A stretch of DNA of 64,000 bases from Pocillopora damicornis. Lineage: Eukaryota. The notes below the pieces were generated by a model. The model saw only the letters and a program-made list of their open reading frames with translations, ran no database searches and was not told where the DNA came from. Below are positions 1 to 64,000 of the stretch, in pieces (the first letter of the stretch is position 1; each line of letters starts with the position of its first letter). The stretch covers positions 1 through 64,000 of the forward strand of contig NW_020845652.1 in NCBI RefSeq assembly GCF_003704095.1, in the 5' to 3' direction. The position numbers were made by a program, and so were the translations under genes.

Positions 1-11447: not shown

Positions 11448-11639
11448 ATGGCCGAAACTTTAATAGAGGAAGGCGAACGTCCAACTACAGAAAGACTAGA
11501 GCGACAAGTAATCGTTCGTCAGGTCACCCCTGAACTCCCAGTACATTTAAAACTCCTGTTGGCATCAACAATTGTTCTAGTTGTACTCGTCTTAGGGACG
11601 ATAATTTATTTTATATACGCTAAATATGCAAACGAATGA
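11448..11639 (+). CDS. 63-aa single-pass membrane microprotein (upstream ORF), family unknown
   Basis: Strong start context AACAATGG; charged N-terminus, then hydrophobic LKLLLASTIVLVVLVLGTIIYFIY near the C-terminus. The exon continues past the stop to a donor at 11682/11683. Confidence 0.55.
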   Translation: MAETLIEEGERPTTERLERQVIVRQVTPELPVHLKLLLASTIVLVVLVLGTIIYFIYAKYANE

Positions 11640-14097
11640 CAGCAGCGAGAACTACGGAGCAGATACAGGTGTCTGCTCACAGGTAGGCCGATATCTTTGC
11701 TTGTTTTATCCTATGTCCGCCTCGATTTGTAATTCAGACTCAGCTCGCAAGGTGACGATTTCGGATTTTCAGTAAAAAAACTTCACGATTTTAAGCGTTT
11801 ACACGCAACTGGAACTGTTGAAAATAATTATTAACGCTTCGGTTTTTGTTGTCCAATGCCGATATGCCTATAAGATTTTTCAAAGATTTAAAATTAAACA
11901 CACGTTCGTATAGTGTATCCATACAATCGCAATTTTACATTTTCATCCAGAAAATTAGGGAAACAGCTTTAACTTTGAAAAGAAATTTACATTTCGAGGA
12001 TAAACAATATTCCATTCTCTACAAGCCTAAATTGACGTGCTCTTCAAAATGAAAAGCGATAATTTTGGCAAGTTTTGAAAACCTTCTCATTAAATATTCA
12101 CATGAAAAGCAGGTTCTTTGCGAATATTTTAATTCCAGTCGTGTTGGTGTAGATCAAATTTTCCTGAAGAAAACATGAGTTTGAAGCTCATCCTTCACGT
12201 TCGCCAAACAAAATTAACGCTTATTTCTTTTTTTATTTCCTTTCTGTCAGTTTACTAGTGAAGATGCACGGAACGACTTGGACTTTGCCGGAAAACAGAT
12301 GTTTTGTAACGATGAAGAGTTTTGGTAATATTTTACACAATACCCATAAATGTCCTTGGCTCTAATTACCTATTCTAAAGGGAAAAAACTAATTTGGAAT
12401 GTTATTTATGTAATAGTCAGATTTGACGGCAAAAAAATATATTTTGTCGAGACTTTCGGTAACCATGTGAACATTTATGCTAATTCCATTCTGACAGAAA
12501 TGAGTTTTCGCGTTTTATTTTGACTTAACGTGATTTCGGCTTCAACCCAGAATTCGGCAATCAATTAGTTTCACGTGAAAAGAAAATTAAAGAAAAAGCG
12601 TTTTTTCGGTTTTTCATAAAAAGTATGTCGAACTACCAGCTCTGTACGGTCGTTCATCACCTCAGGCTCTTGCATATTCCGTGTAGTTTATCTAGATTAT
12701 CAACTTCAGGATTGTTAAAAGAATATAATGAGCTGCTTCGGAACTTAGTAAAATGTACATTTAAAACCACCGAGACTAAACAATGTAATAGCAGTTTTAA
12801 TTATCCATGGCAAAAAGGATATTACTTACAGCTTATAATGAACCCATTTCCATTATCTTAATGAATAGCACCACGGAAAAAGCCCACAAGGATGCGAATG
12901 GATCGCCACAAACCAAGGCGCAATGGAATGTAAGCAGGTTATGTTTCAGCTGTATATTTTGCACACATACTTGAATGCTAAATGTTGAAACGTTTTCAAA
13001 AAGGTCTTCTTCGAAATATTTTTAAATCCAAAAAGATTACATTCATACCTCTCTCAAAGTTTACTTGAGCAAGTACAGTCTATTTTTTTTAAGTATATCA
13101 CGTTTCCAAACTAAACTAAATCAATGTTACTGCGACAAATTAACTTTTCTGAATTATTTGTCTTAGGACATCACTTTCAGCAGTGATGATCTAGGTCAAA
13201 CTGGTGATTCTGAAAGTAAGTCATACACAGCCATATGAGTTTAAAACGACTGCTGAGCCATATTTGCTTGGCTCAAGCTAGCAGTTGATGCTTACCAGTA
13301 ATTGCAAAAATAGAAGTGTCATATCGGGTTAAGGGTTAAACCCACTCGTGACAAATCAAGTGGACTGAGAAAAGTGGACCCTCCCCCAGATTACCAACAA
13401 TCACGCAAAAGAAATCAAAGGCATTGCGGAGAGACTATGGTTTGAGCCAGACTCCACTAAAATCCACTAAGACAATGTTAATCTTTAACTCAATCATAAT
13501 TTCATCTGGTGGGTTACAGGGTTCAATGTACTTGGTTTGGGAATGGAAACATTATCATGGTTGAACTGGTTCATCATTTTACTTGGCACTGTATTCTTAG
13601 AGAGTACCACAAATTAATTTCCATTCATGCAAAAAGACACCAAAAAGTTTTTTTTGTGCGTGTGTGTGTGTGGTCAATTTTTTAACCACTCAGGCTCTTT
13701 GTTACCCGCTTATTAATTATATCTTGCCAACCTTCTATGATACAAATCATTTTGAGGAAATAAAAATGTCTTTCACCAACAGCATATCCTGATACCTATG
13801 AAAACATGATATCAAGGATGGGTGAAATTGAGAAGACTTTGGTAACTGTTAAAGAAACATTATCCGCAGCAAGTGGTTAGTATGAAACAATCGACAGTAC
13901 GGATGAATGAAACCAGAGAAGCATGGAAAGTAATTCAATACTCTTTTCCTTTTTTCTCAACAGTGCGTTGCCATCTGCTTAATGTTGATGTTGTTACAAC
14001 GTTTAGTCCAGAAATGCTGGACATCCTGAACATAACGAAGGAACAGTGTGAAGACTGTATAAAAGCAATGAAGACTTTGTCTGCTGAGGACTACTGA
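11626..14097 (+). CDS. SYCE3-like protein with acidic N-terminal extension, 155 aa; exons 11626-11682, 12251-12324, 12869-12929, 13167-13215, 13783-13875, 13964-14097
   Basis: Six exons with GT-AG sites and consistent phases (0,2,0,1,1) give one open frame ending YENMISRMGEIEKTLVTVKETLSAASVRCHLLNVDVVTTFSPEMLDILNITKEQCEDCIKAMK, which aligns by eye to vertebrate SYCE3. First exon and start codon are the least certain part. Confidence 0.65.
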
Positions 14098-14908
14098 CCA
14101 AAAAATATATGTATATAGACTTAATGAGAAGGCTCATGAGTACTCTTAAAATTCCTACAATGCGTTTGGAAGAGGCAACTGAATAGCTATTCTTTGTTTA
14201 TTGCACAAAACATAACTGTGCCATATGTAATTTGTAAGAATAACATGGCATAGAGGATAATGACAATTTTCAGCCGTATTTTGATTATGCAAATTGCATG
14301 GTACACAATTTTCACATGTGACCTGGTTGTTGAAAAATAGAAGTGGCCTGAAAGCCCTTTGGTTTGCAATTGATGATTCAGATTAACTTCAATTCTTGGT
14401 GAAGAATTATAAATTTGAAGAATTGCTTCATTTAATACTTTGTACACAACAATGAGTTGTTGATACTATTTATTTCTGATATACAATTTATCTTGCAGCT
14501 AATATTTTACAATGTTGCTATTTATACAATAAACAAGAGAAAAAAATGCAAGGGTTTTTGTCTGTTTATCTAATTTCTAATAAATAACAAGCCTTATGTA
14601 CATTTCTGTCTAAACAATACATATTTTTTGTTTCAAAATATAAAAATTTCCCTTAAAAAATACATCATTTTAGGATGAACTGCCAATTAAATGGGATTCT
14701 ACTTACTTAGAAATAAGTAAATATTCAAACAAAATGTGCACAATTTTCATAATTCCACTGCATGAACATGTCACAATGGTGCAAAGACCAATGACAGTTA
14801 TTTTCCCTCAGGATTTATCTCCCTTAGTTTCCCCATGTTAATGAAAATTGATATCCAGTAATTTTGCATAGCCTTTGAAATTGAAAGTGAATTGTAACCT
14901 TTTTCTTG

Positions 14909-17900
14909 TTAACTATTGGGGCTTTCTGAAACCTGTTGTCTTATCCTCCTCAGAATGCTACTGTTCTTGACTTCTGTAGTATTTGGTCTTGCTTTCGGTG
15001 TTGCAGATAACAACCACTGCACCAATTCTGACTAAAATATGATCAGAACAAAAAAAAATTCAATTTTTAAAGCATATAAAAAGAAATAAAATAAAATATC
15101 AAACAAAACTCACAAGTGTGAAACATTAGCTGGCTCCTTAAAGCTAAAGGCCCAAGTAAGAAATATTCAAATGAGACGACCAAAGGGACCAGCTACCAAC
15201 AGTATATGACATAAATAAGGCACTGTACACTGTACCTGTAGTGGCATCTTTTTTTTAAAGTCACCTGGGATCACCCTCTGTTTAACACCACACATAACCT
15301 GTAATTAACAGTAACAAATACACAGTGAGTCTAAAAAAAAATTAATAAGCCTTTTTCCCACTGGTAATGGAAGCAATAACCAAATGATCAAGTGTTTCAT
15401 TCATTTGTTAAATTCCAGCCCAGCCATTTGTCAGTTTTTGTATGTTTTGAGAATTGAACCTAAATGTTTTTCATACTTGGACCACACCTTTCACTAAAGC
15501 AATAGCCTTCAGTACTAAATTCTGTATGAAATACATACTCTGAAGCCTATTAAGGTACTTTTATTGAAAAATCAAAAAGAGATATTTGTTGATTTCACAA
15601 AACATAGTTAATGGAAGGGAGGTGCCAATAAGAAATGCTGCAAACGCTTAAAAAGAATGCAAACATCAACTTCTCAGTAGAGAAAGTGAAGTCATCCCCT
15701 TAGCACTGTAACAGTCCAAAAAATATTAGAAGCTCACTACCTCAGGCTTGGTTAATAAAACTTACTAGCAATCTTGGTGTTCTTACCTTTATTCTTTCCA
15801 TTTGAGTACCAAATGGACAAAACAACTCAAAAAATATGAGTCCAAGGGAAAAGATGTCTACCTTGTGGGAATATGCCTTTCCCTCCATCTGAATATAATT
15901 AAGAGGAAAGAAATTAAGGTTAGTCTGTACTGGAAACAATAATGCTTTCTGTGAAATCTTTGGGTAACCAATCACAAAAAAAACTTCTAAATAAGAGTAC
16001 TAAAATTTATCTTGAACAGTAATTTTGTAAGATGGGCATTCCTTTCAAATACACAATTATGCTAATAATCTTTGACAGTGAAGAACAGGCCTTTGATAAA
16101 TAAATTACCTACATGTATGCCATACCAATTCAATAGCAGTACAAAACTTATGGCTCAAAAGGCATTTTCCAAGACAAGTGTGTGTCTAAAACATGACAAG
16201 TTACTAGTACTTATACTTGGCACAACTATATCACCCATTGTTCATACTCAGCACTACAAGCAAGCTTACCTGTTCTGGGCTCATATACAACTGTGTGCCA
16301 ACTTGGCTTGTATGATTCGTGTCATCCATTAGAGAATCTAAACAGATACCAAAGAAATATCTAAAAAATGCAGTTTGATAATCTCAGAGCTAACCTACAA
16401 AACAACTTTCAAGTAGCAATAAAAATCTGATTCTTTCAAGCAAGACAATTTACAACTAGTGATGGATGATGTGAGGCCCAGTTGTCTCTGTCAATGTTTC
16501 TAATGGTCCAGTTTGGTTTAAATGTTGCCATACCTTTAATGGGTGTGTCCAGGTTGTTTTCTGATGTGTGGGCCGTCACTAATCCAAAATCACCAACTTT
16601 CACTGAGCCATCCAGTGAAAAGAAGATATTAGATGGCTGTGAAATAGAATAGAGATATATATAAATGTTAGGAAAAATATGATTATTTCAAAGTTGAAAC
16701 TAATATTTACACACTGAGGCAATATTCATTGAACAAAATGTTACCCTGTATTACTAGCCTGTAAATCTATGAGAAAAGGGACTTCAAAGTTACTGGCTAC
16801 ATATTTCACATTTTTGATAGAAAATGAATCACTGTGTCCATAAGCTGATGCAATTACAAAATTAATTTAAGATGAAACATTGCATAAAAAGTGAATTTGC
16901 CATGATCCTTAATTACAAGTTGACTTTATGACCCCTTACAGTTCTGCCTCTTTTCCATTTGTTTGTAAAATTGCCCTTACCTTTAAATCTCTGTGCATAA
17001 GTCCTTTTCCATGAAAGTGCTCAACAGCACCTAGGATCTGTAACATGCAATAAATAATCAGCCTATTTGCTATTAACAATATGTTGGAATTCCATCATCA
17101 TGGAAGATGCATTTTACAGAAATAGAAATGTCTTTATTCCCACATAACAACCTTGGCATTTTCCACGTTCTAGGCTTGGGCTAATTATTTTTAATCAAGA
17201 GGTTTTGCTTCACATGTACACCAGATAATTGATAAGATGAAACTAAGCATCTTAAACCAAATCTTTGTCTGTTTGAGAAGAACAAAAGACAAAACAATGC
17301 CAGTAATGTGCTCATTTCTTAAGTAAAATGATACCTCTTCAAAGACATTCAGGCAGTATCCGTGGTCCCTTTCATGATTAGCTTTGAGCCAGTCTTTCAA
17401 GCTTTCTTGCTGACAAAGCTGCATCTGGATATATAGGTACAATGGTGCTGACAGCTTATCAGCATTGCATTGCTCATCCTGACAGTTATGCTTCTCTCCT
17501 AAAACATAAACATAGTTATAATGTTTAAAGCCAGATGAGCTTAAGGGCCTGGAACTCATTTAATGAATTAAGCATCAGAAAATTGAGTTCCTGGTCATAT
17601 ATTGCATGTTAATACTCATCCAAACACTTTTGGACAGGAAATTTAAACACAAGCATTGGTAAAAATTTTAAGAGTTAAATTCAATTTCTATTCCAAATAG
17701 AAACTGTAAGAGGCAAATATTTGCAAAGTCTTTGGACAAACATTAAGATAGCCTCCAATCATTTTAGCTTCCGTACAAAACTAGAAGAGAGCCTTCAAAG
17801 TTGGTAGCAACATAAGAAAAAAGAAATAATTAACTGATACATTTATCAGCTAAAATCTCTCTGGTTATGTTTTAAAGCTGCTTCACCTCTTTTCAACAAG

Positions 17901-20900
17901 ATAAGAGGCCAAAGAAAGGTGTCTATTTCCCTTTCACAAAACGATTTAAGTGCAATATAACATACTTAAGCAGAACTTGAAAAATTACAGTTTTCTTGTA
18001 TGTTTGGTCACATGTAGGCAAATTATGTTCATCTTACTGGAAAGTAGGGAGTGATGTGAAGAGGTTAACCAGAGTTCTTCTGAGGAGCTTGTTTCCTTGG
18101 ACATGGAATCCTGTGTGCTATCAGATGATGACAATGATCCAATGTTGCCTATGTTAACATCCTACAAAGAAAATAACACAAAATGTAACATGAAAATTCT
18201 AATGAGGGTTGATTCAGACTATTTCCTCGTCACATGGTAGAAATCCTAGGCTCATAATCGAATTCTTAGTTTATAACAGGTCAATGTGGTAACTATTTGA
18301 GGACAGATGTATCTGCACTACCAGGAGTGTAAGATATAAACATTTACTATTAGCTCAACAGTTTTGAGGAGTTTTCTCAAAAAATTCAGCAGGTCAAAAA
18401 AAAAAAAAAATTAAACTTGGCACAACCTTTTAAGCTTACAGTTTATCTATGAACAGCACTCTGTTATATACTGTTATTCTTATCATTACACAAACCTTGT
18501 TTTGACTCAAGCCAGAGTCTGAATGTCTGAAGATGATGCCGTGTGATGAACTTTCCTCCAAGGCATTGCGGTAAAATCCATTTTTGGGTACTGTCAGTTC
18601 TTTGTTACTTGATGAAGCAAATTCTATACTAAAAGAATCACTGATTTCATTTCTATCTAGAAATGCTTCATTCTCTAACTGATGGATATCAATGATCTCT
18701 CCATTAATTTTTCCATTGTCCTCATCTGGATTAGAGTGATAAGATGAATGCCTGGATCGGCTGCAGGAATTTGTTTTCTTCCTTCTTCTGGCCTTCTTTT
18801 CTTCACTTATGCCTGCAGGTTTGCAAAAATATTTCAAGACATTAAGTTTCATACTATAAATTTTGTTTTACCTTATTAACCCTGGAACCTTATGCGTGAC
18901 TAGCATCTAACTTCTCCTTAGAATATAACTACCAGAGCACACACTGAGGTCACAAGAATAAAAAAAAAATGAAGAAACTAAAGAAACTCTTGATTGATAA
19001 ACAAATTCTCCTTGTCAACACCTAAGGAAATATATAGAGTACAGTATGGAGACTATGCATACTGATGTGAAGGTGTAAAAGGGTTAACTCAATGCGTCCT
19101 TTTTTCATTTAATTTCCTTTTGATACTTTCTGAGACATATTGCCAATATATGTAGGCATGTATGAAAATGTATGTTCTACAAACTGTGCTAGAGAAATAT
19201 AGTAATTTAAAATAATCACCAATGATGACTGGAGAGTTTCAGAAATCAGATAGGAGAAATTCAGCAGTTCATATCAGTTCGCCCATCTCAACCAATCATC
19301 AAGTTTCTTTAACTAAAAAAATTAAGAACATAGCCCTAACCAACAGCACCAAATTAACCTCATGAGGCCTCACCATTTTGCAAGTACAATGCATCATTTG
19401 GTAATGCATGCATTGCAATCCCTGAACCAATTGAAGGTGCTTCTGATGGCAATTCACTGAATTCCCTTCATAATCAAACAAACAAATGAAGAAATCAATA
19501 TTAAAAAAAAACAATCAGACTTTTCCATTCAATCATATGTAATTTCCCTTGGAATAATTTTAAATACAAACAAAAGACTGATGAGTCTATACCCTTCTGC
19601 CAACATTTGTGCATCAAAATCATCCTGCCAGCCAACAGGTGGTTCTTCAAACCATGAGTTGTAATATCGCACTATGCTAGGATGTTCAAGTTTTGCCAAG
19701 GCTTTCACTTCCCGTTTCACTTTTTCCCTTGCTGCATCACTGGAGAAAGAGAAAATATAGTATGTCTCCTTAAAGAGAAATATTCAATCAGTTGAAAGAA
19801 CTAATAAAAGTAAAAAAACAATTATGTTCTAATGAGCCTCCAACACTTCCTACATAAAAACTATAAAACTAAATACACACAAGAAAATAACAAAACAATT
19901 TTAACACTGTTAAGATATCTGTGTTATTTATATGGGCTAGGTAACAGTCCTGTACAAAATATGATTTTATATGAAAGCCTACATTAGTTTTGCCTAACAT
20001 CTTGATGGATTTTCCAACAAAAAATTTACACTGTATATGGCTCACATTTTGGCATTCAAAGAAATTTGATAGGCCACCCTCCCCTCTCTTTAACCCTTTA
20101 ATCACTGAGAGCGACTAGCATCTAATTTCTCCTTTCAATATCACCCCTGAATCAAACAATAGGGTCAGGAGAATTAAGGAAATGATGATCAACTAAAGAA
20201 CCTCTTGATTGTTAAACAAATTCTCCTTGCTAGCACATTAGGAAATATATAGAGAGTAGTATAGAGAATATGCATACTGATGTTAAGGTGTAAACGGGTT
20301 AAGCCCCTCTCCCACCCCAACTCCCCCTCCCACCATCACCATAAGGGCTTATATGAGTGGGAGAACATTAAGTAATTGTTTGACAGGTAACAATTGAAGA
20401 TTGATGGTAAAACTTAGCCACCTAACATTCATTTTTGGATTTTGTGGTTCTGAAAAATGTGAGAACTTCAGCCTTTGAGACTTAATTGTTACATGTGACT
20501 ATACAATAGTCCATTTCCAAATAACCTTTAGCCTGTTTTTCAAAATGAGTCCTGGTGCTTATCTTTTCATATGATTAAAAATTGAGCACAAGGCCTTGTT
20601 TTGCCAGGTAATTTACATTCCCTTCATTTTAATTAATATCTGAAACTTATTTCTATTTAAATGAAAGCATATCAACAACATTACAATAAGACAATGACTT
20701 TGTATTATCCTCAAGTCTTAAAGTTTTTTATTAATTCAGCCAATTAATTACCAGTTTGGTAAACTTATCCTCTTGACAGCATAATTGCATTCATCCATTT
20801 TATTCTTCGCTTGAAACACAAGGCCAAAGCCTCCCTTGCCAAGGCACAGTTCATGTTCAAAATCAGTTACATATCTGCAAATGCAAAATAAAAATAACAG

Positions 20901-23900
20901 CTATTTTCTGATGAAAATAATAAACCTTTTGACCTTAATACCAGATATGTTGATATGTTTCAAACACAATATGATGATCCTCAGCTTCAAGTAATGTTGA
21001 AGCAATAAAGGGGGGGGAGTGTAAAGAATGGATAAAGAGAATCAAACAAGTAGTAAAAACACAGACCCAGGAAAATCTTCTGTTCCCCCTTTTATCAATA
21101 AAACTCAGACAAGCAAAGCAATTCTTGGGTTTTGTGCATCACTTTCCATAAACAAATTCAATTGATTAGTAACTTACTTAACTTACAAGCTTGGTGACTC
21201 ACCTTGAGACAAAAGAGTTTGTCTGTGATAAAGAATCTGGTGTGGTTGGAGTTGATGGTTCCTGTGAGTGAGAGAAAGAATACTGAACAAGTTGTGCAGA
21301 AGCCTAACTAGAGTATAAAACAGTTTGCAAGATGAGACTATCATTTCAAGAGAAAAGCCTCTCAGTCTCTGAAAATTGCTTAGAGCATTTTCTCAGTGAG
21401 TGTTTGAATTAGTCAAGGGGAACAACTAACATTAACAACAACCTGATCAGAAATCATTGTCATGTAAGGAGTTTCTTAGGTAGTGTTAATGCTCTGGTTT
21501 GTGGAAACTGATTGGTCTGTTTTTAAGTTTAGTTATTGGCACTGCAAAGCTTGAATAGAAATTGTACATTTAAATCAAGTAAAAATTTTCTTTGGAGGCA
21601 TTAATAACAATGTAAGTTCAGCATGTTCTTGTACCCATCTTTTGCACCTGTTGAATGACATTGGTAAGCTACCTTCCAGCACATAATAATTATGTAACAG
21701 CACAATAACCTGTAAAGATATTTCTCCATATACCTTGATTGTCTCCATTGATGCTGTAGAAGAATGTGGGGATGGTGTTAACGTAGCAGAAGACAACTTC
21801 TGGTCCTGAGTTATTGCTTCAGGCTGAAGTAAAATAAGAGATTTATATCAAATGAATCAATCGACTGTAAGGATTACTACATCATGAAGTTTAACACCAA
21901 ATTTTGTGGAATAAAAGAAAACAAAGAAGTGCTGATAAGATGTGAAAGGCAGAAGGGTTCAAACACTCACATTTCTTTTCTTGGATCCAGGAAAGAAGTG
22001 CAAAATAAACTGGACCATGACAGCAACAGCAGCTGTTACAAACAGGGCACCATACCTTACAAGAGAAACAATTCATGTTTATTCCATCGGTATGGTGTAC
22101 ATGTATTAGTAAATAAACACGATGACTGTAATTGAAATAATTCCTGCAAGCATTAGCTGTGCTCTTAATACTTCATCATATGTTTGCCCCTAAAAGTGCT
22201 TTTTTAAAACACAGAGCAGCTTCTTAAGAAAGAAAAGGTAACACAGCCTGTACCTGAATTATCTAAGAAAGTGTTGCTTTATTGAATTATCAATAATAGT
22301 ATTATCACATTAAGTTACAAAATTTAAATCTAAACTGTAGTTCTTAAATGTACATATAATTTTGTGTCTTGGTTATAACTCATTGTTAAACAATAATGAA
22401 AGTTTTGAAGTTCAATCTTCCTAATCTTGTCTGTGCTTTTGTGGTATTGTATGATAGCATCATTAGTATTGTAAATTAATATTAATAACATTTAAACATT
22501 AAGCTCAAAAAAAAAGTTGCAAAATTTATACTTAGATTCATTTCAGACAGTTATTCTTACCACCATCCTGAGAGATCATTACGATTCAGAGCTTTTTCAG
22601 AAGAGTTCTTGGATTTTCTGTCGAAAACATCCTCAGAGTCTACTGAAAGAAGTTGCTTATCCTGGGTATGTGGAGGAACCACAGGCATCACTTCACCCAA
22701 CAAGTAATAGCCATTATCTACAAATCAATAGGATACCAAAATTAACAGTGTTTCATTACATGCTTAACTTCAAACTGATCTCTCACCCAGGAGGAGTTAA
22801 AACTGGTTTATTTCCTTCTACATGGCTGCCACAGACATCAGTTTTAAAAATTTTCCCTGACTTCCCCTCAACAAAATAAAAGCTTCCCTGACTAATTATA
22901 AAAAAAAAATTGTAACAAACAGTTTGTCAGTTATTTTAGACTCCCTGTGCAAGCTTCCTCTCTGACCATTCATATATTCATCATAATTAACAATTATTCA
23001 CCAAAGTGGAGGTGAATAATTTTTTAAATTAGTATATACCACACAGATACCAAAAACACTTAGTTTATTTCTTTCAATATACTGAAGGAATGGTGGGAAA
23101 TTAAACTCATGATGTACAATTTTGTCTCATCAGCTGCTAGGAGGTGTACAGTGTAGAGTACTTGCTATTCTGATTCACAACCAAACTAGCCAATCAGCCA
23201 CACAAAAGTTGCTATTCAGTTGTGAGGTATGTACTTAATCAGTCAGAATGTTACAGCCTCAACAAAAGATGAGACAAAAGATGGAGTTATGGTTTCAATG
23301 TTCGCTGAATTGTCTTCAAAATTTAAAATTACCACAACTCTAAATAATAGTCAAAGACTTTTCCCTCACTTTAAGGAATTTTTCCCAGACAATTTTCAGA
23401 ACCATGGCAATCATGTTCAACTAGAGAAACCACTAGAAAAGATTGGCGAGTTGCAGCAACTAAAACAAGTCATTCTTGAATAACAACATGTAAGCATAAT
23501 TATCACCTATTTTCAGTCTACTAAATACCTATTTCCCAGGAGGGAGAATGAAATGATCATAGATTCTTCACAACAAGAAAATTTGTAATTCTATCACAAA
23601 GTCAACCTTTGATTTTTATAGGCATCATGTGTTTATCTTTTATTTAAAACTCCTTCTCATGTAAAATAGTCTGAAACACATAATTGATCTCAATTTACCA
23701 AATGGATATTCCAGAGGATTCCACACAGCTAACTCCTTTGTAACCACAGTTGGTGTGCGTGATGGTGAACTTGTCAAATATGGCCTCCATGTAACCTTCC
23801 TGAATCTTTGTGCCACTGCTTTGCCACTAACATCATCAATTCTAGCCACTACATTTTCCTGAGCTGGGTTAAATGGCTCTGATGTCTGAATGTAAACTTG

Positions 23901-26900
23901 ACCTTCATGTTTTCCTGGAAGATAAGAGGGAAACAAACTAAATTTCTCAATGCTATTAACAAAGCTGAAGAAGTACAGTTGAGCCGGCCATATGAAAAAT
24001 TGTTGTTGTTTTGGGGAACTCGGGTCCTTGGCAATCAAAATGCCAAGTTGTACAATTTGTGATTGTTTTTAAGTCTTATTCCATTGAATTATCCATAAGT
24101 GCATCTGTATACCAAATTTCAAATTTCAAAACTGCAACAATTATTATCAATAATTATTACAAAATATCAAGTAACTTGGGAAAAAAATTAATAGTGTCTA
24201 GGGGTCTGTTTCTTGAAGGTCCTGTTAACTTAATGGGCCCGTAATGCTGTTCTGTTCTCATATAAGAAGAGGGTTTCAAAATTTTTGGAAAAATTAAAAT
24301 AAATCTATTAACTAAATACACAAAATGGACTGGTTGGGGAGCCACAATCTACTTCTCTATTCTTTACATTTTTATCGTAAAAATATGGCTTCAAGATCAA
24401 TAAGGTAGCAGGACTTTTGAGAAACAGGCCCCAGCTTGAAGGAAGTGAAATGTTGCTATGCATCTAAAGGTAGCATCAAGAGTGTCATTCCAATATTCAG
24501 TAATTCTAACACAAAGACACAGAGTTAATACTACATAACATGTACCATCCTAAGCTGTCCTGTTTCCCAATTTATGACCACTGTAAGGCCTTATGAGAGG
24601 TTAAGAAAAAAAATATATGTATATATATTATACAACTATATGATTGTATGGTTAATGAGGTTACATTTGCCCAAAGGAGGCATTTGTTTGTTGTGTAAAA
24701 AACCTTCATGAAAACATTTTATATGCAAACGTATATTGTAGATTATGCTTTACATAAGACATATCCTGTGCAAATGTCTTAAAAAACAGAGAAAAATTAT
24801 AAGTTAGCACCAACAGTTGTTTCATGTGCTAAAAAAAACAAGGCTCAAATACTTGATCAGCAAACTTCTCTTAAACTGTGCTAACAGTACAATGGATAAT
24901 GACAAAGTCTACATTGAACTCTCTTTTTATAGCATCAGAGGTCCAGAAAAACCCCAGGATAGCAAACCTAGTAAATTGAAGTGTACATGTAGATATACAG
25001 TAAATAAATGTATAGGACCATACTAGAGTTATTAATACAAAGATCACCAAATCAATGAGAATACCTTACCTATATACATCACTGGTCCCTGTGGAAATGC
25101 CACTTGGTCAGATGAGTGAGCCAATTCTGGTGTAACTTCTTTTGTGAATAATTTTACTGGTTGTACAAAACCTCCATTCAGCCTCCATACTGCTGCTATA
25201 GGGGAATCAAACTGGTGGCTCCATAACACTACTTCAGTCTCTGTTGCATCAAGAGTGTTTACTGCTGCTACAACTCCATTGGGAATGGACACACGCAGAT
25301 TCCATTCTGTAAACACTTCAGCATCCTCAGCAGAACAGTGAGCATCATCTTCTTCATTTAAAACAGCTTCCAAGAAGCTTACATCATGTTGTCCAACAGA
25401 AAAGTTCCATCTAAAACACAAAACAATCAGAAAACAGGCTTCAGTAATGACTGATTAGAGCATGATTATTGGAATCAGAGCAAATTGAGTTTTGATCATA
25501 ATAACTACTCTTTTTTACTGTTAATTTATCTAAAAAGACTATGATGAACAATAAATTTTCAATGAAATATATTAGTTAGGCTGCAAATTTTCCCTTAATT
25601 TCAAATGGTAACAAGAAATGCTAAAAAGAGGAGATGAAAGTTCAAAGTGCTCAAAAAGATTTACACCAGGGGCACATTGAAACTCAGCATATGTAATGCA
25701 TGATTGATGAGAACAATAATGATATGACAGAGCTGCCTACTGTAGTGAATACCTTTCAATGCCTGTTCTCTGATCAACAGCACGGATTGTCTGCTGTGTT
25801 CTTTTAAGTACAAGAACATCCTTGCCGTGGACATGCTGCTCATCAGACTCCTTTAACTGACAGCCATCAGCTGAACAGACATACTGTACCTATCATGAAA
25901 CAAAATTGTGCCTTTAATTAGAATGAAAATCGCATTGGAATAATAACATCGAGCATTACTGAATGAAAGACAACACATCTAGTAGGACAATCAATTTTTA
26001 AAACTTGTCTCAACTTTTTCACCTCTAAAATCAGATTTATTTAATTTTAGCCATTCTCCCCTTCCATCTACCTAATAAATACATTTCTTTATAACCCAGG
26101 TTTTGAATCAAAATTCTTTAAAAAATATTATCCACTCCAGCTGACAGACAACTCCTCACTAATACAGTTGTGTGTAATAATGGATTCCCCGATCATTACC
26201 AAAACATCAGTCCCCAACACAAACAACAAGGCCATCTCCAGACTACTCTCACTTACATCCCATTCACACCAAAGCTTAAACATGTTTTAAAGTTGTTTAA
26301 TGTTTTACACAGTTTAATTGTTTACTTCCTAGAAACTACTTAACCTAACATTTTTGTACTAAAATTTAGCACACTGGAAATGCAAGTTAGCAAGTACTTG
26401 AATCCTATGGAAAATTATGTTTTTCAGTTCTCCGTTTATGATTTTCATTCAGTAAAAACCAGTTTAAAAAAACACATTTTGCTAGTGTGAATAGGGTATT
26501 GGACAATCAGATCAGCTGATCTGTCTCTATACACATAAAAAAGGACATGAAACCTACCACCAGCAGCTATTACTTATGAATTCAGATATAGTATACTATA
26601 ACAACTAGTTATAATATACTGAGTAAATTGAAACATTACGGAACTGAAACTTATTTCTAAGTTTGCATCATGATTTGATGTTTTCATCCATTCTCTAACC
26701 AACTCTACCCAAGGTTGTCGAGAGCCAAAAGAAAATAATGTTATAGTTTAAGGACTCCCTTCAAAAACAACCTAACCTTCCCAGAATAGGGATTAAGTCC
26801 ACATGAAGTGGCTTCCTTCCCACCAACTAAAATTGAACCATCAGGAAGCTTTAGGAAGGAACCAAGGAGTGTGTCAGCAGTGAAAGGAATGGGCTGTGGA

Positions 26901-28729
26901 TAGAAAATTAAAAACTGAAATCAGTATTTGTAAAACTTAAAGTACATCCAATGAAACTAAGACCATTCAGATAAAGAAAACCAGGCAGAAAACTTTCCTT
27001 CTTCCTATTTTTTTTTTCCATTATGTTTTTCACTAAAAGCACACTGGGCCAAACAGGTCACATGATAAAAAGTTGTATCACACTGTGCATGATGCTTTGT
27101 ATAGCAGAATGTTTATTTGCTTTCTGCTTCTCATCTAAGGTACATGTATCATTTCAAAAGAATCATTTACAACCACTAGACAGAAAAATTCTACAACTGC
27201 TTTATAGAAAAACTCTATAAATTATTGTATGGATTTTTAAGACTTAAACAAATCATCACAATAAAAAAGGCATTATTACAGTCTATATTTGGAAAACGTA
27301 GGTCCAAAAATGAAAGCGAAATTTGTACACAAAATGTGAAAAGAGTTTCCTATTTCAAACTAAATTATCAGTGATTATCATTGCTTTAACCAGCTTTATC
27401 TGCTAGTCATGTTACATGCTGTAATATATATATATTTTTTATCTTATTTCAATTGTATACAGTGACGAAAAACTTGCATTCAACACTATTAACACTATCT
27501 GGTTTTCTTCTTTTAAAAAATTGTCTCTTTCTTGTTGGTTGTCTGAGTATTTAGCCTTACTTGTTGCTAAAATATTCCTTCCCACTCAAAATAAAAATAT
27601 GAGAGCCAATGATAATCCTATATTTCAGAGACAAGCAATTTTTTTTACGGCTGAGTGCTCAATAAAATATAATTATAAACAGCACTCTTTTCTTTTCTTT
27701 TTTTCCGGCAATGAAACTTTTCTTTCAGGTGACCATTCAAACTTTCTGGTTGCCAAATTACCACTTCAAAAGTACTTGAGCTGAGAACCTGATTACTGTT
27801 TGATTTAATCATGTTTACCTCAACTTTGTCTCCACTGACTTGATACAATCCACCATCCAATGAGGGTATCAGACCCACGTGTTTTGCCATCTGTAAAAAT
27901 ATGATGACATAGCACATCTTATTAAGTAGCTATCATACAGCAAAACTCACAGCCTAATTTGTGTTTCTGGCGAATAACTTTGTTAGAGTATACCTGTCTT
28001 CTAGTAGTTTGGAAGTACATGAGGTATTTTGTTGATACAAGTCAGAATCTCATGCACATTTTGACAGCGACGGTGTGGTGGAGCACTTAATTTGGGAGAA
28101 AATTCCTCTTCCCTAATGAAGGGAGAGTTGGGCACAATATAGAACTAGCATTAAATCAGACGTAGTCTGGTTCACACAAATGCTAGCATCGAAGAATCAA
28201 ATGCAAATATTCTGACTTTTCACTCTGGGGATTCCCTCGCCTTTCGCACAGAATTCGTTTCATCCGACGGATAATGCATCCGTTTGCTTTGATTACATCA
28301 AGAGTTAACACTTACCTTGCACCGCCCACGCTGAAAGATTTAGAAAACCTATATGGAAGAGAAGAAAACTTTATCTATAAAATACCTGAACTGAACTCAG
28401 GCTGGATGACAACAGAGGTCCGTGGAAAGCTGGTAAACTCCACAGTAACTTGCCATTATCTCTTGTATCCAACGCACTTAACTTCCCATCCAACGTACTT
28501 ACTATTACAAGTGAACTAAAAAAAAAAACGCCAGAAGAATCAATTTAGAGATGAAAAGGAAGGTCAATAACGTGCTCTCATAATCTTTTTCTCCTTACCA
28601 CGAGCTACTCCGAGCAGACAAACCACTGGGTTTTTCATCCTTCGATTTCCCATTCCCGTCCAGTGAAATTATCTCTGCCATTAAAGTGATAAATTGCAAG
28701 GCTACCGACGCTTTTAGGGCACTTTTCAT
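14909..28729 (-). CDS. EIF2AK3: PERK, eIF2-alpha kinase 3, about 23 coding exons
   Basis: Signal-peptide exon 28729-28599. Luminal domain [10 protein letters not shown] (28515-28386), LIPSLDG (27890-27819), [10 protein letters not shown] (26893-26777), WNFSVGQH (25410-25070), WRPY..SPSRTP (23914-23699), DNGYYL (22717-22561). TM exon 22055-21971. Kinase LGKGGFG/YAVKRI (20874-20752), [12 protein letters not shown], long acidic insert, [45 protein letters not shown]. Last exon 15031-14909. Confidence 0.96.
18876..19087. mobile_element. piggyBac-type MITE, family 1
   Basis: TTAACCCT...AGGGTTAA. Confidence 0.8.
20090..20302. mobile_element. piggyBac-type MITE, family 1
   Basis: TTAACCCTTTA...TAAACGGGTTAA. 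Confidence 0.8.
24201..24432. mobile_element. Harbinger-like MITE in a PERK intron
   Basis: Terminal inverted repeats GGGGTCTGTTTCTTGAAGGTCC and GGACTTTTGAGAAACAGGCCCC. Confidence 0.7.
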
Positions 28730-28848
28730 CCTTCTACTGAAACATCATTAGGCCTTCTCTTAAGAAAAGAGGAAAATCCTCCATTCCCTTCTGCAAACCT
28801 AGACGAAACTGCTTTTCACATGCATGCACACGCGTCTCCACACTACGA

Positions 28849-28914
28849 CCGCCATATTTGTTGTCTTCTTTTCTAATCGCCTTCCTGATTGGTTCACAAT
28901 TATGAATGACGTAA
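28849..28914 (-). promoter_or_regulatory. Putative PERK core promoter: YY1-type CCGCCATATT (28849-28858), CCAAT box (28888-28892), CRE/ATF-like TGACGTAA (28907-28914)
   Basis: Motifs read directly, 120-185 bp upstream of the PERK ATG. Confidence 0.5.
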
Positions 28915-31095
28915 TTTTTTTCCGTGATGAATAGACACTGATACCTCTGTCGTGTCCACTGCGCATGTGTCTGTAAACGTGGCGCTTTTGCACAGGGACT
29001 CTCGCACGATTTGCTGAGGTAGCACATTTCTACACAAAAATATTTCTAGAACTTTCTAGAAAGATCCTCTCCAAATAAGTTGCAGTAATGTTTTTCTAGT
29101 CCACTAAGGGAAACAATAATTTCCAACAATTTCTATCAGGCAGATTTAAATCTAATTAAAATCCCACACGCCGAAATAGACGATAGAGGAACAGTCTTCA
29201 AGTGAAATTCCTTTATCTTGCTGAACAAAGCAGTTTTATATTTTGCTTAAGTCAATTATGAAACCGGAAACGGAATATCAGATTCTGCTTACTCGGTTCC
29301 GCATAAAGAAGTTCTTACAAGATCAGTGACCATTACTAGGCCACACGAGGGGGGGAGGTCTTTCGCACTTTGCTGTTTCCTTGCAACAAGGCGTTTCTTC
29401 AAACGCAGTTCACATATATGATTTTCATACTTTTACAGTCATTTACAGAAAAAAAAAAATGTTTTACACGCGAGCTGGAGTAAATTTGAAATAGCAGTTA
29501 TACCCTTGGTTCTCCTTCGTTACTTGCTAAGCGTTTATGTTGCTTTGTAGCTGTTTTTTTTTCTTTTTTTTCGCTTTGTTTGTTTGTTTTCCGTTTCTTT
29601 TGTGATCGATATAACACAATGAAGCAATGCTAGAGGGAAAAATGTTTTAAATATATTTCTCATCACCGTAGGACGAAGTAAAATCTGAGTCAGTTACCCA
29701 TAGGGAATCGATGCGGTTCTATGAATCCAGGCCTTTCATAGACGTTCTACTTTGATAGCACCCAGTTTGAAATCGAAAACACCAAGCATATTTGTTTTGT
29801 ACTTATTGAAGCCGAGTATAAGAGCTATTTAAAGAATAGTAAAGAGAATTTAAAAGAAGCGAATTAAAACAGTTTATGATATCTGTATTTATATTTCTCC
29901 TTTGAAAGAAAAATATGTTTGAATAAGAGAGTTGATGTATTTATTTTTATCAAGGACATCACATAGATAAAGGTTCTATTGGCTATATACGTTTCAAGTT
30001 GTTTACACCTATTAAGAACCAGGTTTCTATCACGAAAAGAAAATCTTTTGTTTCACTGACTGTTTTTTTTCTGACTGTAGACAGGGCACAAGCTTTGAAT
30101 CACGCCGCCGGGGTGTTATCAGTGGTCTTCGGTATTCTGGCTGAATCATACATCCTGTGGAACATTTTGGGGATTCCAAGCGATTTATTTACACGCGGTA
30201 AGGTTCACATTAAGATTAATGCTAAAAACGAAAGTAGGCACTATATGAACTATATCCTTCAGTTAAACTCTGTTAACATCAGTACTTTAACCCACTGGAT
30301 AAAAGGAAAACTTTCCCACCATCTTCGCTAATTTATAGTCTTACATCAAGGAAAAACCTTCCACTAGACGAGTGTGTTTTCTCATCTTTTACTTGGAGGA
30401 AAAATGTATTAATATAGTAAGAAAGTAATTTGTTTTTAATGTACGAGAAAGTTATCACAACTTTTGATATGAATCGGGGATTAAACGGCTTGGGTTAGAC
30501 CAGCAGTATTTCAGTTAAAATTGTGAAAGTACGCTATGTATTGATGATTTTTTTCAGAAGTAATGGGTTCGACTCTTCAATTCCATTGAGAGCCTCTAAA
30601 GTTCGCAGGTTTGAAAATTAACGTCTAAATCTATACTTTCCATTCGACAGATAAAAGGATGCTTAATCATTTTAAAATCATGATTTCGTTCTAGGTCTTC
30701 TCAGTATTTTTAAAAGCTGTCAGACATTCTTTATTAAGCGATTAAGGTATTCACGGATAAAGTTTCATAAGATTCATCCACATTAGCAGAATTCTAAACT
30801 AAACAGAACAAAATTGTAAAAAACGAGCGAGCCAGGGAATGACTAGATCTTGAAATAACATGTTTCAGTTTAAAGGTTCTTCGTTACGAAAATTTCATCG
30901 AAAGACGCTATAAATCTCAGCGGGTGATGATCTTCAGTAGAGCAAAACAAAGGAATAGCTTGTTCAGATAATTAATTGCTCACCTCTGATTCTGAGGCAG
31001 GTGATCACAGTTAAATAGAAAGATTTCACAATAGTTTATTGTTGAGCCCAAGTTAAAATGAATGAAGAATAAAATCAGTTCTATTATTTTCTTTA

Positions 31096-31586
31096 ATCAT
31101 AACCATACCAATTTCCTCAAACGTGATTGGCGTATTAGCTGCTTTATTTTTCACTAATCATTCTGTAGAGCTGTAATCGAACAGTGTAATCAGACAGTTG
31201 GCTGTAATCAGATACCTGTGATCGGACAGTTGAAGTAGTCAATCATACTATGACCACTCAGCCAAATCCACCAATCACAGATTTAAACACAATAACCATA
31301 ACAACAGCCACATCCTAAACAAAGAAATTGAAGAATTTCCAAAATGGAGAAATATTTTTACTTTAGACATTGTCTCTACCGGAGATATTTGACCTAAATG
31401 TATTTACTGTTTTTGGAAATTGAATCGGTTATGATTAATTGGTAACAGGACTTCTTGTCATCCAATTCCGTCTGTAATCATACGAGTGACTGACAAATTG
31501 GACTCCCGCTTCGCGGTCGTCCAATTGTGTTAATCACTCGTATTATTACCGACCGAACTGGACTCCACTCAGTCCTTTTACCATTA
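31096..31586. mobile_element. Hairpin-ended non-autonomous repeat, same family as 9940-10405
   Basis: Shares the left end (..CTCAAACGTGATTGG) and the foldback right end (TCTGTAATCATAC..GGACTCCCGCTTCGCGGTCG..GACTCCACTCAGT). Confidence 0.7.
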
Positions 31587-31821
31587 TCAATCAATCAGCA
31601 TTAGTGTGAAAACATTTTCACCATGGACGACGCTGTTGGATGCTTCGCCAACTTGTTCCTGAACACGATAATACGCTGAGTCTGTGTGACCGCCGAAGAA
31701 TTGAAAGACAAAGTGGTTAGAGGGAAAATATTCCTTTCTCTCCCCCCACCCCCACAAAATCTAACTCCTGGTAATACTAAATCTCAAGCTGCTCACGATC
31801 TAATCTTTATTTCGATTGTAG

Positions 31822-33575
31822 ATGGGTGAAGTTGGCATGGACGCGTTTCCGCCTAAAAAACTGGACTCGAGACAGGATTCAAAACTGGATCGTCCGGTTA
31901 TTGAGACTCGACTGGATTCTAGAATGGACTACTATGGCAGCAAATTGGCTCTACGCGCGAGCCTGCGTTACACTGGAGAAGATGACCAGTGGCAGACCAG
32001 TCGAAGTTCCCTTCGTGAAAGAAACAAATACATGTTTAACCGAGAGCTGTTTAGTGATGTGCGTTTTCTGGTCGGCAGGACAGAGAAAACGTCCATTCCG
32101 GCTCATCGGTATGTACTGGCTATTAGTAGTCCGGTGTTTTCTTCGCTATTTTACGCGTTTGGGGCACTTCAGGCTGAAGTAACTTCACGAGAGCAGGTAA
32201 ATAAACAAATAAATGAGCAAACAAACAAACAAACAAACTTTCTGTACATTTTGTTCGTATTTGATATGGTATAGACGATTGTCGGAAGTGATCCAAAATT
32301 ATGAAGGCATTTTCTATCCAAGAACGAGGATTCGTCAAAAAACTTAGAACGAACACACTTTTTATACAATGACTGTTCCTTTATCAACTTCTGGTTGATA
32401 GCCAACTAAGTTTCCATTGAGGTAGCGCCTGAAATTTTTCATTTTAGGTAGAAATATCAGAATGTGAACCGGAATCGTTTCTGGAGATGCTCCGGTACAT
32501 GTACTACGACGAAGTACAGCTGACCACTGATAACGCGCCGGAAGTCTTGTTCTTAGCCCGGAAGTACCTTATTCCAAGCTTGGCGGAGATCTGCACTGAA
32601 TTCATCGCGAGTAACTTAACTGTCGCGAACACTCTTCCTGTATTGGACCATTGTTGTCTGCTTGGGGTCAGCAATGGCCTGGAGAAACAATGTTGGACAA
32701 TCATCGACCAACACGCTTCTGAAGTAGCTCAAGATCACCAATTCGTAGAAATCGATCACAGAACGCTTACTGCTTTCTTGAAACGCGACAGCTTAGTTGC
32801 CAAGGAGACGGTACTTTTCCAAGCAGCAGTGAGATGGGCGGGGCGGGAATGCCAGCGATTGTCACTTCCGTTGACAGCTGAGAATAGACGCGAGGTTCTT
32901 GGGGATGCGTTTTATTCCATTCGTTTCCCGTTGATGAGTATGAAGGAATTCACTGAAAATGTGGCTCAGTCATCTTATCTAAGTCACGAAGAAGTAGCAA
33001 ATATGTACATCGGCTTCAACTCCAACTTTCAGTCTTGCAACGTTAAATTTCCAACAGAGCCTCGTGCTGGGCTTCTTCAAGAGGCGGTCTTTCGCTGCAC
33101 GCGTTTCGAATCAACAGCGCTGCGCCCAAAGTGGACAACAGTCGCACCACAACAATTCACCGTGAAATTCAAGGTCAGTCAGCCAATCAGCATCATGGGC
33201 ATTGCACTTTTTACGGCTGTCACGCAATCAGCCTCATCGAGTGTTAGAGTTGAGTTGCGTGACGATAGGGATTCTGTGCTGACGTCACATCAAGCAAATC
33301 TTGATAACCGCGACGATGATAGTGATACGCAAGACGTCATATTTTCAAAAGGGATAAAATTACAAAACGATGTCATCTATTCAATCACTGTTACGTCAGA
33401 AGAAACCTTGCAGCGGTTTGGACAGGGGCCGATGAGTGAGATCAATTGTGAAGGCGTCCAGTTTGAATTCTTTGAGGAATCAGGGGATGAACTAGAGACA
33501 GGTTACATACCAGAGCTTTTGTTTCAGCCTTTAAAAGAGGCACCATCATCAATGGCTTTCGTCGAAGACTGTTAA
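31822..33575 (+). CDS. BTB-BACK-PHR protein (BTBD1/2/3/6 family), about 500 aa; exons 31822-32196 and 32448-33575
   Basis: WQ..RSSLRERNKYMFNRELFSDVRF, IPAHRYVLAISSPVF, FLEMLRYMY, IRFPLMS, RCTRF, IPELLF. Phase-0 intron. The ATG follows an acceptor-like TTGTAG, so an upstream exon is likely. Confidence 0.92.
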
Positions 33576-34967
33576 AAATTCGCTGCCTTAATGACTAATC
33601 AAACTGTATTTCATGCTGTCAAGCAGCGTATTTACTTTGAAACCCTATACAAGGTTTGTTTTTCAAAATCATCAGCAACGATCTAAAGCATTTGCAAAGA
33701 ATAAAACACGTTTGCTATGCGAACAATAACGAGTTAGAGAATGGAGTGCAAGATTTACAACCACTATGATAACTGAACTCAGGGGAACGCAGTTTGCTCG
33801 GAATACTAATTAGTTTTTCAAAATCGATTTGAGACCACAAGTACGATTGCAGGCCAAAACTGAATAACGCGAAGTTCAATCGTCATTTCATTATTCACTT
33901 TAAAATCACTCGATTCAATCGCCTGATTGCGAAGAATTGGACAATGCTAATAATGTAGAAAAGTAAAGTTTTGTGAACAAAAGTTATAAAAAACAATTCG
34001 AAGTAGAGATTGAACAAATATAAGTATTAACGTTTAAAGTTCACAAAAATTCGGAATAGGAGGAGGGAGATAAAAAAATGCATGGAAATCAACTGAGCAA
34101 AAGATCGTTCAAGCAACTGAGTCCACCATAAGATTCCTGGATTCCATTAAGAAAGGAAAACGAAGTTCTAAGATTTATATCAGTTGAAATTATTCACGAT
34201 TTACTGCCAGATTTAAGTTCGATATCCACAAAGTAACATATCGCTATAGAGGAGTAATTTCTTAAACATGAAACTGCAAATATTTTTAGATTATTTTCCA
34301 TCAAGACCAAACGGTATGTGCGTTTGGAAGTGGTGTCTAAAAGAGAGGTTTCATCAGGAGAAAATCTATCCAAGGGGCAACTTAAGATAATGAAAGAGGT
34401 GTCTCAAGGAGAGGTTTTATCACTTCAACCTCCAACAGAGAGGGGTACCTCAGACACTAAAAACCGTCCCTTAACTTAAAATGTCCCTTCAATAAAAGAC
34501 CAAAATACAACAGCCATGTAAAAGTTTTTCCAGTCAAGACCAAGCAGTGGTTCCACCCCGAGGCTTCTACGTTGGGAACACAGTAAACCCTTACAACTTA
34601 ACATCTTTAAGCACATTCTTCTTGTCATGCATTTTCTACAAAACTGACTATGATAATTTGTCCCACAATCAAGAGCTTCTTTACTTGCAAATCATCTCCT
34701 TTATTCTCATGACCCTGATATTTGATTCAGCAATGATACAAGAAGAAGAAATCAAATTCTCGTCACTCTTTTGGATTAAAGGTTTCTAAAAGCCTTGCCA
34801 GTGTCCTTTCAAAAAATAGAGGCTCCACAGACAGCAGATAGGAAATGTGAGTTGACTCCAAGATGAAGTTTTGCAGATCACTGAGATTCTGAAATTACAA
34901 TTTCCCAATAAAAACTGTTGCAACGACATTAATGAATTAATTTTCCATTCTAAATTTCACACCAGTG

Positions 34968-37350
34968 TCACCTTGGGCTGGGATCTTGCACTTGTGACAA
35001 TACTTTATTGATTCGTTCAAACATCTTTGGTATGAGTTCCAAATGTGTTTTACAACACTGATCAACGCACACGTCCAGTTCAGCCTGATACTTAGTCAAT
35101 TCAGACTGTGTAGTAGTTGGGTCAACATTGTCTTGAATTTTGTCCTGGCATTGTTGAGCACAACGGCCAAGACGATCCTTGATACAGGAAAACAATAACA
35201 GTTAACAGCAACCCTACAGAGTCACATAGGAAATCAGCAGAGCTGGCTACATTATTTTTCATGACACACTTTCAATCTTGCTGTTGTCATAGTTTCAAAA
35301 TACTCATGTCAGCTCTTTTTTTATTGTCTAATAGGAAAAAAATTGCCCAGAAGATGTTACTTGGTATATCAACAATGTTTGCTTACTCTGTCATGAAAAA
35401 TAACAGTAAAATAAACAAACAAACAAACAATCTATAAAAAGTGAAAAAAAAAACAATACAAAAAAAATTATTGTTAGTAATCATGTTTTCCTGATTTGAA
35501 GGAAGCCACTTGACTTGGTTGGTTTTGGGAATTTCCAGAGAAAACTTTGAAGTCACTCTCTCACTTTAGCTCCAAACCTTCCAAATTCAAAAATCACCTC
35601 CAAACCACACTAAAAGTCTACTTACCTGAAATCCAGTAAGCTCTTTACCGAGGTATTCTTGAATTTGTTGAATGGGAACAAAACACCTGTTCATACATTG
35701 TTGCACTTCCTCCTTACTTGGTGTTAAATTCTCACAACATTTAGCTGCACACAAGTGAGACTTAGCCTATTTGGAAAGACAACAAAGAGAAAGTTTGTAA
35801 AACATATTTCTTTAAACCTTCAATCTCTAAGAGTGATTAGCATCTAATTTCTCTTTACAACATCACACTCTGAGTCACACACTAGGGTCACAAGAATATG
35901 ACAAATGATCACTAACTAGAAAAACTTTTGGTTGTTAAAAAAATTCTCCTTGACTTGAGGACTTGGGAAATGTATAGGGAGCAGTATGAAGAGTATGCAT
36001 ATTGATGCTTGGGTGTACATGGTTAATTGCAATTCACTTGAGAGGATCATACTTTTCCTTGCTACCACGTGCATGTCAAAATATGACTTATTTCATGTAA
36101 ATGTGAAGAGAATCCTTTATCAAAAAAGAAATCCCCAACATTTACCATGCTCCCCAGAGAAGTATCATATGTTCACAGCTTACAATTTGCTCCTTTCATT
36201 TAGCTACTTTTCACCCATCAAAGTGTGGCAATTCAATTTTGTTGTACTGGTTGAAAAAAGTTTCATGAGTGAATTTTCTGTAATCAACCATAATTCCAAA
36301 GAAAAAATGCCACAAAAAGACAAAAACAAAAACAAAAGTGAGCAAACTTTCTGTATGCTTCAGTTCACTATCACAGAGGTAACCTAACATTATCACAACA
36401 TGGTTTTTTTTTTGCTAATAAACTGAAATACTCTTCAGTAGCAAATTAAATGTTTGCCTTCATTTTGTATAGTACTATCTTTCTTTAGTTTTCTTTTAAT
36501 TCCTGCCTGGATTCTAGGTATCATTTTTTATTGGCCATGTTACTCATTATTGTAGTTGTTCATCTCATTTTCTGTATTTTCTGTGTTTTTTTTACTGGTT
36601 TCTCATACATTCCTACCTATTTACTGAGAATCAGTAAAATGATGACAAAATAGATGATGACTCTATCATTCTCTTTGCTAAACCCCATGTACAAGTATGT
36701 CAAAACAAACAGTAACCATATCACTTGGCTGCATAATGTACAATCTTCCATCAGGGTGAAAGTGCAATATAGTTTCAGAGAGTTCACATTTTGTAAAATA
36801 CAACCGATTATACGCACCTTTGGTGACCCTAGTTTAGATAAGCTGAGGCGTTCCAAAGGATATTTTAGAATTCACGACAAACACTTGAGACAATTCGCTT
36901 AATTTTGGAAAATTCTAATGTTAGCCATCTCGTTAATACAGAATAAGGAAAATCATGGTAAAGCCAATATTGTAGTGGGGGCGTCACTGGCCGAACAATA
37001 TTTTCGTGAAGATGTTTTAGCAAAACAGTGCGCATTCTGGAAAAATTGAACTATCAACATATCTTTTAGGCTAATGTCAGTCTAAGGCAACATTGTGACG
37101 AAGAAATCGTTTATAAATTTGCCAGGATCTGGGTTTGATCAGGCAGAATAGTGGGAAAGCCGACCTCGAATCCGAGTAAAATTCTTCATATTTCAAAAAA
37201 AATTTCATTAAAACATATTTATTAGCTGACTACATATAGAGCAGTTGACTAATGACTGACCTGAAGCCCTCTCAGCTTTTCTTTTTCCAGCTTTTCTATC
37301 GATCTCTCCACTTCTTCTTTCACACGTGTTTGAGAAGCACTAGCAGCCAT
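34968..37350 (-). CDS. FAM136A: FAM136A, 146 aa; exons 37350-37261, 35766-35626, 35177-34968
   Basis: LRGLQ|AKSHLCAAKCC...QQCMNRC...FQ|DRLGRCAQQCQD...CVDQC..HLELIP: twin CX3C pattern typical of FAM136A. Confidence 0.93.
35812..36026. mobile_element. piggyBac-type MITE, family 1 (further degenerate copies at about 34584-34785, 49894-50087, 58236-58417, 62622-62813)
   Basis: TTAA-bounded; shared interior GCATCTAATTTCTC..AAATGATC..AAATTCTCCTTG..ATGCATA.TGATG. Confidence 0.7.
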
Positions 37351-37570
37351 GATGGAAAATTTAGTAGACAGGGGACTGGATCCAATTCAGCCGAGCGTCC
37401 TCCCCTGATCGAACCCGGCCCGCCAGTAGAAGGAACGGATAGCTTTGGAGGCTTAATTTGAAATGGAAGAATAATAAACTACTTCACCTGTCCACGTAGA
37501 ATTCAGATTCAAGTTTTCGTTCAAATAGTACAGACAACTCTCAAGAAGACTCAGAAAATTTGTTTCTCTG

Positions 37571-37807
37571 GGCCGGGTTGTTCAAAGCTAGGTTAAGATA
37601 ACCCAGGGTTAGTGTGAAATCTGATTTCAGATCTGATGGCTTTAGAGAAAATTCAGTCGGATTTTTTTTGTCAAGAATATGATTATTTGATGCTCTATAA
37701 AGAACACCAGAAACTATCCTAAAAAGGCATTTGAATAAAGGAATAGAGAAATTCAGATCAAAATTTAACCTTGGGTTAGCGCTAATCAACCTTCGAACAA
37801 CTGGGCC
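37571..37807. mobile_element. PIF/Harbinger-type MITE
   Basis: TIRs GGCCGGGTTGTTCAAAG and CTTCGAACAACTGGGCC, flanked by CTG on both sides (3-bp TSD). Degenerate relatives at about 50930-51068 and 59560-59688. Confidence 0.8.
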
Positions 37808-39338
37808 CTGGTAGATAGTTGCTTAAAATTAAATTTTGATGCAATGCGAGATAAAAATCATTGCGAAAATAATTTTGCATTTTTTCGTATTATCATGGTG
37901 TCATGGAACTGGCTTCTCTGATGAAAATGTACGGAAAGATTGAAAAACTGACTTCCTCTCCTGCAAAGGGGTTAGCGGTAAAGATTTTCAACCCTTATGA
38001 TCTTAAACGGGTAAGCGTTTAAGGGAATCCCCAAGGGCGTATGAATTTGTTTGTCCTTCCACCGCCAAATGACTGAATACTGCAGAGAGAAAAGTGACCA
38101 TGCGAGATTTTTGAATTGAATTAGATCATTCTTAGGTAAGACTTCTTGATGACCTTACATGACCCCTTTTTTGTATAGTTTAGGCTTAAATGGAACTGTT
38201 CTCTTCCAGACATGGGATTACATTCGAGAGTGTGTTCAGTTCTCTTTGGTCGCAATCAAGATTACATCATGAAAATATGACCATAACAACCAGTTTGGTC
38301 AAATAAAAGGTTGAAATGTCTGTCAAACCTCTGTGAAGATGGTGAGAATCTGTTTAGATTTTCACGGTCATCTGTAAAGCAGCTGCGAAGGCTCTTGAAT
38401 GTTTGACAAATAGAGAACGTTCGGATGCCTTTTTTAGTGTCATCCTTGTCATAAACACACGCACTGCTGTTTTTGCAAGTATCTAAAGAAAAACATATGA
38501 CGAAGCAGCGAAATTACCTTTCCTTGGAAATTGTGTAATACGTTTGTGCTTTTGAACCCACTCATTCAGTTCGCATTCTTAAATTTTTCATTAGCAATTG
38601 TAAAATTTTGTGATTTAAAAGCATTTTTGGGTAACACGAAGACGTTTCATGACAATGAATCCAGATCTCTTACGGTGTTTTAAAAGGATGAAAGCATCAA
38701 CGATATCAGCTATCTTCCAACCTCCACCGAAAAGAAGCGCAAAAGAAAAAAGAAAAAACGATAAGTAACAGTAAATGATAGATCGTAATCACAAACTGAC
38801 TCTCGCTTCTGAGATTCCTAAATCCAAATCCATGCCTTTTGTGCGCAGATTGTAAATGATCCGTTTGAAAATGATTCGGAATCCCAAATAATTTAATTGA
38901 TTGACAGGAGGACGACAGTTTTTGGGAGAGCTTTTGGTGAAAAAATAGTAGGACGAAAATGTGGGAGCTAATGAGTTTTTCCACGTTTAACCATCTGATG
39001 GTGGAAAACTGAATATTTTTGCGTGCATAGCACAATTATAAAAAGGCGCCCTGAAGAAACATTCTTTGAGGAATAAACGACAAAATGTGAATTTTGAAAT
39101 GATGAACTAGAGAATCGTTTTTGATCTAAACTGCTACGTCTTTTAAGGGATTGGAGGGGAAAAAAAAGCACGGAATGGAGCCTACTTGACCGATAATAAG
39201 CAAACTGGTTAATATCAGCAAATATTTTTATTGGCTTTTAAGTGACATCAACACTGTTAAGATTTCAGTCTTAACTGTCTTGTCCAAATCAAGATATGCA
39301 TGCAAAATGCCATCGACTTAAGAATTCCTTGTGTGTCT

Positions 39339-40805
39339 TCAGCTACACTTGCAATGCGTTGCTGGACAATTCCCCTTGGCACAATTTGATGCACACCAAG
39401 CATCCATTCCGGCATTACCAGTCCACGGGCCAGCGGCGACGCAATTTCCTCCGGCACCCCCTCCCCCTGGAGTTGTGGGACTTACTGGAGGTGGAGCTTC
39501 AGTAGTGACAGGGGGAGGCGGAGGCGCTTGTGTGGTATTTGGGACGGGAGGTGGGGCCTGCGTTGTCACAGGTGGAGGAGGATTGGTAACTGGAGGTGGT
39601 TGTACCCCGGATGTAAGGTATTTCTTGACGGCGTTCATCAGTGGGTATTTGCCTTGCCCGCAGTGCTCCCCAGAGAAGTCATCCAAGTCAATCGCCCAGA
39701 ACATAACACCTCGTAGTGCGTTCTTCATTACCACGTTGTCGATCTTGTAGATCAAGCTTGCCGGGTTGTCGAAACCCACCCAATCCTTACCCTTGTAACC
39801 GTACGGTGCCATGGCCTTGTTGTCTTCTACAACAGTCAGTCCCATTTTACAGATCTCATAGTAAGCCAGGAACCCCTCCGCGCCTGTGAACTTTCCTTTG
39901 GGGGTGTACTGGTAATCTCGTGCCGCATCAAGGCCATTCGTTGCTGGGCTTGATAATCCAAACGCGCGTCCGTACGTAGCTAGACCGAGGACAATCTTGT
40001 TAGCTGGCATCCCTTTCCTGATTCCCGGCTTTTCCCACGTGTCCCTGTTGTTCATCCAGTACCACACAGCAAAGGGGAGGGTTAGCTTGTCGCCTTCTGG
40101 CCCCATAGCAGCGTGATGCCCTGTTTTGTATTCCCACGTGCCGTGAAGATCATAAGTCATTAAATTGATCCAGTCAAGGGGCTCGGCAATAGCAGCAATG
40201 TCGTATGCGCCTTTGATAGTCCAAAGTCCTGCCGCCACCGCTGCAGTCAACAGCAAGCGCTCCTTCCCAGTCGCTTTAGCTTCTGCCTCGAATGCAGCTC
40301 TTAACTCTTGACAAAGAAGAGTGAATCTTCCCTTGTCGCTCTTGGGAGATCCACCGCGCATCCCAGGATACTCCCAGTCTAGGTCCAGACCGTCAAATCC
40401 AAACTTCCTCAGAGTGTCGATGGACGACTTGATAAAAATCGCACGTTTCTCTTTCGTAGCCACCATCTTAGAAAATGGGCTGTCTTTCTCTTCATGGGTC
40501 CAGCCGCCAACAGCGATTTGAGTCTTCAGCTTTGGGTTGACTTTCTTGAGTGCATTGATTCTTCCATACAGATCGTGGTCGTTTTCTTCGTAGATCTCCA
40601 ATGTGTGAGTCGCGCGGCTGACCTGTGCAAAGGAGAAGAGCACATGGGTACATAGGAATGGATCGATGTCTTCAGGCCAGAAGGTTCCTCCTTTGGGTCG
40701 GTACTGAGACCAGTTGGTGTAGTAACATCCACGGATGTACTCTGAAGCCGTAGGCTGGAAAACTAGCGCAAAGCCAAGGAGCAGAGAGATCAACACCAAT
40801 TTCAT
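39339..40805 (-). CDS. Secreted GH18 chitinase, intronless CDS, 488 aa
   Basis: Signal peptide, [27 protein letters not shown] catalytic motif, [15 protein letters not shown], Pro/Thr linker, terminal six-Cys module. Confidence 0.97.
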
Positions 40806-43800
40806 CGTTAATACTCAGTGATGCTCTTACAGCTAGAAACTGTCCTTAGGGGTACTGAAATACTAACTGTGATTTTTATAGCGTAAGCCCCATGTGGGGT
40901 TGAACTGTATACAACACCTGTTGTCTGTATTTTTTCAAGGTGCACGTTTCCGTTGACAACGATCCACCATGAAGTAGCATCAGTTGTTCAAGCATGTCCC
41001 TCACGAGCTGCACGTGTAAAAATAGTTGTTCAGGGAGCGATATTTTTGCCAAACATTGCATTCTGCTTTATACGCCCTCGCATCCTCCATAAGTGTAAAA
41101 AAACACTGTGCATTATATCTAGAAACACGAAGGACTTTCTTGTTCTCCATTTTTATGACAATATCTAACTTACATAGTTAATCTCGGGAGCATAGACTTG
41201 GGTCGGGAAATCATTGTTATTGTTATTGGATACCTCAAGGTATATAAAGGAGTCAGACATCACGGCTTTTTTTCAGATATAACACAAATGAATTTCAAAT
41301 TGACCTGTGAAACAGTTTTTTTATTCAGAAATATCCTAAATCAACGCTATCTAAGACAAGCATTTTAAATTGACTTATCTATCTTGTGATGTGGACCATC
41401 TAGGATTTATGACTATGTTATGATATTTATCATACTCTCTCTCTATAAATGGAGAATAAAATTGTATTGTTTGTTGTTGACATGTATTGTATCTACAACC
41501 TTTTAGTTGGTTATCAAGCACAGTATGCCAAGATGTTGGTTATTTACACAAGAACTGAATTTTCTCTTTGTAGAAGGGTGAAGTAAGAGTAAACGAACAC
41601 TGTCTTTAACAAATGGTGTTGTTGACTTTGTCTACAGGTGTTGCCTAATCTTGCAAAAAGCTTTCAGAACTTTTTTTTACCATCTCTTTGACTGTCTTTT
41701 TTTCTTCAACTACTCTTTAATCTAGCTATGTATTAAGGAAAAATTGAATAAATTATGTGAAAGTTATCTTATTACAGGTTTGATTTATGTCGTTGCACAA
41801 ATTAGAACCAAAGTTTTAGGAAGCTTTTCAAAGTTTACCCACATAGATAAGGTCGCAGATTATGTAGCCCACATGCAGAGTTCCTCGCATATACCTGATG
41901 ATTCATTTTCCATGTTCCAACACCAGTTTAATAAACTAAAGGAATTTCCTCTATAAAATTCTTTTGACTTCATTTTACGGATTTCATTTTTTTCTATATT
42001 CCATTGTACTCCAGATTTTTGTCTCTATAAGTTTTGAAAAGAGCGTGTGGAAAAAAAAACCAAGCGTTAGTCAGTAGGATATTCAAAAGGGAATCGATGA
42101 TATAACGTTTGGTAAATCTGCATCCTTGTTTAGAGTTCTTTTGAGATTGTTATAGGATTTTTTGGGGGATTCCAAGAAAATTATCAAATTTCAAATGGTA
42201 AGGGATGCGTGCGACAAACTGATTTGACAATTCAATTGATCTCAGCGCACATAAAGGCATTTTCTGCCGATGAAAAGGAAGTTGAGGGATCAAGAGTATT
42301 TCCTAATAACTATGTCTTTTCTCAATTTTGCGTGAAACTAGGAAGGGATGAGGTACAATTTTTTCGTCCTCACAGCTGGTGAATTTTGTGTCGAAAATGA
42401 AAAAATAATGAAATTTATCGGGACATAAAGTGTGAGTTTTTCACAGCCTAAAATAAACTGAGTTTCTTTCATAGGGACTTACGTCAGCTGAAAACACCCT
42501 ATGAGATCAACTAAACCAATACAGGCTTCGTGTATCTCTTTCCTTCTCACAATCCAAATCGAAAGCCAGACTGATTGTTCCCCGAACTAGTGTTGGTCCA
42601 AAGATTACATTAGTACAGCTAGTTTAATAACCTATTTGCGATCTAACGAAAGAGTAATTTGTTGGTCTTATAATTGAAAGACTCAGCTAACGCCTGACTT
42701 TATCATTATTACGATTAAATATACCTTTTATTACAGTATGTAACCATAAGTTAAAATAAAATGCGCAAGATGAATGATGCATATCCGACTCCCTTAAGTA
42801 AATCCCTAAAGTACACGATGAATAACCCTAAATAAACCCTTATTAAAAATACGTTGGTAAATTTTGCCAATAACCCTGTCATGTATTTTACTCTTACAAT
42901 AGTCTAGCCATGGCGTTCTGTGAAGTCCCTTGATCTGTGGTGATTGCGTGGTTAGTTCTGGGGTCAGGGTCAGTCTAGCTTCATGAGTGAAATAAGTCAG
43001 GTAATTTTGTTGAGAGAGACATTTTATCCAGTGCCTCTTTCCACCCAGAAGTCGGAGCGGCTGCCGCCGAATTTTCTCAGAATCCTGACAAAACGCCGGG
43101 AACAGTATGGAATGAAATAATTCTTATCTCGACTAGAGATGACTGAACACGTGCTTAACGGCAATGAAAGAAACCCTAGGCAGAAAAAGTCTGCTTCGAT
43201 GATAACTGATGCTTGATACTAGAACGACGGAAATCTAGTCGTTTTTTGTTTCCCGTAATCTTGTCCATAGGTAAAAATGAGATTCTTTTGATGTGTGGTA
43301 TTTGTGATAAGATCTCCTTCAGGGGATCGAAGAAAACACTCAAATTTATCTCGTTACCAACATTGGGCTTCTTCGTTCATTACTGCAATTACTGGGTTAC
43401 TTTGCCGACCAAGGGTCTGGAAACCAATATAGTTTTAAGTAGGAAAGCTTGGCGCGGGCGGCTGTAGTTTTGAATCTGACTGGTTGAGCGAGTGGAGTAG
43501 GTTTTCTGGCTAAAACTAGCAAAAAACAAAGGATAGCAAAACCACTATATTTCTTTCCACCTGTAATTGAAAATTTCTCTTTAACCCTGGTTTAACAGAT
43601 AGCAAAATTTTGGGACTTATTCCAACTTAATGTAATACTATTTTTTTTCTGTCTCGTATTAATAGCTAACTAATTGAGACTACATTTTGATATGAAAATG
43701 CCTGTTTACAGGTAACAGTACTATACAAATGCCTGATAATTCTTTTGAAAATATTATGACTCAAATGTTTTGGAGTATTTCAGTGATTCATTTCTTATTC

Positions 43801-43837
43801 TACAGAAAGAACTAGACTCAAGTCTATCTATCTATGT

Positions 43838-44145
43838 TAATTTCTTACTTGCCAAGTGCTGGGGCCATTCTGGGGAATATTGGCTCAAGGTCATGGCAGT
43901 ATCAAGTGCACTAGGGTACACATGAAAATGAACAAGATTCAATATTCCCCAGTTTGCATCAAGCGAGTTTAGTAAGTAGTTTATTATATGGCACTCAGAC
44001 CAAACTTGTTTGATTTAAATTTTCCAGCTTTTATGACCAGAAGTACCATGCCTTATGACTGTTTCCATGGAAATGGGCTGTATAGCAAAATACAGACCAG
44101 GTCAGAATACTTGGATTTACTTTAGGAATACCTTGCCATGCAATA
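43838..44145 (+). mobile_element. Hairpin-ended repeat; degenerate inverted copy at about 52738-53055
   Basis: CTGGGGAATATTGG...CAATATTCCCCAG internal palindrome; shared interior (..TTTCCATGGAAATGG.., TATATGGCAC) with the second copy. Confidence 0.6.
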
Positions 44146-44320
44146 AATTTCTATATTTTGTTTATTAAAAATGTGGAACCTCAAGCATAGTCAATTAAGC
44201 AGAACCTTGTTTTTCCACTATACACATTGTATTTCAACTATAGGTACCTTCCATAGTTAAGCAAATGTACAATGATGCCTCATAGACATTTTCTTATTGT
44301 TATAAAGGAAAAAATATAAC

Positions 44321-45757
44321 TCAAGTGAGATCACCAGGTGAGATTACATCAAATGTCCACGGACTCCCAGCCAGTGGTTCACCATTAATCTCCACGGATA
44401 CCTTGTGCTTGCCACTACTTTGTGGGATGCAGGTCACTTTGTAACTACCATTTTGATTGTCTTCTATTTCTTTATATAACTCTTCCTCTGTAGAGGTTGA
44501 AATGTTGACAACAACCAAATCATCTTCACAATAGATACTCTCTCCATCTTGATCTTTTGTAATGATTGTGAAGCAAGTCTCCTCCCCTTTCATCACTGTC
44601 TTTGAGAAGCTTCCCTGAAGCATAGATCTTGTCATGTCTGTGGAACGAACAACAATGTTACCTAAACTAGCCTTCAATACTTCTTTGAATTCCTCATTTG
44701 GGACATAATCAACATGAAGTGGTTCAAAACTATCCTCATCTTCAACCTGTAAAGTCTGTCCAAACTGTTCTACAAAGGTGAAGTGCTCATCCAGAACTGG
44801 AAGGGGCAAATCACTTTGCAACACCGTTTCCCCATAGGAAAGAAAATCTTTCAACATTGCTAATCGTGATTCATTTTTTTCTTGTTGCTCTTTAAAGGCA
44901 CTTTGATTTTTATTTCCCAGGTTTTGTAATGTTGCGAGAGCTTCCTGTTCATATAACCTCAGTTTCATGATAAGTTCTTCAACGTTCTTGTGAACCTCCT
45001 CTTCAACTGCCTTTATGTTACGTTCCATTCTAAGAGCACCCTTTTTACGTCTCTCAATCTCTGTTTCACAATCACTCAATACATTCTTGAGCTTCTTAAC
45101 AGAATCCATCACGTTCACTTTGCTTTTCTCTGAGGCTTGCTCGATGCCTTCGACATCATGAATATTGTGAAATTCAATCACGCATAGTTTACAAATACAA
45201 ACTTTGCAGTCGTGACAATAAAATTCTACAACTAGTTTCTCATGTTTTTCCGTTTTACACATGACAGGTCTTCGGATGATTCTTTCAAAATCTTGTTCTG
45301 TGAGATCCTGGATCAGGACGGTACGATGAGATTGGGCTAAAGTTCCACACTTACGATTGTTTTCACAAGATTCACACATAAATTTCTGGCACTCAAAACA
45401 GTAGCAACGCAAGGTTTTGCTCTGGTTGCACATCCAGCAAGTTTTCTCGCAAGAATCGGAGGCTGCAACGGAAACAACTTCTGCTAGTCTGTTGAGGTAG
45501 AAAGGAGTTGGAAGTTCGTCAAATGTACCTTTGCCGGGAATCCTGACAAACGATCGACAAGCAACGCAGTTGATGTCTGATCTCCCGTCAACTGTTGCAT
45601 CCACTGCTTGTCTGTTGAGACATTTTAGGCAGAATGAGTGGTTACAAGGTAGCCGTTTGGGTTCCTCTACTGTTTGGTGACACAATGGGCACTCGGCTTC
45701 TTTTTCCAACCTTTGATAAGGTGAAGTATCTGCACTTCTTCGCTGGGCAGTCGCCAT
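44321..45757 (-). CDS. TRIM E3 ligase (RING, two B-boxes, coiled coil, filamin repeat; TRIM45-like architecture), intronless, 478 aa
   Basis: CPLC..LPCNHSFCLKC..CVAC RING; CWMC..CFEC..CESC; C..EKH..FYCHDC..CKLC..H..H; DNQNGSYKV..P..SGKHKVSVEINGEPLAGSPW filamin motif; no NHL repeats. Confidence 0.92.
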   Translation of the reverse strand: MATAQRRSADTSPYQRLEKEAECPLCHQTVEEPKRLPCNHSFCLKCLNRQAVDATVDGRSDINCVACRSFVRIPGKGTFDELPTPFYLNRLAEVVSVAASDSCEKTCWMCNQSKTLRCYCFECQKFMCESCENNRKCGTLAQSHRTVLIQDLTEQDFERIIRRPVMCKTEKHEKLVVEFYCHDCKVCICKLCVIEFHNIHDVEGIEQASEKSKVNVMDSVKKLKNVLSDCETEIERRKKGALRMERNIKAVEEEVHKNVEELIMKLRLYEQEALATLQNLGNKNQSAFKEQQEKNESRLAMLKDFLSYGETVLQSDLPLPVLDEHFTFVEQFGQTLQVEDEDSFEPLHVDYVPNEEFKEVLKASLGNIVVRSTDMTRSMLQGSFSKTVMKGEETCFTIITKDQDGESIYCEDDLVVVNISTSTEEELYKEIEDNQNGSYKVTCIPQSSGKHKVSVEINGEPLAGSPWTFDVISPGDLT

Positions 45758-46741
45758 TTTTCTGACCTAGCTCTTGTCCTCTCGCTAGTTTCCAGGCTCT
45801 TCAGTCCTCTCTCTTTCCCTGAGTTAAGTTAGTCTCCCAACTAAAACGGATTGTTCAAAGACATTTCGCCAGGACGCAACACATCTTAGTTTTTTCAGTT
45901 TTATCATACAACCACGCTGGCTTACTTAAAATCTTTGGTTGGACGTTGGAATCTTTAATTATGGTTAAAGCTCTTAACTCTTTCACTTTAGTTCCACTTT
46001 AAGACTATGCTTGAACTGTGGCAAGAGGTAGAAACCGGAAATGAACATGATTTTTCTTGTGCTTGTCAATTACTGTCTTTAAATAAAACGTTTCGTGTTT
46101 TTAGTGGTCAACGAAAAACCTGCTTTGTGCAGATCAGTTCAAGCAAGGTAGATAGAGTGATTTAGTTTTAGCTAATCCGGGCTACGCTCACGTGAAAAAT
46201 GGTCACAAATTACGAGATGGATAGAAAAAGTTAAAGAAGAAAACAAACAAAAAAGCCAAAGTAAATAATAACCTGTGACATTAGCCGATGGGAGTTAACT
46301 GGAAATCGCTAGACAGCCCTTCTCGTTTGGAGCTGATTCAACACCTAGATTGATCAACAGTTCAGCATTATATCGAAAGGGATACGGGATTGCGTTAGTT
46401 TTTCCCACTAAATTCCGTGATCAACTGGTTGACAGGAAGCTACCGCGAGTTCTGACTTCTCCAGCATCCACCCAATCAGATGCAAAACTAGACCAAATCA
46501 AAACTTGGTCAACTGTGTTTTAAAATCGTAGGAACAATTAGCATAATGTTCACTTAAGTGGGTCAGTGATAATCCACTCGATCAAAAAGCGTCGCACAGA
46601 GGTTTCAAGATTAAAAGGATTCCTCAAACTTAGTAAACCCATCTTCTGTAGTAAAGGTTGTTCACCGACTCAGTCACGTATTCCTGGCTTTATGTGTCTG
46701 TCATAGTTACTTACGAACGTCCACTACAAAAATAATTGCTA

Positions 46742-46998
46742 TTATTAACTGAGTTGACAACATAAATTGGCCACCATTACGAGTTTCAAAGCTGACGTTT
46801 CGAGCGTGAGCTCTTCGTCAGAGCGAGCAAATTGACCGGCGTCCTACGCTCTGACGAAGGGCCAACGCTCGAAACGTCAGCTTTGAAACTCTTTATCTTA
46901 GCCAATTTACGTTATCAACTCAGTTGATAATACCAAATTTCCTTGTTACACTCTCCTACCGACGCAGCACCACAGTTTGTTTAGAAACTTACCCCTCT
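46742..46998. mobile_element. Penelope-type pLTR arranged as an inverted repeat (arms 46742-46825 and 46847-46931)
   Basis: Arms of about 85 bp are near reverse complements around a 21-nt spacer. The right arm and its tail match the repeat that follows the GIY-YIG remnant at 10787-10912. Confidence 0.8.
46848..46881 (+). ncRNA. Minimal type I hammerhead ribozyme motif (second copy on the - strand at 46791-46824)
   Basis: GCT-CTGACGA-AGGGC CAAC GCTC-GAAAC-GTC-AGC: conserved core boxes, stem II, minimal stem III and a 3-bp stem I, as known for Penelope-associated hammerheads. Confidence 0.6.
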
Positions 46999-47360
46999 AC
47001 AAAGAAAACCGAGAGAATCAAACACGATGTTTAAAGAAAAACTACTGTGTTCATTAAGATACTTTGTATTCTATATACCCTTCTATTTATAACAAGAATT
47101 TCCAAAATATATTTATCTTGATAAGAAATAACTTGTTACCCTCTCTTTCATAATTCATTTCTCAGAAATAACAACACGACGGAGAGCAAAAAACGCCTGA
47201 AAACCCAGTGCGCTGGCTCCATTTGTGCCTATTTGATTTGACTCCTTATTGAGTCCTTTAATTTTCAAATAACAGCTTCGTTTGCCCTTGTTCGCCAGAA
47301 CAATTTCTCTGGTTTTATCTACGGTATATTACTTAAAACCCTCTTTTTTTCTAAAATGTT

Positions 47361-50300
47361 CTAAACCTCTGCAAAAGGGAACCAGCGTCCTTCGCGCATT
47401 TGTTTTACCCATTGCAATCTGCTTCCGTGAAGTTTAAACCTCGTCCACGCGAGGATCTGAATACACGCGCACGCAATAGGCACGTAAACAAGTACATAAA
47501 AGCAGCCCCAGCGTAAAGAGCTATTTGCACTGTCGTGGAAACTAGTTCTGTCGGTGGATGAAGACGCCCAAAGATCGTCTGAGTAAAAGAGAGAATGGCC
47601 TGTTTGTTTCGCCAGAAGCCATGTTCCTATCAGAGGAGCTAGTGTTTGGCCAGGCTTCGAGAAGAGTGCAGAAGTTCCAAATATCAGCGCTGATATAGCT
47701 TGTTTACGATTGTGAAGAACAAAGTCTTCGTCCACGAGGTCACTGATGATCAGATTAAGAAGTTTGCATGTTCCCTCGGTGAAAACGCGATTACTGAAAT
47801 ACAACGAACACTAATCAGTCAATCAGTCATCCCTTAATTAAGGGGCTCTACCTGTTATAAGTAAAACTGAATGGGACGGTTACTTCAACACCTTTTTTTT
47901 TTTTAACAAAACTGCGCTCTAAGCCACCTTCAGTTTAGCCGAACCGTTTACTTGAACATTTATTTTTGTGAACAGTGTCAAGAGGACTTAAGGCTAATGG
48001 TGGAATGACATTTATTTTATCAAATCAACTCTCATATAAAAAATCGCTGAGACCCACTGCTTGCGTGGAAACCGCGGTTTGGGTTAAACCACGTGTAAAT
48101 AACCAGCCCGAAGTGACTACAGATATTTGTTTCTAAGGATGAGCTTGAATCAATCAGTTTAAGTATAATTTTGAAAGCAGTTGCCTACAGAAAAACAGAG
48201 AGACAGTGATCTTAATGTCATAGAGAGGGACTTTAAGGTCTTTGTACCGCAATCTTCAGCAACGCGGGAGAGCATCAAATCTAACGTTATTCAGTCCTCG
48301 ACAACGGACTTTAAATAGGAGATCGCAAGCTGCAACTTAATATGCTCTAACAGATAATGCTGTACTTGTATACAACTTCGGCTCGGTCTTCATGTGAACA
48401 AAAAATCACAACTCGATCAAGACTCGTACACCAAGAACTTCTGTCAGTGGCAACAGGATCTTACCTCGCTATGTAAAAACAAAGCAAACCAGGCCAATTG
48501 GGACCGACCATGAGCATGATCACGCTAAGAGAAAGCTTAACGTAAAACAGCCACTTGATTACAGTGTACACTCCAAAGCGACGACAAAGACCCAGGAAAT
48601 ATAGGTTGTTGATATGAGGAGCAACAAAGGACACACCCAACAAAATGGCGCCTGTCTGAGGAGAAATTGAGTCTCCCAGTAGCTTGTCGAGAAACAAAGG
48701 AAAGAAGTTACTGTTGAAATGGCAGTGAAACACCTGCAAGAGAGAGAAAGCCAGTCAGTTTTAGGTCTTCAACTCTAAAGGAAACCCTTTGAACTTCATC
48801 GCCAAGTTTGCACTTAAGGCGGCTGGATACAGTTTTCCCACGCCCCGACTGACTATAATCAAAGCGCTCAAAGAAACCACTTTCCTATTTGCAGTTTAAC
48901 GATTTTCACGCGTGCGTCGACTATTGAATTAAAGTTTGAAATAGTGGGCATGGTATGGCAATCGCCATTATGCATAGCAAAATGTTTGTGTTACGGGGAA
49001 ATTCTATGGGTTCATTGTTGATTTATGAGCTGCGTTATGACATTGTTTACGAAAAGGGCTCTGAAATAACTTAAATTAAATAAATCAATTTTTTCATCTA
49101 GCCATTTTTGCTTATTTGAAAGCGGTTCTTTGTATCAATGGGGAATTACAGCTTTGGAAATTAAGAATATCTTTCCTTCATTTCTTTCCCGTTTCAAATG
49201 TTATTTCTAGGTCCCTCCCAATAATTGGGAAAACTCGAGATTTTGAGTGTGGTTCGTGTTTTCATGAAGTCTTTCTTTCATAGGTACTCACTTGTATTAA
49301 GTTCATGAGAGCAAACCAGATAAAGTTTGAATGATTCATCAATTGCTTGACAAAAATCTTTAGCTCAAGAGTCTGATCAGCCTCTGACTNNNNNNNNNNN
49401 NNNNNNNNNNNNNNNNNNNNNNNNNNNNNNNNNNNNNNNNNNNNNNNNNNNNNNNNNNNNNNNNNNNNNNNNNNNNNNNNNNNNNNNNNTGAAATGGCCC
49501 CATGTTGTCTCTATCCCAAAAGCGGTACGACAGAAACACAGACATTGAGCCACATCCACTGAACACTGAGCAGTACCAGTTAAGGGCAGTCCGATCTTCT
49601 GATGACAAAGCCAAGTCAGCAAGCAATGCCAGATGGTTCAAGTCAATCATTGTTAAGAAACCATCGTACAAACACAGACAGATAACAAACTGGATTGATG
49701 GATGACACCACTGAAACCATATGCAAAAGAAAGCAAGTGTAAACAGTGGTCCATATGTTATAAGTGACCTGTGAAATAAAAAAGGAAGGGTCTTCTGTTA
49801 GCTTAAATAATAGTTGAAAACTGAGAATCCTTAAAGTGGGAAAACAAGGGAGAAATCTAGAGGGATTGATGAACACAACATTACATGATTCTCTTAATCC
49901 TTTGACACCTGAAGGCATCCAATTAGCATCTAATTTCTCCCTCCAATATCACAAGAATATAGCAAATAATCACCAACCATTAAGAAGCTCTTGATTGCTA
50001 CACAAATTCTCCTTGTCAACACCTTAGGAAATGTATATAAAACATTATCGAGAATATCCCTGCTGATGTTAGGGTGACAGTCTGTTAGTTGACATCCTAG
50101 GCCTGTATCAGCAACTCCAAACCCACCCATTAAAATTTTACTCAGTACAAAACTAATCACTATTATTATCAATATTATTTCTGTGATCAGTATTACAATT
50201 ACTGTCATTACTATCATTGTTTCAAATAATTAAAATTACAGTTATACACTGTTTTTCTCTTCCTCATAGAGTATTTGTCTTGCAATGCCCTTTTTCTTCA

Positions 50301-52202
50301 TGACAGGAAGAGAAGAGAAATAGAGCTTCAAAAAAATTTGATCACTGAGCGATCAACTCACCTAAAACGCTTTTGTACAATCTCTGATTGGCTCAGGCTT
50401 GACCTTAAATAGGAACAAAACATTTCCCAAATAAACATTTGACTTCAATTTTCTTTTTAATTTTATAGCAACTGTGATCTTTTACTCATATGTAGCACTA
50501 ATCAGGAGCTCTTAATGGAATTTTTAGATCTGAACAGAAGCTCTCTTTGCTATGCTTAACCCTTTAACTCTCATGAGTAATCAAGAGAGAATTTCTCCTT
50601 ACAGTGTCAATACAATATAAAGCAGACAAGTGATGAGAACAAAGAAGAATAGTAACTAGGAGAATTTTAGTTGATCCAATACCAAATTCTCCAAACTAAC
50701 ATAATAAGAATTATACGGCACATAGTAAGGAGAATAATTGATGAGATCTTGGGAGTGAAAGGGGTTAAACCTCCTCTATACATATGAAATACTGCACATA
50801 ATCATGTTGCTCTCACAACAATTTGCATTTGACCTTTCTGCCAATGCATGCCTTTGTAATTCTATGATTCAAAACTAATCTTCTTAATGTAAACAGTCAT
50901 CTAACAGTTGAACAACTAAAACCAGGTGAGATCCCAGTTGTGTGAAGGGTGAATAGCGTTATCTACTAGATAAATCTTTAGCCAGTGGGTAGTGTGGTAT
51001 GGTTTTTTTTTTTAACTATAAGCAATTTATCCATTAGATAGCATTATATGCTCTTTGAATAATGGGGTCTAGAATGATACAAATATCCTTAGGCAATAAT
51101 AAGCATGTCATTATATTTTATTCCCAGAAACATTTTCATATATAGCAAACAAAGTTTAAAGAGAAGTTGAGTTACTTGTATTAAAACATCAAAGATATTC
51201 TACATGTCTTAAAATAAAACGTTCTTATCCACTCTGAACTGTATTTATTTTTACTGAAGGGTTATTCTTTTCACCTGGTTTGAGTTTTGTAAAAAAGGGT
51301 TCCACGTCTGATTATCTATTTCTAAAAGTAATTTGACTTTGGGTATAAGTTAAGACTGAGTCAAATTCAAACTGGGCCTTAGAGTAAAAATTACTAAGAA
51401 AGTAACTGACCCTTGATGATTTTATTAGATACAAATTTAAAAAAATCTCTAACTTACTGATTTTTTCCAAGGGCTCTATGATCACTCAGCCAGCCGAAAA
51501 GTGGATCATTCAGAGAATTCCATACTAGAAATATTGCCTACATGAACAGACCAAAGAAGATTAACTCATTTCAGATGAAAACAGTTTATATGTCTTGCAA
51601 GCAGTGCTATGAAGTGCATGAAGGACAGTAAAATTAGTCGGGATTGCTGGAAGAAATTCCCCTCCAGCACTTTTGTAGTCTTGGCTCTCAATTTTTCTCT
51701 GACCAAGGCAAATTTGCAAAGTCGAAGTCTTAATACATGTATATAGCAACAATATTCACATAATAAAACTCTGAATCGCTAATTTTAACGCTTACATTTT
51801 AACCTTGAAAATCTATCGATTTCTCTTATTCATTTATAAAACAGTACTCATCACCTTTAAGTTATAAAGGGTCTGCCTGATTCTACATTTGAGTAAATCT
51901 CAATATTACGAATCCCAGAGTACGTGATTGGGTACGAGATTTTATTGGTTATTTATATCTGATTTTTAAAAACAAAAGAAAACCTATGCTATTTAAATAA
52001 CAAAATATCAACTGACTCCAAATTAACATAATAGCATAAAATAGAATATTCTTACCTCTCCGAGCCAAAAAGAATTACGATCAATTTTGTAAACGGAAAC
52101 AAATATGTCTACGTAATACAGAAGGAACACATTGTGGAGAATCGCTATGAAAAGCGACATGGAACCATACGCTAAACGAACTGCAAGTGTCCTGTGGTAC
52201 AT
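47361..52202 (-). CDS. MFSD13A: MFSD13A/TMEM180, MFS-type membrane protein; exons 52202-52056, 51537-51458, 50403-50362, 49768-(gap)-49292, 48733-48465, 47793-47361
   Basis: [86 protein letters not shown]. Interrupted by gap 49390-49489. Confidence 0.93.
49390..49489. other. Assembly gap (100 N) within MFSD13A
   Basis: Run of N. Confidence 1.
50556..50768. mobile_element. piggyBac-type MITE, family 2 (opposite orientation to 5786)
   Basis: TTAACCCTTTAACTC...GAGTGAAAGGGGTTAA. Confidence 0.8.
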
Positions 52203-53609
52203 TCTGTTCGCTGGATAATCAAAATAAATAACTTTCTCCCGTTCTAAGGCGTTAAAATTATAAACTACCGGTCTCCGTAATCATCCTATAAAACATTAAA
52301 GAGTTCTGAGTTACTGGAAGTCACTACGTAAATATTGCCAGGTTGCTAAGCCAAAAGACGAAATGGTGCCAAGAGGAACGAAATTTTGAGGGGGAGGGGA
52401 GAGGAGGTGTAGAGGTCTATATTTTAACTTTCTCAATTCTTTTTGAAAGAAATAAGCTTTTAACTCATACTTAATGACTGTGGATTAATTTAAGACTTGA
52501 CTCATCAAAGAAATGGCTAAAAAAATTATAATTTGTCTAGTCACACACCATCCTTCAAATTGCCCCATTCAGATGCCCTTTGAGCTTAAAAAAAGAATTG
52601 TAAAATAATTCATCTTTTTCTGTGGTGCAGAAATCTTTTGGGCAAAATTCTCAAGAGGTAATAAAAAACAAAGAAGGAACAAGGATGACTGAGGTGGCAA
52701 CATGGCCACTGCATTGCAATTAACAAATAACTGGCATTGTTATATGTCAAGTTAGTCCTGAGGTAGATCTGAGGGTTCTGATTGGTTCATACTTGGTCCA
52801 TAATTTGCCATATGGACTGTTTCCACCTGAATGGTCAGGTGTGTATACCGTGTATTTTTGGTTGCAAAAGCCCGAAAATTAAAAATAAAAAAAATGGTCC
52901 CAGTGCCATATAATGAACCACTAACCTCACTTGCTCAAGCTATACTGAGGAATATTAGCCTTCAATCGTTTTTGTACAGACCTTGCTGTGTTCACCTCTT
53001 ACTACCATGACAACAGGCCAGTTCCCCTGAATAGCCCTCATGCTTGGTTAATAAGAAGGGTGTTATCTTTTTAACACAACACAATAAAACTCTAATGTAG
53101 ATCAAAATAAAATATTTATTTAGAGGCCATCAGTTATTAGTGAATCTAATACTGGTTCTGACTTTTTTTTTGAGAAACAGATTTATAAAATAGCCTGTTT
53201 TGAGGTTCTTATCTGAAATTTAGCAAAACATTCTTATAATTGGTACACCATTTTAATAAGAACTATGAAGGTGGTTCTCAATGTCAGCAGTTGTGTCACA
53301 GAGATCATATTGCTTATAAAGAGGAGAAAAAAAATGGGGTTGTCAATGGTATTTTGAGTGGTTAGATAGGGCTGAGAGGATTTTAATTTCAGATTCTACT
53401 TGATGGAGAAGGGACAAAATCAGTTATGGTTCAGAGAGTAAATGGGCTTCTTATAATTTTTGTCTACTTAACATTGTACAGGAAACCAATACCCATCCAT
53501 TCTCAACCCACACATTTCCAAATAACAAATGTCTGCCTCAACTCAATGGGAAAGGAGAGAAGAGGAAGTTGGAGTTGTGCACCAGTAGAGACGGGGTTCG
53601 CAAGACACC

Positions 53610-53821
53610 TTAACCCTTCAACTCCCACAAGTGATTAACATGTAACTTCTCCCTATAATATCCATACATTATTCAGCGAACAGGCGATGACAATACTCAA
53701 ACTCATCAGGTACAAGACATTACCTTGATTAAACACCAAATTCTCATAACCAATTTACAATGAAAAGTGTAGCAGCCAGAGGGGAGAATCAACAATCAGA
53801 TCTTGGGAGTTAAAGGGTTAA
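53610..53821. mobile_element. piggyBac-type MITE, family 2 variant (opposite orientation to 6652)
   Basis: TTAACCCTTCAACTCCCA...TGGGAGTTAAAGGGTTAA. Confidence 0.85.
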
Positions 53822-54070
53822 GGCTGGGGAAAGCCGGGATGTGCGAGAAGTCCCCACAGAAATTGTAATTTTCCAGATATTTTCTTTTCCCCTCTATAAA
53901 AACGAACCCACTCCTGTGATAATCTTCAGACAAGGCAATAAGAATCCCCCATTTAAAGGCTCCCCAATAAAATTTGACATTATTGGTAACATTTAAAATT
54001 TAGGAGGCTTACTAATCACTTCCTGATTCATTTGAACAAAATCACCATATACAATATTTTAGACTAATTG

Positions 54071-57000
54071 TTACATGTATGAAGTGACTTGTTCTTCATC
54101 AGAACTTGCCTCATAAGTAACCAGTGATGGTTTCCTGTCCCACATGAACTCACTATGCTGATTTTGTGCATGGAGGAATTTTGATTTAGTGTTTGTATTC
54201 GAACTTCTAGCATTCCCATAAGCATCTGTTGAGTCAGGAAAATGGACTGCACTAACATTTTGTGCCTTGGTTACAGAGCCTTCTTTAACTTTCTCTGCAT
54301 TGTTCTTCTCCTTTTTGGAGCTGGGTGCTCTTCCTCTACCTCCTATATCAGTAGCAGCAGCATACTTATAATTTGAACTGGCACCTGAGGTTTCTCTTGC
54401 ATTTGTCTCCTTCAACCTGTCATTTTTGTCACTATGCTCTCTGATTCTCTTCAGCATTCCTGTGATAGAATTCTCACTGATGTTGGATGATGCAGAACCA
54501 TTGTTATCTGTTAACTGAGCTCTTTTTGAACACATTGAATCCTTGCTTTCTTGTTTATAAGACTCTTGCTCACTGTTTTTTCTTTTTCTAGATCTACTTT
54601 CCATTGATTCTTCATCATCTTTACATTGTTTCACCTTCTCTCCATCAATGCTGGGACTTACAGATGACTTTAAAGGATGAGGACTTTTTCTTCTTTCTCT
54701 TTCTTCAGCTTTCAGTCTTGTTTGCCTTGGGCTGGGTTTTTTGCTTACATCTATTAAATCAGAATCAGTCCAATGATGAATTTGACGTGAATATTTGTTG
54801 TTTTTTGACCTGTCGGCACGAACATGACTTTCTCTCACATTCTGACTTAACCTCTGTTGTCTTTTAGAATGTTTGTGTTTCTTTTTATCTATTTTAGTTT
54901 TGTTTTCAACTGCAGTACTTTCCACCCATTCATCACTGCCACTTGACTGTGTTGAAGATTCACTTTCACTACTGGAAGATTCGCTTGAGCTCTGAGATGA
55001 TGAGCTTGATGATCGCTTTGAATGATGTCCAACTCTCACTCTTGCTTTCTTTTTCTTTTTCTTCTTCTGATGTTCAACTGTTTTCTTCTTTCTNNNNNNN
55101 NNNNNNNNNNNNNNNNNNNNNNNNNNNNNNNNNNNNNNNNNNNNNNNNNNNNNNNNNNNNNNNNNNNNNNNNNNNNNNNNNNNNNNNNNNNNNGTTGAAG
55201 TACAGTGTTGCAGCAGATCAATAATTGACAACACAAGGGTCACAAATCAGCAATTTCATTTATCCAGCAATCAAGGGGTGAACCACAGCAGCCATACATG
55301 AAAGGAAAAAATAAAACTGCATTAGCAAGAATTTAAACTGAAATCATGAAAAAATGTTTGAAAATATGTGTTGCTCATTTAACAGGTAACCCCATGCTCT
55401 AATTTGTGGCCTTTCTCTGGCTCTTGTTCAGTGAAGTCAAGCAAAAAGACAGGTGTATGACATTAATTTGTGGTTGTCAGGGAAATCATGTGAAAAAAAG
55501 ACCCTCCCCAAGCTCTCCTTGCATAACTACTGCCAATTTGAGGTCACTTTCATTTTTGCTAGTCCCAGCTGACTAAGGCTTGATAAATTTGGAGAAATAC
55601 AAGTATAATAAGAGCCTCTGAGCCCAAATTGAAGTTATAGGTTTTTTCCCCCTCCTGGTAAAAAGGTTTGATTAAGATTGAATGCAGAATTGTCATCTGG
55701 GGAAAATGATAATATCTGACTTACATGCAAATAGTTACTTGAGGCACTTCTTACCCAAAACAAGTGACTCACCTGCTCCATCAGTTTAAGTTGTTGCTCT
55801 AAATTTTCCAGATGCTCTTTTGCAGTTTTCTGGTTAAAATCTAGTCCCAGTGCTTCTTTGAAAGTCTGCATGGCTTCTTTCAAAAGACCTTCTTTTTCTT
55901 GTCTGAATATACATCAACAGTTCAAAAGAAAAAGAGCAGAATAAAATATGGAATATTAGACACATAATGTTCTAATTATTATGTAGGTATAACAGCATAA
56001 ACCAAACAATTTTGAAAAATATTTTAAGAGCATACACATAGAATGCAGAGATCACTGTGACATAGAAGTAGCTACAGAAAAAAGTGAACTATTTCAACTT
56101 CTGACATAAAATTAAAAGATCTTGTTATAAAAATGTTTTCCTCTTAGAGAAAAGTTAAATTTAATATTCAGTGATGTCAGTAACTTAAAAATTAAGATGC
56201 TTTGTAAAAAGTAAAACTGCTATGTTGATTAACCCAGTCAACAGGAAAACCTTGTCACATTCACAAGTGAAGATAAGAATGGTACCTTCACTGCACATGG
56301 TGAAGGTATCATGGGTTTGAAACTAAAGATATTCTGTATTTCATCAATCTCCAATCATGATAAAAAGAAAATAAAAATAAAATTAAATAAAAACTAGACC
56401 ACTAGTACTAACTGTATTCCAAGTTCCACAAGAGTTGCTGTGAGATATTTGTTGGCATTCCTGTGGCTTGGACAAATTTTTAGTGCATCCTTAAAATTCT
56501 TAACAGCAGTGGTAAGCTGGTCTTGGTTGGCAAACCTGAAAAAACAATGAATTGACTTAAAAATACCTAAACAAACAGTTAATGCAACTCATCGTGTAAA
56601 GGCAAAATTTGTTCAAGCAAAAGTAACTCACAGTAATCTCTAACAACTTTTACTTGGCCTGAATCAACCTTGACTGCCTCTAACCAACTATTGTCACTTA
56701 CATCAACTGACTAAATCGGGGTAATGTCACAAATGACAAATAATTGGGATAAGAACAGGATAACATGTGTGACTGATGCAAAGTTTTGACCTTTGCAAAC
56801 CTAAGCTAAACAGGTGTAACATGCAAGATAACATGCAATGTACTGTTGCAAAAACAAAAAGGAAATACAGCCCAAAACAAATTGAGGAGTGACCCATGGA
56901 AACTGAAAAAGGAACCAACATTAAAAATAAACTTCTAAAAGGTGAGAAACTGAAATAGAGGAACTGTAATTGACTCACAGAGCTCCTTGTGCCACCATTG

Positions 57001-60000
57001 CCTCAACATTTTTACCATCAATTTGCAGTGCATGCTTGAAGTATTTCAAGGCAGTGTCATAATTTCCTGTCTTAAAATGTTCCACTCCCTTGGCAGTGCT
57101 AAAAAACAAATAATTTTAAGACCCTTAACTTGACATCATAGTTTCTTAGAAAAAAATGTGTAGTGACCTTTGAGTTTAAGAGAAAAGTAAAGCACCAATA
57201 AAAAGACCTTATTCACCATCAGAGAATAATGAAAAAATTGCTCAGTAGAACACAGAAAAATTGAAAAATCGATTGATACTTTCACCTTTAATGGACTGAA
57301 TCGCTTTGCCATTTTAAGAATGAAACACACAATGGCTGGAATTTTTCCAAAACGTTACAGTCACTTAATGCTCCATGTAATAGCTACATAATAAATTTCT
57401 TACGTATCCATTGACCACTTGGCAGATTGTTGTCTTCTTAGCTGTTCTGCATATTCCTCTTCAGGACAGTTACTCCTATAGGAACAATTCCAAGTTAACA
57501 ATGCATTGGTAACTGTGTTTCTGCAAAATATTCTAAAGAACATGTACTGTTATTTACATATCTGAGTTTTAGAGACAAATAACTCTGAAAAAACAGCTAT
57601 GATGTCTAGCACACCTTTGGAATCCTCTCAACAGGGAGCAAGGGGCAGATGTATCAATGCCAAGTACATCAATAAGTGTATCGATATTCCTTGGGTTGTT
57701 AAAGCCTTTGCTCATTTTCAGATGTTCTTCAAACCCCAGTCCCTCTGGGTCACTCAGTAACCTGCAAACACACAAAGCACCTTCTATTTATTTATCATCA
57801 CATTTTCACTGCAGCATTGTTTCCTTCTTCAATCAGTACGCTCCATGTATTGTACTTAAGGGTTTTCATTGCTTTGTAAACAGTGCTGATTGCCTGTAAT
57901 CTATAGCAATGAAATACAATGGAGCCCCTTAAACATGTCCTAATGCTGAAGTGCATCAGCAATGACTTTATGTATTTATTTGTTTGTTGAATTGATCTCA
58001 AATATAACTTATCGGCAATTAGAACAGCATCACTACAAAAAAGCATAACTTTTGTAACACAAAATTGACCACAAAAACTTATTACAATATAATACTTTTC
58101 AAGAATAATTGTATGAATTATATGTCTTAGGGAATAGGGTGATAGAAAAACCAATTGAAAACAACTTATAAAATAAATAACCGTACCTCTTAACACTTTT
58201 ATCTTGATCATCAATAACACCCTAGAAGGAAGTAAACCAAACCTTTAGAGTGAACAGCACCTAATTTCTCCTTACAGTAATACTGCTAAACTATGAAACA
58301 TCAAGATCATGAGACTAAAGGAAATGATTTTTTTTTTAGTGTTACACAAACTCTCCTTGTCAGGAGCAAAGGAAATACATAGAGAAAAATATAGAGAATT
58401 ATGGATTCTGTGTAAAAACTGTTTGTAATTTAATATCCCTTTACAAAAAGTAATTCAGACAATTAAGAATATGAGGTATTTATTTTAATTTTGAGTAATT
58501 AATGTTACTCTCATCCAGTTTATTACTGATTTCTCCACAACAATTTGTTTATTGTAAAAAGTTGAGCTAAGCCTTGAGTTCTACTAAAAACACAATTTTT
58601 GAGTCCAATTTCATTGGCCATTTCTACTGTAAAATTGTGTAACAGAAACCTAAGGAGTTCAATGAGTAAAAGCCACATTAAATTCCCCTGTGTCTAAAAA
58701 AATTGTCTCAGGTGACTTCAGTTTTTCAGTAGAAGAAAGACAAGTTTTACTCATACCATTATCGGAAACAAATGAGCAAATTTACTTACAGTGACTTTCC
58801 TTACCATTTAAAACAGAACAGAGGTAAATCTTTGTACATTAGTTGTTGTTGGATTTGAATAATACTTTCTGTAAGATCACAGACTGTTTTTGAAGAAAAG
58901 ATTGTTGTCATAGTCATTTAATTTGAGTTTGTTGGCCAAACCAGTACTGTTGTTCATTCAGAAGTGTGCACACAATATTTTTCTCCTTCAATAAAAAACT
59001 CTTTGAAAGTTTGTTTTGTATCATTATTCAAATAAAAATGTTTCAGTGTAAACTCTTTCTCTAATTTACATTGCCTGTTTTATATGTGATCTATTTCTTA
59101 AAAATTGTTCTAATTATGGAGGATCTTGCCATAATTACAGCCCTCCTTGTTCAGGTTCTTTTTGCAAGCATTATATATTATATCAGGTTTTGCAATAAAA
59201 ATCAAAATGCTGTTCACCAGCCTTGGTCAGTCCATAATGCATAGAACTGTGCCCTCTGTCTTAAGAACCACAGAGGCCGGTATTGAGGCCTTTGGCACAG
59301 TTTTTCCGAATACCAACCTCCTGGCTGGTGAATAACATTATATTAATTATTTATACTATCAAAAATGATCACATTGCCCTGGTTTGTGGTCTAGCCATGT
59401 TACTGGGTTGTGTTTTTGCAAAAGCTACCTGACTCCTATGGTGCCTCGTCATCCATAGTCTCCTTTGTAGCTATTCTTTGTCATGTCACGCAACACTCCC
59501 CCTGTGAAAGTGATGCATGACATCCTAAAGAATGGCTGCGAAGGAGAATACTTCATCCATGGATCAATTGTTCAAAGGGTGGATAATAATATCCCAAGAA
59601 TAAATCACTTGAAAATTTACTGCCCTATCCAATGGGTAGATATTTATTTAGTGAATGGCATTGTCCAACCATATAACAACCAGGGTCAGAAGTATTAATT
59701 GGTACTTAGAAAAGATTGGAGAAACTTGAGAAATTGGTGAATCAAGTCAGCTGCTATGGACTGAAATCCCATCCCATCTATGAGGAGTAGGAACACTTTT
59801 GGCAAATTTGTTCTTCTGAAACTGGGATATACTGCGGCAGTAGGAGCTCATAAAAAATTTGACCAACAAAACCATTGTTGATAAGAAGATCTAACAAGTA
59901 TGCCAATAAATTACCAGATGTAAGTGTTTATGTTCTTCAGGTAATCTTGATTGTTTGAATGAAATGAAGACTCTCCCCTCTTGCTGATTCACAATTGTAA

Positions 60001-63000
60001 TTACTCCTGAAAAACAAAAGAGCCCCAATTCATTCTGTGGTTATTCAACACTTTTGCTTGTTCCCTCTTAATAAAATGATAGAAGAATGATAGTACAGTT
60101 GTGTATATCTCCCACAAGCGACACTTAAAAATGTAAGTAAAGCTAATTCTTTTGTTTCTTCCATAATATCAAGTTTTCTAATCAAGGCCCTGCATTGAGT
60201 TTGAAGCTTGAAAATAGTCATCAAAGCTGGTGGTTTAAAACTTTTAAACATTTACAGGCAGATGCAAACTTTGTTTATAAAAATGTAGCCTATAGATTCA
60301 GCTTAAGTAACATGTATAAAATGACTGCCAACTAAAATACTTGTGAGTTGTACCTGAGAAAAGAAAAATTTCACTCTCAGACTACAGGAGAATTCTTAAC
60401 ATTAAGAGCCCTATTTTTAACTGAAGGTTCATAAGATTATGGTTGTAAAGGTCTCAAACTAAGAAGGAAGATGTACCCCCACAAATATATGGCATACCTC
60501 TGACAATATCACCAACAAGATAAGCATCAGTAGGATCTTTGTATTCCCTGGACATTTCTGAATCATTAAACTCAGATACCTTACACTGGACCTGTGGGTG
60601 TGAAAATGTACAGAAAAACTTGCTTAACAGAAAAAAAAGCAGCAGTGACAAACAATTGTTAAAATTTCTTAGCAAGGGGTGTAAATCATTTTGAACGTAA
60701 GAAAGCTTGAAATTACAAGCAGCAATCTTAATTTATCAAAGATCAAACCTCTCTTAAGAGGTTGCCCACAAAGAATGATAGGGTGACTGCTTAATACAGG
60801 TTGACTGCTGAATACAGGTTCAACAGAAGAGGAGTAATATAAAACCTATATATATAATATATAAACCTGTATATCCAGATCAGTGAAATCCCTTTTGCAA
60901 CCAAACTCCAGCATAGTCAGTGTCACTGTGATACCAAATGGTCTTTTGAAAGCTACCTTACCAATGACAATGTCTCCTTCATTTAAACACTGCAATAGAA
61001 AACAAAGAAACACTACAGTTGTGTGAACGTGAATGAATTATTATTTTTCTTTTGAAAAAAAAAATTTTCATTTCACTAGTCTGGTATCCTTCCTATAGAG
61101 GATCCTTTGATGTAAATAACTCTAACAGCCTTTTGTAAAGGAAGACTGATCAGAAAATGAAATAATTTATAGTAAAGCCTTACATTCAACAGCCTTTTCC
61201 TTCGGACATGTAAAGGAACCTCCATTAGTGTTTCAAGAGGAGGTGCATCAGCATAGAGATCTAACACTGAAAATGAAAAAAAAAAAATTAAATTCATGTA
61301 CACAAGAGAACACCGCCTATACAAAAAAATTACATAATACTTGGAATACAAAAAAAGTCTTTGATAAATAGGGTAAGGTTATCTTTCAAGATACTGAAAC
61401 ACAAATATTGGATCATTAAGAAAAAAATGAGACAATTCAACATACAAAAAGAAGAAAGAAAAACATGAAACAAACAAAGTTGTTCAAAAGCATATTCTTG
61501 TTTAGAACAAAAGACTCTTCAGTTTTAAGTGTTTTGCTAACATTACCTTCTTGGTTTGAATGCATGCCATAGTCAATTCCTTTCCTTAATTTACCCTTTC
61601 CTTCCATGGAGAACAACAAATCAGCCTTGGAGGCAATGAGTTGTTTTACTCTGAGGTGGAAATCTTCATCTTCACATCTAAATGTATTTAATAAGTTAAA
61701 AGGTAATTATTTTTTTTTAACAAAACAAAATAATTATTGGTCAATATCAAACTGATTTAATGAACACCTAGAGTTTATGATAAGTAATATCCATTAAAAT
61801 CATTTTATTGGAAAATATGCTAAAAAAATTCTAAAATTTTGAGAGAAGCAGTAGCACAAGGGAAGGAGGCCAGCAAGATTTCTGCACAGCCCCATACTTC
61901 ATTATGCATCCATATATAGGGCTTTATTATCCAGTATATCACCATTAAGATGTGCATGCATAATGAAGTATGAGGCTGTGTGGAAATTTTTCCAGGAGGC
62001 CTTATGCTGCAAAGTAAAAAGTCAATTTTCCTTCCCTTTAAAATAAGGGAAATCCTTTTGTTAAAAAGTACATTTTCAGAGCTCGAAGTACATGTGATTA
62101 CAACATGTATACCTTATCAGTAAAACACATACACTAATTTAATACTATATTACCGTTTCACGTCTTGCTGACAATCTGATAAGTGGTACATCCCCATTTT
62201 CATCCCAGATTTCTGATCTATTTCACTCATTGCTTCCAGAAATTTACTTTTAGCATCCATGGGGGTGTTTACCTAAAAGCAATAAATTTATAAACTACTG
62301 AAAGTGTTTATTGAAAAACTGAATGATTAAATTAACACTGGCTTACTAAAAGGATAAAGACAAGTCATTTGCAAGAAGTGATCAAAACATTGTTCAAATC
62401 TCTCACCCTCAAGACAAAATAGGTTTGGCAATAAAAAACTAAATAACATTCTAAAAATTTTAGTGAGAATTCATTATGCCCAAAGCATACACTAAATAAA
62501 AACTTGATGTTCTATCTGTCAGTACTGAGTCTTGTTTCTTCAATTAGAACATGCTATTTATAGTTAACTTCTATACTCTTTTTTTCTTGTCTCTCAATGC
62601 ATGATACCCAAATAAAAATGGTGTCAGTATGTAAGTTCTTCATACTGTTCTCTACACATTACCTATGGTGACTATAGAGAGAATTTGTTTAACAATCAAG
62701 AGCTTCTTGAGTTTGTGATCATTTCCTTCAATCTCATGACTTTAATGTTTGACTCAGGAATGATAGTATTGGGAGAAATTACATGCTTATCACTCTTAGC
62801 AGTTGAGGGGTTGAATGGAGAAACTTCTTAAGGTACATAACCTTTCACACAACCCTCTTAAAAACCCTGATACTCACATGAAGTCTGTTCTTGAAGTAAT
62901 TCAAGGCAGAACTGTTCTCTGTGGCAGGATGAAGGAAGTCTGTGGCTGAACCTTGCCCATCTCCTTGTTCATCTCTTGTCAATGTGATCAGTGATGGACC

Positions 63001-63726
63001 ATGGTGGACTACTGATTGCACAAACCGGTCAATAAATGCCTTTTTGCTGTCATCTGCAATTGGAAGATATATGTGTTTACATACAGGAATTAAGTCAAAA
63101 ATAGACTTATGTTGAATTAAGAAGTCAACAGTCTCAAAAAACATACAAAACAAGCAATCATTTATTATGGTGTCCTTATTAACATTTGTTGTCATACATC
63201 AATAACTTCCTAGCCTTAACAAACAGTGCTGCACTTATTTGTTGTCTCTGAACTATCCATATTACTTTGGAAGGACTCTCTATCATTATTCAGACCTTGT
63301 TAGTGATAATTACATAAATGTGATTTAATTCTTTCATTCACATTGTCGATACAAATAAATCAAGGTTCGTTTCCAATCCGACACTCTTGCATGTACCACC
63401 TCCCCTTTCCTACCCACTTAGGATTCACAGTTCCTTGCGACTGTACACTTGTAAATGACATTTACTATCTAATTCAAGCAGCCTTATTTGTTAATCTTTC
63501 AGTTTCAGTAAGTTTCGTGGCTACATAGTTTTGAGATCGTCCTTTATTGAGTAAAAGACACATGCAACATGTGGCTCTAAGCTCTTAAGTATATCCTACT
63601 AAATTTAAGAATTTTAGAACCCCTTTCAGAAAATCTAGCTGTAAACATGCTAGTCGAAACGTCGCGTTTAAGATCAGAGGTCAAATGAAAAGAAACCAAT
63701 CAAATTAAAGTATATCACTTACCCAT
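54071..63726 (-). CDS. TTC14: TTC14 (S1-like domain, TPR repeats, Ser/Lys/Arg-rich tail), multi-exon
   Basis: ATG G|gt at 63726-63723 joins the exon at 63053 (MDDSKKAFIDRFVQSVVHHGPSLI). Then IASKADLLFS (about 61620), PPLETLMEVP (about 61230), EGDIVIGK (about 60970), DP..AYLVGDIVR (about 60510), GFNNP..LGID..SLLRG (about 57650), QQSAKWS (about 57420), TPR exons at 57098-56979, 56535-56413 and 55903-55774 (approximate), and a low-complexity last exon to 54071. Confidence 0.9.
55094..55193. other. Assembly gap (100 N) within TTC14
   Basis: Run of N. Confidence 1.
61878..61987. repeat. Foldback inverted repeat (about 31-bp arms) in a TTC14 intron
   Basis: ATTTCTGCACAGCCCCATACTTCATTATGCAT pairs with ATGCATAATGAAGTATGAGGCTGTGTGGAAAT. 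Confidence 0.75.
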
Positions 63727-64000
63727 AACGATTAAGATATTTCTTGTTCTTAACGACTCATCTGCTTTGTTATAATCTTCCTTGACGTATTTTTGTCATT
63801 CGTTATTGTTATCGCCATTTGCTTGCGTTGCTTGCTGCTCTTCAACTGCGGGTCAGCAACGCTCCTAGGTACTACAGCTAGGCCTGTCGTGTATTCATCA
63901 TGGAATATCCCCCACTTCATCAATCTTGTAGTACAAGCTGCATTGCAAATTTTTCGCCAATGCCTTTACCGTATACACCCCTAGCCCTTACCCGGAATTA

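What the first reader, a model, noticed from the sequence alone, without database searches (positions are those of the whole stretch)
11626..14097. Candidate SYCE3 (synaptonemal complex central element) homologue in a probable cnidarian
Seen: six small exons, mostly missed by the ORF track, splice into one 155-aa frame. Its last 70 aa (YENMISRMGEIEKTLVTVKETLSAASVRCHLLNVDVVTTFS-PEMLDILNITKEQCEDCIKAMK) align with a single 1-aa gap to human SYCE3 as I recall it (YDNMLKMLSDLNKDLEKLLEEMEKISVQATWMAYDMVVMRTNPTLAESMRRLEDAFVNCKEEME). Shared features are Y-x-N-M, K-x-L, S-V, D-x-V, the hairpin-loop Pro, and the late Cys and Met in register. A phase-1 intron (13876-13963) splits the Val codon of S-V; I recall the human SYCE3 coding intron at the same place, which needs checking. 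Established: SYCE2, TEX12, SYCP1 and SYCP3 are traced to Hydra, whereas SYCE3 has been described as vertebrate-restricted. Inference: SYCE3 may predate the cnidarian-bilaterian split, here with an acidic extension of about 85 aa.
Basis: partly seen in the sequence, partly recalled or inferred. Interest (0 to 1): 0.88.

Follow-up and report, generated by a model that had tools for sequence, protein, structure and literature searches.

The report
Coral homologue of synaptonemal protein SYCE3
This coral gene is real, spliced and expressed. It belongs to an unnamed protein family, found from sponges to amphioxus, that matches vertebrate SYCE3, the one chromosome-pairing (synaptonemal complex) protein so far thought missing outside vertebrates.

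Summary
Six GT-AG exons (11626-14097, + strand) join into a 155-aa frame. All five junctions appear in RNA contigs of four runs from four studies. The gene is single-copy.

Its C-terminal 70 aa define a conserved family of "uncharacterized" proteins in Porifera, Cnidaria (including Nematostella LOC5520931), Mollusca, Brachiopoda, Nemertea, Echinodermata, Hemichordata and Cephalochordata. No vertebrate was among the 30 members I looked up.

Single sequences stay below Pfam's Synaptonemal_3 cut-off (best 25.6 bits against 27). Profiles do better:
- A cnidarian+sponge profile searched against all PDB sequences puts mouse SYCE3 (4R3Q/6H86) first, E 4.3e-4. The wider family profile gives E 2.9e-6, and the next hit is 0.049.
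- Tyr-11, Ser-Val, Asp-45, loop Pro-53 and Cys-69 are kept. Trp-41/Tyr-44 are not.
- Language-model look-alikes of the coral and sponge proteins are SYCE3 clusters at ranks 1-3.

The phase-1 intron at S|V is conserved in six species of four phyla. Its position in vertebrates, germ-line expression and SC localisation remain untested.

Published work, including a 2026 Nematostella paper, calls SYCE3 vertebrate-only, so this is a new and testable candidate. The scan's earlier notes on this stretch are this same finding and a note on the upstream ORF.

The parts
11423..11682 (+). Exon 1 as seen in RNA. It holds the 5' leader (with the upstream 63-aa ORF) and the first 19 codons of the SYCE3-like ORF from ATG 11626.
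   Evidence: RNA contigs begin at 11423-11439 and run to the donor at 11682. The N-terminus MQTND..ENYG is conserved in all scleractinian orthologues.
12251..12324 (+). Exon 2 (N-terminal extension)
   Evidence: Junctions 11682/12251 and 12324/12869 are each seen in four RNA runs; frame checked. For 12324/12869, three runs show it directly. X9 shows the same junction with a one-base change at the exon's first base.
12869..12929 (+). Exon 3 (N-terminal extension)
   Evidence: Junction 12929/13167 in four runs.
12930..13166 (+). Intron 3, 237 nt. It is spliced out in some RNA contigs and retained in others; when retained it ends the frame early.
   Evidence: Spliced in all four runs. Retained in transcript contigs L001-L004.
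13167..13215 (+). Exon 4 (end of the acidic, Ser-rich extension)
   Evidence: Junction 13215/13783 in four runs.
13783..13875 (+). Exon 5: the start of the SYCE3-like core and most of helix alpha1 (TYPDTYENMISRMGEIEKTL...AAS)
   Evidence: Matches family profile positions 75-106. Aligns to SYCE3 residues 8-36. The helix starts at the Tyr in the AF2 model.
13876..13963 (+). Phase-1 intron inside the Val codon that follows Ser
   Evidence: The same position and phase are found in Nematostella, Branchiostoma, Ptychodera, Amphimedon and a second sponge-like contig.
13964..14097 (+). Exon 6 coding part: the end of alpha1 (VRCHLLNVDVVT), the loop (F-S-P) and alpha2 with the C-x-x-C motif, then the stop at 14095-14097
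   Evidence: Family profile match E 1.1e-19. Near-invariant L, D, T, F, P, C, C. Aligns to SYCE3 residues 37-84.
11448..11639 (+). Upstream 63-aa ORF with one hydrophobic segment. It lies on the same exon and overlaps the main ATG by 14 nt.
   Evidence: The peptide is conserved in an Orbicella mRNA contig, L011.
14900..23822 (-). Convergent neighbour, an EIF2AK3/PERK-like kinase gene. Its 3' end overlaps the 3' end of the SYCE3-like transcript. The start coordinate is approximate, and the gene runs on beyond 23822.
   Evidence: CT..AC joint at 15031/15236. The L001 minus-strand ORF maps here and matches EIF2AK3 at E 1e-101. A large kinase gene (Pkinase domain, 973-1089 aa) lies tail-to-tail in Nematostella, Branchiostoma and Ptychodera too; I did not check that those three are EIF2AK3.

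Best explanation
The locus is a single-copy, expressed gene for a 155-aa protein.

Shown:
- Its C-terminal ~70 aa form a helix - short Pro loop - helix unit.
- This unit is the coral member of a conserved family present from sponges to amphioxus.
- The family is homologous to vertebrate SYCE3.

Inferred:
- It is the non-vertebrate counterpart (orthologue) of SYCE3.
- It works the same way. In mammals, SYCE3 hairpins pair into a four-helix dimer, open at the proline loop to chain end-on, bind the N-terminal coiled coil of SYCP1, and recruit SYCE1-SIX6OS1 and SYCE2-TEX12 to build the central element of the synaptonemal complex. Cnidarians have all of those partners.

The ~85-aa acidic, Ser-rich N-terminal part is a lineage-variable extension whose start is conserved in corals. 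A near-invariant C-x-x-C on helix 2, facing a Cys/His pair on helix 1, is a family feature that vertebrate SYCE3 has lost.
For: Gene reality
- Five junctions in four RNA runs.
- Full-length orthologues of 147-161 aa in Desmophyllum, Orbicella, Oculina, Porites and Montipora, with a conserved start.
- One locus in the genome.

Family
- 117 representatives at E<=1e-3 among 1.84 billion proteins.
- Named members come from four sponge classes, anthozoans and a scyphozoan, eight molluscs, Lingula, Tubulanus, Diadema, Ptychodera and Branchiostoma. All are 'uncharacterized', and none is a vertebrate.

Link to SYCE3
- Family profiles against all PDB sequences put SYCE3 first. E is 4.3e-4 and 23.8 bits with cnidaria+sponge only, covering SYCE3 residues 8-84. 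E is 2.9e-6 and 30.6 bits with 50 members, covering residues 3-85.
- PF15191 is the most frequently hit Pfam family: 10 of 22 and 12 of 50 members.
- Ptychodera scores 25.6 bits, E 1.1e-5, its best Pfam hit. P0126 scores 25.1 bits.
- ESM Atlas look-alikes at ranks 1-3 are SYCE3 clusters for the coral core (0.88/0.87/0.83) and for Amphimedon (0.90/0.90/0.89).

Anatomy
- AF2 predicts a helix from the Tyr to the residue before F-S-P, then a second helix. This matches SYCE3 alpha1 10-48 and alpha2 55-85 (PMC6556580).
- Tyr-11, Leu-15 (as Ile), Asp-45, Pro-53 and Cys-69 are kept in the alignment.

Orthology within invertebrates
- The same phase-1 intron occurs in six species.
- A large kinase gene lies tail-to-tail in the coral, Nematostella, Branchiostoma and Ptychodera. 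In the coral it is EIF2AK3/PERK-like.
- An FAA_hydrolase gene lies upstream in both coral and Nematostella.

Context
Against: - No single member reaches Pfam's gathering score. The coral pieces alone give no SYCE3 hit.
- The mammalian self-assembly aromatics Trp-41/Tyr-44 are Leu/Val here.
- The invariant C-x-x-C (98% and 95%) and the frequent His (68%) have no counterpart in SYCE3 and could point to a different chemistry.
- Nothing here shows germ-line or meiotic expression. The RNA runs are whole-colony material.
- Fold searches were uninformative and the dimer job gave no verdict.
- From memory only: human SYCE3 does not lie next to EIF2AK3, so synteny gives no support across to vertebrates.
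- The upstream ORF with a strong start context may limit translation of this ORF.
Confidence: 0.7

Rival explanations
1. The family is a real but distinct ancient helical-hairpin protein, a distant paralogue of SYCE3. Its own function would perhaps depend on metal or redox chemistry through the Cys/His and C-x-x-C residues. Vertebrates would have lost it, while SYCE3 arose or diverged separately.
For: C-x-x-C is 95-98% conserved and His 68%, and both are absent from SYCE3. Trp-41/Tyr-44 are not kept. All single-sequence Pfam scores are below the cut-off. There are no expression data. Tail-to-tail kinase synteny was seen in the four non-vertebrate genomes examined; no vertebrate locus could be checked.
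Against: The phyletic pattern is complementary: no vertebrate among the named members. The gene is single-copy in the coral. The match covers the full length of SYCE3, including functional Tyr-11 and Pro-53. The deuterostome members score closest to PF15191. Cnidarians have every SYCE3 partner but no other SYCE3 candidate (PMC13693662).
Confidence: 0.2
2. The resemblance to SYCE3 is convergence or chance between two short amphipathic helical hairpins, with no common descent.
For: Short helical proteins give many weak hits: TRPM_tetra, DUF5798, ACBP4_C and FANCL_d2 also recur. Identity is only about one residue in five. The Atlas tool warns that scores under 0.9 are only leads.
Against: SYCE3 is first of 177,635 PDB sequences by 3-4 orders of magnitude, with low bias scores, in two profiles. 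The PDB is rich in coiled coils, and none comes near. The target was named before the test. Two methods that share no machinery agree (HMMER and language-model features), and two members about 30% identical to each other give the same answer.
Confidence: 0.07
3. The 155-aa frame is not the translated product. The transcript would serve the upstream 63-aa membrane microprotein, or only the C-terminal 67 aa from Met-89 would be made.
For: The upstream ATG at 11448 has A at -3 and G at +4, and it overlaps the main ATG. Intron 3 is retained in several transcript contigs, which would leave only Met-89 onward readable.
Against: The N-terminus MQTND..ENYG and the full frame are conserved across robust and complex corals. 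The core is under strong purifying selection across phyla. The fully spliced form is present in all four runs.
Confidence: 0.03

Closest known systems
SYCE3 (synaptonemal complex central element protein 3; Pfam PF15191 Synaptonemal_3; PDB 4R3Q, 6H86)
   Same: - The core has the same size and the same helix - Pro loop - helix layout.
- The profile alignment covers residues 3-85 of the 88-aa mouse protein end to end.
- Tyr-11, Asn-13, Met-14, Ser-36-Val-37, Asp-45, Pro-53 and Cys-69 are shared.
- The core is encoded by two exons; mouse Syce3 also has two coding exons (PMC3102746).
   Different: - It scores below Pfam's gathering cut-off.
- It is one residue shorter in the loop.
- Trp-41/Tyr-44 are replaced by Leu/Val.
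- It has an extra invariant Cys, giving C-x-x-C, and a Cys/His pair on helix 1.
- Helix 2 is about 6-8 residues shorter in corals.
- The N-terminal extension is about 85 aa in corals and 20-80 aa in other phyla, against about 10 aa in mammals.
- No functional data exist.
Other small helical proteins that ranked lower in the language-model search (RCDG1/C4orf46 PF15725, BORCS7 PF16088)
   Same: They are proteins of about 80-100 aa that are mostly alpha-helical. They ranked 4-8 in the Atlas lists.
   Different: No HMMER signal to either family appeared in any of the Pfam scans. They always ranked below the three SYCE3 clusters.
SYCE2, TEX12, SYCE1 and SIX6OS1 of cnidarians (central-element proteins already traced to Hydra or Nematostella)
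   Same: They show the same evolutionary pattern: a central-element component first thought restricted to vertebrates or bilaterians and later found in non-bilaterians through remote-homology searches (PMC4132317, PMC13693662).
   Different: They are different proteins with no sequence relation to this one. Those have experimental support in cnidarians (yeast two-hybrid assays and mutants), and this one has none.

Membership tests
SYCE3 / Pfam PF15191 Synaptonemal_3 | Score at or above Pfam's gathering cut-off (27 bits) for a single sequence | tested here: not met
   The coral pieces and the core P0001 give no hit. Desmophyllum scores 13.2 bits, Branchiostoma 15.3, P0126 25.1 and Ptychodera 25.6. 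This is a curation boundary, not a biological feature.
SYCE3 / Pfam PF15191 Synaptonemal_3 | Statistically significant, full-length, collinear sequence similarity to SYCE3 | tested here: met
   With family profiles against 177,635 PDB sequences, SYCE3 ranks first. E is 4.3e-4 (cnidaria+sponge) and 2.9e-6 (50 members), covering residues 8-84 and 3-85 of 88. PF15191 is the commonest weak Pfam hit.
SYCE3 / Pfam PF15191 Synaptonemal_3 | Two helices joined by a short loop with the proline (Pro-53) that switches between closed and open states | tested here: met
   The AF2 model has a helix at 16-54, a break at F-S, and a helix at 57-79 starting at Pro. The Pro is 99% conserved in the family and aligns with Pro-53. 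The switching behaviour itself is not tested.
SYCE3 / Pfam PF15191 Synaptonemal_3 | Self-assembly residues: Tyr-11/Leu-15 at the alpha1 tip and Trp-41/Tyr-44 (PMC6556580) | tested here: inconclusive
   Tyr-11 aligns with Tyr, and Leu-15 with Ile (Ile, Met or Leu in the family). Trp-41 aligns with Leu and Tyr-44 with Val, which are hydrophobic but not aromatic.
SYCE3 / Pfam PF15191 Synaptonemal_3 | Antiparallel dimer forming a four-helix bundle | tested here: inconclusive
   The homodimer job gave 'no answer' with score 0.02. Monomer fold searches returned only generic long helices.
SYCE3 / Pfam PF15191 Synaptonemal_3 | Meiosis-specific expression and localisation to the central element; binding to SYCP1 and SYCE1 | not testable with these tools
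   The RNA runs that hold the transcript are whole-colony or environmental. No paper in the library mentions any of the locus names.
SYCE3 / Pfam PF15191 Synaptonemal_3 | Shared coding-intron position with vertebrate SYCE3 | not testable with these tools
   The phase-1 intron at S|V(M) is conserved in six non-vertebrate species. Mouse Syce3 has exactly two coding exons (PMC3102746), but no vertebrate gene sequence was available here. The predicted site is between codons 36 and 37, after the first base of codon 37.

The most novel reading that the evidence does not exclude
The ancestral SYCE3 was a metal- or disulfide-stapled hairpin.
- The Cys/His pair on helix 1 lies 12-13 residues before the loop proline. 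The near-invariant C-x-x-C on helix 2 lies 13-16 residues after it.
- The two would therefore face each other in the closed hairpin.
- They could lock or release the closed-to-open loop switch that drives central-element polymerisation. That would give a chemical control of synapsis that vertebrates lost.
- In corals the gene also shares its first exon with a conserved membrane microprotein ORF, which suggests coupled translation of two products.
Probability: 0.2. Interest if true: 0.85.

Novelty: new variant of a known kind. Interest (0 to 1): 0.8.

Why it matters
SYCE3 is the adapter that turns the SYCP1 lattice into a mature synaptonemal complex in mammals, and its loss blocks synapsis and fertility in mice. 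It has been described as vertebrate-specific since 2011-2013. A 2026 functional study of the Nematostella complex lists it as the one central-element protein that cnidarians lack.

If this family is its counterpart, the whole mammalian-type central element (SYCE1, SYCE2, SYCE3, TEX12, SIX6OS1) dates to the base of animals. Nematostella LOC5520931 then becomes a directly testable candidate with the yeast two-hybrid, antibody and CRISPR tools already in use there.

The family alignment also shows which SYCE3 residues are ancient (Tyr-11, Asp-45, Pro-53, Cys-69) and which are vertebrate novelties (Trp-41/Tyr-44). That bears on how self-assembly evolved.

Tried and rejected
- Exon-by-exon Pfam scans of the window gave only noise: TRPM_tetra and Glutaredoxin at E>0.03.
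- A six-frame search of the whole genome with PF15191 found nothing, but nothing rang in the controls either, so it says nothing.
- phmmer of the 67-aa spliced core against the PDB gave no SYCE3 hit. A single sequence is too weak; profiles were needed.
- Foldseek against the PDB gave no match. VIA-align against 48,161 chains gave only long coiled coils at Z 5.4-5.7 with rmsd 4-12 Å, i.e. a generic helix.
- The homodimer prediction ended in 'no answer' with score 0.02. This is no evidence either way.
- I first took the 'VQCHLLNVDVVTQFDP' fragments (P0050-P0055) for fish SYCE3 exons. I rejected this: their contig L005 has the gene order of the Amphimedon locus (PCRF ... gene ... Calx-beta) and a sponge-like helix 1.
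- A literature search for the locus names of six members found nothing.
- The two mouse SYCE3 papers I read give no intron coordinate.
- The joined 155-aa model was not sent to any search, fold or look-up tool. I joined the exons only inside a local script to check the frame. Otherwise I used exon references and database proteins of the same gene (P0001, P0012, P0014).
Full report
**1. The observation**

The region holds six exons with canonical GT..AG borders: 11626-11682, 12251-12324, 12869-12929, 13167-13215, 13783-13875 and 13964-14097. Joined inside a local script, they give 468 nt, i.e. 155 codons and a stop. The last intron (13876-13963) is phase 1 and splits G|TG, the Val codon behind Ser.

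Contigs of four poly(A)/oligo-dT RNA runs from four studies (coral and marine metatranscriptomes) were laid on 10200-15800. Every one of the five junctions is present in them. Those contigs begin at 11423-11439, so exon 1 extends about 200 nt upstream of the ATG.

The genome has 234.35 Mb in 4393 contigs. From memory, these figures match the Pocillopora damicornis assembly. The nearest proteins come from pocilloporid-like RNA-seq assemblies.

The joined model was never sent to a search tool. I used exon references and database proteins of the same gene.

**2. The same gene elsewhere**

A search with the exon-6 frame found P0001 and P0004, which are 67-aa spliced products of exons 5-6 from RNA contigs. 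A second search found full-length products: P0012 (155 aa, five substitutions from the window) and orthologues of 147-161 aa in Desmophyllum, Orbicella, Oculina, Porites and Montipora.
- The N-terminus MQTND..ENYG is conserved in them, so the ATG at 11626 is the conserved start.
- The middle of the extension is variable, acidic and Ser-rich.
- The last 75 residues are nearly invariant.
- The coral genome has one copy.

**3. A pan-metazoan family**

The profile of the scleractinian proteins reached Nematostella (P0027; LOC5520931) and the sponge Amphimedon (P0048, E 3e-9). A profile of 22 cnidarian and sponge sequences (A2) was run by HMMER over 1.84 billion representatives. It found 117 proteins at E<=1e-3, 38 of them at E<=1e-10.

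Thirty of these were looked up by exact sequence. They belong to:
- sponges: Corticium, Sycon, Oscarella
- cnidarians: Actinia, and what I take from its identifier to be Aurelia
- molluscs: Solemya, Patella, Mytilus, Magallana, Mizuhopecten, Littorina, Aplysia, Biomphalaria
- other phyla: Lingula (brachiopod), Tubulanus (nemertean), Diadema (echinoderm), Ptychodera (hemichordate), Branchiostoma (cephalochordate)

Every name is 'uncharacterized' or 'hypothetical', and none is a vertebrate.

Over about 160 sequences the most conserved residues are the loop Pro (99%), two Cys in C-x-x-C (98% and 95%), Leu (94%), Phe (91%), Asp (85%), Thr (82%), and the Val behind the intron (77%, Met 10%). His is at 68%.

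**4. Orthology among the non-vertebrates**

The phase-1 intron sits in the Val/Met codon directly behind Ser in the coral, Nematostella, Branchiostoma, Ptychodera, Amphimedon and a second sponge-like contig.

The gene lies tail-to-tail with a large kinase gene in the coral, Nematostella, Branchiostoma and Ptychodera. In the coral that neighbour matches EIF2AK3/PERK at E 1e-101 and maps to about 14.9-23.8 kb on the minus strand. I did not check that the kinase genes in the other three species are EIF2AK3.

An FAA_hydrolase gene lies upstream on the minus strand in both the coral and Nematostella. In sponges the neighbours differ: PCRF and a Calx-beta cadherin.

**5. Is it SYCE3?**

Single sequences are too weak.
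- The exon pieces and the 67-aa core give no Synaptonemal_3 hit.
- phmmer of the core finds no SYCE3 in the PDB.
- Across members, however, PF15191 is the Pfam family hit most often: 10 of 22 (best E 0.0035) and 12 of 50 (best 1.1e-5).
- The best single scores are 25.6 bits for Ptychodera, whose best Pfam hit it is, and 25.1 bits for P0126. The cut-off is 27. Branchiostoma gives E 0.019.

The decisive test was a profile search of all 177,635 distinct PDB sequences.

| Profile | Top hit | E-value | Bits | SYCE3 residues | Next hit |
|---|---|---|---|---|---|
| Cnidaria + sponge (A2) | mouse SYCE3 (4R3Q/6H86) | 4.3e-4 | 23.8 | 8-84 of 88 | 0.76 |
| 50-member family (A4) | mouse SYCE3 (4R3Q/6H86) | 2.9e-6 | 30.6 | 3-85 of 88 | 0.049 |

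Bias scores are small. The PDB is full of coiled coils, and none comes close.

A method with no shared machinery agrees. Language-model look-alikes among 7.7 million clusters are SYCE3 clusters at ranks 1-3. This holds for the coral core (0.88, 0.87, 0.83, with 182, 186 and 169 shared features) and for the Amphimedon protein (0.90, 0.90, 0.89, with 199, 207 and 191). The tool's own caveats apply: scores under 0.9 are leads, and only four of the ten best hits share the family.

**6. Anatomy against the solved protein**

SYCE3 has alpha1 at 10-48, a loop with Pro-53, and alpha2 at 55-85. It self-assembles through Tyr-11/Leu-15, through Trp-41/Tyr-44, and by opening of the Pro-53 loop. It binds SYCP1 in the open form (PMC6556580, PMC7614228).

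In the AF2 model of a coral core (mean pLDDT 77.8), the first helix starts at the aligned Tyr and ends just before F-S-P. The second helix starts at the Pro.

In the alignment:

| Mouse SYCE3 | Coral / family |
|---|---|
| Tyr-11 | Tyr |
| Asn-13, Met-14 | Asn, Met |
| Leu-15 | Ile |
| Ser-36, Val-37 | Ser, Val (the intron site) |
| Trp-41 | Leu |
| Tyr-44 | Val |
| Asp-45 | Asp |
| Pro-53 | Pro |
| Phe-66 | Cys |
| Cys-69 | Cys |

So the tip and loop determinants are kept, and the aromatic lateral interface is not. The family has an extra Cys that makes C-x-x-C.

On helix 1, the Cys/His pair lies 12-13 residues before the Pro. On helix 2, the C-x-x-C lies 13-16 residues after it. In a closed hairpin the two would face each other. 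This is my inference; no coordinates were available to check it.

**7. What the literature says**

- SYCE3 was described as present 'from fish to human' (PMC3102746).
- It is called vertebrate-specific in the summary of Fraune et al. 2013 given in PMC4132317.
- The 2026 Nematostella study found SYCE1, SIX6OS1 and TEX12. [quoted passage not shown]
- No paper in the library links SYCE3 to any invertebrate protein or names any of the loci found here.

**8. Verdict**

| Claim | My probability |
|---|---|
| The gene is real and expressed | about 0.98 |
| It is homologous to SYCE3 | about 0.9 |
| It is the functional counterpart in the synaptonemal complex | about 0.65-0.7 |

Homology rests on the profile hit, the recurrence in Pfam, the language-model ranks and the matching helix and loop boundaries. 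The functional claim is inferred from three points: the complementary phyletic pattern, single-copy status, and the presence of all partners in cnidarians.

Three things were not tested: germ-line expression, localisation, and the intron position in vertebrates. Mouse has two coding exons, which fits, but the site is unknown to me.

The main rival is a distinct ancient paralogue with its own chemistry, which I put at about 0.2.

**9. What failed**

Both fold searches were uninformative and the dimer job gave no verdict. I do not use any of them as evidence.

Noticed in passing
window 11448-11639 (+); L011 1-98: A 63-aa ORF with one hydrophobic segment lies on the same first exon and overlaps the main ATG by 14 nt. 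Its ATG has A at -3 and G at +4 and sits only about 10-25 nt from the 5' ends of the RNA contigs. Its C-terminal 32 aa are conserved in an Orbicella mRNA contig (LKLLLASTIFLVTLVLGTIVYFIYAKYANE, with the same overlap).
   Followed up: partly
window 12930-13166; L001-L004: Intron 3 (237 nt) is retained in the longest public transcript contigs of this gene from four runs. The spliced junction is present in the four runs laid here. Retention ends the frame after 78 aa and leaves only Met-89 onward readable.
   Followed up: partly
window 13999-14001: The assembly reads ACG (Thr) in VVT-T-F. All four RNA runs read T at 14000 (ATG, Met), and every other cnidarian orthologue has Met there. It may be a strain allele or an assembly error at a strongly conserved position. 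Position 13843 (Val against Ala) behaves likewise in three runs.
   Followed up: no
window ~14900-23822 (-), joint 15031/15236: An EIF2AK3/PERK-like kinase gene converges on the SYCE3-like gene. RNA contigs run unbroken across both 3' ends, so the two 3' UTRs overlap. A tail-to-tail pairing with a large kinase gene is also seen in Nematostella, Branchiostoma and Ptychodera.
   Followed up: partly
window 6242-7747 (-): An FAA_hydrolase (FAHD-like) gene lies upstream on the minus strand (PF01557, E 3e-29 and 2e-12 for two exons). Nematostella has the same neighbour in the same orientation, which gives a three-gene conserved block.
   Followed up: partly
L005 5890-6219; L012 5001-5521: A 1.13-Mb ENA contig of unnamed origin carries the family member between PCRF-like and Calx-beta genes, the same order as the Amphimedon locus. 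It is therefore probably a demosponge genome inside a metagenome assembly.
   Followed up: partly
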